The notes under the pieces were generated by a model, which saw nothing but the letters and a program-made list of their open reading frames with translations, had not been told where the DNA came from and made no database searches. From NCBI GenBank assembly GCA_963759805.1, contig CAVXAT010000001.1:96001-160000 (forward strand): 64,000 nt of DNA. The letters are read 5' to 3'. Below, piece by piece: positions 1-64,000 of the stretch. Numbering within the stretch: position 1 is the first letter of the stretch; the number at the start of each line of letters is the position of its first letter. A program made the translations under genes and the position numbers. Source of the DNA: an uncultured bacterium (GTDB lineage Bacteria; Babelota; Babeliae; Babelales; RVW-14).

Positions 1-29
1 ATTTTGGGTTAATTATTTTAGGAAATAAT

Positions 30-2876
30 ATGTTTTGCAGAAAAAATTTTAAACTGTTTTCGTTTATTTTTTTAAGCACAATTAGTTTTGGATTGTATCC
101 AACTGATAACATTATAACGCCAGAATCAATAAAGCTAGAATCAGCCGTTGATCAGTCAGTTGGCAATTTGATTACAACAGCCAAATCATTGATTCAAAAA
201 AAGGTCTTAGCAAATGGACTTACTGTCCTTTTTTATCCAATAACAAACTCACCTGAAGTTAGTCTTAATGTTATTGTTGATTTTGGATCAAGAGATGAAC
301 ATGAAGGTCAATATGGCTTTGCGCACATGATTGAGCATATGCTTTTTAAAGGTACGCCAGCGATTTCGGAAGTGGATATTAATCTAATCGCCGATAAATT
401 TGGGCATACTTATTTTAATGCTTTCACAAGCCACGATCAAACTGTATACGTTACCCAAACAGATAATAAAAATTGGGCAGTATTTTTAGGCATTCTCGCT
501 GACTGCGTACAAAACGCCAGCTTTGACGAAAATCATTTTAACTCTGAGGTCAAAACTGTTGTCAGTGAGATTAATTTGCACAGAAAGGATGCTGATTCCA
601 TATCCCTTGCGGTATGTGTTCCATTCAATCATCCATACGCTCATGCTATTGGTGGACTTTGCGAAGACTTACTAAATGCCAGTGCATCTGACCTGAGAAA
701 ATTTTACCAAGAAAATTACACGCCGGAAAAAACAACTTTGATTATTGTTGGCAACATCAACCAAGCTGAACTTTTTGAGGAGATAGACAAGTTATTTGGA
801 ACTATGCCGGCAAAACAAAATCCAACCAAAAGAATCTACTGTGCGGACGCCTATCTTCAGCCCAATTTTATTCAAGGCTATATAACTGTACATACGCAAA
901 CAGAAGGTCCTTCGGTTCGCTTGTGGTGGCTCACTCCTGGAGCAAAGAATGCAAATGCCAACGTTGCGTCCGACGCTGTTTGTTACTTTTTAAATGAACG
1001 GCTCAAAAAACTAGAAGAAAGTTATGGCTTGGTTTTTAATAACAGTGTAATAGATTTTCAGCTTTTGGATTTAGGGGATTTTTCTGTGGTTTTTGAACCA
1101 AAAACCGAAGATTTTGGAAAAACACTTCAGCCGGGATCATGTGTTGAAACAGTCAAAACAATCATTTTGAACGAAGTTCGTGATTTGATCAGTAACGGAG
1201 CTAAGCAGGAAGAATTATCAAGCTACAAGGCATTAATTAAAACATCTTTTACTGGTAGTTTTGAATACCCAAGAGAAATAGCTTCGATATTATCGAGTTA
1301 CAATATCAACAAAAATGAATTTGAGGCCTTTGATAGATTTGAAATTGCGCAAAAACTTACATCGCAAGACATTAAAGATTTCTGCAAGACATTCCTAAAA
1401 CCCAACAGGTACCATCAATTAAATTCCGTTCCTCTTGAAGAAAACGAAAAAAATGAGTGGATTGAGCTCCAAAATTCAATCGATCAGTACGAGAAAAAAC
1501 TTCTTGAAAATAAAAATCGTGAGTCTAAACTTGATGAGCAAAAATTGCTTTTAACATTACCTACGCCCAAAGAGATTGATTTTAATTATGAAAAACCGGA
1601 TATTCAAACAGTTTTAAGCAATGGGCTAACTGTCTACATCAAGCAAAAAGATACATCGCCAAATGTTTATATTGGTTTGACATTTAAAAATGCTGAGTAT
1701 CTAGAGTTGTTTTATGCGCAGCAGCACAAAGCTTCTCTACCAGGATATGTGTTCAGTCTCATTGCCGAAGAAACAGAGGGTGACCAAAGCCATCCTGAAA
1801 AATTTACCAGCAAAGAGAACACTGAATTTTTTGATGCATTGGGTGCAACGGGTAGGGTTTCAGATGGAATGGTTTTGTGCTTGTCTTGCGACATTGAAAA
1901 AGTAACCGAAAAATTACTGCATATCCTCATCCACCCAACTTACCCAGTCGATGCCGTTAATCGTGAGATTAATAATGATATTCAGCTGACAAAGCAAGAT
2001 CAGGACAATATTGGACATATTTTGCGTGAAGCCCTTACCCTATATTTATTCGAAAAATATCCATGGGTACAGAATGATGAACAGATCATTGAAGATTTAA
2101 AGAAAATCTCACGCCAAGATATCGTGAATTTTTATAAACAGTGGTTTGCCCCGCAAAACATGTTTCTTACTGTCGTTGGAAATATTACTCCGGAGCAAGT
2201 TGTTAAGCAGATGGAAAAGATTTGGGGATCATGGAAAAATGATTCAGCCTCAAACATCGATGATTTGAGAAATAAAGTAAACGTTGAAGATATTTCAAAT
2301 AAGCCGGCCAAGGAAATTATTAAGCAGCATCCTGATGAACAGATAATGCTTATGGCAGCAAGACTCTCTACTTATGATGGAACAGATGACGCCTCTGCCT
2401 TAAGTATTTTATCTATCTACTTGAATCTAAAATTGAACGAGATTAGAGAAAAGTCTGGACTATTTTATTATTGTAATGCGGAAGCTAGTGTTAATTCGTC
2501 CTTAATAAAGGGCACAATTACGATAACAACGCAAATATCACCAGAAAAACTAGACCTTGCTAAAAATGAAATCAAGGCAGTTTTACATGATTTTTCGCAA
2601 GTCGGAATTTCTCAAGAAGAATTTGATGTTACAAAAAAGAATTTCAGAACGTCTTTTGCCAAAATTTTTGCAACAGCAAATAGTCTTTTTCACAGTTATC
2701 GTGGTTTTATATCATGTAATAAAACATTTGATTATCCCAACGAAGTATTGAATAGGATTGATAAATTGACTCTAGAATATGTAAATTCTGTAGCTAAAAA
2801 ATATCTTAATCCTGATGAAATGACGTTTGCTATCGGAGGAAGAGTTGCAAGCAAATTGATTTTAATAGAACTTTAA
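30..2876 (+). CDS. M16 family (insulinase/pitrilysin-like) zinc metallopeptidase with signal peptide
   Basis: Inverted zinc motif HXXEH (GFAHMIEHMLFKGT), NAFTSHDQT motif, two-lobe repeat (LANGLTV / LSNGLTV), hydrophobic N-terminus. Confidence 0.92.
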   Translation: MFCRKNFKLFSFIFLSTISFGLYPTDNIITPESIKLESAVDQSVGNLITTAKSLIQKKVLANGLTVLFYPITNSPEVSLNVIVDFGSRDEHEGQYGFAHMIEHMLFKGTPAISEVDINLIADKFGHTYFNAFTSHDQTVYVTQTDNKNWAVFLGILADCVQNASFDENHFNSEVKTVVSEINLHRKDADSISLAVCVPFNHPYAHAIGGLCEDLLNASASDLRKFYQENYTPEKTTLIIVGNINQAELFEEIDKLFGTMPAKQNPTKRIYCADAYLQPNFIQGYITVHTQTEGPSVRLWWLTPGAKNANANVASDAVCYFLNERLKKLEESYGLVFNNSVIDFQLLDLGDFSVVFEPKTEDFGKTLQPGSCVETVKTIILNEVRDLISNGAKQEELSSYKALIKTSFTGSFEYPREIASILSSYNINKNEFEAFDRFEIAQKLTSQDIKDFCKTFLKPNRYHQLNSVPLEENEKNEWIELQNSIDQYEKKLLENKNRESKLDEQKLLLTLPTPKEIDFNYEKPDIQTVLSNGLTVYIKQKDTSPNVYIGLTFKNAEYLELFYAQQHKASLPGYVFSLIAEETEGDQSHPEKFTSKENTEFFDALGATGRVSDGMVLCLSCDIEKVTEKLLHILIHPTYPVDAVNREINNDIQLTKQDQDNIGHILREALTLYLFEKYPWVQNDEQIIEDLKKISRQDIVNFYKQWFAPQNMFLTVVGNITPEQVVKQMEKIWGSWKNDSASNIDDLRNKVNVEDISNKPAKEIIKQHPDEQIMLMAARLSTYDGTDDASALSILSIYLNLKLNEIREKSGLFYYCNAEASVNSSLIKGTITITTQISPEKLDLAKNEIKAVLHDFSQVGISQEEFDVTKKNFRTSFAKIFATANSLFHSYRGFISCNKTFDYPNEVLNRIDKLTLEYVNSVAKKYLNPDEMTFAIGGRVASKLILIEL

Positions 2877-2895
2877 CACTTTTAGGAGATTTATC

Positions 2896-3726
2896 ATGAC
2901 ATCAATAGTTTGTTTGTTGCCGATTATTGCAGCATTGTTTATGACAATAAATTTTGAGCAAGCAAATGCTGCTTTAAAAAATAATAACACAGATATTGTT
3001 ATTGATGGTAAGAAGTACTGCACATGTGAATTTTTGAAATTGTCTGAGCTTGAATCTGACGTGAAGGATAATGGAAAAATTGGTGCAAAACCGGCGTTTA
3101 ATGTAATTGCTGACAACAATCTTGATGTTGCAGGTTTTATGAAAAGGCCTGAGAATAATGGGGCTGTTTTTCAGATTGCGGCCAATGACAATTTGCCTTG
3201 GACTTGGACTGAAGGCGGTGCACAAGCAGGTGCTGTCGTAATGGCCACAGAGCTTGGAAGTTTGGTTCGCGAAAGTAATAAGAATAAAAAATTATTCGAA
3301 AAATTATTCGAAGATTCTTTATTGCCTATTAGCCTTGGTACAACGCGAGCCTTATTCGGTGATATAAGTAATATTTTGATTGCTGTTCATTCAGAGCTTT
3401 CTGTTTATAATGTTCCCAATCAAGTTGTACATGTCCCTTTTGTTGCAGCTTACGCTGGCAGCAATCCCATCGACAATGTGAAAAATTGCCTGAAGGTTGC
3501 CTATGATGGAACCTTACTTGCCGCTGTAAAATTAAAAGCTTCAAGAGTATTTTTGACACTTATGGGTGTTGGTGTATTTCAAAATCCCGTAGATTATGTG
3601 GTAGATGCAATTCGGAACTCCGTAAAAGCTTATGTTAAAAAATACGGATTGAATGTCACAGTGCTTTACCGTGGATCGAATTTGGATACAGTAAGTAAAC
3701 TTAAGAGTATTGCAAATGATATCTGA
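2896..3726 (+). CDS. Secreted macrodomain-like protein (putative ADP-ribose binding/hydrolase)
   Basis: Signal peptide; motifs GAVFQIAAN and VFLTLMGVGVFQN (GxGxF loop typical of macro/PARG folds); AGGAG RBS. Confidence 0.55.
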   Translation: MTSIVCLLPIIAALFMTINFEQANAALKNNNTDIVIDGKKYCTCEFLKLSELESDVKDNGKIGAKPAFNVIADNNLDVAGFMKRPENNGAVFQIAANDNLPWTWTEGGAQAGAVVMATELGSLVRESNKNKKLFEKLFEDSLLPISLGTTRALFGDISNILIAVHSELSVYNVPNQVVHVPFVAAYAGSNPIDNVKNCLKVAYDGTLLAAVKLKASRVFLTLMGVGVFQNPVDYVVDAIRNSVKAYVKKYGLNVTVLYRGSNLDTVSKLKSIANDI

Positions 3727-3783
3727 TAAATACGTATTGTTTTAATATGTGTGGTTTTGGTTTTATTCGCCGCGGAGAATTTT

Positions 3784-4242
3784 ATGAAAAAGATATTTGT
3801 AGTTTTTATTGCCGTATTACTTGTAAATGCATCAATTTTTCAAGCGCATGCTTATAAGCTTAAGCTTGAGTGTGAAAAAAGTGAAACCAATAATTCGGTT
3901 CCTAAAGGTTTTCCATCAACCCTAATTTCTCATATTGGAGAGTATCTCACCATTAATGAATCATTGGAAATAACCTTTGCTTCCCAAAAGCAAGATGCAT
4001 GTGATTTTGATTTAGAAGAGTGTGTTAGAACTCTATTGGGAACAGCCCATTACCGAATTATCTATCATGATACAGTTTTGACTTGGAATAATGCTCAAAA
4101 GAAATTTTGTTTAATATCCAAAGATGACAAAATTAGTCCGCTTAAGTTACAGATTCAATGGTTTACATGTTTTAAATGGCTGCTTAACTCAAAATCGATG
4201 AATAATGCGCATACCCCTGAGATTCGTCTTGCCATGGAATAA
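3784..4242 (+). CDS. Hypothetical secreted protein
   Basis: GGAG RBS then MKKIFVVFIAVLLVNASIFQAHA signal peptide; start moved from 3751 to ATG 3784. Confidence 0.65.
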   Translation: MKKIFVVFIAVLLVNASIFQAHAYKLKLECEKSETNNSVPKGFPSTLISHIGEYLTINESLEITFASQKQDACDFDLEECVRTLLGTAHYRIIYHDTVLTWNNAQKKFCLISKDDKISPLKLQIQWFTCFKWLLNSKSMNNAHTPEIRLAME

Positions 4243-4446
4243 GCTTGACGTTCAGGGTTACTCCCTTTTCTTAGGGGTTAAAGTAATAAATTTATTTACT
4301 ATTTATCTATAAAACATGTAAGATGATGATAGATTGGCGAGTAATTGTGATTAAATTAAAATTCAAAAGTAGAAAGGGGGTTTAAAACAGAGAGTCGTTA
4401 TGGAAAAATCTTTAAAAAAAGTTTTAAGGGATTAAGGGGGATAAAA

Positions 4447-4788
4447 ATGAAAAAGTTATTAGCAATAGCTATTGTATCAATGGTTTCTTTGAGTTATCTG
4501 TTGGCGCATCACGGACAGCGCGATCAAACAATATCCATCAATAATCAATCTGGTGTAACAGTTGTTGTAACAGATACGAACAATCATAAAATTACCGTGA
4601 ATTCGAATCAAACCGCTCAGATGAGGGTTACGTTTAATCAGCCTAGTGGACACATACGCTTTCTTAGACATAAAGATACAACAATAACAGTGACAGATCC
4701 CAGAAATAATAATTCAAGCTCCATAAGCATTGATGAGGATACTAGAACAGTTACTATAGAGAAAGACTTGAAACTAACAGCAAACTAA
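4447..4788 (+). CDS. Hypothetical secreted beta-rich protein
   Basis: Signal peptide MKKLLAIAIVSMVSLSYLLA, AAGGGGG RBS, followed by long hairpin. Confidence 0.7.
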   Translation: MKKLLAIAIVSMVSLSYLLAHHGQRDQTISINNQSGVTVVVTDTNNHKITVNSNQTAQMRVTFNQPSGHIRFLRHKDTTITVTDPRNNNSSSISIDEDTRTVTIEKDLKLTAN

Positions 4789-4814
4789 CATCGTGACGAA
4801 CTAATAAAGACGAA

Positions 4815-4873
4815 TTAATATATAAAGAGGTTTGTTAACTACTCGTTGGTTAGCAAGCCTCTTTATATATTAA
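4815..4873. terminator. Long AT-flanked stem-loop, probable intrinsic terminator
   Basis: TTAATATATAAAGAGGTTTGTTAAC...GTTAGCAAGCCTCTTTATATATTAA about 27 nt after stop at 4788. Confidence 0.65.
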
Positions 4874-5099
4874 AGTCTCAATTAACATTCATAAAATCAA
4901 ATGCGGGACACTTTCCATGGATAGAAAACCCGGAGCAGATTAGATCGTTGTTTGAAGTGTTTTTAACTCGAATAGCTTGTAACTCGAAAAGTTATTAACT
5001 CTCATATTTAATCTTAAATTGTTGATTTTCACAAATCTTTTGTTTTATGCTAACTCAGCATTTGTAATCTGATTTGATAGATGAGGGGAGGAAGTAGTC

Positions 5100-5864
5100 A
5101 TGAGATTTACGACGTTGTTATTATTAATTATCTTATTATGTCTAGGTACAGAATGCAATTACAAAATTCTCACAGCTCAGAATATAAAATGGATTGTTTT
5201 TGATTCCGATGGGACTTTAATAGACACGTTGCCTTTAACAATTGAATTCATTAATGAAAAACTTCAATGTAATCCGATTGAAAAAGAAGAATTTCGTGAA
5301 AATGGAAGGGCAAAAATTATTAAGGACCATCTTGGTTTGTGTGGAACTTTTTGGGCGTCTCTATCTATGCCTAAGTGGCCATCGCAATGCATGGACTATT
5401 TTAAAGCAAACATTGATAGAATAACTATTTTTCCTGGGGCAGAAAAGTTGCTGCTTTATTTGGCTGACAAAAAATACAAGCTTGCAATTATTACAGCAGG
5501 CGATAGAGACATTGTAATGGGAACGCTAGAAAAAAATGGACTAACAGTAGAAGAAAATAAATACAAGTCAGAAAAAGCTGGACTATTGCCAATCTTTGAA
5601 GGCGTTTATTCTGATGGATTTAGCTGGTTTTGGGGGATAGATGGCACAATAAGAAAATTTTTAAAGATTCATAAACTTAATCCTGACGAAATTGTTTATG
5701 TTGGCGATGAGATTGATGATATTTATGCTTGCAGAAAAGCTGGCGTAAAAGTAATTTCTGCAACGTGGGGATATAATACAAGAGCTTTTTTGGAACAATC
5801 AGAGCCGGACTATTTGGTGGATTCATTTGATGAGCTTAAATCAGTCATAGCTTCTTTGGAATAA
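5100..5864 (+). CDS. HAD-superfamily hydrolase (phosphoglycolate phosphatase-like)
   Basis: Motif I FDSDGTLIDT, motif IV YVGDEIDDI, C-terminal WGYN...PDYLV. Confidence 0.88.
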   Translation: MRFTTLLLLIILLCLGTECNYKILTAQNIKWIVFDSDGTLIDTLPLTIEFINEKLQCNPIEKEEFRENGRAKIIKDHLGLCGTFWASLSMPKWPSQCMDYFKANIDRITIFPGAEKLLLYLADKKYKLAIITAGDRDIVMGTLEKNGLTVEENKYKSEKAGLLPIFEGVYSDGFSWFWGIDGTIRKFLKIHKLNPDEIVYVGDEIDDIYACRKAGVKVISATWGYNTRAFLEQSEPDYLVDSFDELKSVIASLE

Positions 5865-5958
5865 TGCCTAATTCGCGACCAAATTAGATGAATGAATTCA
5901 AGAATTATGTTATGCTTTTGTGATGATAACAGTTTATGTAATTTTAATGGGAGATACC

Positions 5959-6174
5959 ATGCATACATCTTTAGCATCGGGTATAAGCGCTCAATATATT
6001 GTTGATAACAAAGGGAAGAAAACAGGTGTGATACTTGATATCAAATTATTTGATGCTCTGCTAGAAGAATTAGAAGATTTATACGATGTAGCTAATGCAG
6101 AGAGAATTATAAAAAAAAGGGGGAAGAGATACTCTTTGCAAGAGGTTGAAAAAATTTTGGCTAAAAAAAAGTAG
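5959..6174 (+). CDS. Antitoxin of RelE/ParE-type TA pair
   Basis: Small protein QYIVDNKGKKTGVIL...LEELEDLYD directly upstream of RelE; GGAG RBS before ATG 5959. Confidence 0.7.
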   Translation: MHTSLASGISAQYIVDNKGKKTGVILDIKLFDALLEELEDLYDVANAERIIKKRGKRYSLQEVEKILAKKK

Positions 6175-6178
6175 TGTC

Positions 6179-6478
6179 ATGGTACATCCATGTCTCAAAA
6201 GTTATCAGATTGATTTTTCTCGTGATGCTTTAAAATATCTTGGCTCAATTGATAAGAGCTTGTCTCAGAAAATAATTAAAAAAATAAATGATTTGAGTGT
6301 TTGTGTTGAAAATCTGAACATAAAAAAACTCAAATCAAAGTCATATGATTTGTATAGATTGCGAGTTGGTGAATTTAGAGTAGTTTATAGCATTGAACAT
6401 GAGCAAATAACGATTTATATTATCGCAGTTGGGCCCAGAAAAGACATTTATAATAAAATTAAGTCTCTGCTAGGGTAG
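6179..6478 (+). CDS. relE: RelE/StbE family toxin
   Basis: YQIDFSRDALKYL...IKKL...YRLRVGEFRVVYSI...VGPRKDIY. Confidence 0.85.
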   Translation: MVHPCLKSYQIDFSRDALKYLGSIDKSLSQKIIKKINDLSVCVENLNIKKLKSKSYDLYRLRVGEFRVVYSIEHEQITIYIIAVGPRKDIYNKIKSLLG

Positions 6479-6493
6479 ACTCTTTCCCTTTCC

Positions 6494-9037
6494 TTACTTA
6501 CTCAACAAATTCACTGCATTACGAAATTCTGGAGTTTCAAAATTATCAATTACAGTGTTGATCATAATTTTTGCAAGCTTTATCTTATGTTCCGGATTTT
6601 CAAAATCACCTATTTTACCGGTAGCTCTTTCTTGTAAAAAGTCCCAGTAGGAAGATATCTGCATTGTTGGATATTCGCCTATTTTTTCCGAACCCAGTTC
6701 TAAGAATGTCAAAGCATACCAAATCCAAGCAGCCTGTTTCATCAAATGTAATTTTGCTTCTTCTTGCAAAGAGGGTTTGTGCTCAAGGTACGTTGACAAC
6801 AAAACATGTTCAAAAGCAGGATTAAAAAGACAGTAATAAATATCTATGGTGGCTATATCAAAATAAGGGTCTGATTGTGCTGCGAATTCATAATCAATAG
6901 CTTTAAATTTATCTCCTAAAAATAGCAAATTATTGGGATTCATATCATTGTGGCATGGCGTGACAGTCATGTGTGGGGAAAGCGCTTTGCGCAACGTTAC
7001 TGTGATTTCCTCAAGCTTGTTTACAGGAATACCTTTAACGTTTTTAGATTTTAAAATATCCTTAACTACTTGCAGTTTGTGTTCAAGCCAGTCAAAAACA
7101 TTCAGAGATTTTGCAAATTTGGGTCCGCGGTGAATTTTTTGTAAGAGATGTGCTAGGGCTATGTACAATTCTTTCGAGTCTCTTTGCTCACCTGAGATCC
7201 TTTGGGGGGGTAAATATTCCATTATTATAACGGCGTGATCGACATCTGCAAAGTAAATGTGCGGCCCATATGTTCCATCTGATGCAGTTTTTAAACAGGA
7301 TATCTCTTGTTCCCGGTCCTCTTTGGATTTATGTTCAAGAAAGCGAACAACATATTTCTTCGAATCAGCGGTAACGGTAAAAAGAGGAGCTCCGGAGTAT
7401 CCGCCTTTAAGTTTTTGTGCTGTAACAGTCCCTGGTAATGCCAGAGCGTTCTTTACTGTTTTTGCAGCATAATTTTCATCAATCTTGTGTGCACCACGCT
7501 CGCGTGTTCCACAAGCGCTGGATTTATTAGTCAAAATATCCTGTGCACAAATAAATCCTGACGCCACAACCGCCTCAACTCCTGCACCTGGCAGTGTCGA
7601 TGCACTTGCCAAATAAAGTCCTATAATCGGGGTTTTAAAATATGGACGTTTACTTCCTATCGATTGGTCAAAGGCGTATATTGCGCCCTCAGGCATCGAA
7701 GTAAATTGCTCAAATGTTCTTGGGGTGGCAACACTTGTGACAATAATGTGTTTGCGTATTTCTGGAATTACTTTTTCAATTTTTGTAATCGCCTCATCTG
7801 TGAATTTTTCTTTGTATTTTTCATATTCAGGGGTTTCTGTCGGTGGAACATCTGCATATTCGGCATGAAACCCTGCTGTGATGCTTGCTTTGCCATGTGG
7901 TGCAGTTGTTGCATCCGCGTTTGAATTAATAAAGAAACCTTCAAAGATTGAAGTCAAAGATGAGAGATCAAGGTCGACTCCAAAATTTACAGCAGCAAAA
8001 GATTTTGACATTTTTAAGTTATTAACAGCATCGACAAAGGCTGGATCAAGAACCCCATGCGGTATAAGTTTTGAAAATGTTGTTTTTGCATTGGCGTTAG
8101 CAACAACAATGGGGCTGAGAAACACTTTATCACCAGCACGAACGCCTGTAACGTGATTTTCTGTTACCAGGATTTCATCAACCTTTGTGCTTGTCAGGAC
8201 TGTTCCTCCATTAGAATCGATAACTTGTTTTAATGCATCTGCAAAAAGTTGTCCGCCTTTTTTAGGATAATGTCCTCCATAAATAAAATATCCTAAACAT
8301 CCCATCAGGGCATAGCCGGCAACTGTTTCTTCTGGTTTTGTACCTAGGTATCCAAGCAATGAACACAAAAACGTTTTTAATTGAATATCATGAAAAAATT
8401 CATCAAGTTTTTGTTGGTAGGTGACTTGCATCCACTGGTTATATGTAGGGCAAGGCTTTGTAGGGTCTGTTCTGCAGGCAATATCCTCAGAAAAAGCTTT
8501 TTCTGCTTCATCAAAAAACGCTACTATTGCTTGTTTCTCATCTGGAAATTGTTCTGACAGTTTTTGTACAACATCATTCTTTGTTCCGGTAAAAGAGATT
8601 TTTTTATCTCCGAGAAAATAGGTGCGCGTATGAAGAACAAAGAGGTCATCTTTTTTTAGATCAAGCTTATCCAAAAGCATTTTAATGGCCCCTCTCTCTA
8701 CGCCGCTGATGTCATGAGCTCCTGCAGGAAATGTAAAACCGTCTCGCTGAAATGATGCGCAATATCCGCCAACTTTGCTGTGTTGTTCAAGAACCAAAAC
8801 CTTGAAGCCATCTTTGGCAAGCAGAGAGGCGCATGATAGACCACCAATGCCTGAACCTACGACGATTACATCATATTCGTTAGTGGCTTTGATTTTAGCT
8901 GGATCACTTGCGACTATCCAATCATGTTTTGCTGACACATCGATTGTTTTTTTACTAAAAAAATTACAGCCGACAAAAAATGTAATTAGACTGCACAAAA
9001 AAATGAATGTTGGGTTTAAGATTGCTAACTTTTTCAT
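6494..9037 (-). CDS. Fusion: FAD-dependent oxidoreductase (phytoene desaturase-like) + choline/aminoglycoside kinase-like phosphotransferase; lipoprotein-like N-terminus
   Basis: DVIVVGSGIGGL...VLEQHSKVGGYC Rossmann motif, GLYLASAST.PGAGV C-terminal motif; then CHNDMNPNNLL and IDYEFA kinase motifs; FFVGC lipobox-like. Confidence 0.8.
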   Translation of the reverse strand: MKKLAILNPTFIFLCSLITFFVGCNFFSKKTIDVSAKHDWIVASDPAKIKATNEYDVIVVGSGIGGLSCASLLAKDGFKVLVLEQHSKVGGYCASFQRDGFTFPAGAHDISGVERGAIKMLLDKLDLKKDDLFVLHTRTYFLGDKKISFTGTKNDVVQKLSEQFPDEKQAIVAFFDEAEKAFSEDIACRTDPTKPCPTYNQWMQVTYQQKLDEFFHDIQLKTFLCSLLGYLGTKPEETVAGYALMGCLGYFIYGGHYPKKGGQLFADALKQVIDSNGGTVLTSTKVDEILVTENHVTGVRAGDKVFLSPIVVANANAKTTFSKLIPHGVLDPAFVDAVNNLKMSKSFAAVNFGVDLDLSSLTSIFEGFFINSNADATTAPHGKASITAGFHAEYADVPPTETPEYEKYKEKFTDEAITKIEKVIPEIRKHIIVTSVATPRTFEQFTSMPEGAIYAFDQSIGSKRPYFKTPIIGLYLASASTLPGAGVEAVVASGFICAQDILTNKSSACGTRERGAHKIDENYAAKTVKNALALPGTVTAQKLKGGYSGAPLFTVTADSKKYVVRFLEHKSKEDREQEISCLKTASDGTYGPHIYFADVDHAVIIMEYLPPQRISGEQRDSKELYIALAHLLQKIHRGPKFAKSLNVFDWLEHKLQVVKDILKSKNVKGIPVNKLEEITVTLRKALSPHMTVTPCHNDMNPNNLLFLGDKFKAIDYEFAAQSDPYFDIATIDIYYCLFNPAFEHVLLSTYLEHKPSLQEEAKLHLMKQAAWIWYALTFLELGSEKIGEYPTMQISSYWDFLQERATGKIGDFENPEHKIKLAKIMINTVIDNFETPEFRNAVNLLSK

Positions 9038-9192
9038 AGCTTTAGTCCTTCCAATTGATAGATTTCCTAGATTTACAAATCAAATCCTAAACAAAATAAT
9101 GCCCCCTTGTTTACTGCATGTAAACAAAAGCTACAAAGCGCACAAGTACCCACACAAGAACCAAGGCAAACTATCCGTCTGATTTTAATTAT

Positions 9193-9633
9193 TCAAGCGT
9201 TAGTTTCGGCAATTGCACATATGTGCATGGTAATGAGTGTTTTCTTCTCAGGAAAGTCTTCATTTGTATCAACAAGGGCAGAAAGTTCGTCAAAGTTTCT
9301 TTTAAGTTTATTTTTAAGTTTGTTAAGAATAGGTATGCATTGACAACAGCATATGACACAGTCGCGTTCGAGACAATTGCCGTCCTCTATTTCTTTGCTG
9401 GCCTCTGCCATAAGTGCTTTGCCTAGTACTTTGAGTTTTTCTATCGGCTGTGTCATTAGCTCCTCGAAAGAATAATTGTCCCTAAGGGTTGATTCATCAA
9501 CCCTATCCCCCATGCCCATAGCAATAGGGCTTCTATCCTCATCTATGTCCCGCATAGCTACAACTGTGGTGACATTAGCAGCAATCCCAAAACCAAGCAT
9601 CATAGCATAAAAATAATGTGACATTTCCATCAT
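9193..9633 (-). CDS. Hypothetical protein with signal-like N-terminus
   Basis: 146-aa ORF, hydrophobic N-terminus ending VVAM, GAAAGG upstream. Confidence 0.5.
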   Translation of the reverse strand: MMEMSHYFYAMMLGFGIAANVTTVVAMRDIDEDRSPIAMGMGDRVDESTLRDNYSFEELMTQPIEKLKVLGKALMAEASKEIEDGNCLERDCVICCCQCIPILNKLKNKLKRNFDELSALVDTNEDFPEKKTLITMHICAIAETNA

Positions 9634-9674
9634 AAGCCTTTCTAAAATTTAAATTAAATTCAGTTCAATATTAT

Positions 9675-10466
9675 TCATAACCCCAAAATAAATTTACGCG
9701 ATCCCAGCGGCTGGATCAACTTTAATAAAACAACGCTGATAATTGTTGCGGGTTGGCCAGATATGCCAGCTATGCCCACCATAACCCAAACAAGCGCAGA
9801 GGCGGTAATGGCGCAAAACGCTGACCAGATAATCATAGCAGCCAATGATTTGGCTGCTAATTCCTGATCATAGATTTTTGTGAAATTGTAAAATTCTTCA
9901 AACATCATGCCGATAAAAAATGCCACTGCAAAAGCATAATTAAAATCAAAGCCATATTTGCCGTAACCCATGTAGGTTATACCAACAAGAAAAACGTAAA
10001 AGCCGTACATGCCAAATTTATTAAGGTCCAATTTTCCGGGCAATTCATGAAAAAAGCCCGGACGTTCGTGTGCTGGCCACAACGCTGCCTTTAATTTAGC
10101 GACGACTCTGAGCGAAATGAGTATGGCCACAGGGATTGAAAAATATCCAAGCATTGGTTTTAGATAATAAGAAACGAGTGACATGACGCTTGCCGTTACG
10201 AATACAAGAAGGAGCATTTTGTGCAGAGACAGGTTTTTTACGGAAGATTCATAAACAACCAAACTTTCGTAGGCTGCGCGTAAAAACGAGACGACAAAAA
10301 ATGTAGCAAAACTTGCTATAAATGGATTAATTCCAAAAAATTTGGCAAGAAAAACGGGCAGCACCATGATCAAGCCTATGGTTGCGTACATACCGATGTT
10401 GATCAGATACAATTTTGTTGATAACCAGTGTAAAAAATCAGTTCTTGTTTCTGTTGTAATATTCAT
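9675..10466 (-). CDS. Multi-pass membrane protein, probable PadR target
   Basis: About 8 hydrophobic segments, 12 nt downstream of PadR gene. Confidence 0.75.
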   Translation of the reverse strand: MNITTETRTDFLHWLSTKLYLINIGMYATIGLIMVLPVFLAKFFGINPFIASFATFFVVSFLRAAYESLVVYESSVKNLSLHKMLLLVFVTASVMSLVSYYLKPMLGYFSIPVAILISLRVVAKLKAALWPAHERPGFFHELPGKLDLNKFGMYGFYVFLVGITYMGYGKYGFDFNYAFAVAFFIGMMFEEFYNFTKIYDQELAAKSLAAMIIWSAFCAITASALVWVMVGIAGISGQPATIISVVLLKLIQPLGSRKFILGL

Positions 10467-10478
10467 GAAATGACCTTT

Positions 10479-11039
10479 CTATTTAGTTTTTGGCTCTTTA
10501 GTTTCTAGTTTTTGTATACATTTTTTAATCCATTTTATTTCAGCTTCAACGCTTAATATTCCATTTTCCAACGCCATCTCCCAATAAATTTTGTGTGGAT
10601 ATTCATTCGGAATTTGTGGTAACACATTTTCTTGAATATTTTTAAATTGTTCTTGCAGTGCTTTGATTTTTTTTTGGTGAAGCAGAAGTTGTTTTATGGT
10701 GTCTTCTTTTGTTGCGTTGGCACCAAAAAAAAGTTTTAAGAGCAGTTCGCTACGATGTGTTTCTCCTGCTGCTGGAAGTGCAAGCCACACAGAGAACTCT
10801 TTTTTCCCTGCTGGCGTTATTTCAAAAACTTGGCGCTCTCGTTTGCCAACAAATTCACTTCGTGATGTAACCAATCCTTGCGTTTGTAAGGTTTTGAGCA
10901 TGGGATAAATTGAAGCGTCGGATTCCTGCCAAAAATGGTTTGTTGATTCAAGCATGAACTGTTTTATTTCATATCCGGATCTAGGCTTTTCAAACAGCAT
11001 GCCCAAGATTGCATATTTAGTTTTATTTATTTTTTTCAT
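10479..11039 (-). CDS. PadR family transcriptional regulator (with Vir_act_alpha_C-type C-terminus)
   Basis: YAILGML...SGYEIKQ...FWQESDASIYPML...ITPAGK...WL; ELLLKLFFG. Confidence 0.92.
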   Translation of the reverse strand: MKKINKTKYAILGMLFEKPRSGYEIKQFMLESTNHFWQESDASIYPMLKTLQTQGLVTSRSEFVGKRERQVFEITPAGKKEFSVWLALPAAGETHRSELLLKLFFGANATKEDTIKQLLLHQKKIKALQEQFKNIQENVLPQIPNEYPHKIYWEMALENGILSVEAEIKWIKKCIQKLETKEPKTK

Positions 11040-11265
11040 GGGCTTAACTTTCTAATAATCTTTAATAAATAAATAATTATTATGTATTGAATATACCCTA
11101 TAATTAGCTATATATCAAGTGGGGTTTAGAGGGGGCTGAATGCGGGGCATAGCTGCTTTCTGAGTACGCCTGGCATCAAAATCCGCTAATATATTGACTT
11201 TACGTTGGGTGCTTTTCTAGAATTACTATTAGTTAAACTATGTTGCGGGGAGAGGGGGGAGCGAT

Positions 11266-12255
11266 ATGTTTAAAAATTTCAAATATCTTTTTGTTCTGTC
11301 TGTTTGGGTATTCTCACTGGAAGCAACAGGCGATCATGAGAGAAACCAGCAAAATGTTCTTAACAAAGATGTTCTTAATAGTGCTGTTTGGGAACAACCT
11401 TCTTTGTCACAAGAGAAGCAGGGGAGAATTATTTTTGTAACAGGTTCGTGCTCTTCGGGTAAGTCATCAATGGCAAAAGTGATAGCGCAAAAACTTAATG
11501 CAAAATCGTTTAATTTTGATGAGTATGTTATGCCGTTGGTTCTTAAAAAATTTGTCGAAAAACATTACGGTAAATTTTTGGCATTTTTTGTTAGCGGATT
11601 GGTGATGCGTAATTTTTTTAAATTTATTGATTTTTTAAGTGAAAAAAGCAAATATAAGTTTCAAAAAAAGTTTTATGACGATTTAAGACAAGGCATTGCC
11701 ATTGAGCCAACCTCAAAAATGTACAGGGAAGCAAAAAGGATTGCATTGCAGGGTCAGGACGTTGTTCTTGAGTCACCTTTGCATCTTTGGGAGGGCGTGG
11801 ACTGTTTAAGTAGCCTTCCTGAGTTGGATGGTGTGGATGTTACTTATGTTTTGGCGTACTGTCCATGGAATGATTTGGTTGATAGAATACAAAAACGTAA
11901 TTTGGCTAAACGGAAAAGAACCCACCGAGAGTTTGACTGGGTTGTGATTAATTTTATGCACTGTTTTGATATCTCTGCCGAATATAAAGGGGAAGACTTC
12001 TTGGAATATATAAATGGCAGTAATGTGCATAAAGTGATTGCAGAGTATTCGCAGCCAAAATACAAAAAAAATCATATGTGTCTTCTGTCTGAAACGCAAC
12101 ATGTTGCCCTGCAAAAGTTTCCTAAAAATATTGGGTACTACGTTTATCCACGTTTTGATTATGATCTTATCGTCAATACGAAGATAAATAATCCGGAACA
12201 GGGCGCGCAAGTTGTTCTTGATTATATTAAGAAAAAAGAGCCTGCTGATTCTTAG
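11266..12255 (+). CDS. P-loop kinase-like protein (chloramphenicol phosphotransferase/AAA-like), signal peptide
   Basis: IIFVTGSCSSGKSS Walker A; YDLIVNT C-terminal motif. Confidence 0.7.
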   Translation: MFKNFKYLFVLSVWVFSLEATGDHERNQQNVLNKDVLNSAVWEQPSLSQEKQGRIIFVTGSCSSGKSSMAKVIAQKLNAKSFNFDEYVMPLVLKKFVEKHYGKFLAFFVSGLVMRNFFKFIDFLSEKSKYKFQKKFYDDLRQGIAIEPTSKMYREAKRIALQGQDVVLESPLHLWEGVDCLSSLPELDGVDVTYVLAYCPWNDLVDRIQKRNLAKRKRTHREFDWVVINFMHCFDISAEYKGEDFLEYINGSNVHKVIAEYSQPKYKKNHMCLLSETQHVALQKFPKNIGYYVYPRFDYDLIVNTKINNPEQGAQVVLDYIKKKEPADS

Positions 12256-12285
12256 AAGTTGGGTTAAGGCTCCCAGAAGTTGGTT

Positions 12286-12993
12286 TTAGGTTAACTCAGT
12301 AGTTGTTTTAAGCGGCTGATTTTTGAGCATCCCGTCTTCAATCTCTATGATGCGATCAGCAAATCCTAATATTCTTGGATCATGCGTAACAACAATGAGT
12401 GTACATTTGTTTTCGGTCTTGATTTTTTGAAGCAGCTCCATAATCTGTTTGCCTCGTTCATGATCCAAAAAGCTTGTGGGTTCATCGCACAGAATAATTT
12501 TGGGGTGATGGATACAAGCGCGAGTAAGCGCGACTCGTTGTTGTTCTCCGCCGGAAATATTACTTGGTTTTTGGTAGACAAGTTTTTCAAGCCCAACAGT
12601 TTGCAAGAATTTTTTAGTCTCTTCCATTGCCTGTGCTCTTGGGATTCCATTGAGCATCAGTGGGATAGCCGCGTTCTCAAGTGCATTAAGAGTTGGAACC
12701 AAATTAAAGTACTGAAACATGAAGCCAATGTTTTGTCCGCGAAATTTTGTTTTTTCCTCTTCAGCAAGGCTGTTGATCGGTTTGCCCAGAACGACACATT
12801 CGCCTGAGCTTTGTTGTAAAATTCCACCAATGATTGAGATAAGTGTTGTTTTTCCCGATCCGGAAGGACCCATCAACATGATGATCTCATTTTCGTGAGC
12901 AACCAAATTAATCCCACGCAGTGGCTGAACCTCTGTCTCCCCTTTGCCAAATGTTTTGGCGATGTTTTTGCACTCTATAGTTATCTGATCCAT
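12286..12993 (-). CDS. ABC transporter ATP-binding subunit (DevA/LolD-like)
   Basis: GPSGSGKTT, ISGGEQQR, ILCDEPT, VVTHD. Confidence 0.93.
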   Translation of the reverse strand: MDQITIECKNIAKTFGKGETEVQPLRGINLVAHENEIIMLMGPSGSGKTTLISIIGGILQQSSGECVVLGKPINSLAEEEKTKFRGQNIGFMFQYFNLVPTLNALENAAIPLMLNGIPRAQAMEETKKFLQTVGLEKLVYQKPSNISGGEQQRVALTRACIHHPKIILCDEPTSFLDHERGKQIMELLQKIKTENKCTLIVVTHDPRILGFADRIIEIEDGMLKNQPLKTTTELT

Positions 12994-13059
12994 TATCTTA
13001 ACACGCTTAATTTAAACACGTTTATTATTTAAAAATATTTACTTATTTAACAACACTTG

Positions 13060-14214
13060 CTATTTAAAAACACTTGCCAACTCAATTTTGAAAATTCTCG
13101 CGATACTTACTAATAATGCAAAAATACAGATACAGATGATAGTAAATCCTGTTCCTAAAAAGAGTCCCCAGGAAAGATGGTATGAAAGTTCGGTTTTTTG
13201 AGTTAAAAATCCGATAAGTGCCGAACATCCGCTACCTATGCTCCAGCCAAGTATTCCCACCCAAAGGGCCTGCAGGAGCGCCATCTGTACCAAAAGCCAT
13301 CGAGGCGCGCCCATTACTAAGAAGAGTGCCAAATATTTTAAATTATCAGAGATAAAATTGTAAAAAATTTGTCCGGCAATGACCGCGCCAACAAGTAAAC
13401 CTAAAAGAACGGCTATGCCAAAATTGATTGGGATACCCGTGTTTCTTAAGTAATAATCCATGGTGATCTCTTCAAACTCTTTTTTTGTGTAAGCTGCAAA
13501 ATGCGTTGTTTGCGATATTTTTTTACAAAGCTCTTTGATGGGAACCGTACCATCAGATTTTACTAAGATAAATGAAAGCAGTTTTCTTTCAAAGGGTGAG
13601 TATTTCAGTGCTTGGTTATAGGTTGTGTATATAACCGGTTGTGCCTGAAAGGTTCGTGTTACATCGCATATGCCTACAACATTGGCTCGTTGATCGTTGA
13701 GCTCTAACTGGTCGCCTACGCGAAGAGGTATTTTGGGTAGCCCCGGTCCTTGGTAACGTGCTAATTTATCCTCAGTCCCTACTTTGTTGACGATTACAGC
13801 ATCCGGTCCAGACAGATCTTCGATTTTTCCTTCAAGCATTGTATGAGGTGCGCCAATGAGTGTGCTGTCATCAATGCCAATGAGAATACATGTTTGGAAC
13901 TGCCCGGTTGTCATTCTTGCGCGAATCAGTCCCTTGAAAAATGGAACTGCCCATTTTACGCCCTGTATGCTACGTACACGAAATAGATCTGTATCACGCA
14001 ATGGCAGGATATCATCAATGTATTTTACATTTGGATCCATGACCCAAATATCGGCTACCGCTGTATCAGTAATTGTGCTGTACGTGCGTTTCATAACGCC
14101 TTTGAAAATTGCAGTTTGCTGCGTTATGATAATGGCTGAGAATGAGAGACTTAGTACCATACCGATGAATTTTGCCGAGTCTTCAATAAGCATTTTTAAT
14201 GCGATTTTATACAT
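13060..14214 (-). CDS. ABC transporter permease (DevC/FtsX-like)
   Basis: N-terminal TM, large periplasmic domain (ADIWV), three C-terminal TMs, in operon with ATPase/MFP/OMF. Confidence 0.85.
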   Translation of the reverse strand: MYKIALKMLIEDSAKFIGMVLSLSFSAIIITQQTAIFKGVMKRTYSTITDTAVADIWVMDPNVKYIDDILPLRDTDLFRVRSIQGVKWAVPFFKGLIRARMTTGQFQTCILIGIDDSTLIGAPHTMLEGKIEDLSGPDAVIVNKVGTEDKLARYQGPGLPKIPLRVGDQLELNDQRANVVGICDVTRTFQAQPVIYTTYNQALKYSPFERKLLSFILVKSDGTVPIKELCKKISQTTHFAAYTKKEFEEITMDYYLRNTGIPINFGIAVLLGLLVGAVIAGQIFYNFISDNLKYLALFLVMGAPRWLLVQMALLQALWVGILGWSIGSGCSALIGFLTQKTELSYHLSWGLFLGTGFTIICICIFALLVSIARIFKIELASVFK

Positions 14215-14217
14215 GAT

Positions 14218-15636
14218 TTACCATCCTCCGCCCAACGCTTTATAAACAGAGACTAATGAGGTACTTACCGATTGTTCTGCATCGGTCAATTCTAATTCTA
14301 TTGCGACACGATTTTTTTCGGCAAATAGGTACTGTGTCTGATTGTCCAAGCCGCTTTGAAAAAGCGAATAAACCAGATCACGTTCTCTTGTTGCTGCGGA
14401 CAATTTTTCTTCAAGAACATGCTTTCGATCTTTTTCATTGAAATAGGAGACTAACCAATTTTCTACATCCCCCAGTGCCGTAACAACGCTTTGTCCATAG
14501 GCTAACAATGCCTGTTTTTCTGCAGATTTTTTTGCTTGCACGTTAAATTTAATACGTCCGAATGTAAGGATTGGCAATCGAATTGAAGGTCCGAATGACC
14601 AGCTCAGGCTGCCGTTGCTAAATAAGTTAGGTACTTTATTTACTTCAGTATTAACGTTTCCTAAGAGCGAAAAACTTGGGAACCAATCTGCTATTGCCTG
14701 GCCAACATACTCCACTGATGCAGCAAGCAAACTTTCTGCTTTTCTGATATCCGGTCTTCTGCGCAAAAGCTCAGATGGTAACCCAATTCCCAACGCTTTG
14801 TTTGATTGTGGGACCGCGTGATTTCCCGGTTGCAAAACAAACTGTTCCGGATTTTCTCCAAGCAGAACAGCTAATCGATTGACTGACTGTTTAAATGATA
14901 TCTGCAAAAGTACCAACTGGCTTTTGGATTCATCCAATGCCGCTAACTGCTCAACGTCAGGAATTTCACTTGCGACTCCGGATTGTAGTCTATCTTTAGT
15001 CAAAAACAGCAGCTTGGTGTCAATATCAATTTGTTGTTGTAAAAGATCAATTCTTTTTTGTAGCGTTCGAATATCGATATAGGTTTTTGCAACATCACCC
15101 AGCAGCATAATATAAACATCGTGCATGCTCTCTATTCCCGCTTGATATTCGTTATAAGCAGCATCGCGTGCCATTGTCTGTTTGCCCCAGAAGTCAAGCT
15201 CCCACACAGCATCAAAACCAAGCTGAAAATAGTCAAAATGTGGGTCTGGTAAATATGAGTCGAGGCTAAGTTTTTGGCTTAGGGTGTTTCCGGAAGCCGA
15301 TGCTGTAGCGTCAACCTCCGGAAATAGTTTGGCATTTTGAATTCTATAAAGAGCTCTCATCTCCTTGATTTTTTCAATGGCGATGCGCATGTCATAGTTG
15401 TTAGCCAGCGCTTTTTCAATAAGTGTGTTTAGATACGGATCTTGGAAAAAAGTCCACCATTTGGCAAGATCTGCTTTATCGCTTGCTTGGCATTGTTGCG
15501 CAAATTTGTCGGGCAATGGGATGTTTGGTCTGTGATATCTATGCCCAACCTTGCAGCCTGAAAAAAACAGTAGTACGGATATTGTGAGTGCGAGCATTGC
15601 GATCGTCTTATTTGATATCGCAAAGTAACTCTTCAT
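14218..15636 (-). CDS. Efflux outer membrane factor lipoprotein (NodT/OprM-like)
   Basis: Lipobox FSGC, WELDFWG, GLPSELLRRRPDI, VYKALGGGW. Confidence 0.92.
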   Translation of the reverse strand: MKSYFAISNKTIAMLALTISVLLFFSGCKVGHRYHRPNIPLPDKFAQQCQASDKADLAKWWTFFQDPYLNTLIEKALANNYDMRIAIEKIKEMRALYRIQNAKLFPEVDATASASGNTLSQKLSLDSYLPDPHFDYFQLGFDAVWELDFWGKQTMARDAAYNEYQAGIESMHDVYIMLLGDVAKTYIDIRTLQKRIDLLQQQIDIDTKLLFLTKDRLQSGVASEIPDVEQLAALDESKSQLVLLQISFKQSVNRLAVLLGENPEQFVLQPGNHAVPQSNKALGIGLPSELLRRRPDIRKAESLLAASVEYVGQAIADWFPSFSLLGNVNTEVNKVPNLFSNGSLSWSFGPSIRLPILTFGRIKFNVQAKKSAEKQALLAYGQSVVTALGDVENWLVSYFNEKDRKHVLEEKLSAATRERDLVYSLFQSGLDNQTQYLFAEKNRVAIELELTDAEQSVSTSLVSVYKALGGGW

Positions 15637-16559
15637 TGCTCGGCCTCGTTCGGCTTGGATTGAATGTACACATCCAATATTTGCCCAACAAAAACTGGGT
15701 ACTGATTTTTTGCAAATTTGTAAACAAGTTGTAAAACGCGGGTATCAACCCGTTCTGTATCAGAGCCGCTCAAAGATACTTTAGGTATGATATACGGCTC
15801 AGAATAAACAAATTCCAGAGGGATAAATATTTTGGAGTTTCCACGTACAAATGCAGTTGCAGGACTGCCTTTGATTATACGCCACGAATCTTCTTCATCA
15901 ACATCAACTCGTAGATGGTATGTGGTGGTATCACCAAATAAAATAAGCGGGTTGGTATTCATAAGTGGTGTGGCATTAAAGGGATTTACGTTCGCATACT
16001 GCCCAACGCGGATATTTACCTGTAAAACTTCTCCGTCAATTGGTGCACGGGTGGTAGAACGGTCAATATTCACTTTAATAACGTTGACAGCATCCTTGGC
16101 CACTTCAAGTCTTTCTTGTGCAAGTTTCATGTTATACAATGCATTCGTGTACGCTTGCTGGCTGACTGCAGATTTATCTTTAAGTTTTTCATAAAAAGAG
16201 AATTGAATTTTTTGATTCTCGTAATCTGTTTGCGCAACCTTTTGTTCATCAATTGCTTTGACAAGCATAGCCTCTAAATTTTGTGTATTTAGTTTAAAAA
16301 GTGGATCATTTTTTTTAACAATTTGTCCGATGACGCAGTATATGTCAGTTATCACTTCATTAAATGCCGGAGCTATTAAGATATTTTTGTAAGCAGATTC
16401 AATTACCCCTTCACCTGCTATGTAGTCTTTGTATGGTGATGTTGGCGGTGGAAAGAAGATATGGTTTATAGGTGGTTTTCGCGAGCTTATATAGATCATG
16501 AAAATGCTAAAACAGATTCCGGCAATGGCAATTAACGGAAGACCAATCTTTCGAAACAT
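15633..16559 (-). CDS. HlyD/DevB-type membrane fusion protein
   Basis: N-terminal anchor, lipoyl half motifs (RAPIDGEVLQVNIRVGQ), ERVDTRVLQ. Confidence 0.88.
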   Translation of the reverse strand: MFRKIGLPLIAIAGICFSIFMIYISSRKPPINHIFFPPPTSPYKDYIAGEGVIESAYKNILIAPAFNEVITDIYCVIGQIVKKNDPLFKLNTQNLEAMLVKAIDEQKVAQTDYENQKIQFSFYEKLKDKSAVSQQAYTNALYNMKLAQERLEVAKDAVNVIKVNIDRSTTRAPIDGEVLQVNIRVGQYANVNPFNATPLMNTNPLILFGDTTTYHLRVDVDEEDSWRIIKGSPATAFVRGNSKIFIPLEFVYSEPYIIPKVSLSGSDTERVDTRVLQLVYKFAKNQYPVFVGQILDVYIQSKPNEAEQ

Positions 16560-16662
16560 AGATCTCCTCTTTTTTCTTAATATGATTGAATTGTTTCTGG
16601 TCGAGGCTACAAAAATGTTTTAGGCTTTTGCAATAAAAAAGTGAATTAAAATATTTTACAGG

Positions 16663-16965
16663 TCAAATACACATGATTTTGTAAGCAATACTTCTTACTT
16701 CTGTTATGTGATCTGAGGTTATCTCATAAAAACCTTCTTGCGAGTACGTTTCAACCAATTCATTATCATGACTAATAATTAATGTGGTAAGTTTAGTTCG
16801 TGTTACAAGTTCACTTACAAAATCCATTACCATATTCGCATTAATTTGTCTTTGTCCTCCTGATAAAAGGTGAGCGGGTTTGTCATAATCGATTTGAAAT
16901 TTCTTTAAAAAGTCAGGCAAGTGCTTGTGTTCTGGAAGATTGTTGAAAAGTGGGTATGAGCTCAT
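16663..16965 (-). pseudogene. Truncated ABC ATPase remnant
   Basis: Has signature LSGGQRQ and H-loop IISHD but no Walker A, and the Walker B/D-loop that should lie between them is missing. Confidence 0.6.
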
Positions 16966-17042
16966 ATTGGCAAATTTCTGCTGAGTTAACTTTTGAAAAC
17001 AAGCAATTTAATATAACTACACTGTTACAACATATATGCATT

Positions 17043-17396
17043 TTAATAACGTTGAATAATACGCACAGTTTTTTCCGTAACCACAACAAAATTATATAAA
17101 AGATTTTGATGATGATTCTCAAGTAGCCATTCCAAAACCTTAATTTTATTGGGGGTTGTTTGATCTGACAAACGCAACAGAACAACTCCCACGTGTTGGT
17201 CCTTTTGTCTAAAAATCATATCTCCAAAATCTTTATCTGCCGTTATTAAGATGCGATTTTCTTGAAATGCTTTTTGAAGAACAATGTCATCCGTTGCGCC
17301 ACGCATATCGTTAAATACAGAAATAACATCATAATTCTCTTGCTTCAACCAGATGGCAACCGCTGGGCCAACACACTCATCGACAATAAACTTCAT
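17043..17396 (-). CDS. DUF5615 PIN-like toxin
   Basis: MKFIVDECV...DDIVL...ENRILITADKDFG. Confidence 0.88.
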   Translation of the reverse strand: MKFIVDECVGPAVAIWLKQENYDVISVFNDMRGATDDIVLQKAFQENRILITADKDFGDMIFRQKDQHVGVVLLRLSDQTTPNKIKVLEWLLENHHQNLLYNFVVVTEKTVRIIQRY

Positions 17397-17400
17397 GTTC

Positions 17401-17646
17401 CTATGCCCTGATGGGACCGGGAACAAATGATGTGTTTTCCAATGTTTGTGCCGCAAAAAGTAAGCAGGCCGTTATATCTTCTTGTGTAATCCCAGGATAA
17501 TCAACAGTAATTTGTTGAGTTGTAATACCCTGAGCCAACAGGCTAAGCATGTGTTGAACGGTCAATCTCGTTCCTTGTATAATAGGTTTGCCAGCCATGA
17601 TTTTTGGATCAATTACGATGCGCTTAGAATTATTTGAAGTAGACAT
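17401..17646 (-). CDS. DUF433 antitoxin-like protein
   Basis: RIVIDPKIMAGKPIIQGTRLTV...DYPGITQEDITACL. Confidence 0.9.
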   Translation of the reverse strand: MSTSNNSKRIVIDPKIMAGKPIIQGTRLTVQHMLSLLAQGITTQQITVDYPGITQEDITACLLFAAQTLENTSFVPGPIRA

Positions 17647-17761
17647 AAAACTCCTTTGCAACTAAAATGTACCAAATACGGATTATTTTGATTTTTAGTA
17701 TAGCATACCATACAACTAATATTTCCATTTTTTTGAAAAATTAAAGACGGACCCTTTTTTT

Positions 17762-18535
17762 ATGAAAAAAAGCTTTAATTTATTACTTATAGCTAGTTAT
17801 TTTTATCTCTTTACAACCTGTTTTTCAATGTCTGAGCAAGCTAGAGTCAAAGGGTTTGTTTACCTTCACGAAGTCGATCCGACCATTCTTATCTCTCCAC
17901 GTTACAGTACGAATGAAAATTTTGTGGGCTGCCCTGTGGCCGGTTACAAAAAACCGGTTATCATGCTAACTAAACAGGCAGCGCAAGCATTGAAACAGGT
18001 TCAGCAAGATGTTAAAAAAGATGGATACGGTCTTGTTGTTTATGATGCCTATCGACCTCAAAAAGCCGTAAACCATTTTATGCGATGGAGCAGAAATACT
18101 TCTGATCAAATCAAAAAATCACAATATTATCCCCGAGTCGATAAGGCTAAGGTGTTTGAACTAGGTTATGTAGCGGAGCGTTCCGGCCATAGCAGGGGTA
18201 GTACGGTAGATCTTACACTTATTAAAATTGAAGATTCTCTTCATGCAATCCAGGAAAGAAAACGAACGTTTCTGGACGGATTTACTATAACACTTTTAGA
18301 TGATGGAACTGTTGATATGGGTTCGTCCTTTGATTTATTTGATACTGCGTCTCATTATGAAAATGATCTTCTAGGGGAACCATTCAAAACATTACGAGCT
18401 TATCTGAAAAATGTTATGGAGAAGCACGGCTTTAAATCATTTGCTCATGCGACAGAATGGTGGCATTTCACATTAAAAAATGAACCTTATTCTTCAAAAG
18501 AAGACAGCAGCTATTTTGATTTTGATGTTGAATAA
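17762..18535 (+). CDS. ddpX: D-alanyl-D-alanine dipeptidase (M15D)
   Basis: VYDAYRPQKAV, SGHSRGSTVDLT, DMGSSFD, EWWHF. Confidence 0.92.
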   Translation: MKKSFNLLLIASYFYLFTTCFSMSEQARVKGFVYLHEVDPTILISPRYSTNENFVGCPVAGYKKPVIMLTKQAAQALKQVQQDVKKDGYGLVVYDAYRPQKAVNHFMRWSRNTSDQIKKSQYYPRVDKAKVFELGYVAERSGHSRGSTVDLTLIKIEDSLHAIQERKRTFLDGFTITLLDDGTVDMGSSFDLFDTASHYENDLLGEPFKTLRAYLKNVMEKHGFKSFAHATEWWHFTLKNEPYSSKEDSSYFDFDVE

Positions 18536-18548
18536 TTATATCAGAAAA

Positions 18549-19589
18549 TTATATCAATTTTATTCGCCATCCCGCATTGATTGTATTTTTAACACGTTCA
18601 AATTCGGATTTAAATTTGGGATCAAGATCAGTAAGTCTGACTAATTTGCGATCAACTTTTTGGTTTCCAAGAGGCTTAACCTCAACCCAAGGATCAATTC
18701 CTCGGAACTTTCCCCTTAAAACCATATCGCAATTGTTACTAGAATTTAATTGATTAGAACTTAATTGAAAAATTTGCTTAACATTTTCAACTTGATTTAA
18801 ATACTGCAAAATCTGCGTATCTCCACAATTTTTTAATTTTTCCCATACAGTTAAATCATCAGAAAAATTAATTTCATCTTTTGTTAAAATTTTAAGATCC
18901 ATGGCTTGTTGCATGGCCTTGGCTGTCAGCGTGTATGCAAGAATTTGGTCCGGTGATGCCCATAGTTTTTCATTGAGATAAAGTGGAATTTTAACAAAAA
19001 GCTTAGCAATCTCTATATCCGTAAAAAACCATTTATTCTCTTCAAATTTTAAACTTCTAAGTAAATTATCCAACTCTTGCTGAGTGATAATCCCATTTAT
19101 AAGAGCTGTTTGAAGATTATAATCTAGTCTATCGAGACAAATATCAGGAAGATTTTGTTCAAGCTGCTTAAAATCACATTCTTTGTGTAATATCGCATTT
19201 ATTGAGATATTATATTTCTCAAGAATCTTATCAATTCCCTGATGCTTCAAAAACCATGCATGCACATCGTCCTGATAACACTCACTCTGAGTGCCTCTAA
19301 ATAAAACATCTCCTACGTGAGAGAAGACGGTATGCGAAACATCATGCAGTAGCCCTGCAATTTGTTCTTCCAGTCCTGCCCCATATTTTATCAATAATGC
19401 CAAGACATTTATGGAATGTTCATAACGAGAGTAATCTTTGTAATCGGAGTCCTTGACAAAATTTGTTACCCCACCCATTGAGATTTTTTTTAGTCGTTGC
19501 ATGGTCGGTGAATTTATTAAATCGATAAATGGCTGGCCAACTTCAAAGTTGCCATATGCGGTATGAATGGTAATTTTATTACTGTCCAT
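18549..19589 (-). CDS. HD-domain phosphohydrolase
   Basis: MQRLKKI, SRYEHS, GLLHDVSHTVFSH, DRLDY. Confidence 0.9.
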   Translation of the reverse strand: MDSNKITIHTAYGNFEVGQPFIDLINSPTMQRLKKISMGGVTNFVKDSDYKDYSRYEHSINVLALLIKYGAGLEEQIAGLLHDVSHTVFSHVGDVLFRGTQSECYQDDVHAWFLKHQGIDKILEKYNISINAILHKECDFKQLEQNLPDICLDRLDYNLQTALINGIITQQELDNLLRSLKFEENKWFFTDIEIAKLFVKIPLYLNEKLWASPDQILAYTLTAKAMQQAMDLKILTKDEINFSDDLTVWEKLKNCGDTQILQYLNQVENVKQIFQLSSNQLNSSNNCDMVLRGKFRGIDPWVEVKPLGNQKVDRKLVRLTDLDPKFKSEFERVKNTINAGWRIKLI

Positions 19590-19791
19590 GATGGGACTTT
19601 CGTTTCTTTATAGAGTGTTTCGTATTTGGGGTATAATATCAAATATTATCTAGCAGGGCTAGGGCTTATTTCCTGTGCAGCCTGAGAAGAAAGTTGTTTA
19701 CGAGCATCTTTTAAGCTTGACGCGCAAAATAAAATATTTATCTTTATAATCATAAAATCAAGAAATATACCAAATATGAAAGAAATAAAAT

Positions 19792-21114
19792 ATGTCATTA
19801 CCTAACGAACCGATACTGACCAATCCCTTATCGGGTTTTATGGAACTGCTGCCGGCCGAGCAGATGGTCTTTAATAAACTCTATGATACCATCCGTCAAT
19901 CATACGAGATGTTTGGTTTTATTCCGATCGATACTCCGGTTCTTGAAAGAGCTGAAGTACTTCTAACCAAAGCGGGAGGGGAGACTGAAAAACAGATTTA
20001 TCAGTTCCAAAAGGGTGATACCAATCTTGCAATGCGCTTTGACTTGACCGTGCCTCTTGCTCGTTACGTTGCTGAGTATTACGGCAAGCTTAATTTTCCA
20101 TTCAGGCGTTATGCAATGGGAAAAGTCTATCGTGGGGAAAGGTCTCAGGCAGGGCGATTTCGTGAGTTTTATCAATGCGACATAGACATAATCGGTGATG
20201 GAGAATTGGACATTCGCTTCGATGCTGAGATTCCAAGCATTATTTACATGATCTTTCGTAAACTTGGATTTGAAAAATTCACAATTCGCATCAACAATCG
20301 TAAAATTTTAAATGGATTTTTTGCCAACTTGGGAATAGCAGATAAAGCCATTCCGGTGATGCAAACTATTGATAGTCTTGAAAAAATTGGTGATGCAGGG
20401 GTACTTGATGAGTTACAAAAACTTAACCTTTCGTCCCAGGCCATAGATCAAATTTTCAAATTTATTAAAATAATGGGATCGTGTGACGATGTTATCTCCG
20501 GACTTAAAAATTTAAGCATTCAAAATTCTCAATTTATTGATGGTGTAAATGAGTTGGGCAAAGTAGCAGAAATCATTAAAGAGTTTGGTGTTCCTGCTAC
20601 CAACTTTGTTCTTGATCTGACAATTGCCCGTGGATTAGGTTATTACACCGGAACGGTTTATGAAACTCGACTTGATGATTATCCTGAAATTGGCTCAGTC
20701 TGCTCAGGGGGGCGATATGATGATCTGGCAAGTCACTACACAAAACAGAAGCTTCCAGGAGTTGGAATTTCAATTGGGCTCACAAGACTATTCGATCAAC
20801 TTTATAAAAAAGGCGTACTGAAAACCGGTTCTTGCACTCCAACCCGTGTGTTAATTTTACCTATGATGGATGATCTTGCTCCAAGTCTTGCGCTTGCAAC
20901 ACAACTCAGAAATAGTGGAATTGCGACAGAAGTTTCTTTCATTGAAGGTAAAATGAAAAAACGCTTGGGCTATGCTGATAAATTAGGTATTCCGTATGCA
21001 ATCTTTATTGGTGAAAATGAGATTGCCAAAGGATTATACACGCTAAAAGATTTGAAGACGGGGGAACAGGTGGAGTTGTCCACGCAGGAGTTAGTGAAAA
21101 AACTTCAGGAATAA
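19792..21114 (+). CDS. hisS: Histidine--tRNA ligase
   Basis: RFDLTVPLAR, YRGERSQAGRFREFYQCD, ARGLGYYTG, GGRYD, C-terminal anticodon-binding domain. Confidence 0.97.
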   Translation: MSLPNEPILTNPLSGFMELLPAEQMVFNKLYDTIRQSYEMFGFIPIDTPVLERAEVLLTKAGGETEKQIYQFQKGDTNLAMRFDLTVPLARYVAEYYGKLNFPFRRYAMGKVYRGERSQAGRFREFYQCDIDIIGDGELDIRFDAEIPSIIYMIFRKLGFEKFTIRINNRKILNGFFANLGIADKAIPVMQTIDSLEKIGDAGVLDELQKLNLSSQAIDQIFKFIKIMGSCDDVISGLKNLSIQNSQFIDGVNELGKVAEIIKEFGVPATNFVLDLTIARGLGYYTGTVYETRLDDYPEIGSVCSGGRYDDLASHYTKQKLPGVGISIGLTRLFDQLYKKGVLKTGSCTPTRVLILPMMDDLAPSLALATQLRNSGIATEVSFIEGKMKKRLGYADKLGIPYAIFIGENEIAKGLYTLKDLKTGEQVELSTQELVKKLQE

Positions 21115-21119
21115 AAGCG

Positions 21120-23300
21120 TTATTTAGTGTGATGTTGTCTTGCTCTTCTTTTTGTTGGAGGTTCTTTTTTTATCTGATGTTCTTCAAGAACACGTTTTAA
21201 TGCTCCAATCTCTTGAACATCTGTTGGCTTGCGCGTTTTTTGGGCAAGCATATCAAAAATTTGTGTAAGTGATGTTGCATGGATAAGTCCTTCGGATTTC
21301 AAGCCCAAGTTTTCAATTATATGATCAAAATCCTCCGGTTTTTTAAGTTTAGAGAATGATAAATTGGTTACGTCTTCTTTCAGCTTGTCGCGTTTGTGCT
21401 GGAATGTAGTGGATTCTGATGATATTGTTGCCATGTCAGTAACAGGGGGCACGCTAGTAGGTGTTGCACTAGTAGATGCCAAGTCGGGTTCCTCGCTAGC
21501 GCGGCTCGCGTTTTCTTTTAGAATATATATAGTTCCGGGCAATTTTCCAAAAACCATGAAATTGAAATTCGTTTGCGTTCCACTTGTCAGATCGTTGCAG
21601 ATAAGTTTTTTGAATAACCAAACTTCCATGTATGGGCTTTTGAGTTCCAGAAGAGAGTATAGGAAATTTTGAAAAATTCCATTAACTGTAACAGATTCAA
21701 AATAATGAATTGATTTGTAATTTGCAGGGACAACGAGTTGCTCTTTCCCATCAATTACAAGTTTTTCCCATTGCGGTGGTTGTAGCGACACAAGTCTTGT
21801 ATTATCAGAAAGTTTAACGTTTACGCTTATGCGCGATGGATAAACCATGAGGCACAATTTTGTTTGTGCATCAATTTCTTTGTTCTCAAATTCGTACGCT
21901 TTAGCTTGTGCACTTGTTAAAATTTGGATGCGATCATCAACATTCAATGCTCCAAAAACTCCTACCTTTGGGATATAAATAAAAGGCTGTGTATTGCCTT
22001 CAATTGTTTCATACCCTACCATACTTCGGATTAATGTGAGTAGCGGATCTTTTGAGATTTGTGCAGCTCTTTTTGTTTTATCTGTGAAAATTGTTGTGTC
22101 TGTGAAAAACATTTTGACTGTTTCAAAAAATGACGCAAATTTATAAACATAATTAAATATTATATGATGAGATGGTGTCAGAAATAATTCTGGATAATAT
22201 TGTAAGCCCACGGGTTGATCTCCTGTACCATGAGCAACCGCAAAAAAATTGGCGTTCAAGTCATTAAGAGTTTGACGCACAAGCTCTTGATTATAGCCAC
22301 CAGCAAAACATGACATGTAAAATAAGAATAATGTATTTACGCCTCCGGACTCTATTTTTGATTCACCCGGCTTCGTTTTTGATCCACCATTTAAAAATGT
22401 GATAAATTTTTTAAAATTATCAAATGAAAAACCGGCAATTCTAGCCTTTGTACTTACAGCCGCAAAATCATTGCCACCCATGTGAGCAGGAGCTCCACTT
22501 CCAACAAGATAGATATCCCACCAGTTATTTGGTTCTTGCGTGTTTGATATAAACATTTTTTTAATAATACTTAACGCTTCTGATTCATTCTCAGATATAG
22601 GATTATAACGTTGTTTTTCAACGATGTCAGACAGATGGTTGTGCAAGGCTTTAGCTTGATCAATATCCGTCAGATTTTCAGAAATTGGCTTGACGAAATT
22701 TGGATCAAAGCCACAACTTATATTTAGATATGTTTTAGGAATAAGTAGAAATATTTTAGATTCGGGATCAGATAGATAAAACCATTTATCTTTATTTAAT
22801 AAATAAGAGACAGAGAGAAGAACGGCGTCATCTTTAAACATGGTAAGATGCTCTTCTATTTCTCCAAGCGACTGTTCTGTTACATCTGGTGGCTGGGGGG
22901 TATCCGGATGTAAAATGGCAATATCTTTTTGAGCCAGCTCCAGTTTCTCCTCAAGCAGTGCATAATGAAGAAATGCTACAAGCGTGTTTGCGCTAACAAT
23001 AATTGGTGCTGCTGCCTGATCAAATGCCATAGCAAAGTCAAAAAGTGTTGCATCCATCGCTTCATGATGTTCTTCAGTCTGTGGTATTGATGGTGCATCA
23101 AATTGACTCTTTTCCCCAAACCCCGGCAGATTCATAATCATTATTAAGTTTTTTATTTGTCGCTGATCTTGTGCTATTTCAGCAGATTCGGAGGTTGAGG
23201 TTCCATTCGTCAAAATTGAGCGGATTCTTAATCCCATGATTATAAAAACCAAGCCCAGGCCTAATAATAAAAGCAGATTTTTGTTAATAAACGACTTCAT
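21120..23300 (-). CDS. Hypothetical membrane-anchored protein, possible degenerate clan CD protease-like domain
   Basis: N-terminal TM; WDIYLVGSG and LFYMSCFAGG segments. Confidence 0.6.
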   Translation of the reverse strand: MKSFINKNLLLLLGLGLVFIIMGLRIRSILTNGTSTSESAEIAQDQRQIKNLIMIMNLPGFGEKSQFDAPSIPQTEEHHEAMDATLFDFAMAFDQAAAPIIVSANTLVAFLHYALLEEKLELAQKDIAILHPDTPQPPDVTEQSLGEIEEHLTMFKDDAVLLSVSYLLNKDKWFYLSDPESKIFLLIPKTYLNISCGFDPNFVKPISENLTDIDQAKALHNHLSDIVEKQRYNPISENESEALSIIKKMFISNTQEPNNWWDIYLVGSGAPAHMGGNDFAAVSTKARIAGFSFDNFKKFITFLNGGSKTKPGESKIESGGVNTLFLFYMSCFAGGYNQELVRQTLNDLNANFFAVAHGTGDQPVGLQYYPELFLTPSHHIIFNYVYKFASFFETVKMFFTDTTIFTDKTKRAAQISKDPLLTLIRSMVGYETIEGNTQPFIYIPKVGVFGALNVDDRIQILTSAQAKAYEFENKEIDAQTKLCLMVYPSRISVNVKLSDNTRLVSLQPPQWEKLVIDGKEQLVVPANYKSIHYFESVTVNGIFQNFLYSLLELKSPYMEVWLFKKLICNDLTSGTQTNFNFMVFGKLPGTIYILKENASRASEEPDLASTSATPTSVPPVTDMATISSESTTFQHKRDKLKEDVTNLSFSKLKKPEDFDHIIENLGLKSEGLIHATSLTQIFDMLAQKTRKPTDVQEIGALKRVLEEHQIKKEPPTKRRARQHHTK

Positions 23301-23327
23301 AACAGCTTCCCCTTCGTAGTATTAATG

Positions 23328-24128
23328 CTACATTCTAACATTAACCATGTTTCCGGACTCGTAACGTCGCAGTCCGGCTTTAAAGATTTTGTGTGAAATA
23401 AATGATGAGATGACGCAGCCGCACACAAGAATTATCAGATTCAGCACAGAAAAATTATTTACCAATCGTGCAGGCAAAGTAACAACAAAAAATGACGGAA
23501 TAACCGTCATAAGAATGTATTTGAATGGGCTTGGAAATATGCTGAACGGATAAGGACTTACAATTGCCAGCAGGTGTCTGACTGCGCTGGCCCCTTGATC
23601 AAATCCTCCAATAAAAAATGAGATTGATTGAGTAGCCACAAGAAAGTTAAACAGTAAAACGATGCTGAAGCACGATGCAAATAAAAATAACAGTACTTTT
23701 GATAGATCCATTGGACTTGAGTAGAGAAAAAATAAAAAACTCAGTACAACTGAACCTATCGAGCTTACGTCTGATTTACTCACTGCAACGTGCCATAAGA
23801 TAGGCTTGGGGAATGAAATATAGTAATCCAAATTTCCGGCATTAATTATTTTTGATAAATCACTTACTCCCCCAACAAAAATATCTAAAACTGAAAGACT
23901 GAATAAATAAAGCGAGTAAACCAACATTAGATCTTTTGATGTCCATCCACCAACCATTGGAAATTGGTTGAAGAAAATGGTCCAGATAAAAAATTGTCCG
24001 CCGAAAAATATCACAGTTCCCAAAACATAAAGAAAAAAACTAAGACGAAATGATAGTGCTGACGAAAAATTTGCAAGAAAAATACGCCAGCTAAGTTTTA
24101 TATATTTAACCGCCACTGATAACCACAT
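23328..24128 (-). CDS. ABC-2 type permease
   Basis: Six TMs, GGWT, GNLDYYISFP, GLRRYESG. Confidence 0.88.
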   Translation of the reverse strand: MWLSVAVKYIKLSWRIFLANFSSALSFRLSFFLYVLGTVIFFGGQFFIWTIFFNQFPMVGGWTSKDLMLVYSLYLFSLSVLDIFVGGVSDLSKIINAGNLDYYISFPKPILWHVAVSKSDVSSIGSVVLSFLFFLYSSPMDLSKVLLFLFASCFSIVLLFNFLVATQSISFFIGGFDQGASAVRHLLAIVSPYPFSIFPSPFKYILMTVIPSFFVVTLPARLVNNFSVLNLIILVCGCVISSFISHKIFKAGLRRYESGNMVNVRM

Positions 24129-24930
24129 TTTTCACTCCAAATTTAAAAAATAATCTAGCTATAATCAACATCATAATCAGCCAAAAAATTTGTAATCTAA
24201 GATAGAAAAGCAGATCGCTTTGTTGGCATCCAACAATAATTCTGGCTGCGCCGTAAACAACGTTTGAAAAAGGCATAAGAAGTATAATTTTTTTTATTGC
24301 ATGGGGGAAAAATGCAACAGGAACAGCTGCACCGCCTGCCACAACCATTATTTGCATATAAATCCAGCGTAATGGATCAACGGGACCAATCCAGAAAGCA
24401 CACAGCCCTATGCAAAATTGGATTAAAAAACTTATTACTATTCCAACGAATAACATTGTTGATCCAAGCAACAGAGCACTTGCTGAAATTTTTGGCAGTC
24501 CAACAATAAAGTATAAAAAAGCGCCGGTTAGCGATCCTCCAAAAATAATTGATGGCAATCTGGAACCTAAATGTTGGGCAAAATGAAAGATAGCGTAAGA
24601 GTACGGTCGATTAAGCTGATATGCGATTTGTCCTGAAAGAATTTCATCGTTCAACGCGTGAGAGACGCCTTTTCCACGTTCTCCGGCAAAAACGTTGGCA
24701 AAAAATATAATCCACATTACTTGGGCAAGCGAGAGTTTTTCTATCGGGGTTGATGGTGTGATTGCTGCCGTTGCTCGATGGAGAAAAAACAGTATCGAAA
24801 ATATAAAAGTTAGAAGCAGTACTTCACTTATGATATCGACCGGATAGGCCATTTTATTTGCAAAGTTAATTTTTACAATGGCCAGATATTTGCGTAACGA
24901 TGCATAAATGCTTTTTGTACAGATCTTCAT
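24106..24930 (-). CDS. ABC-2 type permease
   Basis: EILSGQIAYQLNRPYSY, multiple TMs, ends VISGG. Confidence 0.88.
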   Translation of the reverse strand: MKICTKSIYASLRKYLAIVKINFANKMAYPVDIISEVLLLTFIFSILFFLHRATAAITPSTPIEKLSLAQVMWIIFFANVFAGERGKGVSHALNDEILSGQIAYQLNRPYSYAIFHFAQHLGSRLPSIIFGGSLTGAFLYFIVGLPKISASALLLGSTMLFVGIVISFLIQFCIGLCAFWIGPVDPLRWIYMQIMVVAGGAAVPVAFFPHAIKKIILLMPFSNVVYGAARIIVGCQQSDLLFYLRLQIFWLIMMLIIARLFFKFGVKNVVISGG

Positions 24931-25916
24931 TGCAAGTTACTCTGATATATTTGGGTTATAATCTGTTCCAACGGCGTATCGTGAATTGTGATATCCACGA
25001 TAGTAAAATGCTCAAGAGCGTAATCGAGTAATCGCTCAGTTGATCCGACAGACGAATCAATTTGGATTTTAATCGTATGTGGTGTTTTTTCAAGAATATC
25101 ACCGGCAGGAAAGGAGAATGTTTCAGTGGATTCCTCAAGTACAAGATCAATAACTTTTGATGCAGATATTGCCATTTTTAATTTTTCAGTTAAATCATCA
25201 AAAACTATTTTGCCGTGATTAACTATGATGGTTCGTCGAGCAAGTCGTTCGATATCTCCAACATCGTGTGATGTTAAAAAAATAGTCACGCCTTCCTCTT
25301 TGTTTAAATATTCAAGCAGATCACGCATCTGTTGTTTGGCGATAACATCAAGCCCAATGGTGGGTTCATCAAGAAACAGAATCTGAGGTCGGTGCAAAAG
25401 TGATCCAACCAGTTCGCATCGCATGCGTTCGCCTAGCGACAACTTACGAACGGGAGTTTTTATGATATCTTCGATTTCGAATTTTTTGACAAGAAAATCA
25501 AGCCGTGCAGTAAAATCTGATCTCTTTAGCTCATAAATATGTGATAACAGCTCAAATGTATCAAGTGGTGGCAAATGATACCAAAGCTGTGATTTTTGGC
25601 CAAACACCGTGCCAATCTGAAAGGCCAGCTCCATGCGATCTTTAACAGGATCAAGCCCGAGAACAGAAACTGTTCCCGATGTTGGATAAAGAATGCCTGT
25701 TACAATCTTGATTGTTGTCGATTTCCCGGCACCATTTGGGCCGATAAAAGCAACACAATCGCCTTTGGAAACTTGGAACGAAAGACAGTCGACAGCAATT
25801 TTTTGTTGATACTGAGGTGCAAAAAGTGATTTTAGACTGGCAAAAACTCCATGCTGTTTTTGAAGTATTAAAAAAGTTTTTGTTAAATTTTCAACTTTAA
25901 CAGCAGATATACCCAT
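24927..25916 (-). CDS. ABC transporter ATP-binding protein
   Basis: GPNGAGKST, LSLGERMR, LFLDEPTIGLD, LTSHD. Confidence 0.93.
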   Translation of the reverse strand: MGISAVKVENLTKTFLILQKQHGVFASLKSLFAPQYQQKIAVDCLSFQVSKGDCVAFIGPNGAGKSTTIKIVTGILYPTSGTVSVLGLDPVKDRMELAFQIGTVFGQKSQLWYHLPPLDTFELLSHIYELKRSDFTARLDFLVKKFEIEDIIKTPVRKLSLGERMRCELVGSLLHRPQILFLDEPTIGLDVIAKQQMRDLLEYLNKEEGVTIFLTSHDVGDIERLARRTIIVNHGKIVFDDLTEKLKMAISASKVIDLVLEESTETFSFPAGDILEKTPHTIKIQIDSSVGSTERLLDYALEHFTIVDITIHDTPLEQIITQIYQSNLQ

Positions 25917-26041
25917 ATAATATCCTCATGCTTTCAAATATATTTACCCAACCGGTAATGTATCACTTTTTAGATATGCGCGTCGAGATTTTGTTTTTTT
26001 AGGGAAATTAGCTTGTTTTTAGTCTATACTTGTTCGAAAAA

Positions 26042-26444
26042 CAGCAACTCCCGGAAATTAATTTTTGCTTTCAAAATAGGCTGTGAATTGATATGCAAGA
26101 TTCAAAATTAAAAATTTTTTTTGCAATATTTTTTTACCAACATAAGATGGTGTTAGCGCAGTGTTGCTTGGTCGTCCCGGCGGATGCCGGGATCCAGACG
26201 ATTAAAACAGTTCTAGGCAACTCGCAGAGGGCACGAATACTACATCTGGACCCCAGACTTCGCCCTTCGTGGCTACGTCGGGCAGGCCCGGCCTCTCTTT
26301 GAACTACGACGGACAAGCCGCTAAAACCCGCTCATAGTGAGCCTGTCGAACCACGCCGGGGCGACGTTATGGGAGCGTGCATTAAGCATTATTGAATTTC
26401 ATAACTCGCGTTAAATAAAACATTTTAATTTCCGGGAACCACTG
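26042..26444. mobile_element. MITE-like cassette (403 bp) with imperfect TIRs, 9-bp target duplication and nested REP-like palindromes
   Basis: Left CAGCAACTCCCGGAAATTAA; right end reverse-complement CAGTGGTTCCCGGAAATTAA; TTCGAAAAA at 26033-26041 and 26445-26453. Confidence 0.8.
26171..26365. repeat. Inverted pair of GTC-tagged REP-like hairpins; the right copy is interrupted by smaller palindromic units
   Basis: GTCGTCCCGGCGGATGCCGGGATCCAGA (26171-26198) versus TCTGGACCCC...GGC...CGCCGGGGCGAC (26245-26365). Confidence 0.7.
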
Positions 26445-26488
26445 TTCGAAAAAGTTTTTTTTGAGCAAGTAAGTTGGTAGAGATATTT

Positions 26489-26956
26489 ATGAGAACTTAC
26501 AGAATTTCAGCCGCAGGAATAATCCTGCACGATAATAAAATTTTACTTGTTAGATATAAAATGCAAGATGGTAGCAGTTTTCTTGTAGGTCCAGGTGGCG
26601 GAGTAGAGATTGAAGAGGATATGCCCCAGGCCTTGGTTCGCGAGGTTATGGAAGAAACAGGGCTTGATGTTAAACCCGGCAGGATGCTTTTTGTTGAAGA
26701 TCTGCTTTCACGCAAATATCGAATGATAAAAATATGGTTTCTTTGCACGGTTGTTGGTGGACGTTTGTCAAAAACCGAAGAAGCAACTGTTGAGGGAATT
26801 GTAGATGTAAATTGGTACAGCAAAGATCAACTTAAGAATGAAGTTGTTTATCCCCCGGCGCTTATGACGCCTAACTTGCTGGATTCGGATTGGAGTCTCT
26901 TCTCAGAAAAAAATTGGGAAACAAAATACTTGGAATTAAAGCAGGCCAATTTTTAG
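26489..26956 (+). CDS. NUDIX hydrolase
   Basis: Nudix box GGGVEIEEDMPQALVREVMEETG. Confidence 0.9.
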   Translation: MRTYRISAAGIILHDNKILLVRYKMQDGSSFLVGPGGGVEIEEDMPQALVREVMEETGLDVKPGRMLFVEDLLSRKYRMIKIWFLCTVVGGRLSKTEEATVEGIVDVNWYSKDQLKNEVVYPPALMTPNLLDSDWSLFSEKNWETKYLELKQANF

Positions 26957-26976
26957 TCTTTGAATGGTGGAAAAAC

Positions 26977-27023
26977 TTGCGATTATTGCGATTATTGCGT
27001 TTATTTCGAATTTTTGTTATATT
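26977..27023 (+). promoter_or_regulatory. Sigma70-like promoter overlapped by 9-bp direct repeats
   Basis: TTGCGATTA x2 + TTGCGTTTA; -35 TTGCGT 26995-27000, 17 bp spacer, TGn-TATATT 27018-27023. Confidence 0.55.
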
Positions 27024-27069
27024 AAGAAATAAAGAGTTATTGAAAACCGGTTAATAAAAAGGATGTTAT

Positions 27070-27540
27070 ATGCCTGCTCAGATGTTTCAAAACTTAGAAT
27101 CTATTACACCCAATGAAAAAGAGATCGAGCTTGCTCGAAAATCTAGTCGTATTCTATCAGGTGTTTCTTTAAAAAAGACGAAATCCATTGAGATTATGCT
27201 TGAAGAGGCTAAAAAACAGTGCAAAAGTATTACATTGCCTTTATCGGCATTCAAGCTTCTTATAACCATTTTAACAGAAATGGCAGAGGGAAATACGGTT
27301 ACATTGATCCCCGTACTAGTTGAACTAACAACGCAGGAAGCTGCAGATTTGTTAAATGTATCTCGTCCATATCTCATACAGTTATTAGAATCAAAAAAAA
27401 TTCCTTTTCGTAAAGTAGGGTCTCGCAGAAAAATTTTATTTCAAGATTTAATGCTGTACAAAGCTAAGACAGATGATGCTCGCCGTAAAGTCTTGGATGA
27501 ATTGGCTGCAGAAGCCCAAAAACTTAACATGGGATATTGA
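27070..27540 (+). CDS. Excisionase-family (HTH_17) DNA-binding protein, putative antitoxin
   Basis: ELTTQEAADLLNVSRPYLIQLL...IPFRKVGSRR; ends LNMGY. Confidence 0.9.
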   Translation: MPAQMFQNLESITPNEKEIELARKSSRILSGVSLKKTKSIEIMLEEAKKQCKSITLPLSAFKLLITILTEMAEGNTVTLIPVLVELTTQEAADLLNVSRPYLIQLLESKKIPFRKVGSRRKILFQDLMLYKAKTDDARRKVLDELAAEAQKLNMGY

Positions 27541-27545
27541 TTGCA

Positions 27546-28115
27546 ATGTCTAAACTGGTTGTAATCTATGACGCTTGCATCTTATATTCAGCACCACTAA
27601 GAGATCTCTTTATGCGATTGGCTCTTTCAGATCTTTATCAGGCTAAGTGGACTGAAGATATACATAAAGAATGGATTCGGAGCCTTCTTAAAAACCGTCC
27701 CGATTTGACAAAAGAGCGCCTAGAAAAAATAAAAGAAAAAATGGATATGCACGTTAGGGATTGTCTTGTACATGAATATAATGAGCTAATCGAAAATATA
27801 GTGTTACCAGATTCAAATGATCGGCATGTTTTGGCTGCAGCTATTCGCGCAAAAGCCCAAATTATTATTACATTTAATCTTTCTGATTTTCCTTCCAGGG
27901 TTACTAAGAAGTATGGAGTTGAAGCCAAGCATCCAGATAAATTTTTGTGCCACTTATTAGCCCTTGCTCCTTCGAGAGTTATGCGAGTAGTTCGAGAAAC
28001 AAGGCTTAGCTTAAAAAATCCCCCCAAAAGCGTTGAGGAATATTTAAATATTTTAGAACGTCAATTTCTTTCGCAAACTGTTGCATATCTACGAAATTAT
28101 ATCGATTTTATTTAG
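27546..28115 (+). CDS. PIN-domain protein (VapC-like toxin)
   Basis: VIYDACILYSAPLRD, EW, LPDSNDRHVLAAAI, ITFNLSDFP. Confidence 0.9.
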   Translation: MSKLVVIYDACILYSAPLRDLFMRLALSDLYQAKWTEDIHKEWIRSLLKNRPDLTKERLEKIKEKMDMHVRDCLVHEYNELIENIVLPDSNDRHVLAAAIRAKAQIIITFNLSDFPSRVTKKYGVEAKHPDKFLCHLLALAPSRVMRVVRETRLSLKNPPKSVEEYLNILERQFLSQTVAYLRNYIDFI

Positions 28116-28168
28116 GATCAATGCTTAAAAGGCTGTTGTATTTCAAATATCAGCTGGCGATGGATGTT

Positions 28169-29200
28169 TCAGCCGGCTCTGGATTTTATTGGTATACTCT
28201 TTAGTCCCGGTCTTCCTTTTAGATAGTTAAATTTCTCTGTATTCAACGTGGAGGCAAAGTCATTGAGAATAACAGTTAAATTGAGAGATTTAATCAAATC
28301 GGCGCAATCTTCCAATGCATCAATAGTCCAACGCCAATCATTGCCAAAGGCCCCGGCACCAAGAAATGGTATAACAATGATATTTGATGGCGATGCCTTT
28401 GTGCTGGCTTGCCTGCCGTAATTTATAGCCAACATTGCACCGCGAATCATATAACTAATATTAAGCCGGGCGTCAGGTAGCTTCTTGTTCTGTTTAGATT
28501 TAAGATCGACGGCAGAGACCAAAATTTGATGGATGAGCTGCAGGGATGGTTCATTAGTAAGTCTCAATGGAACGTGTGCAAAATTAGGATTATTGTGCAA
28601 CGTTTCTGTTAAGTAACCCAAGACAGGTTCATCGAAATGAATTCCTACTTTCAGATTGTCATAAATACCCGTCTTTGAATATTCATCAAACAAAGTTGTT
28701 TTGTGGCTGAGTAACTCATATCTTTTATCTGTCATCCTTTGGTATCCGGACCATGGCGTTGACAACACAGCCTCTTCGCCCTGCACGGCATGCTCACTGC
28801 ACAATGGTTGCATGCCTCCATGATTCATTGCTCCTTCCAAACAGTTAGCAGTTGAAGCAATAACAAATGTTGCCTTTCGATAATCTGTATTAGCTTGCAT
28901 TTTTGACCAAGAATTTTTGCTGTACTGAAAGATAATCTGTTCTGCGTGAGGCAATGGAACGGGTAACTTTTTTTGATTCTCTAAAAATTTAATAGTTTGA
29001 ATCGAAAAAGTTCCAGGGACTTTTTGATTTTTCTGCGCATAAGTCCAAAAATCTTTGGCCGGAATGCTATTTGGATGACGATACTGCTCTTCGGATGGCA
29101 GTGTCTGTCCATCAGAATCGAACGCATCGAGTGGACCAACAAAACCCAAAAACATGACTATTAAACAAAACCTAAAAAACAGTAACAGAAAGTTACGCAT
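28169..29200 (-). CDS. Secreted macrodomain-like protein, paralog-like to 2896..3726
   Basis: Signal peptide; ATFVIASTANCLEG, VQGEEAVLST, IVIPFLGAGAFGN. Confidence 0.55.
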   Translation of the reverse strand: MRNFLLLFFRFCLIVMFLGFVGPLDAFDSDGQTLPSEEQYRHPNSIPAKDFWTYAQKNQKVPGTFSIQTIKFLENQKKLPVPLPHAEQIIFQYSKNSWSKMQANTDYRKATFVIASTANCLEGAMNHGGMQPLCSEHAVQGEEAVLSTPWSGYQRMTDKRYELLSHKTTLFDEYSKTGIYDNLKVGIHFDEPVLGYLTETLHNNPNFAHVPLRLTNEPSLQLIHQILVSAVDLKSKQNKKLPDARLNISYMIRGAMLAINYGRQASTKASPSNIIVIPFLGAGAFGNDWRWTIDALEDCADLIKSLNLTVILNDFASTLNTEKFNYLKGRPGLKSIPIKSRAG

Positions 29201-29321
29201 AAAAACCCTTTCGAATAATGGACATACTTACATTTCCCAAAATGTAATATGCCTGTGCGGCAAAAGTACAGAATTTTAGACAAATTTTGTACGTAAGCTG
29301 TGTAATGCGTAATTCCTTTGA

Positions 29322-29861
29322 TTACTCTTGATGAAAATGCCTAAAATCTAAATCTGGGCAATCATCGGCTAGTTGCGCTGGATTTGCTTTTGCTGCAACT
29401 ATAAGTTTCTTAATTTGATCTCGAACTGTTGGCTTGAACAGTTTCTGTTCATCAATATAGGCCAATGCCTTGTCTAGAATAGTAATAAAACATGCATGTC
29501 GAGTGTCAATGGATGCCCCGCAGACTAAAAAAAATAGCACGGAAGTGCTTGGAATATCATCTAGTTGTAAGTGAGAATATATGTACTGCAAGTGTGCATT
29601 GACAGATTCTAATACCAACACAGGATTGGGTTGTTGGTTGAATTCTTTTTCTCGTAAAGCTAAGAAAATATTGAAGTAAGTGGAATAAAAGATATCAATA
29701 TGAGAAGCTCTGGCCTCGTCTGAGAAGGAACTGCGATATTTCTCTTCTTTTTTTAGAGCTTTGTCTCCAGTATTGGCAGATTGCTGCTGCATTGGAAATG
29801 TACAATTGGTTATTGTGATTAGTCCGAAAGTAAAAAAAACTACTCTTAAAATTTTATTCAT
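29322..29861 (-). CDS. Hypothetical secreted protein
   Basis: Signal-like N-terminus, 179 aa. Confidence 0.6.
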   Translation of the reverse strand: MNKILRVVFFTFGLITITNCTFPMQQQSANTGDKALKKEEKYRSSFSDEARASHIDIFYSTYFNIFLALREKEFNQQPNPVLVLESVNAHLQYIYSHLQLDDIPSTSVLFFLVCGASIDTRHACFITILDKALAYIDEQKLFKPTVRDQIKKLIVAAKANPAQLADDCPDLDFRHFHQE

Positions 29862-30187
29862 GAGTTGTTACTTTCGTAGTGATAAACACAGACATCATAA
29901 ACTTGCAAAATAAACTTAGAAATAAAAATACTGTATAAAAATACTGTATCGGGAACAATAACTGGAATAGGCAACAAAGTCAAATTGATTTTCTACTGTT
30001 GAAACCACGGGTTTTACCCTAGTTTTTTAACAAAATATCCACAACTAAGAGCCATAAAAACGGATTTTTATGCTTTTTAAGTATATTTTTGACTATTTGT
30101 ACAAAATTATTAAATTTAAATTATAGACTAAAGTCAGACAGTATTTGTTTAAATTTGGTGGTTATTCTAATTTTGGAGGTTATTACA

Positions 30188-31846
30188 ATGTTGTTAAGAT
30201 TTAGAAAATTATGTATTACAGTAGTTTCTCTTTGCGTGATATCTACTTTCACTCAAAGTGCTCTTGCCATGGAAGAAGGAGGTTCTTCACAACAAGATCC
30301 GCTCAGTCGCATTAATTATCGCGATGCGTTTGATCAAAAGAAAATACACAAAAAATTTGAATGGCTCATGCGCGAGCTTGGTTGTGCCGAAAACGTTTTT
30401 GGTCCAGACGATTCTTCTGCAATAGTGATTGATATACGTGACGATAAATCACTACAACCATCTTGTACCCAAAGCTCTTGGGAGTTTTTGCGTCGATTGG
30501 CGTTAGAACTTACCCTGCAAGATCCTGATCAATCACCTTATTTAACTCAACAAGATTATGAAAGGGCGTGCGTTAATTGTCTTCAAGCAGCAAGGCGTTG
30601 GGCAATTACTGAGCCGGCAAGAGAATCAATGACATTAATGGGGTTAATGGGCTGTGCCGTAGCCGCAATAAAAAAGATGGTTGGGCCCGAATCAATGGGG
30701 GGAAGTTTTGGTATTTTCACGGGACTCTTCAATGCTGCATTTTTATGTCGCCCTTGCATTCGTTCATGTTACAACTGGCAGTGGCCACCGGCACATCCCC
30801 TCAACGATCTGGAAGGGCGCTTTGCTAAAAATCAGTGTTTCATTCCAAAGGCTCTATGGCGTGTAATTATTGAAAAATTCATGATCGCAAGAAACAATCA
30901 ATTTCAACAACGAGAATGTACGGATTTTATTGAATTTGCACTTGGCCTTACGACCTATAAACCAAAACCTGAGATAAAAATTGATGGTCATCCGGTTGAT
31001 GAGCATTCAGTTACTCGGGCTATGGAAATATTGTCCCCCCAAATCGATCAATTTTTTGCTGATTATGAAGATCAAGAGGATGGCGGTAAATCTATCTTGT
31101 TTATTAAACTTAATGTTTACAAATTCTTGCAGGTTCTTGTAGGCAAGACAGATGAAGCTCCTCGCTATATTCATCTTCATGGACCGGGAGGCATAGGAAA
31201 AACTCACTTCGTTTATAAGCTATCCGAATGGATAAACAAAATTATTCCAAACAGTATTCGTTTCGAAGATTTGGTTATCACCTCTGCTGAAGAATTAGAA
31301 GGCAGCGTAAACCGTCCGGGAGCTATTTTACGCGTTTTACGTAATCAAGTGATAGAAGATAAAAGGGGCTCGATTGTTTTTATGGATGAAGCAACATGGC
31401 TGAACCGTGAAGATATGATTAGCCCTGCAAAGCGTGTTTTTAACGGCAATCTTGCCAACTTGTCAACTGCTTATTTTGGAGGAGGCATAGAAGGGGCTGG
31501 TATTAAACTTAAGCTACCGCCGATGCTTATTTTTGTTGCAAGCAACGAGGAAATAAAGGATGCTGCGTTAAAAAGTCGTTTTGATACAATTTTATTTCCA
31601 TCACCTACTCAACAAACTCTAACATGCCATGCTCAGGAAATTGTACGAGAGAACGGATTTTTGAGGAGTCAAAACCTTGCGGATAAAACAATTGATATTG
31701 CACAATTAACGGCTGACTTTATACGAGAAGAAGAGATTAAAAACTTTCGTGAAGTGAAATCAAAAATTATACCGTTCATTCTTTCAAAAATTCGTGCAAG
31801 ACAGCAGCTTGTTGTTGAAAGAAAATCAAGCTTTGACTTTTTATAA
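30188..31846 (+). CDS. Signal-peptide-bearing AAA+ ATPase
   Basis: GGAGG RBS before ATG 30188; signal ending SALAM; Walker A GPGGIGKT, Walker B IVFMDE, FVASN, ALKSRF arginine finger. Confidence 0.8.
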   Translation: MLLRFRKLCITVVSLCVISTFTQSALAMEEGGSSQQDPLSRINYRDAFDQKKIHKKFEWLMRELGCAENVFGPDDSSAIVIDIRDDKSLQPSCTQSSWEFLRRLALELTLQDPDQSPYLTQQDYERACVNCLQAARRWAITEPARESMTLMGLMGCAVAAIKKMVGPESMGGSFGIFTGLFNAAFLCRPCIRSCYNWQWPPAHPLNDLEGRFAKNQCFIPKALWRVIIEKFMIARNNQFQQRECTDFIEFALGLTTYKPKPEIKIDGHPVDEHSVTRAMEILSPQIDQFFADYEDQEDGGKSILFIKLNVYKFLQVLVGKTDEAPRYIHLHGPGGIGKTHFVYKLSEWINKIIPNSIRFEDLVITSAEELEGSVNRPGAILRVLRNQVIEDKRGSIVFMDEATWLNREDMISPAKRVFNGNLANLSTAYFGGGIEGAGIKLKLPPMLIFVASNEEIKDAALKSRFDTILFPSPTQQTLTCHAQEIVRENGFLRSQNLADKTIDIAQLTADFIREEEIKNFREVKSKIIPFILSKIRARQQLVVERKSSFDFL

Positions 31847-31920
31847 AAAAGCGTGAGTGTAAATTTTACAAAAACGTGAGATATATTTTTAATTAACTAT
31901 TTTTTAAATGTGAGGTTTTT

Positions 31921-34900
31921 ATGAACAAGATGTTATCGTTTGTTGTGCTTTCTCTTGCGGTGAGTGCAACTTCTTTTGATGGAGTCTATGCCGGTCGTAC
32001 CGGACCAACAAGACAAGAAGCAGCGCAAGCGCGCAGAGTTGCGGTAAAACAGGCACATAGACAGGCTGCCCTGTTTGCGCGATTACCGCATGAAACAGCA
32101 CAAGGTACACCGCAGATTGCGAATGCACCTTCTTTTGATCGTGTTGCGCAAGAACAGTTATGTAGACAACTTGATTCGTTCGAACAACTATCAACTCAAG
32201 CTTCCCATGACACATCGCATATGCCGCATACAAGGACAACCCGTACTTTGCATATTAATCGGAAATTGGCCTACATGTTGCTTGCCTGTTTACTTATTCA
32301 ATCTGCACAAGCGGGTCCATTGGATGGCAAAATAAAACCATTGGCTGAACTAAGTGAGCAGGTAAAACAGGCCTATAATGAAGTTAAGAGCGAATACCCA
32401 GAAGCAACACACTATACGGAATTGGGTACCAAAATACTTACTAAGGCCGGAATTGGTGCCGTTGTTGGGTCAGTAGTTCCTGGTGTTGGTACCTTTACTG
32501 GTGCCGGACTTGGAGCAGCAGAGGCAATCGCACAAGAGGCACAAGCAAAAGCTATAAACAACTTTATACATGACATAGCCGGCCCAGAAGGGGAAGCAAC
32601 GATAGCTCACTACGCCGACAAGATAAGTCAGGGTGTCAACAGGCTTGGAGCCAAAGGGCTCATGGCGTTAGATAGTACATTGGACGAGAAGCTAGCAACT
32701 GGCTTTAGTGGTGATCTTGCTGAAGTAGTGTCTGAGGTTAGTTCTCTCAATTCATTTACTAAAGAGTTTTCTGAGCATACCAGTGGAATAAAACATACGT
32801 TGGGTGAAATAAAAGATGCTTTGAAAGCTGAAATAAAAGAGACAGGCGCAGAAACGGGTACACCTCAATCATTTTCTTCAGGCAATGCGTTTTCTTCAGG
32901 CAATGCTTTTTCCTCTGGAAACGCTTTTCAATCATTTTCCACAACAGGCATTCCTCAAACATTTCAACAGACATTTCAACAATCATTTTCTTCAGGCAAT
33001 GCGTTTTCTTCAGGCAATGCTTTTTCCTCTGGAAACGCTTTTCAATCATTTTCCACAACAGGCATTCCTCAAACATTTCAACAGACATTTCAACGCGCAA
33101 CTCCAACATCCAGTGATTTTGTAGGTGACGCAAAACGCTTTGTAGAACACCAAATGTATGAAGATTGGAAAGCTGAATCTTCAAGCCTTCATATACCACA
33201 CGTTCAGCATTTTTACATGCCTGATTCTGAAGCAACTCGTGCGGCTGACAATGCCCATATGAATGAACAGGCAGCACGAAGCTTTCATCAAAGATCTGCA
33301 CAGCCGTTAGCACCGTTTGGTTATATTCCAACTTATGCTGATTTTACAGCATGCATGAATTCAGCCGAATTTATATACAATAATAGAGAATTTTTTGCTC
33401 AGTTTGTAGCACTTGCTGAAAAATATAAGGCTCAGATTGGCGAAATTCATTTTCCGCCTGTTCCTAATTTAAATGGGAGGTGTGTATGTGAGTTAGATTT
33501 TTTTAAAAGTCGAGAAGAGAAAAAAAGGATAAATAATGCCGCTGTTGCAGAGTATAAGAATTTTATTGCAGAATTTGATAAACAGATTCAGGAACTTTAT
33601 AGACGCATAGATGAGTACAACGCGAAGGTAACGCGTGAGATAAATGAACACAACAAAAAGGTGAAGCAGCACAACGAAAAAATAAAAATGTATAACGAAG
33701 CTCTGGAAATTATAAGAGATATAAAAGGATTTATTGAAACAATTCATAATCCATATCCTTACGTTATAAAAATATTGAATGTTTTTTTAAAGAAAACTGC
33801 AGAAGAGTATTTTTCGCAATCATATGATGACATAAGGTTAGCTCATACAAATTTGAGAGTAACTAAAAAATTCATTGACCAGATCAATGAAAAAGATTCC
33901 ATTGGTTATTACAAATTTTCTGATTTAACTGTAGAAATTGACAAAGCAAAAATGAGCGAAAAATTTCTTGAACTGTTTAGAGGAAATACACGATCAATAA
34001 ACGTTGCTCGTTCTATAATATTAGAATTGATGTATGGAAAATATGGTGCAAAAATTAACAAGCAGGCTCAAGAACTTCTGACATTGCTCAATAAAGGGAA
34101 AATAACTCCCCCTGATTTGGCAACTTCGTTGACAGATCTTATCACAAAAGGGTTACCAACATATCGTGATTATAATTATATGCTTTCACACCTTAGTGAG
34201 TTAGGCGGTAGCTTTTTAAGAGCTGCGGCTATTCAACCAGGGATTGCCAAAATTAAAAAACAACAGTTTTTAGATGGGACACCGTCTCAAGTTGTATGTA
34301 CAGCAAAGGGCGTTTGTGGAATGGTTAATGATTGGATTACCTACATGGCTGTTACGAAAAGCGATATGGAAAAAACTCATAAATGGTTCATTGGACAAAC
34401 TTATCCGATAAACACAGCTCAAGATCTTTTAAGTTATATCATACGCCAAGGGAAATATGTTGGAGAACCTTACATACGTGAGGTCAGCGAAGCTGCAGAG
34501 GATTCGGATCTCGAACCTCTTACAACTGTTCGATCGTTAGACGGTGGTAAACAAGAGTCGCTGGCGGTTTTTAACTTTTTGGCCAAAGGCAACACTATAA
34601 AAGAAGACTATGATTCACGAACAGGTATGGCTTACAGAAGTGTTATTTTGTCTGACAAAACAAAAATTACCTATCATCCAACAACAAAAAATGGTGACGC
34701 TGTAATAGTTATAAGCGATATCCCTTCTTGGATTTTAGACGAAAAAATAGAGTTGCGATTTGCGCCACAAACAAAAGCTCCAACAACCCTTTCAGAATTA
34801 GCAAAGCAATTGGATGAAGAGAAGAAAAAACTACAAGAAGAGTTTTGCGAAGAATTTGAAAAGTTACCAGAAGAAGTGAAACGAAAATTATTGGATCTTC

Positions 34901-34923
34901 ATGATGAAATCGCCGGACTTTAG
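31921..34923 (+). CDS. Large secreted low-complexity protein with possible C-terminal toxin-like domain
   Basis: GAGG RBS, signal peptide, glycine-zipper GIGAVVGSVVPGVGTFTGAGLG, internal repeats, coiled coil. Confidence 0.75.
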   Translation: MNKMLSFVVLSLAVSATSFDGVYAGRTGPTRQEAAQARRVAVKQAHRQAALFARLPHETAQGTPQIANAPSFDRVAQEQLCRQLDSFEQLSTQASHDTSHMPHTRTTRTLHINRKLAYMLLACLLIQSAQAGPLDGKIKPLAELSEQVKQAYNEVKSEYPEATHYTELGTKILTKAGIGAVVGSVVPGVGTFTGAGLGAAEAIAQEAQAKAINNFIHDIAGPEGEATIAHYADKISQGVNRLGAKGLMALDSTLDEKLATGFSGDLAEVVSEVSSLNSFTKEFSEHTSGIKHTLGEIKDALKAEIKETGAETGTPQSFSSGNAFSSGNAFSSGNAFQSFSTTGIPQTFQQTFQQSFSSGNAFSSGNAFSSGNAFQSFSTTGIPQTFQQTFQRATPTSSDFVGDAKRFVEHQMYEDWKAESSSLHIPHVQHFYMPDSEATRAADNAHMNEQAARSFHQRSAQPLAPFGYIPTYADFTACMNSAEFIYNNREFFAQFVALAEKYKAQIGEIHFPPVPNLNGRCVCELDFFKSREEKKRINNAAVAEYKNFIAEFDKQIQELYRRIDEYNAKVTREINEHNKKVKQHNEKIKMYNEALEIIRDIKGFIETIHNPYPYVIKILNVFLKKTAEEYFSQSYDDIRLAHTNLRVTKKFIDQINEKDSIGYYKFSDLTVEIDKAKMSEKFLELFRGNTRSINVARSIILELMYGKYGAKINKQAQELLTLLNKGKITPPDLATSLTDLITKGLPTYRDYNYMLSHLSELGGSFLRAAAIQPGIAKIKKQQFLDGTPSQVVCTAKGVCGMVNDWITYMAVTKSDMEKTHKWFIGQTYPINTAQDLLSYIIRQGKYVGEPYIREVSEAAEDSDLEPLTTVRSLDGGKQESLAVFNFLAKGNTIKEDYDSRTGMAYRSVILSDKTKITYHPTTKNGDAVIVISDIPSWILDEKIELRFAPQTKAPTTLSELAKQLDEEKKKLQEEFCEEFEKLPEEVKRKLLDLHDEIAGL
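32866..33093 (+). repeat. Perfect in-frame 114-bp tandem duplication with internal SSGNAF units
   Basis: 32866-32979 equals 32980-33093. Confidence 0.9.
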
Positions 34924-34997
34924 GCGCGGTAATTAGAAGATTTAATTATTTAACCCAGGTGGGCGCATGCCCCGCAAGCTAAATTGAGGTCTAAAAC

Positions 34998-35516
34998 ATG
35001 AACACACTTACTAAATGGTCACTTGTACTGCTAGTTGCAATAGTTACCTTAATTAATGTGGCATTTGGCATGAAGCCAACTGAAGGCGCTAGCAGTTCGT
35101 CTGCGGCGGGAGATTCTTGCTCAATTTGCCAAGAATTACTTACAGCCGATGGCTCAGATTATCAACTGCCCCGCGGACTCAGATTAGCCCATGGAATCCC
35201 AAATGTCATAACTACCACATGTGGTCACACCTTTCATACACGCTGTATTCTTAGCTGGATAGTGAATGCCTTCGGAGGCTTTAACGCAGGCAGGCTCTGT
35301 CCTTTATGTAACAATAACGTTGCAATGCAGGGTCTTTATGATAGATGTGTTGTTCGCCCAACGCTATTGGCGCGGGCAAGTAGCCGATTAACTGAAGAAG
35401 CTAAAGAACGCATGCGAATTTGTCTTAAATCCGCATGTTGGAGTTTGGCATTATGCGTAATGCTTTTTCCAATTTTATATTTCCTGTTTATATATCCTCG
35501 GAGTTTATTCGTATGA
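34998..35516 (+). CDS. Secreted RING-H2 finger protein with C-terminal TM (putative E3 ligase effector)
   Basis: CSIC...CGHTFHTRC...CPLC; signal peptide; C-terminal hydrophobic helix. Confidence 0.82.
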   Translation: MNTLTKWSLVLLVAIVTLINVAFGMKPTEGASSSSAAGDSCSICQELLTADGSDYQLPRGLRLAHGIPNVITTTCGHTFHTRCILSWIVNAFGGFNAGRLCPLCNNNVAMQGLYDRCVVRPTLLARASSRLTEEAKERMRICLKSACWSLALCVMLFPILYFLFIYPRSLFV

Positions 35517-36355
35517 AGACATTTACTAAATGGTTGCTTGCGCTGTTTGTTGCAGCATTGACCTTAACCAACGCAGCATTTGGCATGAAGCCACAAGATG
35601 CTAGCAGTTCGTCTGCGCAGGCAGAGACTGGCCTGCAAACTACGTCACAAGAATGTGTTGAACAATCGGAGCCTTGCCCGATATGCCTAGAGGATTTAAA
35701 TGACGAACGGTTTTTTAGGGAAATGGGAATCCCTATTAATCTACACCAGTGGTTTCGACCTGTGAATAAAGTTCGGTCTGGTGTAACAACACCAGCGCTG
35801 GTGAAACAACATCCAAGTGATGGAAAAACACCAGGGGGTTTTCATAGAATCCATATGAACTGCTTGCAGCTGTTAATAAGAGAAAACTATTTTAAGTGTC
35901 CGGTTTGCCTAGCAACAATAGATCTCCCTCAAGAATATCTTGAAAATGTGTCGCTTGAAGCATTGCTCAAGATGTTTCAAGCCTACAGAAAAAAATATTC
36001 GGATGTTTCAACAAATCTTTTTTATTTACGTCCCGGCACCCGATTATTAAGTATATTTTTGGAAGTAGCATTTTCTTATGCACTTGTTGCTGCTCTCTTT
36101 ACGATTCATGAAGTTCATGGGGATATCGTAATGGTTGGGGTTCTTGCGGGGTATTTTCTCATTAGAATGTTATGGTTTCCTTCCCCGGAGCCGGAAGTTC
36201 TGGATAGCCGGTTATTGCCGAGGTTACGCTTGCAGTTGCCGGAGCTTGAAAGACAGTTGCCGGAACTTGAAAGGATATATAGAAGAATACGTGCTGTGCT
36301 TTTACGTCGTACTACAAGGCCAATTACAAATTTGTTTTATAAGAAGATTTTATAA
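35513..36355 (+). CDS. Secreted RING-like protein with two TMs
   Basis: ATGA overlap with upstream gene; CPICLE...HRIHMNC...CPVC; N-terminus similar to previous gene. Confidence 0.78.
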   Translation: MKTFTKWLLALFVAALTLTNAAFGMKPQDASSSSAQAETGLQTTSQECVEQSEPCPICLEDLNDERFFREMGIPINLHQWFRPVNKVRSGVTTPALVKQHPSDGKTPGGFHRIHMNCLQLLIRENYFKCPVCLATIDLPQEYLENVSLEALLKMFQAYRKKYSDVSTNLFYLRPGTRLLSIFLEVAFSYALVAALFTIHEVHGDIVMVGVLAGYFLIRMLWFPSPEPEVLDSRLLPRLRLQLPELERQLPELERIYRRIRAVLLRRTTRPITNLFYKKIL

Positions 36356-36826
36356 GGCCTTTCTAGCCGCAAAATCCTGCTGTTAAACGCAAAATGACGC
36401 CGTTACCGTCATAATGAGACTCAAAATGGAATTAGCGATGCCACTTTGCAATATTTAATCAAAAATAACGATGTATTGTGGTCTTTTGTTCAAGCAAATT
36501 TTCAACATGGACGATATTAATCTTCTTATTAAGGTTTTCAAAATTATTTGGCTGAGTCCTATTTTTAGGCTATTATGATTGAGTTGTTACAAATAGTTTG
36601 GCCTTAAATAAAATTTAGCGGGGCCGTTATGAAAGTTTTCGCAGTTATCATATAAGTTTCTAAGCATCAGTGGCTGCTGGCTGCTGTGCTAGAATACTTT
36701 CCCTTAATTTAGCCGGTGTCGTGAATATTTCACGAATACCTTTTTGTCATCCTGAATTTATTTTATAACTGTCCGAAGTGTTTTGTTATGCAGTTTTATA
36801 CCACAAAGTTAGCTTGCTTTGATCGA

Positions 36827-36863
36827 AGCCCTGTGTCATCCTGAACTCGTTTCAGGATCCATA
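36827..36863 (+). repeat. REP-like hairpin, left arm of perfect 37-bp inverted repeat
   Basis: AGCCCTGTGTCATCCTGAACTCGTTTCAGGATCCATA. Confidence 0.9.
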
Positions 36864-36933
36864 GATTAATAAGATTCCATCAGGGGTTTTTATACTATCA
36901 TTCAAAAAAAATAGCGCTAAAAAACATTATACC

Positions 36934-37233
36934 ATGAAAACATACGTTGTTTATATTCTTGCCAACAATCCACTAGGAACTTTGTACATTGGCGTTACCA
37001 ATGACTTAAAACGACGTATGAATGAACATAAACTTGGACTTGTTGATGGATTTACTAAAAAATACGGCTTAAAAAAATTGGTCTATGTGGAACAATTCAG
37101 ATACATTAATGATGCACTTACCAGAGAAAAGCAATTTAAGCGTTGGCATCGAGAGTGGAAAATTAATCTCATTTCAGAGCATAATCCGCAATGGGCCGAC
37201 TTGTATGAAATAATTTTTGGATCTGAAATATAA
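36934..37233 (+). CDS. Stand-alone GIY-YIG nuclease
   Basis: YVVYILAN...TLYIGVTNDLKRRMNEH...ALTREKQFKRW...NPQWADL. Confidence 0.93.
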   Translation: MKTYVVYILANNPLGTLYIGVTNDLKRRMNEHKLGLVDGFTKKYGLKKLVYVEQFRYINDALTREKQFKRWHREWKINLISEHNPQWADLYEIIFGSEI

Positions 37234-37248
37234 GGATTACATACAAAT

Positions 37249-37285
37249 TATGGATCCTGAAACGAGTTCAGGATGACACAGGGCT
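37249..37285 (-). repeat. REP-like hairpin, right arm of perfect 37-bp inverted repeat
   Basis: TATGGATCCTGAAACGAGTTCAGGATGACACAGGGCT, exact reverse complement of 36827-36863. Confidence 0.9.
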
Positions 37286-37461
37286 CTGGTGAAAGCAATC
37301 AGACACTTCGGACAGGTATGAACTTGATTCAGGATCTAATTCATATAATTTTATAGGAACAGTACAATGTTTTATGCTAATCGCATAGCATATTATTTTT
37401 ATGCATTTGTGTATGTATAACGTTAAACAGTTGTAAAACAAAGATTGAAAGAAAAAAAGAA

Positions 37462-38292
37462 ATGACGAAATCAAAAGAAGTTAAAAAGTCTGAGTGGTTG
37501 AACCATGTAAATGAGATAACAAATTCAAAGCCATCTGGCGTGTTTCAAACCAAAGATAAACATGGCAAGCCTGTAGTTTTGGAGTGGAAAAAGCTCACTG
37601 TACAATCGTCGGATTTTTCAAAAACAATGAAAAGTCTTTGTGGGATTGCGTGTGCTGCATACACACCAGTAGAAACACAATTTCTTGAGACGCATTCAGA
37701 CCCAAACGTACACGATGAATATTGCAAACCATTTGAAGTTCTCTTTAAAAACAGCCCGCAGGAGCCAGAATGGCAGAGTTTTAAGAATGCACTTAAAGCA
37801 AAAGACTGGCCAAAGGTTGAGGCGATGATGCCCCTGATTATTAAACAAATCTATATCATGGATTATTCAACGTTTGGTAGTAGCCCGGACCTACATTTTT
37901 TTGTAATGGCCAAAGATGGGGAAACAAAAACATTGCTTGGATTTATAGAATTCTTTATTACTCCAGCGTATGCATCTGGTGACATCAAATGCCCGAGCTT
38001 TGCCATAGTCCCGTCTGAACAAAATCGTGGGTTAGGTAAATTGCTTATGAGTTCGATATTTAAAATTGTACCAAGTGCATGTAAGCGAATTTTTCTTTCT
38101 ACGCGCATAACAAACACGACTGCGCAAACGGCTTATTGTGCCTGGGGATTTACCAAAGATGAAAACCCTATCCAAGAGCCATATTTCAAACAGAATCCAG
38201 AACACTGGATTTTTATGGAATATAAATTAGGGCAGACAGATAAGTTGCAAAAAACAGCTGCAACTTTAATTGATTTATCTTCTGGAAAGTAA
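37462..38292 (+). CDS. GNAT family N-acetyltransferase
   Basis: Acetyl-CoA motif IVPSEQNRGLGKLLM, NTTAQTAYCAWGF. Confidence 0.85.
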   Translation: MTKSKEVKKSEWLNHVNEITNSKPSGVFQTKDKHGKPVVLEWKKLTVQSSDFSKTMKSLCGIACAAYTPVETQFLETHSDPNVHDEYCKPFEVLFKNSPQEPEWQSFKNALKAKDWPKVEAMMPLIIKQIYIMDYSTFGSSPDLHFFVMAKDGETKTLLGFIEFFITPAYASGDIKCPSFAIVPSEQNRGLGKLLMSSIFKIVPSACKRIFLSTRITNTTAQTAYCAWGFTKDENPIQEPYFKQNPEHWIFMEYKLGQTDKLQKTAATLIDLSSGK

Positions 38293-38504
38293 TTTTGACA
38301 AAGTAAGTTGATAAAAGTGGGGCAGTGCTATGAAGTTAAGAGTAGTTGCCCCATGATTTTGTGTTGATTTGGAAGAAAACCATGGAGTTTATTGCGTCTA
38401 GGCAATAGCTTTACGTTACTGCGGATGCTATACTAAGCTCATCCGTTGCTCTCTGGGATTTTGGAGAGCAGGCCAAACGATAAACGTAAATTTTAGGAGA
38501 TGTT

Positions 38505-40067
38505 ATGAAATTTTTTTCCATCGCAGGACCGGTAAATCCGGAAGACCATTATTGCCTGCCATTGTCAACGCGATTAGACGAAAATGAACTGCGCACTCTT
38601 ATCGAACAAAAAAAATACTTCATTCTGCATGCTCCACGGCAAACGGGCAAAACATCCACAATGCTTAATTTTGCAAAAACTTTAAATGCAGAGGGTATAT
38701 ACACAGCATTGTATGTCAACGTTGAAGGAGCACAAGCCGCACGTGCCGATTACATTAAGGGAATGGCAACAATCTTGGAGCAATTTTTTACTCGCATAAA
38801 AGAACAGCTCCCCAATGAACAACACATTATTTCCTACCTTGCGCAACTTCTTCAGAAGGGAATGTTTACAGGTTCCAGCTTAAACAGCATGCTAAATGAG
38901 TTTTCGAAAAGCGCCTCAAAGCCACTCGTTCTTTTTATTGACGAAATAGATTCGCTGGTTGGTGATACACTCATTTCTGTTTTAAGACAGTTGCGATCCG
39001 GGTATGACCAACGTCCCAAAGGCTTCCCTCAATCTGTTTGTCTGATAGGAGTACGTGATGTTCGCGATTATCGCATTTGGTCAGACGAGCAACAAGCAAT
39101 GGTGCTAGGTGGTAGCGCATTTAATATTAAGTCTGAATCTCTACGTCTTAACGATTTCACCAAAGATGAGGTACGGGCGCTTTACCAGCAACATACACAA
39201 GCAACCGGTCAAAAATTTGACGACGATGCCATCGATTATGCATTTGATCTTACTCAAGGGCAGCCATGGCTTGTTAATGCACTTGCATATGAAGCCTGCT
39301 TTCGCGATTGCCCTGATAGGTCAGTAACTATAACCAAAGACATTATCGAGCGAGCTAAAGAGGTACTCATCAAGCGCCGTGATACCCACATTGACGCACT
39401 CATCGATAAACTCCAAGAACCGTGCTTACGTAATATCGTTGATGCAATAATTACCGGGATTGACACTTCGCGTGACTTTCCCTCCGACGACATTCAATAT
39501 GCATTGGATCTTGGGCTTGTTGCTCGCCGCGAAAATAATCTGGTCATTGCCAACCCAATTTACCAAGAGGTTCTACCACGTGCGCTTACCTATTCAACGC
39601 AACTTACCATGCCGCAGCAACAGCTTTGGTATGTCAATCCGGATGGCTCACTCGACATGCATAAAATGCTTGCAGCATTCACCCAATTTTATCGAGAAAA
39701 TTCTGCAATTTGGCTTGAAAAATTTGCCTACAAAGAATCCGGGCCTCATCTTCTTATCATGGCATTCTTGCAACGTATTATTAATGGCGGGGGTAAGATT
39801 CACCGGGAGTATGCTTTAGGTACTGATCGAGTTGATCTTCTGATTACGTGGAAAACACAACGCATTGTTGTTGAGCTTAAAGTTTGGCATAGCAAAACAA
39901 AAACGCTTATCAGAGGGCTTGAACAAACTGCTGGGTACATGGACACCTCTAACGCGACGGAAGGGCATCTGGTCATTTTTGATAAACGGGAAAAGAGCTG
40001 GGAAGAAAAGATTTATACCAGGCAAGAAAAGGTTGAAGATAAAACTATCACCGTTTGGGGATTGTAG
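38505..40067 (+). CDS. AAA-like ATPase with C-terminal PD-(D/E)XK nuclease-like domain
   Basis: HAPRQTGKTS, LFIDEID, GQPWLVNAL, REYALGTDRVDL...VVELK. Confidence 0.88.
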   Translation: MKFFSIAGPVNPEDHYCLPLSTRLDENELRTLIEQKKYFILHAPRQTGKTSTMLNFAKTLNAEGIYTALYVNVEGAQAARADYIKGMATILEQFFTRIKEQLPNEQHIISYLAQLLQKGMFTGSSLNSMLNEFSKSASKPLVLFIDEIDSLVGDTLISVLRQLRSGYDQRPKGFPQSVCLIGVRDVRDYRIWSDEQQAMVLGGSAFNIKSESLRLNDFTKDEVRALYQQHTQATGQKFDDDAIDYAFDLTQGQPWLVNALAYEACFRDCPDRSVTITKDIIERAKEVLIKRRDTHIDALIDKLQEPCLRNIVDAIITGIDTSRDFPSDDIQYALDLGLVARRENNLVIANPIYQEVLPRALTYSTQLTMPQQQLWYVNPDGSLDMHKMLAAFTQFYRENSAIWLEKFAYKESGPHLLIMAFLQRIINGGGKIHREYALGTDRVDLLITWKTQRIVVELKVWHSKTKTLIRGLEQTAGYMDTSNATEGHLVIFDKREKSWEEKIYTRQEKVEDKTITVWGL

Positions 40068-40106
40068 CAGGGGTTTTACCTCAACATTCGTTAGTTTCAA
40101 TATTTT

Positions 40107-40910
40107 CTAGCGCAATGGCCACCAGTTCGCATTATAAACACAATCTGGAAGAAAATCCAAAAACAGAGCAATCAGTTGCCAACGTTTTGTAATGTAAGCC
40201 TTTTTCTTTTTGGCTTTGATAGCATCATAAATTTGTTGGGCAGCCTTTTGTGTTGTTGCCACCCAGTAAGCACCAGGAATCTTGTGCACATCTACAGCTT
40301 CTATCTCAACCCATCCGGGAATAATATCTGTAACGTAAATTGGAATATTTTTTTGAATCATTTTATTTCTCACCCCTTCAAGATATCTTGAAATAAAAGC
40401 CTTTGCTCCGCTGTAAACAGGGCAGCTTGCATCGCCACGTAGACCGCTTGTGGAAGAGATTCCGACTAGATGCCCCGATTTTTGTTTTTCAAAAAAGGAT
40501 AGTGCAGCGTCAGCCATTATCCAAAAACCGATCAGATCAACAGCGATAGTTTTTTTATCTGCCTCAAAACTATTTTTGCTTTCAATATTATCATTTGCTG
40601 CACTTATACTGATAACAATTAAATCAAGCCCGCCCATTTCCCCAATTAATTCAGATAACTTTTGGATTGCAGCTTCTGTTTGCGTTACATCTATCTGTTT
40701 GATATAAGATTTTGTTGGAATTTCTGCGCTCAATGATTCAAGCAGATTTAATCTGCGACCGACAAGTCCAACATCGTAGTCTTTGGCCAATATTTTCGCA
40801 ACCTGCCTTCCCATTCCGGATGTCGCACCGACAATAATAGCCTTATCTCTTGTATAAATATTTGTGAAAAATAGACAAAATACAGACAAAATTAATCGAC
40901 GATAGCTCAT
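40107..40910 (-). CDS. Short-chain dehydrogenase/reductase
   Basis: GATSGMG cofactor motif, YSGAK catalytic motif. Confidence 0.9.
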   Translation of the reverse strand: MSYRRLILSVFCLFFTNIYTRDKAIIVGATSGMGRQVAKILAKDYDVGLVGRRLNLLESLSAEIPTKSYIKQIDVTQTEAAIQKLSELIGEMGGLDLIVISISAANDNIESKNSFEADKKTIAVDLIGFWIMADAALSFFEKQKSGHLVGISSTSGLRGDASCPVYSGAKAFISRYLEGVRNKMIQKNIPIYVTDIIPGWVEIEAVDVHKIPGAYWVATTQKAAQQIYDAIKAKKKKAYITKRWQLIALFLDFLPDCVYNANWWPLR

Positions 40911-40932
40911 CCCAAGTCCCCCCTTGATTTTT

Positions 40933-42120
40933 TTATTTTTCAATTAAGACCGCAAGGTCTTTTACATCGCGCCACCCAACAACATGCCCAGCACTTGACT
41001 GGTATGGTTCTTTGTCTCCGCCATATACAAGAAATCCTTGAGCGGGATCTCTTTTTGCAAGCTCTGCCCATGCCTTTATTCCATCGAAGAAGCCTGGGCT
41101 CACCGTTTGCCCAGATTTAATTTCTATGGGTATCAGCTTTACTCCGCGATCTACTATGCAATCTACCTCGAGCCGTCCATTTTGATCACGCCAAAAATAC
41201 AACGGTGATCGTCTACCCATGTTGGCATACTGTTTGTAAAGGTCCGCTATTACCATATTTTCAAATAGGTTACCTCGCAAGGGATGAGATTCAAGTGTTT
41301 CTGGAGAAAAAATTTTCAAGAGTGAACTAGCAAGTCCTGTATCAAGAAAATAAAGCTTTGGTGTTCTAATAAGACGTCTGTTAAAGTTTTTATAGAAAGG
41401 CTGTAAAAGCATTATGATGTAGGTTGCTTCAAGTACCGAAATCCATTTTTTAACCTGTGCAAGCGTGATGCCACAGTCATTACTTAATGTTTGATAATCC
41501 AGAATTTGACCAACACGGCCAGCGCATAACCCAAGGAATCTTTGAAATGTGTTGATATCGCCAACATTTTGAAGTTGTCGTACATCGCGTTCAACGTATG
41601 TCTGCATATATGATGAATAAAAGTCGGCTACATCAATATTTTGCTCATATAATCGTGGATATCCACCGCGGACGATAACTTCATCACAATTTTGAGCAAG
41701 CCTATCTACATTTTGTAGTTCTTTAAATGACAGCGTAAAAAGATCTACAATTCCAACTCGCCCCGCAAGTGATTGCGTAATTTTTTCATTCATCAAAAAG
41801 TTTTGCGAGCCGGTCAAAATAAAATAACCTTGACGTTTTTTCTCATCGATCTCAAGCTGTAGGTAAGAAAGCAGATGAGGAACATACTGAAATTCATCTA
41901 TAATAATTCCATGTTCGTTTTCATATTTTTTGAGAAATCCGCGAGGGTCATCGGTTGCGAAAAAACGTTCATGATAATCTTCAAAAGAAACGTAGCGATG
42001 TTGTGAAAAGACTTTCTTGGCGATAGTTGTCTTTCCAGATTGCCGGGGGCCGAGCAAGGCTACAGCAGGAAATTGTGCAAAACGCAAAAGTACTTCTTCT
42101 AAATCACGCTTTATATACAT
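40933..42120 (-). CDS. AAA_14 ATPase + DUF4143 protein
   Basis: GPRQSGKTT, IIDEFQ, LTGSQN, SLAGR, PKLYFLDTG, EVD...IEIKS. Confidence 0.92.
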   Translation of the reverse strand: MYIKRDLEEVLLRFAQFPAVALLGPRQSGKTTIAKKVFSQHRYVSFEDYHERFFATDDPRGFLKKYENEHGIIIDEFQYVPHLLSYLQLEIDEKKRQGYFILTGSQNFLMNEKITQSLAGRVGIVDLFTLSFKELQNVDRLAQNCDEVIVRGGYPRLYEQNIDVADFYSSYMQTYVERDVRQLQNVGDINTFQRFLGLCAGRVGQILDYQTLSNDCGITLAQVKKWISVLEATYIIMLLQPFYKNFNRRLIRTPKLYFLDTGLASSLLKIFSPETLESHPLRGNLFENMVIADLYKQYANMGRRSPLYFWRDQNGRLEVDCIVDRGVKLIPIEIKSGQTVSPGFFDGIKAWAELAKRDPAQGFLVYGGDKEPYQSSAGHVVGWRDVKDLAVLIEK

Positions 42121-42225
42121 AAAAATCCCCTTTTTGTGCTAAAATTGATATTGAATTCAATTTAGCACAGATAGCATCAGAAAGCAACTTATCAATACCT
42201 TTCACAATCGATTCCATTCTCGTTT

Positions 42226-43773
42226 TTAATCAATCCTTTCAGCAAGCTGATTCAGTCCTCTTTGATGTTTAATTAATTTTGTAACTTTACCTTTTTCGTT
42301 TTTTATAAAAGATATTTGGATATCAGCAACGGTATAGAAAAATGTTGTTTCCGATTCTGGATAAATTGGATATTGAGGTCCATCTGCTATCTGAGTGTAA
42401 AGTGTGTTGCCGTTTTTTGTTATCGCAAAAACAACATCACCAAACCGATATTGACCGACATACATGTCCAAAAGCTTTGGCTTAATTTCTTTTTTGATGT
42501 GTTGAGGGTGATTGTCCGGAATATAAAAATCAAAATCTTCCTGCCCAGGATCATGCCGTACTAGTGAAGAAAACTCTGCTTTTTGCTCTTTCAAATGTCG
42601 ATTAAAAAAAGTTAAGATGCACCCCCGTATAGCATCAAGCTTTTCTGGTAAAGATAAGACCTCGGTCGAATTAAGCTTATTCAAATCAACATCTGACCCA
42701 AAAATTTTTACAAAAAAATCATTTAATATCGGGTCATCCGAAAAGGTCAAGTGCGTTGCGCCATGCACAATAATTCGAATGGTGTCTTTTCCGTTTGACC
42801 GACAAAATCGTTCGGTCGAACCATTAAAAGTTTCTTTCGTTACCCCTACTGCACGTAATGAATCTTTCTGACAATCAAGGACCCCAATCATGTCTTCATA
42901 AAAATTTGGCGATTGTATAAACATGAATGGTTTGTGAAAAGGCTTTGTTGAATTGATTCCCCACAACGTCCCATCTAAGTTTATACCTGCTTTAACACGC
43001 GCATCACGCCTGCATACTTGGGCCGTTATCATCCCGCCAAGTGAATGCCCAATCATGCCAATATTGTCAAAATCACAAACGGGTGTTAGTGGCCCAAAAT
43101 CTCCTGCTATCGCTCGATCAAGCATAAACACAACATCAGCAAAACATTCTTCGATCACTTCGCTAACTTTTGTTTCTCTTGTTGGAGTAACCTTGCGGCC
43201 ATCGGCAAATCGTATTAAGGATGTTACTCCCGTATGCATAACCATGGCAACAACATACCCTTGGCTTGCAATATCTTCGCAAAAAAATGAGTAGGAACCA
43301 CGTGGAGCACTGTTGCCATGAGCAAAAATAACAACTGGATATGGTGCGTGCTGAATACATGCAGGTGCCTCATGAATAGCATGTGTGCGAATGCCATCGA
43401 GCAATCGCATTTTTTCTGCACCAACTCCCTGTTTGGCAAAAGCCCTTTTGTTTGTTTCAAGCGCTTCGTAGGCATACGGCGCTGTTGCATCGGCTGGTTT
43501 TCCTTGGCCCGGGCTTGCCCTTCGAAGCTTTAGCGTAGAAGGGTACCACACCTGTACTACAAGCTCGCGAGGTTTGCTTGTTTCAGGATCATTGCGCGTA
43601 GGATCAGTTAGCTCAAAAAGTTTTGTGCCGACAGCATAGCAGCCTGTTGGTTGTGGAAAAATAAATTCTGGCATTGATTGACCTTTCTTCATATGGTATA
43701 AGTACCAACCGAACAAACAGACTAAAAGCAACAAAAGCAAAAGCACACGCTTAAGATTTTTTTTAATATTCAT
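42226..43773 (-). CDS. Alpha/beta hydrolase (PAF-acetylhydrolase-like) fused to DUF3471-type C-terminal domain
   Basis: PTGCYAVG, VQVWYP, VIFAHG, GHSLGG nucleophile elbow, HLTFSD; LDMYVGQY...PESETTFF tail. Confidence 0.85.
   Translation of the reverse strand: MNIKKNLKRVLLLLLLLVCLFGWYLYHMKKGQSMPEFIFPQPTGCYAVGTKLFELTDPTRNDPETSKPRELVVQVWYPSTLKLRRASPGQGKPADATAPYAYEALETNKRAFAKQGVGAEKMRLLDGIRTHAIHEAPACIQHAPYPVVIFAHGNSAPRGSYSFFCEDIASQGYVVAMVMHTGVTSLIRFADGRKVTPTRETKVSEVIEECFADVVFMLDRAIAGDFGPLTPVCDFDNIGMIGHSLGGMITAQVCRRDARVKAGINLDGTLWGINSTKPFHKPFMFIQSPNFYEDMIGVLDCQKDSLRAVGVTKETFNGSTERFCRSNGKDTIRIIVHGATHLTFSDDPILNDFFVKIFGSDVDLNKLNSTEVLSLPEKLDAIRGCILTFFNRHLKEQKAEFSSLVRHDPGQEDFDFYIPDNHPQHIKKEIKPKLLDMYVGQYRFGDVVFAITKNGNTLYTQIADGPQYPIYPESETTFFYTVADIQISFIKNEKGKVTKLIKHQRGLNQLAERID
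43511..43543 (-). repeat. 30-bp palindromic unit inserted in frame in the hydrolase gene
   Basis: CCCTTCTACGCTAAAGCTTCGAAGGGCAAGCCC (minus strand) encodes PSTLKLRRAS; CCC at both ends. Confidence 0.7.
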
Positions 43774-43791
43774 GAACGTTACTCAAAAGTA

Positions 43792-44556
43792 TCAGCATGG
43801 TTTTTGTGCCCTAACATGCAATGAATATCCAGTAATCACAAGGTCCCCAGGAGCTTTTTTAGCAGTTTGAGTAACATCAGACACAAATTCTTGTGCCCTG
43901 GCTTCGGTCAAACCTGTTGCATGCGGAACCCATCCCATCAACCAATCACAAAATTCTTTCTGATTTTTATAAACACTTTCATGTGCCTTTGTTTGAGCAT
44001 CAATGTTTACAAAGCCGCATTGCTCCAACAATGGTCTGATTGTTTCAGGGCTTTGGCCTTGAAAATAAGCCTTACGAATTTCATTGCACCATTTTGTTTG
44101 TTCCATAACATTGAATAGTGGAGGTTTACTTGATGAGATCATCTTGATATAGAGGGTTCCGCCGGATTTTAGTGCAGCATAGATATTTTTAAGAGCCTTG
44201 AGTTGATCATCAATCCAGTGGAAGGTATCAAAACTTATTGCTCGATCAAATTTATTTTTGACATCAAATTTGGTAGCGTCAATACATTCAAACGATACAT
44301 TGGGGATATCGCAAAAAGATTTTTGAGCCTCATTGATCATGTTTGCGGAGATATCGATACCAAGGACTTTGCCCTTGGGAACACTCTTTGCTATCTCAAC
44401 GGTAAGTCGCCCATCACCGCATCCAATATCAAGAACGGTTTCGTCTTCTTTGAATTGCATAGCATTAAGAACGTCCATTCCTGTTCGAAATTGCTTGCCT
44501 GAGTGGCTTTTATAATACTCTGCATTCCATCGATCAGTATTTTTTAGATCTTTCAT
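43792..44556 (-). CDS. Class I SAM-dependent methyltransferase (Tam-like)
   Basis: VLDIGCGDG, GIDISANMI, FHWI, LKSGG. Confidence 0.9.
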   Translation of the reverse strand: MKDLKNTDRWNAEYYKSHSGKQFRTGMDVLNAMQFKEDETVLDIGCGDGRLTVEIAKSVPKGKVLGIDISANMINEAQKSFCDIPNVSFECIDATKFDVKNKFDRAISFDTFHWIDDQLKALKNIYAALKSGGTLYIKMISSSKPPLFNVMEQTKWCNEIRKAYFQGQSPETIRPLLEQCGFVNIDAQTKAHESVYKNQKEFCDWLMGWVPHATGLTEARAQEFVSDVTQTAKKAPGDLVITGYSLHVRAQKPC

Positions 44557-46010
44557 TTACGAGTCCTTTGCGCATTGATTGCGCATTGATTGCGCATTGA
44601 CTTTTGTACCAATGACCACGCCACAAAGCGGCCCCGCCCTGTTCCCTCATGAGTGATTAGTCCAAGCGTTTTAAGTTTAAAAAGTTCAAGCTGAATTGTC
44701 CTTTCAGCAGAGGGCTTTTCCATCTTTTTCATGATTTGCTCCCTGCTAAAGGGGCCATGTTTCAAAATTCCTACGATTTCTTTTTGACGATCAGTTAACC
44801 GAATTGATGGCATACGTGTTAGCGCAATTCTTCGAATTGACTCTCGAAGTGGAAATGTTACCGAAAAGCTTCCCGTTGATTCTTCAAACGTTGGCGGCTT
44901 ATTTCCCGATTGTTTACAAAGCTCAACCATATCAAGCGTTCCACGCCCCCAGCCTTCGATCATTCGACATGCAAACAAAACATTGGCAATAAGTGGATTG
45001 CGTGGAAATGATTTATGTTTTTTGGATAGGTCGCTTAACTTAATGTCTGGTGGTAGCGGTCCAGAGTTTATAATTTCAACACGATCGTCGTAGATTGCTA
45101 TATCAATTGATCCACCTCGCGAACTGTAGTCTCGATGGCAAAATGCATTTATGAGAGCCTCACGCAAAACCCTTGGGGGGATGGATGGGGTGTCAACACG
45201 AAAATGGCTTCCTTCATCAATTTTTCCTGCGATTGGTAAGTAGTTATCCAAGAAAGCTATCGCACTCTCATACAAGTCAAAGATATTGCCTCGTATGGTC
45301 TTGTTATCTGTAAATTCGGTTTTGTCTAAGCCTTTAAATCGCGCAAGCCTAATCAAAGATTGAATAAATTGTTTTCGCTCATTTTTGCAAAACAGGATTA
45401 CCGCGGCATTTGTAAGTTGATTATTAACCATCAAATCAAACTTTTTTAATATCTCATTAACATTAGCATGTATGGCGATATCGGTTAGTCTTCTCTCTGA
45501 AACGGCCATATTCACAATTTGTCGAATACGCTTTTTATCTAGATCGTTAACACCACAATCATTCGTAGTTAAACTTTCCCACGCCACGGAGGATGGGCGT
45601 CTAACGTGAAGCATTTGTTCATAAACATCTTGAGGCATTTTCCTTGTGGTTGATTGGCTACGAATAAATGGACGACCATCATAAACATAGGGCGCTCTGT
45701 TACCAGGTTTGACAATAAAAACAATTACATAGAGGTTGGCCTTAATGGGTACGTAATCAACGCAAACACCTGATTGTGGTTCTATTTTGCTCAGTTCCTG
45801 GGCGATCTCTTTTCTAGTCCCATCAGAAATTACCTGGCCAATAATTTTTTTATCATCTGTAACACCGATTAACACCGTGCCACCAATGTCACTGTTCAAA
45901 AATGCACACACAGTTTGCATTGCCGCAGAAAGCAAACCGGTTGATTTTTTGAATTCGAGTAGCTCAGACTCGCCATGCCGAACAAGAGCCTTTAAATTTT
46001 TAATCTGCAT
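44553..46010 (-). CDS. AlbA_2/Schlafen-like + HATPase_c_4 + HTH protein
   Basis: GESELLEFKKS, CAFLNSDIGGTVLIGV, REALINAFCHRDY, RNPLIA, EGWGRG. Confidence 0.9.
   Translation of the reverse strand: MQIKNLKALVRHGESELLEFKKSTGLLSAAMQTVCAFLNSDIGGTVLIGVTDDKKIIGQVISDGTRKEIAQELSKIEPQSGVCVDYVPIKANLYVIVFIVKPGNRAPYVYDGRPFIRSQSTTRKMPQDVYEQMLHVRRPSSVAWESLTTNDCGVNDLDKKRIRQIVNMAVSERRLTDIAIHANVNEILKKFDLMVNNQLTNAAVILFCKNERKQFIQSLIRLARFKGLDKTEFTDNKTIRGNIFDLYESAIAFLDNYLPIAGKIDEGSHFRVDTPSIPPRVLREALINAFCHRDYSSRGGSIDIAIYDDRVEIINSGPLPPDIKLSDLSKKHKSFPRNPLIANVLFACRMIEGWGRGTLDMVELCKQSGNKPPTFEESTGSFSVTFPLRESIRRIALTRMPSIRLTDRQKEIVGILKHGPFSREQIMKKMEKPSAERTIQLELFKLKTLGLITHEGTGRGRFVAWSLVQKSMRNQCAINAQRTRK
44568..44600. repeat. 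11-bp tandem repeat x3 (TTGCGCATTGA)
   Basis: Three exact copies at the 3' end of the AlbA_2 gene. Confidence 0.9.
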
Positions 46011-46082
46011 TGTTCCCTCTACTCCAGATTTCTCAAGTCATTGAACAAAGTTTGTCCACATAATTTGTAATGACATAGTTTA

Positions 46083-47681
46083 TCATAACTTTTGCAATTC
46101 TATTTTTTCTTCAACACCAATGTTCTGTAAAAACATTGCATCGTGAGATATTGCAATCAATGCCCCTTTATAACTTCGCAATGCTCGTTCAATGCTGGCA
46201 ATACTTTCTAAATCCATATTGTTTGTTGGTTCGTCAAGCAAAATAAGCTGCGGGGGTGTATCACCCATTAAAACACAGGCAAGTGCCGCGCGCATTTTTT
46301 CCCCACCGCTCAGGTTGTCGACAAGTTTAAGGGCACCATCGTGTGCGAAAAGAAATGCGGCCAATCGCAATCTGCAATCGGTCTCTTTTACATTCGGATT
46401 TAAGCGCTTGAAATTTTCAATCACTGTTTGATTAGGGTTCAGGACGCTCAACTCTTGATCCAGATATGCGCTATGTTCTACTCCAACTTTTATGATTCCA
46501 CTTGTAGGAATAAGCTGGCCCATAATTAATTTGAGCAAAGTTGTTTTTCCACTACCGTTTTTTCCAGCGATGGCAATGCGCTTGGGCCCGACAATCGTTA
46601 TATTGAAACCAGTTAGTATCGGAGCGTGTCCTGGGTAAGCAAAACCCAGCTTTGTAATCTCTAAAACTAATTTTGTGTTATGAACGCTTGTTGCCTCGAG
46701 TTCAAAATCAAGCAACTTTTTTTGTTCGAGCTTAGATTTTGCCAAACTTAGTTTTTCTTTGGCTGTATCAATCTGCTTATCTGTTCGAGCCTCAAGTTTG
46801 CTTCTTGTTATTTCGGTGCGACCCTTGTGATAATCTAAAAACGATTTTGGTTGGCTGTGGCTATGGCGAGTTTTGTTTCCCATGCTCACCCGTTGATCAT
46901 AGCGCTCTTTGCTAGTTTGGACAGTTTTTTTAGTTTTACTCAAATGTTTTTGTGCATCAATAAGATCTTGCTCAAGAGCTTCCTGTTCAACTCTTTTTTG
47001 TTCAACATAATCAGCATAATTTCCACCATAAGTTTTAAGTCCCAGTGGTGAAAGTTCAATAATCTGATCCATAAATGATAGCAACTGTCGATCGTGACTG
47101 ACAATCAAAAGACCTCCATCAAAATTTTTTATTGCGTCATACAAAGCCTGTCTTGATTCAGTATCCAGATTATTTGTTGGCTCATCAAGAATCAAAAAGT
47201 TTGGATTGTTTAGCAGCAGATGAGCAAAAAACATGCGCGTAGTTTCGCCCCCGCTCAAACTTTTTATTTTTCTTGATAGGTCTAGATATCCCAAGTTTAC
47301 TTTGCTCAGAGCAAGCTTGGCTTTTTCTGCTGTATCCCAGCCCTCGCCAACGATCTCAAAGTCCTGTTGGTTTGCACTGCCAGAATTAATTCGTTCAAGC
47401 GCTGCAATTTTTTTATCAATACCAAAAACTTGAGCAATAGTTTGATCTTGATTGATCACAAAATTTTGCGGCATGTATCCAATTTTGCAGTTTGTATGGA
47501 CGACACCTGTTTGTGGCGTTAACTCACCAACAATTAACCTTAACAACGTTGTTTTACCAGTGCCGTTACTACCAACAAGCCCGGTTTTTTCATTGCCAAA
47601 GCTTACAAAAAGATTACTGAATAATCTTCTGTCGCCGACAGAGTAAGATAAATTTTCACAAACTAAATTTTGTTTCAACAT
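46083..47681 (-). CDS. ABC-F family ATPase (putative ribosome protection/translation factor)
   Basis: Two ABC domains (GSNGTGKTT/LSGGE/LDEPTNNLD and GKNGSGKTT/LSGGE/LDEPTNNMD), YGGNYADY linker, no TMs. Confidence 0.92.
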   Translation of the reverse strand: MLKQNLVCENLSYSVGDRRLFSNLFVSFGNEKTGLVGSNGTGKTTLLRLIVGELTPQTGVVHTNCKIGYMPQNFVINQDQTIAQVFGIDKKIAALERINSGSANQQDFEIVGEGWDTAEKAKLALSKVNLGYLDLSRKIKSLSGGETTRMFFAHLLLNNPNFLILDEPTNNLDTESRQALYDAIKNFDGGLLIVSHDRQLLSFMDQIIELSPLGLKTYGGNYADYVEQKRVEQEALEQDLIDAQKHLSKTKKTVQTSKERYDQRVSMGNKTRHSHSQPKSFLDYHKGRTEITRSKLEARTDKQIDTAKEKLSLAKSKLEQKKLLDFELEATSVHNTKLVLEITKLGFAYPGHAPILTGFNITIVGPKRIAIAGKNGSGKTTLLKLIMGQLIPTSGIIKVGVEHSAYLDQELSVLNPNQTVIENFKRLNPNVKETDCRLRLAAFLFAHDGALKLVDNLSGGEKMRAALACVLMGDTPPQLILLDEPTNNMDLESIASIERALRSYKGALIAISHDAMFLQNIGVEEKIELQKL

Positions 47682-47730
47682 ATAAATCTCCCGTTTTTAA
47701 GTGGGCCAAGAACGGGCCCATATTTATACC

Positions 47731-48522
47731 CTAAACAAAATCAAGCCGTTTTTTCAATGCTTTAAATGACCAAAAACCGACACCAATAAACATAACTAAT
47801 AAAACCATGCAGCATATCCAGAAATTTATTGAACCTTCTTGGCCAAGTAATGCGGCGCGCATGCCTTCGGACATGTAGATAATTGGGTTAAGCAGCATTA
47901 TGTAAGATAATTTTGGAGCAGTTGAATAAACCGCGTACCATGAAAACGCATACCCACCCAAAAACCACATTGGAAACATGACTCGTGTCCATAAAATATC
48001 AAATTTATCCATAGATGGAATAAGAGCAGATACCAATAATGTTGCTGTTGCACAAAATGCATTGATCAACACAACAAAAAACAGCAGCTTTAGCCACGAA
48101 ATGGCAAATAAATCCAGTCTGTTCCACAAAATCAGCTTTGCCAGTGGTAACGATGCAAAGCTCATGAGGGTTCCGATGGTTGCATAATAAAATATGTGGC
48201 TGCATAAAACAGTTGCCGTATGTGTTGGCAAGGTCAAATAATATGCAATTGTACGGTCGCCTTCCAAATCCGACACAAATGTTACTGCATTTCCATAAAG
48301 CTCAAAAATGCCAACAGAGGCTATTATTCCCCCAAGTTGAAACGGCCCAAAGCTATCTGACGTTCCGAATGCTTGCATTAAATAACCGGATACAAGCATT
48401 GAACATCCTGCCCAAATATAAAAGTTAATGAACTTGTCAAAAAGCACCCGGCGTATGTTTGTAAATTTCAGACGCACAAGCTGTTTGAAAATATCCAGAT
48501 CAATTTGAAATATCATACTCAT
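47731..48522 (-). CDS. ABC-2 type permease
   Basis: Six TMs, LNPIIYMSEGMRAAL. Confidence 0.85.
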   Translation of the reverse strand: MSMIFQIDLDIFKQLVRLKFTNIRRVLFDKFINFYIWAGCSMLVSGYLMQAFGTSDSFGPFQLGGIIASVGIFELYGNAVTFVSDLEGDRTIAYYLTLPTHTATVLCSHIFYYATIGTLMSFASLPLAKLILWNRLDLFAISWLKLLFFVVLINAFCATATLLVSALIPSMDKFDILWTRVMFPMWFLGGYAFSWYAVYSTAPKLSYIMLLNPIIYMSEGMRAALLGQEGSINFWICCMVLLVMFIGVGFWSFKALKKRLDFV

Positions 48523-49277
48523 AATACATCCTTATTTTCTTGCATTAATTCTAAAAATACCTCTTCCAAATTATTTTTCTTAAAATCAGATAAAAGTTTT
48601 TCAGGAGTATCAATTAATTTGATAAGGCCGCTGTGCAAAATACAAACGCGATCTGATAAAATTTCTGCCTCATCAAGATAATGCGTAGTCAAAATTACGG
48701 TAACGCCTTCCTGCTTGAGCTCTTCAATTTTTGCCCATATCTGACGTCGTATGTGTGGGTCAAGTCCAACCGTTGGTTCATCAAGAAGCACAATCTTTGG
48801 ACTGTGCATTAGACAGCGAGCGATCATAAAACGCTGTTTGTATCCACCGGAAAGTACGCTTGCCTTGCGATCAAGATAATCGCCAAGCTCAAACTGTTCG
48901 ACTAATTTGTTTAGTCGCATATCAATCTGGTCTTCTGGCATACGATGCAGGCGGCCTGCAAAACGCAAATTTTGTTCAAGCGTCAAAAATCCATCAAGAT
49001 TAGGCTTTTGAGGACAAAATCCAAGATGAGATCGATAATTGATCAAATTTTCATAAATTGATTTGTTATCAAAAATTATGTCACCCTCGGTTGGTGGATT
49101 CAGTGTTGCGATTATTGATGACAAAGTTGATTTGCCCGCACCGTTAACACCAAGTAGGGTGATTATCTCATCTTTAAAAATATCGAATGTAACTCCCTTG
49201 AGCGCCTCGATTGGTTTTTGTCCCTTTTGATGATACCGTTTTTTTATGTTTCTTATCTGTAAAAGCTTGTTAGACAT
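48519..49277 (-). CDS. ABC transporter ATP-binding protein (DrrA/NodI-like)
   Basis: GVNGAGKST, LSGGYKQR, LLDEPTVGLD, LTTHYLDEAE. Confidence 0.93.
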   Translation of the reverse strand: MSNKLLQIRNIKKRYHQKGQKPIEALKGVTFDIFKDEIITLLGVNGAGKSTLSSIIATLNPPTEGDIIFDNKSIYENLINYRSHLGFCPQKPNLDGFLTLEQNLRFAGRLHRMPEDQIDMRLNKLVEQFELGDYLDRKASVLSGGYKQRFMIARCLMHSPKIVLLDEPTVGLDPHIRRQIWAKIEELKQEGVTVILTTHYLDEAEILSDRVCILHSGLIKLIDTPEKLLSDFKKNNLEEVFLELMQENKDVL

Positions 49278-49425
49278 AGTAATCTTTCATTAAATTTTTA
49301 ATTTTTTTATAAAACGACACAGGCGAAAATAAATCTAAAATAGACGTGCAAAAATAAGCTGTGCCGATTTGAAAACATCAGGCCAACTAAAGAATTACCC
49401 CTGCATACGCAGGTGCACGATTAGG

Positions 49426-49451
49426 AGATCCTGAATCGAGTTCAGGATGAC
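49426..49451 (-). repeat. Uninterrupted (empty-site) REP-like hairpin
   Basis: AGATCCTGAATCGAGTTCAGGATGAC, same family as 36746/36835/37249/63349 copies. Confidence 0.85.
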
Positions 49452-49496
49452 AAAATTGGGAAGAAAAACGAACACCAAAGAATGCAAAGTAATTAT

Positions 49497-49544
49497 TTAC
49501 TTGGTTACCGTCGGGTGACAAATAATGATTGAAGCGATTTTCAT
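49497..49544 (-). promoter_or_regulatory. Putative leader peptide uORF (MKIASIIICHPTVTK) upstream of ABC/ABC-F operon
   Basis: GAGGGAG SD 7 nt before ATG; about 220-nt structured leader before ATG 49277. Confidence 0.45.
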
Positions 49545-49736
49545 TGTGGAACTCCCTCGAAAAATAGAGTAAAAGCTTTAAAATTATAACACTTTAAGTT
49601 AAACATAAATGTTGCAGACTGGCAATTTATTTTAAAAAAATGATATAAAATGGCGCAAAATAACTACTTTTTAATCGCTGGATATTGCTTAGGCCTTTTG
49701 TGGTCCTGTTTGCTTGGTTAGTTGTAATCTTTTAAG

Positions 49737-50909
49737 TTAATCAAGTAATTTGCCAGCCGAGTGCCAACCTACAATGCGTCCTTTTTCCGTATCCCAATTT
49801 TTATCCCCGCCGTAAACAAGCACGTTGTTTTGGGGCATTGTCTTTGTAAGCTTATTCCATGGTTGTATTTTCTCTAATGCTTCAACGTCTGCGGTTTTTG
49901 AAGCTTTGATTTCAATGGGGGTTATATTTCCACCCTGTTCAACAATACAATCAATTTCAAAATCTGATTTATCTCGCCAATAATAACAAGATGGCCTAAT
50001 TCCATGATTTAACTGCTGTTTTACAAAATCTGATACAATCATTGATTCAAATATGTTCCCGCGCATGTAGTTTGCGAAGAGTTGGTCAGAATTTGTGAGA
50101 CCAAGTAAAGAGCAGACAATGCCGGGATCATAGAAGAATATTTTTGGGGACTTGATAAGACGTTTTCTAAAATCCTTGTGATATGGCTCTAATAAAAAAA
50201 TTATATAACAGGCCTGCAGGACTGATAACCATTGTCTTACAGCCGTTACGCTAATTCCTAAATCATCACTTATTGATGATAAATTTAAAATTTGCCCATT
50301 GCGTCCAGCGCAAAGTCGCATGAAGTAACTAAACCTATCAAGATTTGTAACATTCTTTATCTGTCGTACATCTCTTTCAAGATAAGTGTTAATGTAGCTG
50401 CCATACCAGTCAACAATGGAAATTTCTTTTTTATAAAGTTCGGGATAAAATCCCTTAAAAAGAGTTTCATCTATTGATGATGGAATTGCATTTGCCTGAG
50501 TTAATTCATGAATTGATAGTGGTAGTAAATTTAAAATGGCCACTCGTCCGGCCAAGCTTTGGCTTATGGATTCATTTAAAAGAAAATTTTGAGAACCAGT
50601 AATTATAAAATGTCCTGGTTTATGGTATTCGTCGATATAAATTTGTAGATACGAAAAAAGTTCAGGAACATTTTGTGGCTCGTCTAAAATGATCCCGGGA
50701 GCTCCCATGAACTTTTTTAGGAAATTATGCGGATCGGCCTGAAAAATGGACCGAGTGTTTGGGTCTTCAAAGTTGAAATATTCGTAGTTGGGAAAAGTCT
50801 TTTTTACAAGTGTTGTTTTGCCAGATTGCCTTGGCCCGGTAACTGAAACAGCTGCAAACTGGACCGCCAAAGCCTTTAATTTGTCTTCTAACGTTCTTTT
50901 TATTATCAT
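49737..50909 (-). CDS. AAA_14 ATPase + DUF4143 protein
   Basis: GPRQSGKTT, ILDEPQ, ITGSQN, SLAGR, PKIFFYDPG, EID...IEIKA. Confidence 0.92.
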   Translation of the reverse strand: MIIKRTLEDKLKALAVQFAAVSVTGPRQSGKTTLVKKTFPNYEYFNFEDPNTRSIFQADPHNFLKKFMGAPGIILDEPQNVPELFSYLQIYIDEYHKPGHFIITGSQNFLLNESISQSLAGRVAILNLLPLSIHELTQANAIPSSIDETLFKGFYPELYKKEISIVDWYGSYINTYLERDVRQIKNVTNLDRFSYFMRLCAGRNGQILNLSSISDDLGISVTAVRQWLSVLQACYIIFLLEPYHKDFRKRLIKSPKIFFYDPGIVCSLLGLTNSDQLFANYMRGNIFESMIVSDFVKQQLNHGIRPSCYYWRDKSDFEIDCIVEQGGNITPIEIKASKTADVEALEKIQPWNKLTKTMPQNNVLVYGGDKNWDTEKGRIVGWHSAGKLLD

Positions 50910-50921
50910 TTTTCACCTCAA

Positions 50922-50952
50922 GACAAGTTTAAACTCTGAGTTTAAACTTGTC
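50922..50952. promoter_or_regulatory. Perfect 31-bp palindrome abutting the RBS of the AAA_14 gene
   Basis: GACAAGTTTAAACTC-T-GAGTTTAAACTTGTC. Confidence 0.6.
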
Positions 50953-50998
50953 CAGGAAGACGTAAAGACACGATAAATATGTTGGTTTCAAAGTGTTT

Positions 50999-51235
50999 TT
51001 AACAATTTTTGTCGAATTTAATGCTTCTCTTAATTTCTTTGCGAACAGATGTGCCAACCCAGATATCAACCTCTTTGCCATCCGATGCTTTTGTGCCTTT
51101 CAAGAGTCCGTAATCGACAGGATATATAAATGTTGAGTATTTTGGATGGGCAGAATTTTTAGGCCGCTCGATTACTATTTCTGATTTTTCTAGCAGTGTG
51201 TTTAACAGGTGCCAGAAGTCATTATTAGTTTGCAT
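50999..51235 (-). pseudogene. C-terminally truncated inorganic pyrophosphatase-like protein
   Basis: IVIERPKNSAHP...YPVDYG...DGKEVDIWVG; similarity to the family seems to end shortly after. Confidence 0.6.
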
Positions 51236-51238
51236 GGC

Positions 51239-51832
51239 TTATTTTCCGATATCTGTCATAAAATTTTTAAACTCTTCAATATTTTGGTAATGATGGCATG
51301 TCCATCCAAGTTTTGTAGCAGCTTGAATATGAGATAGTGAATCATCAATAAAGGCAATATCTTTCGCTTGCATATTAAGGTTTGATTCGATGTATTTGAA
51401 AAATTCAGGCTCTGGCTTTATAGCTCCAATCTGACATGAAGAAAAAAAGCCATCAAAGTAAGTGGCAAACTTTTCTTGAAGGAATGCGGTGCGATGACTA
51501 TCTTGATTGGTCCCAATATAAAGAGTTGGTCCTTTGATAGATTTAATTATCGGGATGATTTCTGTATTAATATCAAAATCATGGCTAAGCCAATACTCAA
51601 TAAATTCATCAATTGACAACGCTATGTTTAACTTTGTAAACACGTTTTTAAGGTGCTTCTGCATTCCAAGAAGCCCCTTCATAACCAACGTCCAATCGCC
51701 AGAATAAATTTTAGACATTTGTTCCTCAGTAAGCCCAAGGTCAACGTGAATATTTTTATGCCATAAATATTTACCATTTGCGTCTTTGCAATGGGTTAGG
51801 ACTCCGTCAAAGTCGAACACAACTGCTTTCAC
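51239..51832 (-). CDS. HAD-IA family hydrolase
   Basis: VFDFDGVL, TNQ, KPEPEFF, FIDD. Confidence 0.9.
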   Translation of the reverse strand: MKAVVFDFDGVLTHCKDANGKYLWHKNIHVDLGLTEEQMSKIYSGDWTLVMKGLLGMQKHLKNVFTKLNIALSIDEFIEYWLSHDFDINTEIIPIIKSIKGPTLYIGTNQDSHRTAFLQEKFATYFDGFFSSCQIGAIKPEPEFFKYIESNLNMQAKDIAFIDDSLSHIQAATKLGWTCHHYQNIEEFKNFMTDIGK

Positions 51833-52995
51833 GTTTTGTTCCCTTTAAATTGTCGCACAGCCTGTGCGACTTTTTTCAATTTTACTTTGTTTGACTTGGC
51901 CCCGGTCAAAATATCTTTTTTCTCAAGCTCAGCTTCAATTTCCTCTATTGATGGCAAACTGCTCCTCAAATTCTTTGGGAGACTTTTGGTAATTTTCGTT
52001 TCATATCCGGCTATGCCTATCGGCTTATTGATATCTCGCAAAGAGTATTCGGCAACAACATTGTTTTTCGTTTTGCACAAAAGTAATCCTATCGTTGGTT
52101 TGTCATCCGGTGCGCGCAATAGATCATCAACTGCAGACAGATAAAAATTCAGTTGGCCTGTGTATTCTGGTTTGAAGGCTGTACTTTTGAGTTCTACAAC
52201 CAGATAACATCGAAGTTGTAGATGGTAGAAAAGCAGATCAATGTAAAAATCGGTTTCACCGACTTCAATGTGTTTTTGGCGTCCAACAAAAGCAAAGCCT
52301 TGTCCGAGTTCAAGAAGAAATTGTTGAACGTGATCTATCAGCGCTTGTTCCAATTCATGTTCAACGTAATCATTACGTAGGGTAAGAAAATCGAAAAGAT
52401 ACGGATCTTTCAACGATTGCTTGGCCATGTCAGAGTGGGGAGCTGGCAATGTTTTTGAAAAATTTGTAACTGCCTTGCCCTGTCGTCGGTAAAGTGCTGA
52501 CTCAATTTGCATCTCAAGAATTGTGCGGCTCCATCCGTGCTCAACGGCTTTTTGAGCGTACCAAAGGCGTTCTTCGTTGTTCTTTAACTTTTGCATTATG
52601 ATGACATTGTGAAACCAAGGAATATTAAAAATTGGCATGTCTTCAATTTGTCGCGCAGCCTGCGCGACTTTTTCATAAGCCCCATAGAAAGCCTGCATTC
52701 TGAAAATATTAGCCCGCGAAAAACCTCCCAGTCCAGGGAATGAGTTTTGAAGATCCTTGGCCAGTTGGTCTATTACCCCTGAACCCCAGCCGTTGGTTTC
52801 TTGTTTTTCAACAATGGTCTTTCCAAATTGCCAGTAAAGTTTGATCAATTCCTTGTTTGCAGACAACGTTGCCTTGATTTGTGCTTGCTGAACCTGTTCT
52901 TTTAGATATAACAATGTTTGAGCATACTCTTTGGTTGAAATATTGGTAGAAGAGTGTTTTGCTGAATGCTTTTTAGTTATTTTTTTCTTAATCAT
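51829..52995 (-). CDS. yhcG: YhcG/DUF1016 family PD-(D/E)XK nuclease
   Basis: LYWQFGK, GWGSGVIDQLAKDL, KDPYLFDFL, FLLELGQGFAFVGRQ, IDLLFYH...VVELK, GQLNFY. Confidence 0.93.
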   Translation of the reverse strand: MIKKKITKKHSAKHSSTNISTKEYAQTLLYLKEQVQQAQIKATLSANKELIKLYWQFGKTIVEKQETNGWGSGVIDQLAKDLQNSFPGLGGFSRANIFRMQAFYGAYEKVAQAARQIEDMPIFNIPWFHNVIIMQKLKNNEERLWYAQKAVEHGWSRTILEMQIESALYRRQGKAVTNFSKTLPAPHSDMAKQSLKDPYLFDFLTLRNDYVEHELEQALIDHVQQFLLELGQGFAFVGRQKHIEVGETDFYIDLLFYHLQLRCYLVVELKSTAFKPEYTGQLNFYLSAVDDLLRAPDDKPTIGLLLCKTKNNVVAEYSLRDINKPIGIAGYETKITKSLPKNLRSSLPSIEEIEAELEKKDILTGAKSNKVKLKKVAQAVRQFKGNKT

Positions 52996-53084
52996 ATTTG
53001 AACCTCTTGTCGCGCAGCTTGCGCGACTTTTTCATAAGCTAGATAAAATGCTCTTTACTTAAATTGTCCAGCAGCCTGCTGGAC
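51852..53084. repeat. Four dispersed 19-bp palindromes GTCnnnCAGC(C/T)TGnnnGAC in and upstream of yhcG
   Basis: 51852-51870, 52650-52668, 53009-53027, 53066-53084. Confidence 0.85.
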
Positions 53085-53087
53085 AAT

Positions 53088-53960
53088 TTAATAAGCCCTC
53101 AATACTTCTAAAAATTTAACACAATATGCAGTGTCATGGCCATCTTCAATTGCCCAGCATGCGCTCAAAACCGCTTGAACATAAGTCCAGTCATAAATTC
53201 GTTTTTTATCAAAGTTCAAAAGATCTGCAAATAAATTGATTCGACTTTGAATGATACTTTTTGCATCATTATTTTCTAACAATTCTGGGATTGGATTGCG
53301 AATTGACGCTCCAACCTCATAAACCGGATCGCCGATAACTCCCTTGGGATCAATTGCGATCCATTCAGTTTGTCCGCACAAAAGAATATTATCGTGATGT
53401 AAATCGCCATGCAATAAAATTTGTTTTGTAGTTGTTGCGAGTAACTGCTTGCTTAAATTACGAGCTTTTTCGATGTATTTTTGTGGTAGATCCCAATTTT
53501 TTTCAAGAGTTTTTAACCAGCCTGAAATATTTTGAAAATTTGTGGGATTAGGCAGCGGTGCGCATTGAAGATTTGTGATTACCTGACTTATTATCTTAAC
53601 TGCTTGTGCATCTTGATTTGGAAATAAAGTTTTTAAAGATGTTCCAGGCATAACGTTTTGCAATAACATTGCTCCAAGTTCAATATCATGGGCAAGTAAT
53701 TTTACGCATCCATGCCCTGCAAAAGCTTGCAAGGCCTTTACCTCCGATTGCATCTCTTTTTTACAAAAACAAATTTTTAATATGACAGATTTTTGGTTTT
53801 GAATGCAACTTAAGACATGATTGTATGCTAGGTTTGGTAAAACTTGCAGATTGGACAATTGCCAGTGGTCGGCAATCTGATTTACAAAATTAGGCAGATT
53901 TTTTAACCATTCTTGCCATTGTTGGACATCCATGCCACTTATATTTTCCCCAAACTTCAT
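53088..53960 (-). CDS. APH(6)/hydroxyurea-resistance-family phosphotransferase
   Basis: LLHGDLHHDNIL, WIAIDPKGVIGD. Confidence 0.88.
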   Translation of the reverse strand: MKFGENISGMDVQQWQEWLKNLPNFVNQIADHWQLSNLQVLPNLAYNHVLSCIQNQKSVILKICFCKKEMQSEVKALQAFAGHGCVKLLAHDIELGAMLLQNVMPGTSLKTLFPNQDAQAVKIISQVITNLQCAPLPNPTNFQNISGWLKTLEKNWDLPQKYIEKARNLSKQLLATTTKQILLHGDLHHDNILLCGQTEWIAIDPKGVIGDPVYEVGASIRNPIPELLENNDAKSIIQSRINLFADLLNFDKKRIYDWTYVQAVLSACWAIEDGHDTAYCVKFLEVLRAY

Positions 53961-53980
53961 AATAAGAGAGTACCTCTGTT

Positions 53981-54703
53981 TTAGTCGATAATTGCGATTA
54001 CTCGTGCCAAAGCTGAATCTGTTTCAGTTTTGATCGGTAACGCAACGACTGTAAAATTTTTTATTCCCAACAGACTTTCAAGATTTGTTAAATTTTCAAT
54101 AATCAAAATACTGTTTTCAAAAAATATCTTGTGTATTTCAAATGGATATTTATCTGGCGAGAAAAAGTCTATTCCAATCATTTTAATTTTATGTTTTACA
54201 AGTTCTTTGGCGAAATTTGCAGAAATTACTGGATGATTATTAAAATAGTCCTCGCCAGAACCTTTTGTGCCAAATTTTTTGTCAAAGCCTGTTAAGATCA
54301 GAACAATCAAGTTGTCTTGCGCGGGCAAATCTTTTAGCAGAAATTCATCGATTGTTTTGTTACGCGCATCAATCAAATATCCCTTGCCAACAAATCTATC
54401 AACAGGAATATCACAAAGTAAAGTTTTTGATTCAGTCAGATGTCCTGGGCCGTCGATGTGGGTGCCAACGTGCATCCCTGAGGATAGCTTCCAATCGTTA
54501 TATTTGTTATCAGCTAAATTACGTATTTTTTCGATCGATGCCGGTTCATCAAAATGGTGCACCGGCATTAAATTTGTAAATTTGTGGGTTATATCAATAA
54601 TTTTGGGCATAGAAGCTTTTCTTCTCTTCAAGATTCCAAAAACCAGATAGCCTGCTACAAAAACAAGTAACAATTTTGTGATAAAAATTAAAAAGTTTTT
54701 CAT
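53981..54703 (-). CDS. Cyclase family metal-dependent hydrolase (kynurenine formamidase-like)
   Basis: HVGTHIDGPGH, IGIDFFSPD, IIENLTNL. Confidence 0.9.
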   Translation of the reverse strand: MKNFLIFITKLLLVFVAGYLVFGILKRRKASMPKIIDITHKFTNLMPVHHFDEPASIEKIRNLADNKYNDWKLSSGMHVGTHIDGPGHLTESKTLLCDIPVDRFVGKGYLIDARNKTIDEFLLKDLPAQDNLIVLILTGFDKKFGTKGSGEDYFNNHPVISANFAKELVKHKIKMIGIDFFSPDKYPFEIHKIFFENSILIIENLTNLESLLGIKNFTVVALPIKTETDSALARVIAIID

Positions 54704-54719
54704 TTGGATTTCCTTAGAC

Positions 54720-55145
54720 TTAAATCAAATAATCAATAGAAAGTTCGGGGAAAAGTTTTTTAATCGAAGCAAGAGTTTCCAGCCTAGGGTTACATTTTCG
54801 TGTTTCCAGGCGTTGGTAGCTATAAATATTGGGGAAGCCAAGCTTTTTTGCGGCTTCTTGCTGGGTCATTCCCTGCTTGATACGATAAAAACGAACTAAA
54901 AAAGCAAAAGCGACCTGCGGATCTAAAGACACTTCTATAATATTTTTCCCTGTTTTTATAGAATTATTCGGTAAGCAAGCCAGATCTTCAGAGTTCTCGT
55001 CCTCTTCGATATACAAGCTTAGTGCTTCTTGCATATTAGTTTTTAATTCTTTCAGATTAGTGGCTTGAGTGAAGCATCCTTCTAATTCAATACCTTGGGC
55101 CCAATACCATTTTCCCTCTTTGTGTATTTTGAAATGATAATTCAT
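54720..55145 (-). CDS. hicB: HicB antitoxin with C-terminal HTH
   Basis: LEGCFTQA...MQEAL; MTQQEAAKKLG...YQRLE. Confidence 0.88.
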   Translation of the reverse strand: MNYHFKIHKEGKWYWAQGIELEGCFTQATNLKELKTNMQEALSLYIEEDENSEDLACLPNNSIKTGKNIIEVSLDPQVAFAFLVRFYRIKQGMTQQEAAKKLGFPNIYSYQRLETRKCNPRLETLASIKKLFPELSIDYLI

Positions 55146-55148
55146 AAT

Positions 55149-55337
55149 TTACCTCACCTTTTCTAAAATTTTTCTCAAAGCGTGTTCTGTTCCAGTTTTT
55201 AGTTCTTTATGGTTTGGGATGATTATCGTGGGGTTGTTTTTCTTCTTCAGTTTCAAGTGACTACCTTTGCCGCCAGAAACTAACTCGTAACCTTTTCCCA
55301 AAAAGAGCTTCATCATGGCTATCCCGCTCAAGGGCAT
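55149..55337 (-). CDS. hicA: HicA toxin
   Basis: GKGSHLKL...IIPNHKELKTGT. Confidence 0.9.
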   Translation of the reverse strand: MPLSGIAMMKLFLGKGYELVSGGKGSHLKLKKKNNPTIIIPNHKELKTGTEHALRKILEKVR

Positions 55338-55372
55338 TGCATACTCCTTATTTTGGTTTTATAAAGTAATCC

Positions 55373-55390
55373 TACCAATAATAGTTGGTA
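55373..55390. promoter_or_regulatory. Palindromic operator upstream of hicAB
   Basis: TACCAA-N6-TTGGTA about 35 nt upstream of hicA start. Confidence 0.45.
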
Positions 55391-55523
55391 AAATCAATAG
55401 ATAACTTGGTAATTAAATTGATTTTGTGCTGAATTTAACAACATTTTATTAATTTGGTAGAATAAGCTTGTTCAAAAGCTTTTTTGAAGGTTATCAACAA
55501 ACCTTTAATAGAAGGGGGATTTA

Positions 55524-55988
55524 ATGGCTAAAGAACGGTTTAAATTAGGCGCATTTGTATGTTTAATTTTGCGCAAAAACGAAAAAATTTTGCTTATAAG
55601 ACGATCTAATACCGGAAGTGGAGATGGATTTTATGCTTGCGCTGGTGGCGGTGTCGACGGTGACGAGCCGATTACGCAAGCCATGATTCGCGAAGCCGAT
55701 GAGGAACTTGGGATAACATTAAAAGAAGAAAACTTGAGAGTAGTGCACGTTATTCATGCCAAAGGACGCCAAGACTCTAGGGGCTCACTATACTCAACCG
55801 AGTGCGTTGGCTTTTTTCTGGAAGCGACTGAATGGGAGGGGGAGCCGAGAAATATGGAACCGCACAAGCATGATGATGTTGCTTGGTTTTCATTAAATGA
55901 TTTACCTAAAAATACATATCCCAGACTCAGACATGTCCTTGAAATGCTGAATAAAAATGTTTTTTATAGTGAGTATGGTTGGGAGTAA
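55524..55988 (+). CDS. NUDIX hydrolase
   Basis: GGGVDGDEPITQAMIREADEELG; EPHKH. Confidence 0.9.
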   Translation: MAKERFKLGAFVCLILRKNEKILLIRRSNTGSGDGFYACAGGGVDGDEPITQAMIREADEELGITLKEENLRVVHVIHAKGRQDSRGSLYSTECVGFFLEATEWEGEPRNMEPHKHDDVAWFSLNDLPKNTYPRLRHVLEMLNKNVFYSEYGWE

Positions 55989-56012
55989 TTTCTATGAATA
56001 AGTATACTGCTG

Positions 56013-56052
56013 TTGATTTTTTAGCCTGCGTTTGATATCATATTGATATCAA
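56013..56052 (+). promoter_or_regulatory. Promoter plus palindromic operator of second hicAB
   Basis: -35 TTGATT, 17 bp spacer, TGn-TATCAT; operator TTGATATCA-TAT-TGATATCAA 56032-56052. Confidence 0.6.
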
Positions 56053-56079
56053 TATTAAAAGCTTTTGCAAGGAATGTTT

Positions 56080-56318
56080 GTGACAAGGCAGAAAAGCTGA
56101 TTCAAAAAATTTTTGTACGGCAACAGGTATCATATAAAGATGCTGAAAAAATGTTATTCGAATTAGGTTATGAGCTTAAAGTTAGTGGTTCGCATCATGT
56201 GTTCAGAAAAGCTGGTTATAAACACGTAACGCTCAAGCGAAGGACGCAGTTGTTGCCATATCAAATAACCGATTTGCAGGAGGTATTAAGGGATCATGGA
56301 ATTGAAGAAGAAGTATAA
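56080..56318 (+). pseudogene. hicA: HicA toxin with apparently out-of-frame start
   Basis: SGSHHVFRK motif; SD-linked GTG at 56080 is out of frame with the HicA body; track start TTG 56043 lies inside the operator. Confidence 0.55.
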
Positions 56319-56691
56319 AGATTTAAATTATTATTTAAGTTTGCCATGGACTTATACTGTTGAACAGGTAAGAGATGGAGACAAAAATAAAATATATGTT
56401 GTTCGTGTTAACGAGCTACCTGGAATTTGTACGGATGCTAAATCGCTTGATGAAGCAATGAAATTAATCAAGGAGCCAATGAAAGCAGCATTCGAATTTT
56501 ATATGGAAAATGGCGAGGATATTCCCGAACCGGTTAATGAAGAAGATTACAAGGGAAATATTGCTTATCGAACAACAAGCAGAAGACATTATTTAATAAG
56601 CAAAGAGGCGCAAAAAAGAGAGCAATCCCTCAGCCAGGTTATCGATAATTTGGTTGATACTGTGCTTGTGCATAAACACAAAGGTTCATAA
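56296..56691 (+). CDS. hicB: HicB antitoxin (RHH-type C-terminus)
   Basis: YYLSLPW, ELPGICTDA, IPEP...YKGNIAYR...SLSQ. Confidence 0.88.
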   Translation: MELKKKYKDLNYYLSLPWTYTVEQVRDGDKNKIYVVRVNELPGICTDAKSLDEAMKLIKEPMKAAFEFYMENGEDIPEPVNEEDYKGNIAYRTTSRRHYLISKEAQKREQSLSQVIDNLVDTVLVHKHKGS

Positions 56692-56705
56692 AGTTTTTTA
56701 CAGCG

Positions 56706-56735
56706 AATATGGCTGGAACTAATCCCAGCCATATT
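56706..56735. terminator. Bidirectional terminator-like hairpin between convergent genes
   Basis: AATATGGCTGG-N8-CCAGCCATATT. Confidence 0.7.
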
Positions 56736-56778
56736 ATTATAACTGACTAAATATTAAATGGGTTCTTAAAATAATTTC

Positions 56779-57843
56779 TTAAGCCGACTGGGACTGTTTT
56801 TTACTTTCTTCATATCCCGGATAAAACCGTGCGCTAGAAGTGCCTTCCAATGCTTTGATTGCTATTGATTGTACTTGACTTGTTGCATCATCAGCTTTTT
56901 GCGTTAATTGCTTGATGAAGGATTCTTGTTCTTTAATCTTTGCTTGAAGTGTAGCAATCATTTGCTGATTTAGTTTTCGTTCGCCATCGATCTCTTTTGA
57001 GCTTAAATCAATTTGATGTTTGTAATGGCTCTCAAGATTTGCTGTTACAGTTTTTGCTGTTTCTTTGATGCTCTTTTCAAGTTCAGTAGGGAATTGAGCA
57101 ACTTGATTTTTCAACGATTTGAGCTCGTCTTCCTGAGTTTTAATAAATGATTCACGCTGGGTCAGATCTCTTAGAACCGTCTCGCGCTTTTCTTCAAGCT
57201 CTTTTTCCATCATTATTTTGCGAGCATCATAGTTATCTTGATCTTTTTTTCGCTCGAGTTGAAGATTGTAGTTATACTCCTCTTCATCGCGCGTGCGATC
57301 TTTCTTAACTTTTATGTCGAGTTCCTTTTTGCTCAGAATGTAGTTTTGCTGCTCTTTTTCCCATGAATCACGCAATTCAGCCATATCATTGTCAAATGCA
57401 GCTTTTGTTGAATGCATCTCATCTTCAAATTTTTGCTTGCATTCCCTTTGGGCCATAAGTAATGCTGAAAGGCTGTCAGCGTTTGCTTTAATACCGTGCA
57501 TCTCCTCCAAGTTGCGAGACTCAATTTTTATGGCATCCTGCATATCACTTAATTTACGATACTCTTCGGTTAGGTTGCTTTCCAGCGTATCAACTGCTTG
57601 GCCGATATCCACTTTGACTTGTGCCAAATTTTTAATGATTTTATCTAGGGTCATTTTCGACGCTGTCTCCACAACCTCCACCTCTTGCTTGCGTTTTATT
57701 TCGGTTTGATGGCTTTCTTGCTTTGTGCCTCTGACTTTGTTCAAAAGATTCTGATACGCTTCAAAAATCTCATTTTTTGTGCTTTTAGGCGAGACTTCAT
57801 TAATGGAAGGCTGAGCCTCCGGTATGAAACTTTCTTGTGTCAT
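56779..57843 (-). CDS. Conserved-looking long coiled-coil protein
   Basis: STKNEIFEAY N-terminus, RDEEEYNY, heptad-rich, IAIKALEG C-terminus. Confidence 0.75.
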   Translation of the reverse strand: MTQESFIPEAQPSINEVSPKSTKNEIFEAYQNLLNKVRGTKQESHQTEIKRKQEVEVVETASKMTLDKIIKNLAQVKVDIGQAVDTLESNLTEEYRKLSDMQDAIKIESRNLEEMHGIKANADSLSALLMAQRECKQKFEDEMHSTKAAFDNDMAELRDSWEKEQQNYILSKKELDIKVKKDRTRDEEEYNYNLQLERKKDQDNYDARKIMMEKELEEKRETVLRDLTQRESFIKTQEDELKSLKNQVAQFPTELEKSIKETAKTVTANLESHYKHQIDLSSKEIDGERKLNQQMIATLQAKIKEQESFIKQLTQKADDATSQVQSIAIKALEGTSSARFYPGYEESKKQSQSA

Positions 57844-57903
57844 GATTTTGTCCTAGTATTTATGGAGTTTTTTGTATTGTGAAAACAGTGTGCAACATAC
57901 TTG

Positions 57904-58782
57904 TTACAATTCGAGCTGCTTGCCCTGCTGTGCAAATTCTTTTATTTTGTTACGCGCGAATTCGCTAAGTCCGCACCAAATATTTGATTCATATGCCGTA
58001 ATTAAATAATTCAACTCTGCCTTTTCTTCATGTTCATTAACAGGATTGATTATCGGCATTTCATCGAGCAAATCATCCATTTTATTCCAAAATTTGTCCA
58101 TCTTCCAAGAGCCTAATACATAGTCAAGTGCGTCTTCGAATTCATTAGACAATGCATAAATCCATGCGATATAAATTCTACTTAATTGTTTGTTTTCTAG
58201 AGAGTGCATTAATGCATCAAAAAGAACACATAATTGCGATGCAACAATTTCTCTGATCGCTATGACATTTTGTCGAATTGATACGATATCTATTTTTTTC
58301 TCTTCAAAAACATCCAATGTTGAATCCATTAATAACGCTGCATCCAGGAAAGCTCCATAAAACGAAATCGGATTATATTGAACCTCTTTCCATTTTGTAG
58401 GATCTGTTTCGACGTAAGCGCCCTCATTTTTGAGCGTATTCAAAATTTCAGTTGTAAGTTCACTTATGGCTGTTAAGAGCAATGTTCTATTATGTCTTAT
58501 AAGATCAATAAAGGTTAACTTTTTATTTATGACAGAAAAATCGATTTTTTTAGCTAACCTTTTTTCAATAAATTGCTCTAGAATTTTTTTATTGAAATCT
58601 TGCATTTTAAAAGATTTTTTTAGTTTTCGAAATTCATCGCAATTGTCGCCCTTCAGTACTGAACTCATTGTATTCAAGAAAATAGAGCACAAAAACAACT
58701 CACAATCCAGTGTTATATTTTCGAAATTTATATCATTTTGATTTGCATCATCTTCTTTTGAATTAATAGAAAGATTCTTCAT
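57904..58782 (-). CDS. Hypothetical helical protein, translationally coupled to TnpA-like ORF
   Basis: 292-aa ORF with ATGA overlap at 58779-58782. Confidence 0.65.
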   Translation of the reverse strand: MKNLSINSKEDDANQNDINFENITLDCELFLCSIFLNTMSSVLKGDNCDEFRKLKKSFKMQDFNKKILEQFIEKRLAKKIDFSVINKKLTFIDLIRHNRTLLLTAISELTTEILNTLKNEGAYVETDPTKWKEVQYNPISFYGAFLDAALLMDSTLDVFEEKKIDIVSIRQNVIAIREIVASQLCVLFDALMHSLENKQLSRIYIAWIYALSNEFEDALDYVLGSWKMDKFWNKMDDLLDEMPIINPVNEHEEKAELNYLITAYESNIWCGLSEFARNKIKEFAQQGKQLEL

Positions 58783-59132
58783 AGAGGGATCCCATTTTCG
58801 TTGTTTTTAGCTTTGTTTTTCAAACAGAGCTTACAATTACTTAAATCTAAATCCCCAACAGTTTCTACAGAATATCCCAAGGCCCAAGGAATCATTTTAT
58901 TTTCATTTTTCAAAATCTTAACGGCGTTATCAACGCTCATAGAAATGGGTAGATGAACCAGCAAATCTAGCTGCGTTTTCCGCAGGGACATTTCTATGAT
59001 ATTCCATTTATGGGAGTTGGCACATAAAGAAATTGATTCTTTTGCTAGTTCAAAGACCTTTGGGTCAAGTAATTTTTTACTGACTTTAATCTTTAAAACG
59101 ATGTAATAAATAAGATTATGCTTTTTATTCAT
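58779..59132 (-). CDS. Degenerate IS200/IS605 TnpA (Y1 HUH)-like protein
   Basis: HNLIYYIVL, IIEM...LLVHLPISMSVDNAVKILK, WALGYSVETVG; HUH position reads QLD. Confidence 0.6.
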   Translation of the reverse strand: MNKKHNLIYYIVLKIKVSKKLLDPKVFELAKESISLCANSHKWNIIEMSLRKTQLDLLVHLPISMSVDNAVKILKNENKMIPWALGYSVETVGDLDLSNCKLCLKNKAKNNENGIPL

Positions 59133-59318
59133 TTGTAATCTGCCTAATTTTAGCTGAATTCTCAAAATTAATCTGATAAGAATTCTAGGATAAAATCAGG
59201 CCTAAGTCAAATTTTTCTGGCCTGAAAGGCTGAATTTAACAATGTTTTACGAAGATTTTGGGTTTTGTGAAAAGCCTAGCCTGCAAACTAACTCGCAACT
59301 TGTAATCTAAATCGTAAC

Positions 59319-60524
59319 TTACTGTTCAGTTAAAGCTTCAACCGGACGGAGTCGCGCAGCCATTTCTGCCGGATAAAAGCCGAACAGAAGGCCAATCAAT
59401 GCCGTGAAAAGAAATGCAACAATAACGGGCAAAGGTTCTACTATGGCCGGGATATGGAAAATGCGATCGAGAATGACTGATGCTGCAATTCCAAATGTAA
59501 CACCAATCAGTCCTCCAACCATACAGATTGCAACTGCTTCAAACAAAAATTGCATTCTAATCATATTCATTGTTGCACCCAGTGCAGCCTTAATACCAAT
59601 CTCTTTGGTTCGTTCGTGGACTGCCACAAGCATAATATTCATAACTCCAATGCCACCAACCAGAAGTGCTATTAAAGCTGCAATGATAGAAAAAAGCCCC
59701 ACCGATTTTGCGGTCTCTTCGGCTGCCGCAGCAAATGTTTGAAGATCAAAAATCATAAAATCGTTTGGTTCTCCATCTTCGATATGGTGGGCAGCGCGAA
59801 ATATTTTCTCAAGCTGTCGCACGACTTCAGGGACCTGTTCCTCAGTGTAAGTACTCATGGAAATCTCATTTATGTAATCGCCAAAATATTTTTCCCATGT
59901 TGAAAATGGAATATAGACCCTGGGCAGACCAAGCCCATCCCACTTTCCAGGAGTTTTGTGTGGAGCAAGGACTCCAATTATAGTGAATGGGTGCTGAGCA
60001 ATACGTATAGTTTGGCCACATGGGTCTTGTAGTTTAAAAAAGAAATCTGCCATTCTGGGGCTAAGCACCACAACATTTTCTTTATACATAATATGCTGCC
60101 GCGATAAATTTACTCCAAATTGCAACGTTTCTTCCGAAATATAAAGGGATTGTTCATTTACTCCTTCAACTTGAGCCGAGGAAGTGTTTCCTTCATACTC
60201 TATAGAACTTGAATGAGTGCCTGACTGCGGTGATATGTATTGTATCGTTGGACACTGTGAACGAATGACTTCGATATCGTCCAATGTTAAGCGCTTGGGT
60301 GGTTTTTTTGTAGATGACATAAAATTGCCCGAATAAATACTAAGGCCCTTTGTTCCGTAGGCAAGATATTGGTCTCGTGCTTTCTTTTGCGCACCCTTAC
60401 CAACCGAAACAATGGCAATAATACCAGCAATTCCGATAACAATGCCGAGCAGCGTTAAAAGTGATCGCATTGTGTGGTGGCCTATGGCTCGAAAAGCCAT
60501 GCGCATTATCATATGTATCATCAT
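59319..60524 (-). CDS. MacB-type ABC permease (no fused ATPase)
   Basis: RSLLTLLGIVIGI, LLVGGIGVMNIMLVAVHERTKEIG, GFYPA. Confidence 0.92.
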   Translation of the reverse strand: MMIHMIMRMAFRAIGHHTMRSLLTLLGIVIGIAGIIAIVSVGKGAQKKARDQYLAYGTKGLSIYSGNFMSSTKKPPKRLTLDDIEVIRSQCPTIQYISPQSGTHSSSIEYEGNTSSAQVEGVNEQSLYISEETLQFGVNLSRQHIMYKENVVVLSPRMADFFFKLQDPCGQTIRIAQHPFTIIGVLAPHKTPGKWDGLGLPRVYIPFSTWEKYFGDYINEISMSTYTEEQVPEVVRQLEKIFRAAHHIEDGEPNDFMIFDLQTFAAAAEETAKSVGLFSIIAALIALLVGGIGVMNIMLVAVHERTKEIGIKAALGATMNMIRMQFLFEAVAICMVGGLIGVTFGIAASVILDRIFHIPAIVEPLPVIVAFLFTALIGLLFGFYPAEMAARLRPVEALTEQ

Positions 60525-60539
60525 GAAAAACTCCCCAAA

Positions 60540-61775
60540 TCAGCTGCCGGCTACCTGTTTAGCTATTTTCTTTACTTCTTCAGATGCAGTCATATCATCT
60601 GCAATGATATCATCTGTTTCACTTACACCGGAGAGTATCTGATAAAAGGCATTGTCGGTGACACCGATGGCAACAGATTTTTCAACAAAAGCCTTGCCCT
60701 GCACAACCCATAAATATTTGACCGGATGCTGGGCTTGTTGCTTGTTAAGCTCTTTTTTCTTTGCTGCGTCGATTGGCCTGAAGTCATAACGCATTTTTTT
60801 TGTCACCTCTTCTAATATTTTGGGGTTAAGCTGGAATACAAAACCTGGAACTGCAAGCGCCTGCTTTACCTTCTCAATGGTAATTTTTGCATGGACAGTC
60901 ATACTTGGACGCAGTAGCTTCTCGGAGTTATCAATGAGAACTTCAGCGTCATAAGTAACTGATGGAGTTTGTCCCTGTTGCGTTTGAGTGGTAGATTGTT
61001 GTACTGCTTTACTTGTTCCAAGTGAGCTGATTTTCCCTTTCCATGGCTTGTGATCAGGATATGCATCAACAGTAATTTTTGCTTGCATTCCAATCTTGAT
61101 ATCACCCATTTTATTCTCATCTATGGAAAGCGTTGCCTTCATGCTGCTCAAATCTTGTGCGATTTCAAAAAGGACGCAAGATGTTGCATTGCTTGGTGAA
61201 AATGCTTGTCCTTCCTTGACGGGGATGGATACGATGATACCGTCAATTGGCGCGCGAACTTGTGCTTGCTCAAACAGAAAAACCTCTTTGTCGTGGGCAG
61301 CTCGCGTACGCTCAACCTCTGCCTGTGCCGTAACATACTCTGCGGTAGTTTTTTCAAAGGTTTCTCTGGCAATCTGTCCGGATTTAAATAGTGCCGAATC
61401 TCGTTTGTAATATGCGGCTTTGTATTCAAGATCTGCTTGTGCTCTTTTCAGTTCAGCCTGTGTTCGCTTGACGTCAGCATCACCACCCGTACTATTTTCA
61501 AGGTCTGCAAGCAGTGTGTTCTTGGTAACTTTGTCCCCCTCTTTGACGTATATTTTTTTTACTTTTGCGTTGATAAGCGAACCGATTTTCTGAGTTCCCT
61601 GAGCTTCAAGTGATCCTTCGGCATTTACTATTTTGGAAATGTCGTGCTTTTCAAGCTTTTGCGTTTTAAAAAAGATTTGAGATGGTGCCTTAAAAAAGGT
61701 TTTGTAGACAAACCAGCCGCCTACGCCAAGTATAATGATAATAAGAAATGTTGTTATATAGCCTCGAATCCCCAT
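60540..61775 (-). CDS. MacA-type efflux periplasmic adaptor
   Basis: N-terminal TM, VKEGDKV, RAPIDG, VDAYPD, LRPSMT. Confidence 0.9.
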   Translation of the reverse strand: MGIRGYITTFLIIIILGVGGWFVYKTFFKAPSQIFFKTQKLEKHDISKIVNAEGSLEAQGTQKIGSLINAKVKKIYVKEGDKVTKNTLLADLENSTGGDADVKRTQAELKRAQADLEYKAAYYKRDSALFKSGQIARETFEKTTAEYVTAQAEVERTRAAHDKEVFLFEQAQVRAPIDGIIVSIPVKEGQAFSPSNATSCVLFEIAQDLSSMKATLSIDENKMGDIKIGMQAKITVDAYPDHKPWKGKISSLGTSKAVQQSTTQTQQGQTPSVTYDAEVLIDNSEKLLRPSMTVHAKITIEKVKQALAVPGFVFQLNPKILEEVTKKMRYDFRPIDAAKKKELNKQQAQHPVKYLWVVQGKAFVEKSVAIGVTDNAFYQILSGVSETDDIIADDMTASEEVKKIAKQVAGS

Positions 61776-61879
61776 ACATAACTCCTTTTATTTCACTTTT
61801 TAATTTTCAATGATACCATTAATCATCATATAATCATCATAGCAGAGAATATTTTTTAGACCAACCAGGGGATTTTATA

Positions 61880-63370
61880 ATGTTGCAAATTTTTCTTATT
61901 TTTGCTCTATTACTTCCAATAATAGTTGGGGCGCAGCAGGAAGCACCCAAGCAATTGACCACAGAAAAATTAACTCCAGAAAATTTTACCCCAAAACAAG
62001 TAACCCCCAAAAAATTAACTTCCCAGAAACTAACTATGGACGATGCCGTGCAGCGTGCCCTTACGCACAGGCCGGATCTTGAGGCCTTGCGTTATGCCAC
62101 ACAGGCCTTTGAATCTGCGGCTAAATCCGAAAGAGCCTTTTACTTCCCAACCATTGGGTTGAGAAGCGATATCTATCAGCATAATGGCGAAAAAGAACCG
62201 GACAGCTACACCGAAATAACTGTGAATCAGCAAATATACTCATTTGCAGGCCCACTCCAAAAATATCAGCGAGCAAAAAATATTGCGCAGGTTTCTGAGC
62301 TTGACAGAATCATAGAGACGAACAAAACACGGCAGGCAACGGAAAAAACATTTTTGAGTGCATGGCTAGCGCAGGAAAAAGAGAAGAGCATTGCAGTGCT
62401 GAATAAATCTGCCCAAACAACATTTCAGAGGGAGAAGCAGAAAAATAAACTAGAAAAATTGGATAAAGATGTGTGGCTTAAAAATGTTTCTGATTACGCC
62501 ACATCCATGGCAAAAGTTGATCAGTATGAAGAAGAAGTGATTATTGTTTACAAAAAACTGGAATTTCTCATGGGGGAATCACTTGCTTTACTCTCCACAT
62601 GCAGCAGCGATGGTAAACAATTATGCGATGGTAGCAAACTATGTCCACCTAAAGCCAAGCTTGTATGGCATTACAAAAAGAATTACGAGCCTGAGCCGCT
62701 TGATACATACTTTCATTATGCGCTTATTTCTAGGCCAGAGGTGCCTAAGGGATTAAAAAAGATGGCTATTGAAAAATGGAATATCAGGCTTGCGCAAGGA
62801 ACACGACTTCCAGAGATAAGCGCAAGCGCTCAAGCCGGTTGTGAAACAAATCCCAATGATAAAGAAAATACAGTTATTCCATCTACCGATCTGGTAATAG
62901 CACCTCCGTCCGCATCGGCAATTAGGCCATTTTGGGAGCTACGCGTGTCGCTGGAGTGGTCGATCTTTGATGGTCTTGTAACCCAATACAGGGAGCAACA
63001 GGCAGAGGCCGATAAAGTCAAAGAGATGCTCCAGCATGAGCAAGATATTTTGAACATCAAAGACGAGGTTCATGAAAAGTACCATACACTAGTAAAAATT
63101 CTTAAAAAGTCTCGCGAACAAAAGTTAAAATATATTCATGGCCGCAACCACTACAACCTCAAAAAACAGGAGCTTGAGCTTGGCAGAATTTCGCAGGTTG
63201 ATTTTGATGCAGAGAAAACTGCCTGGCAAGATGTTCAATTTGATTGGATCTCGTACAATGTTGAAATAGCCTCGGCCGAATGCGATCTTATGTATGCATG
63301 TGGGTATCCGGAACTTTCTCAAACCAGGTCTCCAGGGCCCAAGAAGAGAGATCCTGAATCAAGTTCATAA
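61880..63370 (+). CDS. TolC family outer membrane protein; last codons run through a REP and stop in a MITE end
   Basis: Signal peptide, LTMDDAVQRAL, RPEV, LEWSIFDG; C-terminus RDPESSS encoded by REP half. Confidence 0.85.
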   Translation: MLQIFLIFALLLPIIVGAQQEAPKQLTTEKLTPENFTPKQVTPKKLTSQKLTMDDAVQRALTHRPDLEALRYATQAFESAAKSERAFYFPTIGLRSDIYQHNGEKEPDSYTEITVNQQIYSFAGPLQKYQRAKNIAQVSELDRIIETNKTRQATEKTFLSAWLAQEKEKSIAVLNKSAQTTFQREKQKNKLEKLDKDVWLKNVSDYATSMAKVDQYEEEVIIVYKKLEFLMGESLALLSTCSSDGKQLCDGSKLCPPKAKLVWHYKKNYEPEPLDTYFHYALISRPEVPKGLKKMAIEKWNIRLAQGTRLPEISASAQAGCETNPNDKENTVIPSTDLVIAPPSASAIRPFWELRVSLEWSIFDGLVTQYREQQAEADKVKEMLQHEQDILNIKDEVHEKYHTLVKILKKSREQKLKYIHGRNHYNLKKQELELGRISQVDFDAEKTAWQDVQFDWISYNVEIASAECDLMYACGYPELSQTRSPGPKKRDPESSS

Positions 63371-63638
63371 CTGTCCGAAGTGTTAAACGTAGCTTTGAAT
63401 CGTCGGATGCGTATGGTTTTCATCGCGCTCGTCCTGAGTGATTTGCAAGCAACTTGTTGCTTAGCAAATCGTATCGAAGGATAGAGCGCAACGGCGGATA
63501 GAATAAGTTTTTAGGGCGCACCCTTCGATACGCCTCGCAAGGCTCGGCACTCAGGGCGAGCGCCCTTGAGTGAGCGCAACAAGCGTTCAGATGGCTTTTA
63601 AAACACTTCGGACAGTTATGAATCAAGTTCAGGATGAC
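63349..63638. mobile_element. REP palindrome split by about 255-bp MITE (perfect TIRs, exact target duplication)
   Basis: AGATCCT GAATCAAGTTC ATAACTGTCCGAAGTGTT...AACACTTCGGACAGTTAT GAATCAAGTTC AGGATGAC. Confidence 0.88.
63425..63566. repeat. Inverted pair of a different REP-like family inside the MITE
   Basis: GCGCTCGTCCTGAGTG..CGTATCGAAGG (63425-63489) versus CCCTTCGATACG..CACTCAGGGCGAGCGC (63513-63566). Confidence 0.8.
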
Positions 63639-63691
63639 AAAAACAGCGATACCAAAACAATACCAAATTAAAATGATAAGTTTATTTCTGC

Positions 63692-64000
63692 TCAGATGCT
63701 AATCATGCGCAGGTAATCTTTCTGACTTTCATAAACCATTGTAGAAATAAAATTAATAAACGGCTTATCATCTTTGGGTTCAACTTGAGTATGCTTGAGT
63801 AAATTAATATAATCAGCTCTTAATATTGGCGGAATTATTGTTACAACGTAGCCATGCTGCAACAAAGCCAAATTCATAACAAGTCTGGCTGTTCTTCCAT
63901 TGCCATCTACAAATGGATGAATGGTAACCAACTCTTTGTGTAAAAGTGCGGCAAATTCAACAGGATGTAGCTCCTGTCGTATTGTGGTCATGCTATCAAC
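63692..64000 (-). CDS. Fic domain protein, 5' end outside window
   Basis: Canonical HPFVDGNGRTAR motif. Confidence 0.9.
   Translation of the reverse strand, partial: VDSMTTIRQELHPVEFAALLHKELVTIHPFVDGNGRTARLVMNLALLQHGYVVTIIPPILRADYINLLKHTQVEPKDDKPFINFISTMVYESQKDYLRMISI

Follow-up and report, generated by a model that had tools for sequence, protein, structure and literature searches.

In the window, which is the whole stretch of 64,000 nucleotides that was analysed and to which plain coordinates refer, positions 36746–37337 are occupied by a nested structure, all listed parts of which had been predicted and were found again in the sequence. From the inside out, it consists of a short nuclease gene, a pair of inverted hairpins, a pair of transposon ends and a further hairpin that is split in two. 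The features, together with a sister element located downstream, are the following:

36746..36754, plus strand: head half GTCATCCTG of the target REP hairpin, read from the sequence (an intact copy lies at the orthologous site of a congener, G002:C1:15425-15448)
36755..36763, plus strand: left 9-bp flank AATTTATTT, made of the loop plus 2 stem bases on each side
36764..36781, plus strand: left IS4Sa-type end TATAACTGTCCGAAGTGT, with the terminal C of the consensus replaced by T
36782..36833, plus strand: left linker between the IS end and the inner hairpin (its final ~20 bases recur ahead of other REPs in the source genome, G000)
36827..36863, plus strand: left arm of the perfect 37-bp inverted repeat, which includes the TGTC-tagged hairpin at 36834-36861
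36934..37233, plus strand: ssn gene, 99-aa single-domain GIY-YIG nuclease of the Ssn clade (Pfam PF01541; tree; dN/dS)
37249..37285, minus strand: right arm of the 37-bp inverted repeat, with the hairpin 37251-37278 on the minus strand
37286..37302, minus strand: right linker (linkers nearly identical to it come after the same IS end at other places in G000, and one lies beside the related ssn in L226)
37303..37320, minus strand: right IS4Sa-type end CATACCTGTCCGAAGTGT, one change from the consensus
37321..37329, plus strand: right 9-bp flank AACTTGATT, identical to the loop at the G002 empty site
37330..37337, plus strand: tail half CAGGATCT of the target REP hairpin, of the tail variant present in the G002 empty site
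63366..63620 (G000:C1:159366-159620), minus strand: gene-less 255-bp sister element with the same IS4 ends and a perfect 9-bp REP-loop duplication

The element itself extends from 36764 to 37320 (557 bp, by direct reading). The GIY-YIG gene is its only open reading frame of at least 70 aa; no transposase is encoded, so the element does not qualify as an autonomous IS. The two arms are part of a 50-nt repeat with 92% complementarity, in which the predicted perfect 37-bp inverted repeat with its hairpins (36827–36863 / 37249–37285) was confirmed. The hairpin at 36834–36861 has an 8-bp stem, a 5-nt loop and a CCA tail, and 3 exact matches to the inner hairpin are found within the window, versus 0 in 100 shuffles. 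The nuclease gene is intact, as had been stated, and Y7, Y18, R28, H32, E65 and N84 can be read from its sequence. The outer layer, on the other hand, is not the mirror image that the original prediction described: it is a single hairpin split into a head and a tail half, and its 9-bp loop region is repeated in direct orientation. The two copies of this region are unequal, differing at 3/9 positions, and the left one is the commonest loop type of G000. The terminal inverted repeats are present, but their boundary had been placed one base short, as the ends begin with 5'-CA (consensus CAYAACTGTCCGAAGT); both are imperfect, reading TATAAC... on the left and CATACC... on the right. The boundary is ambiguous in a palindromic target, and duplications of 13 bp or 11 bp were considered; 9 bp was preferred because the 5'-CA ends then fit IS4Sa and because this length is also valid for L063, where the hairpin has another stem.

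Nuclease and hairpin family

The 99-aa protein has GIY-YIG (PF01541, E 1e-15) as its sole Pfam domain and is under the 150-aa limit used for single-domain members. Ssn proteins are single-domain GIY-YIG enzymes encoded between GTC-tagged hairpins, and four homologs are reported to cleave ssDNA in a hairpin-specific manner, just upstream of the hairpin (PMC11893778). The comparison with Ssn was made against the N. gonorrhoeae sequence at locus L157, which was identified as the Neisseria ssnA orthologue because both published ssnA primers (PMC11893778) match it exactly; NTS repeats are found all around this locus. The window protein is 48% identical to it (E 1e-19, for a criterion of E < 1e-10), and the two share a clade of 39 rows in a 55-row tree, with a support of 100/97 that is a rough bootstrap on few columns. 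Two other GIY-YIG types of these genomes fall outside this clade. Residues Y7, Y18 and E65 align with Y6, Y17 and E64 of SsnA, whose mutation abolished cutting (PMC11893778). No solved structure of a relative was found at E ≤ 0.001, and a promoter scan returned 4 sites, versus 2.7 by chance, none of them driving ssn.

On these sequence grounds, the nuclease and its flanking hairpins are assigned to the published Ssn/SRM system. They share with the Ssn nucleases (SsnA, cd10448) and the NTS/SRM hairpins a single-domain GIY-YIG protein of ~95–100 aa, the inverted GTC-tagged hairpins, the clade and the retained catalytic residues, and the window hairpin has an 8-bp stem starting with AT and a C directly after the stem. 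The pair can thus not be called an undescribed system, and this includes the RAYT/REP analogy, since the likeness to both IS200/IS605 and RAYT/REP was already pointed out by the same authors (Chenal 2025, PMC11893778). Three differences from the system described in the accessible portions of that paper concern the stem of the window hairpin (ATCCTGAA), which the published SRM pattern does not cover, the host lineage, which is new, and the IS4 ends enclosing the cassette, which those portions do not mention. Babela massiliensis is tabulated there without SRM and without ssnA. By analogy with the characterized homologs, the TGTC-tagged hairpin at 36834–36861 is predicted to be the Ssn recognition site, and the nuclease to nick ssDNA just 5' of such hairpins. 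An Ssn with a hairpin beyond the published pattern may have a new ssDNA specificity that could be exploited in tools.

The hairpin is a dispersed repeat with 52 full copies in the 1.50-Mb genome G000, which include 12 head-to-head pairings; a solo copy lies on the minus strand of the window at 49428–49451. The SRM pattern has 2 matches in G000, neither of them from this repeat family, and the NTS pattern has 0. We read the window hairpin as an SRM-like variant beyond the published pattern that retains the GTC tag as well as the C following the stem. It also falls under the definition of CGTC-tagged REPs that was applied here (CGTC/TGTC tag, 8–9 bp stem starting with AT, 4–5 nt loop, CCA tail), having a TGTC tag, an 8-bp stem beginning with AT, a 5-nt loop, a CCA tail, many dispersed copies and head-to-head dimers, as described for these repeats (Di Nocera et al. 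2013, PMC3733652). CGTC REPs are stated in PMC3733652 to be without a dedicated transposase; in contrast to the repeats described there, many of the G000 copies are found within IS4 and IS982 ends. REPtrons (RAYT with GTAG REPs) and REPINs are similar in that inverted REPs flank a gene and gene-less doublets occur elsewhere in the genome, whereas the window enzyme is a GIY-YIG protein and the tag is TGTC, instead of an HUH/Y1 transposase with GTAG REPs. A RAYT was rejected as the mover of the window REP, none of the five Y1 hits in G000 being directly flanked by this REP (no tag within 250 bases per side of any of the five; one has a tag ~390 bases off).

As had been proposed, the nuclease is linked with this family of hairpins: the detector found a tagged hairpin on both sides of 28 of the 39 Ssn-clade genes, versus 0 of 500 random windows. 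At 26 of the 28 flanked loci, the two stems differ by no more than 1 base, versus 13% for stems compared across loci, and stem and protein distances are correlated (Mantel r 0.38, with kin that are not independent). Five or more copies of the window hairpin are present in 13 of 41 genomes, and 10 of these 13 REP-rich genomes carry an Ssn-clade gene, versus 8 of the 28 others. An Ssn gene flanked by the window stem type is found in 6 of the 13, and no Ssn match with the window query was obtained in three of them, all drafts (G004, with 29 copies; G030, with 30; G001, with 7). The link between REP abundance and the nuclease is real but loose.

These data bear on the interpretation first put forward for the locus, according to which the nuclease would act as a RAYT analogue, excising hairpin doublets and spreading them on its own, with incidental IS4 ends. 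This is compatible with the other explanations considered here, and we judge it improbable. Opposite-strand cuts 5' of each hairpin would bracket the cassette, judging from the published geometry (PMC11893778). The correlation of stem with protein distance (r 0.38, kin not independent) and the 10 of 13 REP-rich genomes with an Ssn-clade gene, versus 8 of 28 others, also fit, as do the missing strong outer repeat in 25 of the 28 flanked Ssn genes and the REP-free site of G003, which has no IS ends. Against this stand the three genomes with 29, 30 and 7 hairpin copies and no Ssn match to the window query, the low number of REP-rich genomes (6/13) with an Ssn flanked by the window stem type, and the position of 29 of the 59 G000 hairpins just inside an IS end. 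The chemistry argues in the same direction: GIY-YIG enzymes cut by hydrolysis, with no known strand-transfer step. The mobility of the hairpin-ssn-hairpin unit is left open in the accessible portions of PMC11893778, and the present analysis bears on that question.

IS4Sa-type ends and their insertion site

The explanation that we prefer, delivery of the hairpin-nuclease unit by an insertion sequence, starts from the ends. Exact occurrences of the end motif are found in 11 of the 261 genomes of the phylum, and the same end sequence is also present in a named Babeliales record, which makes a Babeliales (Babelota/Dependentiae) bacterium the likely host. At locus L058 (genome G147), a pair of these ends lies 1258 bp apart around a 388-aa IS4 transposase (NF033592, 168.5 bits for a cut-off of 115; DUF4372 plus DDE; YREK at 296), inserted in the same hairpin. 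A metagenome scan yielded three further paired autonomous copies (L252, L254 and L264; 56–80% identity) in the same hairpin type, as well as two additional autonomous copies with one end seen. The scan listed 42 stretches and the end search in genome contigs gave 44 hits; many of both were unrelated or chance matches and were left out. Five end hits in G072 were read as the inner side of a different repeat and discarded. The element was predicted to be a non-autonomous member of a REP-targeting family, which is borne out by IS4 elements with the same ends sitting in the same hairpin. The autonomous transposase was found at L058, L252, L254 and L264 but not in G000, where neither the L058 protein query nor the NF033592 cut-off revealed a cognate transposase in a genome that is 88.7% complete. 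With the L058 query, no transposase match was obtained in 256 of the 261 genomes, and four of the five positives are only ~30% identical. Two other candidates were rejected: the four 360-aa DDE copies of G000 are without these ends, and for IS1182 as the parent of the ends, PF13751 had no match in G000 and the ends were later found around IS4 transposases.

The assignment to the IS4Sa subgroup was made by end signature and size. The ends fit the IS4Sa signature 'CA------T' (consensus CAYAACTGT...), and sister elements show 9-bp duplications; direct repeats of 8–10 bp are listed for IS4Sa together with this signature (PMC2266710, Table 1). ISRm22, a member of the subgroup, inserts at the REP axis and has mismatched repeats in 3 of 9 copies (PMC1525189). 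The family studied here resembles IS4Sa/ISRm22 in its 5'-CA ends, the T at position 9, the 9-bp duplication, the YREK transposase, a size of ~1250 bp, the insertion at the REP axis and the occurrence of some copies with mismatched direct repeats (PMC2266710, PMC1525189). It differs in that ISRm22 was assigned a 6-bp repeat in PMC1525189, and in that the window element has no transposase and carries its own target hairpin as cargo. The window ends are those of an IS4Sa-type insertion sequence whose insertions occur in hairpin loops and duplicate 9 bp. Mobile insertion cassettes such as MIC231 consist of IS4-family ends around a non-transposase gene. The window element is comparable with these and with passenger-carrying IS4 elements (IS231) in having IS4-family ends and a non-transposase gene inside, but it belongs to another IS4 subgroup, and its passenger is a nuclease plus its recognition hairpins, which are also the insertion target. 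Passenger genes are stated for the IS231 subgroup (PMC2266710).

Both window flanks align to two of three congeners (G002 and G003). At the orthologous site, the hairpin is absent in G003, while G002 carries a single unbroken hairpin, with a loop and a tail identical to the right flank and tail of the window; the window has, at the same position, the split hairpin with 557 bp inside. The junctions were read directly from the sequence, the gap being misplaced in MAFFT alignments. The proposed comparison of orthologous loci has thus yielded an empty site in G002 and a REP-free site in G003, and hairpin-free, single-hairpin and filled states are seen at one position in three congeners. The hairpin therefore came first and the element second, though not necessarily in a single clean jump. 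The mismatches at 3/9 flank positions, the loss of the left terminal C and a cognate transposase that was not found in G000 argue against a clean jump in recent times. Conversion or recombination with another copy may later have overwritten the left flank and the left IS end, in which case the window copy would probably be poorly mobile now. Among 9 distinct paired elements from the metagenome scan, the flanks are identical in 3, mismatched in 3 and reverse-complementary in 3. At L236, L252 and L264 the 9-bp flanks are reverse complements of each other, which could reflect quasi-palindrome correction or an assembly error.

Our preferred explanation, which we consider probable, is that the ssn gene lies between inverted hairpins, within IS4Sa-type ends, in the loop of a third hairpin, and that the 557-bp unit was delivered there, likely by an IS4 transposase acting in trans, with the nuclease predicted to nick ssDNA. 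The main rival is recombination between hairpin modules, in which modules composed of a half-hairpin, an IS end, a linker and a hairpin, left behind by earlier IS4 insertions, would be swapped at hairpin arms, possibly with the help of Ssn nicks, without the 557-bp unit ever having jumped. It would account for the mismatched 9-bp flanks of the window, for the solo modules of G000 (C1:213.5k, C4:14.3k, C8:55.0k, C8:114.9k and C1:16.4k, the last of which shares the lost terminal C), for seven 106-bp doublets with shuffled IS4/IS982 flanks and for the hybrid ends of L226. We nevertheless find it rather unlikely, as both flanks are syntenic with two congeners and the right flank and tail equal the empty site of G002, the element sits at the same point of the hairpin as those with perfect duplications, and mismatched flanks are also observed in autonomous copies and in 3/9 ISRm22 copies (PMC1525189). 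That the nesting is an assembly artefact produced by repeats is highly improbable: this is a repeat-rich draft genome, and the reverse-complement flanks at three other loci are possible assembly errors, but the locus is internal to a contig of 360 kb, two congeners show synteny on either side of it, and the same architecture is found in independent genomes.

Another explanation, which can coexist with delivery by an IS4 transposase, is that ssn is kept for cutting incoming or exposed hairpin-bearing ssDNA, as for SsnA in Neisseria transformation, and that its mobility is secondary. A dN/dS of 0.07–0.19 (5 of 7 homolog comparisons, the other 2 being saturated), the one Ssn-clade copy found in G000 and the in vivo role of N. 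meningitidis SsnA in Neisseria transformation (PMC11893778) are consistent with this. We think it unlikely, since ssn is absent at the orthologous site in both alignable congeners, its homologs are at unrelated loci and often broken, and purifying selection fits a selfish gene equally well.

Hairpins as cargo of insertion sequences

Three gene-less sister elements of 255 bp in G000 have identical 9-bp flanks, and the one in the window (63366–63620) has a pair of a second hairpin family inside. A fourth paired element of G000 has identical 9-bp flanks only as a 325-bp composite that uses an outer end; ends can therefore be recruited from a neighbouring module. The perfect duplications around these non-autonomous elements point to trans-mobilisation by the parent transposase.

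Hairpins are found just inside such ends well beyond these elements. A hairpin tag lies ≤90 nt inside 12 of the 13 IS4-type ends in G000 (2 mismatches allowed; background 0.0023), and 29 of the 59 G000 hairpins are within 100 nt inside an IS4 or IS982 end (background 2.5%), although these are not 29 events because many are copies of a few founders. Of the 32 IS982-type ends in G000, 15 enclose a hairpin and 6 are the ends of intact copies. The three intact G000 copies of this 1006-bp IS982 are at C1:52938-53943, C1:85714-86719 and C2:123183-124188; their own insertion sites are not hairpins, and the IS982 end sequence is found ~50 nt before 21 of the 59 hairpins. In relatives, the same IS4 ends surround pairs from several unrelated hairpin families. 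In G002 (C21) they enclose, with a perfect duplication, a GIY-YIG cassette of another clade, and one of the two ends shares ~45 nt with the 5' end of the L254 IS. In a Rickettsiales record (L103:2512-2747), they are found around a pair of NTS-like hairpins, in an element of 236 bp, and the cargo habit therefore reaches beyond the window's phylum.

At locus L231, an IS4 transposase that lacks a right end is followed by a hairpin and then by a GIY-YIG gene, inside which the contig ends; it is a candidate intermediate between an IS and a carrier. Carriers could originate from an IS that is nested between hairpins: once it has lost its transposase or one end, it would incorporate an adjacent hairpin-gene-hairpin unit. 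Relatives of the window ssn cassette are present at other loci, namely in L226 (89% identical and interrupted by an internal stop, with an IS4 end on one side and an IS982 end on the other) and in G002:C24 (last 25 codons only). The combination of one IS4 and one IS982 end is also seen in several G000 doublets; such hybrids should not be movable by a single transposase, and recombination between hairpins evidently reshuffles ends. Seven head-to-head doublets of 106 bp in G000 (C1:174281, 187851 and 213352; C2:220539; C4:89195; C8:157817; C14:5587) have shuffled IS4-type, IS982-type or plain flanks. An apparent collapse to one symmetric hairpin is seen at G000 C1:16462 and C8:79451.

Outer inverted repeats are strong in 3 of the 28 flanked ssn genes (three different sequences), weak in 2 and lacking in 23; most Ssn cassettes are therefore without a visible IS vehicle. 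The end types that enclose hairpin units in this study are IS4Sa, IS982 and at least two others. Ssn cassettes at L008, L009 and L141, and at L146 and L014, lie inside two other inverted-repeat types, located 45–80 nt outside the hairpins, and one of these types resembles the end signature of an IS4 subgroup.

Overall, these results suggest that the hairpins and their nuclease have likely spread by hitchhiking on ordinary insertion sequences. What is new here is the vehicle, i.e. Ssn and hairpin cargo within IS ends, the nuclease-hairpin pair and the REP-targeting IS4 being already known. No description of Ssn or CGTC REPs as cargo of an IS came up in a literature search, within a coverage that largely leaves out subscription journals. 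Each jump would split one hairpin and bring two intact ones, and the element would therefore multiply its own targets. More generally, CGTC-type REPs and Ssn nucleases might routinely ride DDE insertion sequences after capture of their units between IS ends, which would explain why they have no transposase of their own; we put this forward as a tentative possibility, on the doubtful side. If they do ride hairpin-targeting IS4 elements, a closed loop would result in which each jump adds two new targets, and Ssn nicks beside hairpins may then cause the deletions that turn an IS into a carrier. This bears on the question, left open in the accessible portions of PMC3733652, of how CGTC REPs spread without a dedicated transposase. 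The lineage offers a testable set, comprising an intact transposase with its ends, the target and an empty site, derivatives devoid of a gene and a candidate intermediate.

Neighbouring genes and further GIY-YIG genes

Two GIY-YIG genes of a second clade in G000 (C1:266306-266524 and C9:54564-54782) each lie between inverted hairpins of the second family, and the 255-bp elements carry a pair of these hairpins without a GIY-YIG gene. Third-type GIY-YIG genes (G000:C18:49169-49345 and C5:3782-3958) immediately follow tRNA-like sequences and a small GC-rich hairpin element, the latter of which is also present inside some REP copies. In the window, the 557-bp element adjoins eukaryote-like genes at 34998–35516 and 35435–36355: the first codes for a RING-H2 finger protein (Pfam), and its neighbour has a similar N-terminus and Cys pattern. 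Position 31921–34923 holds a 1000-aa ORF with no Pfam match and with internal tandem peptide repeats. Downstream, a GNAT gene (37367–38292) has N-terminal signal-peptide codons that are seemingly out of frame with the nearest ATG, and the open frame matching it in G003 is 710 aa long.

Follow-up and report, generated by a model that had tools for sequence, protein, structure and literature searches.

The window, the 64,000-nucleotide stretch of DNA that we analysed from a Babeliales (Dependentiae/TM6) assembly (1.5 Mb, 89% complete), contains a palindromic repeat split by a 253-bp insert (63367-63619), which raises the question of what this insert is and which enzyme placed it there. We consider it very probably to be a non-autonomous element (MITE) of an IS4-family IS that entered the loop of a hairpin repeat, likely by cut-and-paste DDE insertion. 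The insert is bounded by perfect 18-bp TIRs, ATAACTGTCCGAAGTGTT on the left (63367-63384, + strand) and its exact reverse complement on the right (63602-63619, - strand), each adjoined by a copy of the 11-bp target duplication GAATCAAGTTC (63356-63366 and 63620-63630). The duplication shortens to AATCAAGTT with CA/TG as the element's ends, and this 9- versus 11-bp ambiguity is real, since the flanking C and G could be the element's own. Outside the duplication lie the two halves of the hairpin stem, GATCCT (63350-63355) and AGGATGAC (63631-63638). In-silico excision of the element yields GATCCTGAATCAAGTTCAGGATGAC, a restored hairpin repeat that differs by a single loop base (TCGAG vs TCAAG) from the intact hairpin AGATCCTGAATCGAGTTCAGGATGAC at 49426-49451. 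Direct reading of the letters thus confirms the perfect TIRs, the 11-bp (or 9-bp) duplication splitting a palindrome and the one-base difference, all of which the original prediction had described; that prediction also took the hairpin at 49426-49451 for the empty target, whereas it is a paralogous family member and not an unoccupied allele.

The TIR word is found at four sites in the window when up to three mismatches are allowed (36765+, 37302-, 63367+ and 63602-), against an expectation of 0.06 from shuffled sequences, and no shuffle out of 100 reached four sites. The sole open frame of the 253-bp element spans 68 aa and encodes no transposase; the interior instead holds two GC-rich hairpin modules, at 63426-63482 (element positions ~60-116) and 63508-63565 (~142-199). 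At other loci, copies of the first module border GIY-YIG genes of a second type, and the second module is likewise dispersed through the genome. An Rfam scan of 63300-63700, with E values up to 1, matched no family, and a structured-RNA reading of this region was dropped.

The element is present in four copies in the genome, 98.4-100% identical to each other, and all four occupy the identical position in a hairpin, with a distinct 11-bp duplication in each case (9 bp with CA/TG ends): GAACTTGATTC at C1:41146-41398, GAATCAAGTTC at C1:159367-159619 (the window element), GAATTTATTTC at C4:96480-96732 and GAAATAAATTC at C8:91585-91837. Short, transposase-less, with IS-type TIRs, a target duplication and four copies, the element has the features of a MITE. 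At C8, a matching duplication is obtained only with the outer end at 91907, so that a 323-bp "one-and-a-half" composite (G000:C8:91585-91907) apparently moved as a unit; it appears to have moved between its two outermost ends, as expected of an end-acting transposase. The loops at the four copies (CTTGA, TCAAG, TTTAT and ATAAA) are repeated in direct orientation and are specific to each copy, which implies that the flanks derive from the target and do not belong to the element. We give very little weight to the reading that no transposition into hairpins took place and that the half-hairpins are extended inverted repeats of a longer element, spread by duplication or recombination: these direct, copy-specific loops in 4/4 copies largely refute it, the neighbouring genes of the four copies are unrelated to each other, and the genome holds 56 intact hairpins without an element. 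It would nonetheless agree with the complementarity of the two stem halves, with the folding of the whole insertion region as a single long ssDNA hairpin (z = -10.45), and with copies in relatives (L164 and L305) whose flanks are inverted rather than direct.

Insertion into hairpin loops is favoured further by the landing sites. With ends taken at up to two mismatches, 13/14 in this genome adjoin CCTGAA-N5-TTC, a motif with a background of 2.1e-4 (2 in 10,000 positions). The predicted specificity for hairpin loops is therefore borne out here, and likewise in relatives; the opposite pattern, in which most TIR copies lie outside the repeats or have no duplication, is not what we observe. A group of about ten "B-type arms" (a half-hairpin, a TIR, an arm of ~25-50 nt and a full hairpin) was considered as a one-ended mini-element with a duplication and rejected; the arms are read as left ends of longer units, because identical loops occur on both sides in only 2/10, the chance level given the loop frequencies (about 0.27).

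The original prediction had called the target a REP. Our analysis refines this to an Ssn-type hairpin, which brackets a small GIY-YIG (SsnA-like) nuclease gene. Inverted hairpins flank the GIY-YIG gene at 18 of 19 loci in relatives (at the 19th, a contig end interrupts the locus; L269, a partial match, was left out of the count), and the hairpin stems at these loci co-vary between genomes. A small single-domain GIY-YIG protein between inverted, genome-dispersed hairpins is the arrangement of Ssn systems (Chenal et al. 2025, PMC11893778, here and below cited from its available part), and the hairpins here begin with GTCAT and finish with ATCC, as does the NTS CGTCATTCCCGCGMAVGCGGGAATCYRG of that study. 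We found no RAYT-type association of the hairpin: by eye the Y1 genes look like IS200-type TnpA, nor are they enclosed by the hairpin, whose nearest copies lie 0.4-1.1 kb away on one side.

The same TIRs bound a 555-bp unit in the window (36765-37319), one end matching at 18/18 and the other at 16/18 positions, so the predicted identity of the ends holds perfectly for one of them and with two mismatches for the other. The unit contains two inner hairpins, upstream (36835-36859, + strand) and, in inverted orientation, downstream (37253-37277, - strand) of an SsnA-like, single-domain GIY-YIG nuclease gene of 99 aa (36934-37233, + strand) that has a single copy in the genome. In Pfam, the protein matches GIY-YIG, with an overlapping sub-threshold match to T5orf172 (19.6 bits, cut-off 20); its PDB matches are weak and restricted to UPF0213 proteins (E 0.003). 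Both TIRs of the unit adjoin half-hairpins at the same position as in the 253-bp element. However, its flanks, GAATTTATTTT and GAACTTGATTC, belong to different hairpin subtypes and therefore form no target duplication, and we accordingly regard the unit as a candidate mobile unit only. Thus, of the proposal that both elements of the window struck the same repeat position, the shared half-hairpin position stands and the duplication does not. The further idea of interchangeable cargo is weakened by the same lack and gains from the 323-bp composite and from a 627-bp relative element in the sister species G002, which carries another GIY-YIG gene and has a perfect duplication.

The nature of the transposase can be read from a full-length relative of 1256 bp in another Babeliales genome (G147:C130:3720-4975), which has the ends ACAACTGTCCGAAGTT and the flank GGATCCTGAAACAAGTTC and likewise sits in a hairpin loop; 14/16 bases of the MITE TIRs match its ends. 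A single ORF of 388-404 aa lies between the ACAACTGTCCGAAGTT ends (locus L156, 1021-2276). Its product (P0001) scores 168.5 bits with the NCBIfam model NF033592, "IS4 family transposase" (cut-off 115), falls below the cut-offs of the other IS4, IS701 and IS1634 models, and matches PF01609 (DDE_Tnp_1, 59.6 bits) and PF14294 (DUF4372) in Pfam. By definition, members of the IS4 family have D(60-110)D(100-150)E spacing, the YREK signature, one ORF only and ~10 bp of duplicated target (PMC2266710, available part). The triad D137, D208 and E319 (spacings of 70 and 110 residues, within these limits) and the signature Y312-R315-E319-K326, i.e., Y(2)R(3)E(6)K, do not vary among the 16 homologues in the alignment (37-100% identity), so that triad spacing, YREK, a single ORF between TIRs, a ~10-bp duplication and the curated-model score all agree with IS4 membership, with the protein features scored on the G147 relative, the MITE itself encoding nothing. 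The claim of an IS4-like DDE element is in this way supported by a transposase-encoding copy with the same ends, found in G147 and not in the present assembly. The nearest named ISs (ISAbe18, ISRel1, ISRm16 and ISH5) are just 22-33% identical to the transposase. Members of the IS4Sa subgroup measure 1150-1750 bp, have ends of the form CA------T and duplicate 8-10 bp (PMC2266710, available part); judged by ends and size alone, the relative fits in its length, and C-ATAACTGT and a 9-bp duplication fit only if the flanking C is the element's. The base before the TIR in 59 ends is C in 46, T in 11 and A in 2; the predicted CA ends are likely, and the duplication would then be 9 and not 11 bp.

Could the nuclease that belongs to these hairpins have moved the element instead? 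A hairpin-specific, SsnA-like GIY-YIG enzyme might cut ssDNA and allow entry by repair or template switching, and several observations fit: a GIY-YIG gene is bracketed by the very hairpin that is targeted, the interior of the MITE consists of hairpin modules bracketing the second GIY-YIG type, GIY-YIG genes lie within TIR-bounded units in the window and in G002, and Ssn nucleases cleave ssDNA near such hairpins (PMC11893778). We judge this improbable, since the IS to which the ends belong encodes an IS4 transposase but lacks a GIY-YIG gene, the dyad-centred 9/11-bp duplication is the hallmark left by staggered DDE strand transfer (PMC2266710), SsnA cleaves a few nucleotides upstream of the hairpin and not in the loop (PMC11893778), and the GC-rich modules are found without TIRs at many loci.

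Searches of this assembly revealed no homologue of the G147 transposase (tblastn, best E 0.5; blastn with the G147 IS was empty); none was found in three other genomes of the genus, and a close homologue exists in only 1/261 genomes of the order. The 253-bp element was likely mobilised by a transposase that today is found only in a related bacterium. We infer that its source, missing from an assembly that is 89% complete, either escaped assembly or has been lost. Other candidates are plentiful in the genome, where DDE_Tnp_1 is matched at least 14 times across four IS types and IS200-like elements contribute Y1 transposases. Cross-mobilisation of the MITE by these resident ISs has, in our estimate, a very slim chance of being correct: none of them has ends like ATAACTGTCCGAAG, their flanking duplications look short where copies are comparable (~5 bp or less), and no resident transposase is similar to that of G147.

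Across 10 genomes, 36/59 ends have a perfectly symmetric 3+5/6+3 flank, compared with ~4% of random positions, and the stems at the landing sites vary between genera (GAA/TTC, GGC/GCC, GGA/TCC and GGG/CCC). A target duplication is present at L025 in G002 and, at 10/11 bases, at L292, L293, L302 and L174; the last of these, a metagenomic relative that is 42% identical, has the ends ATTACTGTCCGAAACC and an 11-bp duplication, GGTTA[A/C]AAACC, in another palindrome. No duplication is seen at L164, whose loops are inverted, at L304, L305, the second pair of L293 or the metagenomic full-length copies L172 and L177; the flanks of such copies may be chimeric assemblies. For all four MITE loci, flanks were recovered in G001-G003 with the hairpin missing or other genes in place, and no orthologous empty hairpin was found in these genomes. 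A pair of ends 3.7 kb apart in G007 was rejected as a transposon and is read as two solo ends, because housekeeping genes lie between them. Four G148 contigs that stop 141-143 bp past a TIR were rejected as collapsed IS copies, the G147 IS matching only 46 bp by blastn. In G072, the motif ATAACTGTCCGGAGTA is located within the end of a different IS. Among the matches listed, an exact-pattern contig scan returned mostly chance 16-mers from unrelated phyla, and no public sequencing run contained more than 0.13 of the sampled words.

As a plausible mechanism for IS4-type insertion, a transposase supplied in trans would bind the 18-bp ends, excise the element and capture a two-fold symmetric target (G-N-N, a 5- or 6-base loop, N-N-C, with the hairpin stem outside). 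Strand attacks 9 or 11 bp apart and centred on the loop, followed by gap repair, would generate the target duplication, and the GC-rich modules, a second hairpin type that brackets GIY-YIG genes, would be carried as passengers. More speculatively, the IS4-type transposase might read the shape of the Ssn hairpin and not its sequence, always landing three bases beyond either edge of the loop, across genera, at a loop that is neutral for hairpin function, while TIR pairs ferry modules of Ssn nuclease plus hairpins to new sites; we hold this extended scenario to be doubtful. If true, it would amount to an ecology of selfish elements nested three layers deep inside an intracellular bacterium, where GIY-YIG cassettes use IS4 ends as their vehicles.

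The behaviour described here is already precedented by the REP-targeting IS4-family element ISRm22 and by IS231/MIC231. The target consensus of IS231A is GGG-N5-CCC, whose 3+5+3 geometry equals that of GAA-N5-TTC here. Compared by family and target type, the present system resembles ISRm22 of Sinorhizobium meliloti (IS4 family, IS4Sa subgroup), in which 10/10 copies lie in REPs (PMC1525189) and the target arms are conserved (PMC2266710), as given in the available parts of these sources: an IS4-family element has all its copies in palindromic intergenic repeats. It differs in that the host belongs to another phylum, the targeted repeat is a Dependentiae hairpin of the Ssn type, and the evidence comes chiefly from MITEs, with the autonomous copy in another genome. 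As with IS231/MIC231 of the Bacillus cereus group (IS4 family; duplication of 10-12 bp), the ends bound non-transposase cargo mobilised in trans (PMC2266710, available part); however, the ends here do not fit the IS231 consensus CAT-------AA--TAA as described there, the full-length element is smaller (1256 bp vs at least 1450 bp), and the cargo consists of GIY-YIG and hairpin modules. Palindrome-specific insertion is shared with IS1397 and ISKpn1 (IS3 family) and with IS621, ISPpu9, ISPpu10 and ISPa11 (IS110 family), which have other transposase families and another chemistry; none of these REP-targeting ISs shows the 9/11-bp duplication found here, and IS110 members are mostly without inverted repeats (PMC1525189, available part). 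The Ssn/NTS system matches the target repeat and the "cargo" but not the insertion itself: the available part of PMC11893778 describes a phage recombinase that targets dRS3 and no IS4-type element in a hairpin loop. The recently described Ssn hairpin repeats thus double as landing pads for other mobile elements, and such insertions account for part of the dense repeat mosaics met in the annotation of Dependentiae genomes. These sites form a natural data set on target choice in the IS4 family, in which the position is constant, the loops vary and the stems co-vary from genus to genus; it may help in designing experiments on the recognition of symmetric or hairpin-forming DNA by DDE transposases.

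The window element also reaches into a gene. The final codons of a TolC-like outer-membrane efflux protein gene (61880-63370, + strand) cross the half-hairpin, and its stop is a TAA within the MITE TIR; without the MITE, the stop would be the TGA in GGATGAC. The insertion costs the gene one codon, the stop being supplied by the transposon end, and such insertions at gene ends can be nearly cost-free.

The 253-bp transposase-less element (MITE) at 63367-63619 begins with ATAACTGTCCGAAGTGTT and ends with its exact reverse complement, forming 18-bp terminal inverted repeats (TIRs). The flank GAATCAAGTTC is duplicated on both sides of the element (63356-63366 and 63620-63630), and beyond these copies lie GATCCT on one side and AGGATGAC on the other. 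Deleting the element and one GAATCAAGTTC copy in silico yields the palindrome GATCCTGAATCAAGTTCAGGATGAC, which differs by one loop base from the intact hairpin at 49426-49451. The original prediction, made from the sequence alone, that perfect TIRs split a palindrome with a duplicated centre (63349-63638) and that excision restores a repeat one base off the 49426-49451 copy is therefore borne out; that copy, which had been taken for the empty target, is another member of the repeat family, not the unoccupied form of this locus. Allowing up to three mismatches, the window contains four occurrences of the end motif against 0.06 expected, a count reached in none of 100 shuffles.

The window corresponds to C1:96001-160000 of the source genome (1.497 Mb, 21 contigs, G+C about 37%), in which BLAST recovers four copies of the element, of recent common origin and 98.4-100% identical: C1:41146-41398 (flanks GTCATCCTGAACTTGATTC / GAACTTGATTCAGGATCC), the element under study (C1:159367-159619, duplication GAATCAAGTTC), C4:96480-96732 (duplication GAATTTATTTC), and a copy starting at C8:91585, whose duplication GAAATAAATTC matches only when the right end is taken at 91907. 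All four split the hairpin GTCATCCTGAA-N5-TTCAGGATCC at one and the same position. Because the loop repeats are direct in orientation and vary in sequence from copy to copy, the flanks represent duplicated target DNA rather than part of the element. The C8 copy (C8:91585-91907) is a 323-bp composite in which an extra end, an arm and a half-hairpin precede the 253-bp MITE, all within a perfect GAAATAAATTC duplication; the simplest reading would be a single transposition that used the outermost two of its three ends. Insertion is specific for the hairpin: 13 of 14 ends in the genome (up to two mismatches) adjoin CCTGAA-N5-TTC (up to one mismatch), a pattern with a background of 2.1e-4 of positions, and the remaining end, at C1:16419, adjoins a decayed half-hairpin. 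The prediction would have lost its footing had most TIR copies lain outside such repeats or lacked duplicated flanks; nearly all lie at a hairpin, and all four element copies are flanked by a duplication. The genome holds 56 hairpins of the target family (up to three mismatches), and in one variant, GTCATGCTGAA...TTCAGCATC, the stem change is compensated.

The same genome carries four IS types with DDE_Tnp_1 domains as well as IS200-like elements, and the MITE ends were found on none of these. A pattern search of 261 genomes of the order located the end pair 1256 bp apart in one relative, G147. The left flank of this element is GGATCCTGAAACAAGTTC, so it also lies in a hairpin loop; the contig stops 3 bases beyond the right end. 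Its sole ORF (388-404 aa; P0001) has Pfam matches to DDE_Tnp_1 and DUF4372 and scores 168.5 bits against NCBIfam NF033592 'IS4 family transposase' (cut-off 115), while its score against every other transposase model falls under the respective cut-off. Sixteen aligned homologues (37-100% identity) share D137, D208, E319, Y312, R315 and K326 without exception. In the family definition set out by De Palmenaer et al. 2008 (PMC2266710), IS4 members have D(60-110)D(100-150)E and Y(2)R(3)E(6)K motifs, a single ORF and an approximately 10-bp duplication, and the G147 element and its predicted transposase match this definition at the sequence level. Within Table 1 of that paper, the IS4Sa subgroup (ends CA------T, 1150-1750 bp, duplication 8-10 bp) would be the best fit if the flanking C/G are counted as part of the element (C-ATAACTGT, 9 bp). 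Of 59 ends, 46 have C immediately before the end motif, 11 have T and 2 have A. The search for a full-length, transposase-encoding copy thus led to the G147 element, which, with its NF033592 score and its DDE and YREK residues, supports the proposal of a site-specific IS4-like DDE element. P0001-type transposases are rare among the genomes searched: tblastn gave no homologue in the source genome (best E 0.5), and close homologues are absent from the three other genomes of its genus and present in just one of the 261 genomes of the order. Metagenomes yield many homologues, mostly on 1.25-1.3 kb contigs, which is how a collapsed multi-copy IS would be expected to look. The nearest named plasmid-borne relatives are ISAbe18, ISRel1, ISRm16 and ISH5 (22-33% identity).

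Very probably, the MITE is non-autonomous and would be moved in trans by the DDE transposase of an IS4-family element, through cut-and-paste chemistry like that of the cut-and-paste members of the family. The transposase would capture a target with dyad symmetry about the hairpin loop, presumably recognizing symmetry rather than sequence, and staggered strand transfer would then produce the 9- or 11-bp duplication. That the loop is a low-cost site, a safe haven in the original wording, fits two observations. The TolC-like outer-membrane efflux gene (Pfam OEP) at 61880-63370 has its last codons in the half-hairpin and terminates at a TAA within the MITE's end; in the uninterrupted sequence the frame would run one codon further, to the TGA of GGATGAC. 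When folded as ssDNA, the split stem can still pair and gains the TIR stem as an extension (z = -10.45, minimum free energy -75.5 kcal/mol). Loop-placed extensions are tolerated by the nuclease SsnA according to PMC11893778.

Relatives extend the target rule. A metagenomic locus 79% identical (L172) has the same ends, with flanks stemming from two different hairpins; another, 42% identical (L174), has ends ATTACTGTCCGAAACC and a duplication GGTTA[A/C]AAACC within another palindrome; and in the sister species G002 a 627-bp element sits in a hairpin with a perfect duplication, GAAACGAGTTC. At 36 of 59 ends (10 genomes), the flank's last three bases are reverse-complementary to the triplet 5 or 6 positions upstream, compared with about 4% for the same 3+5/6+3 symmetry at random positions. 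The target of IS231A is GGG-N5-CCC. Where a genus has different stems, the end still falls three bases into the descending arm, e.g., directly after GGC-CACCGA-GCC or GGA-CTCCGA-TCC. The 241-bp copy L164 (G148:C50:25432-25672) has inverted loops, CTTGA / TCAAG, and two flanks of the GATCC type, which suggests an inversion, or an exchange involving two copies, and not a simple insertion. Duplication is absent in several pairs (L304, L305 and the second pair of L293), and these exceptions most plausibly reflect rearrangements among copies or more distantly related element types. Five IS families are known to include REP-targeting members; in the IS4 family, 10 of 10 copies of ISRm22 lie in REPs (PMC1525189), as the MITE copies lie in hairpins.

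The hairpin also brackets a gene. The single-copy GIY-YIG gene (99 aa, 36934-37233) lies between inverted hairpins GTCATCCTGAA-N5-TTCAGGATCC at 36835-36859 and 37253-37277 (span C1:132835-133277). When the flanks of the best GIY-YIG homologues were compared at 19 loci of relatives (among L253-L271, one partial-match locus excluded), the gene lay between inverted hairpins in 18, the 19th being cut by a contig end; across genomes the stems vary yet stay complementary, with GTCAT... and ...ATCC constant. Ssn nucleases and their NTS/SRM hairpins have the same arrangement as described by Chenal et al. 2025 (PMC11893778), where the NTS is CGTCATTCCCGCGMAVGCGGGAATCYRG, and the gene with its hairpins is, judging from sequence, an Ssn/SRM-like cassette. 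The Y1 transposase genes of the source genome look like IS200-type TnpA and none is bracketed by the hairpin, so a RAYT link is not supported; the repeat first called a REP is indeed a dispersed hairpin, but of Ssn-like arrangement.

The MITE interior consists of two GC-rich hairpin modules, which also occur solitarily at many loci. Modules of this type, GCTCGTCCTGAGTG...CGTATCGAAGGATGCG, bracket a second GIY-YIG type, about 30% identical to the window's gene, at C1:266177-266644 and near C9:54244-54788 (region to 54850). The G002 627-bp element aligns with the MITE across both ends and both modules and carries an intact 97-aa GIY-YIG gene between the modules; the MITE thus corresponds to a cargo cassette without its gene, and a cassette of the G002 type appears to have transposed at least once. 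The 555-bp unit at 36765-37319 has correctly oriented ends, both adjoining half-hairpins at the canonical position, but the loop types differ (TTTAT and CTTGA), so its movement as a single unit is unsupported; recombination between copies and two separate events are equally possible. The shared insertion position predicted for the two window copies thus holds, the 555-bp stretch as one transposed unit is not supported, and the shuttling of interchangeable cargo draws partial support from the G002 element with its flanking duplication. Apart from a decayed trace in L254, there are no MITE ends within 260 bp of the other 18 GIY-YIG loci examined. Foreign cargo between IS4-family ends is already known from MIC231, cited in PMC2266710; new here are the phylum of the host, an Ssn-type hairpin serving as target, and the repeated occurrence of these ends with GIY-YIG/hairpin modules.

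Five hairpins (C1:22808, C8:3665, C8:58542, C8:143324 and C14:19556) contain a roughly 30-bp GC-rich palindrome, CCTGCCCGCCATAGC...GCGACGGCTGG, at a second fixed position, the TTCAGG / ATCC junction; more than one small element thus uses the hairpin as a landing site. One of the four DDE_Tnp_1 IS types, of roughly 1.0 kb and with ends TAACGCCAGTTCGATAA, is present in three copies, C1:52932-53948, C1:85708-86724 and C2:123177-124195. The same TAACGCCAGTTCGATAA forms the outer termini of many hairpin doublets, e.g., C1:174281-174387, C11:60006 and C21:33247, which, given the shared termini, look like MITEs of this IS with two Ssn-type hairpins. At 58902-59123 (C1:154902-155123, minus strand), a 138-aa frame contains a weak partial Y1 match (profile positions 2-75 of PF01797, 25.9 bits) and may be the remnant of an IS200-like gene. 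Convergent on the MITE-bearing hairpin is a 99-aa ORF (63692-63991, minus strand) that matches only the C-terminal part of Fic/DOC (positions 56-93 of 93) and is possibly a truncated Fic gene.
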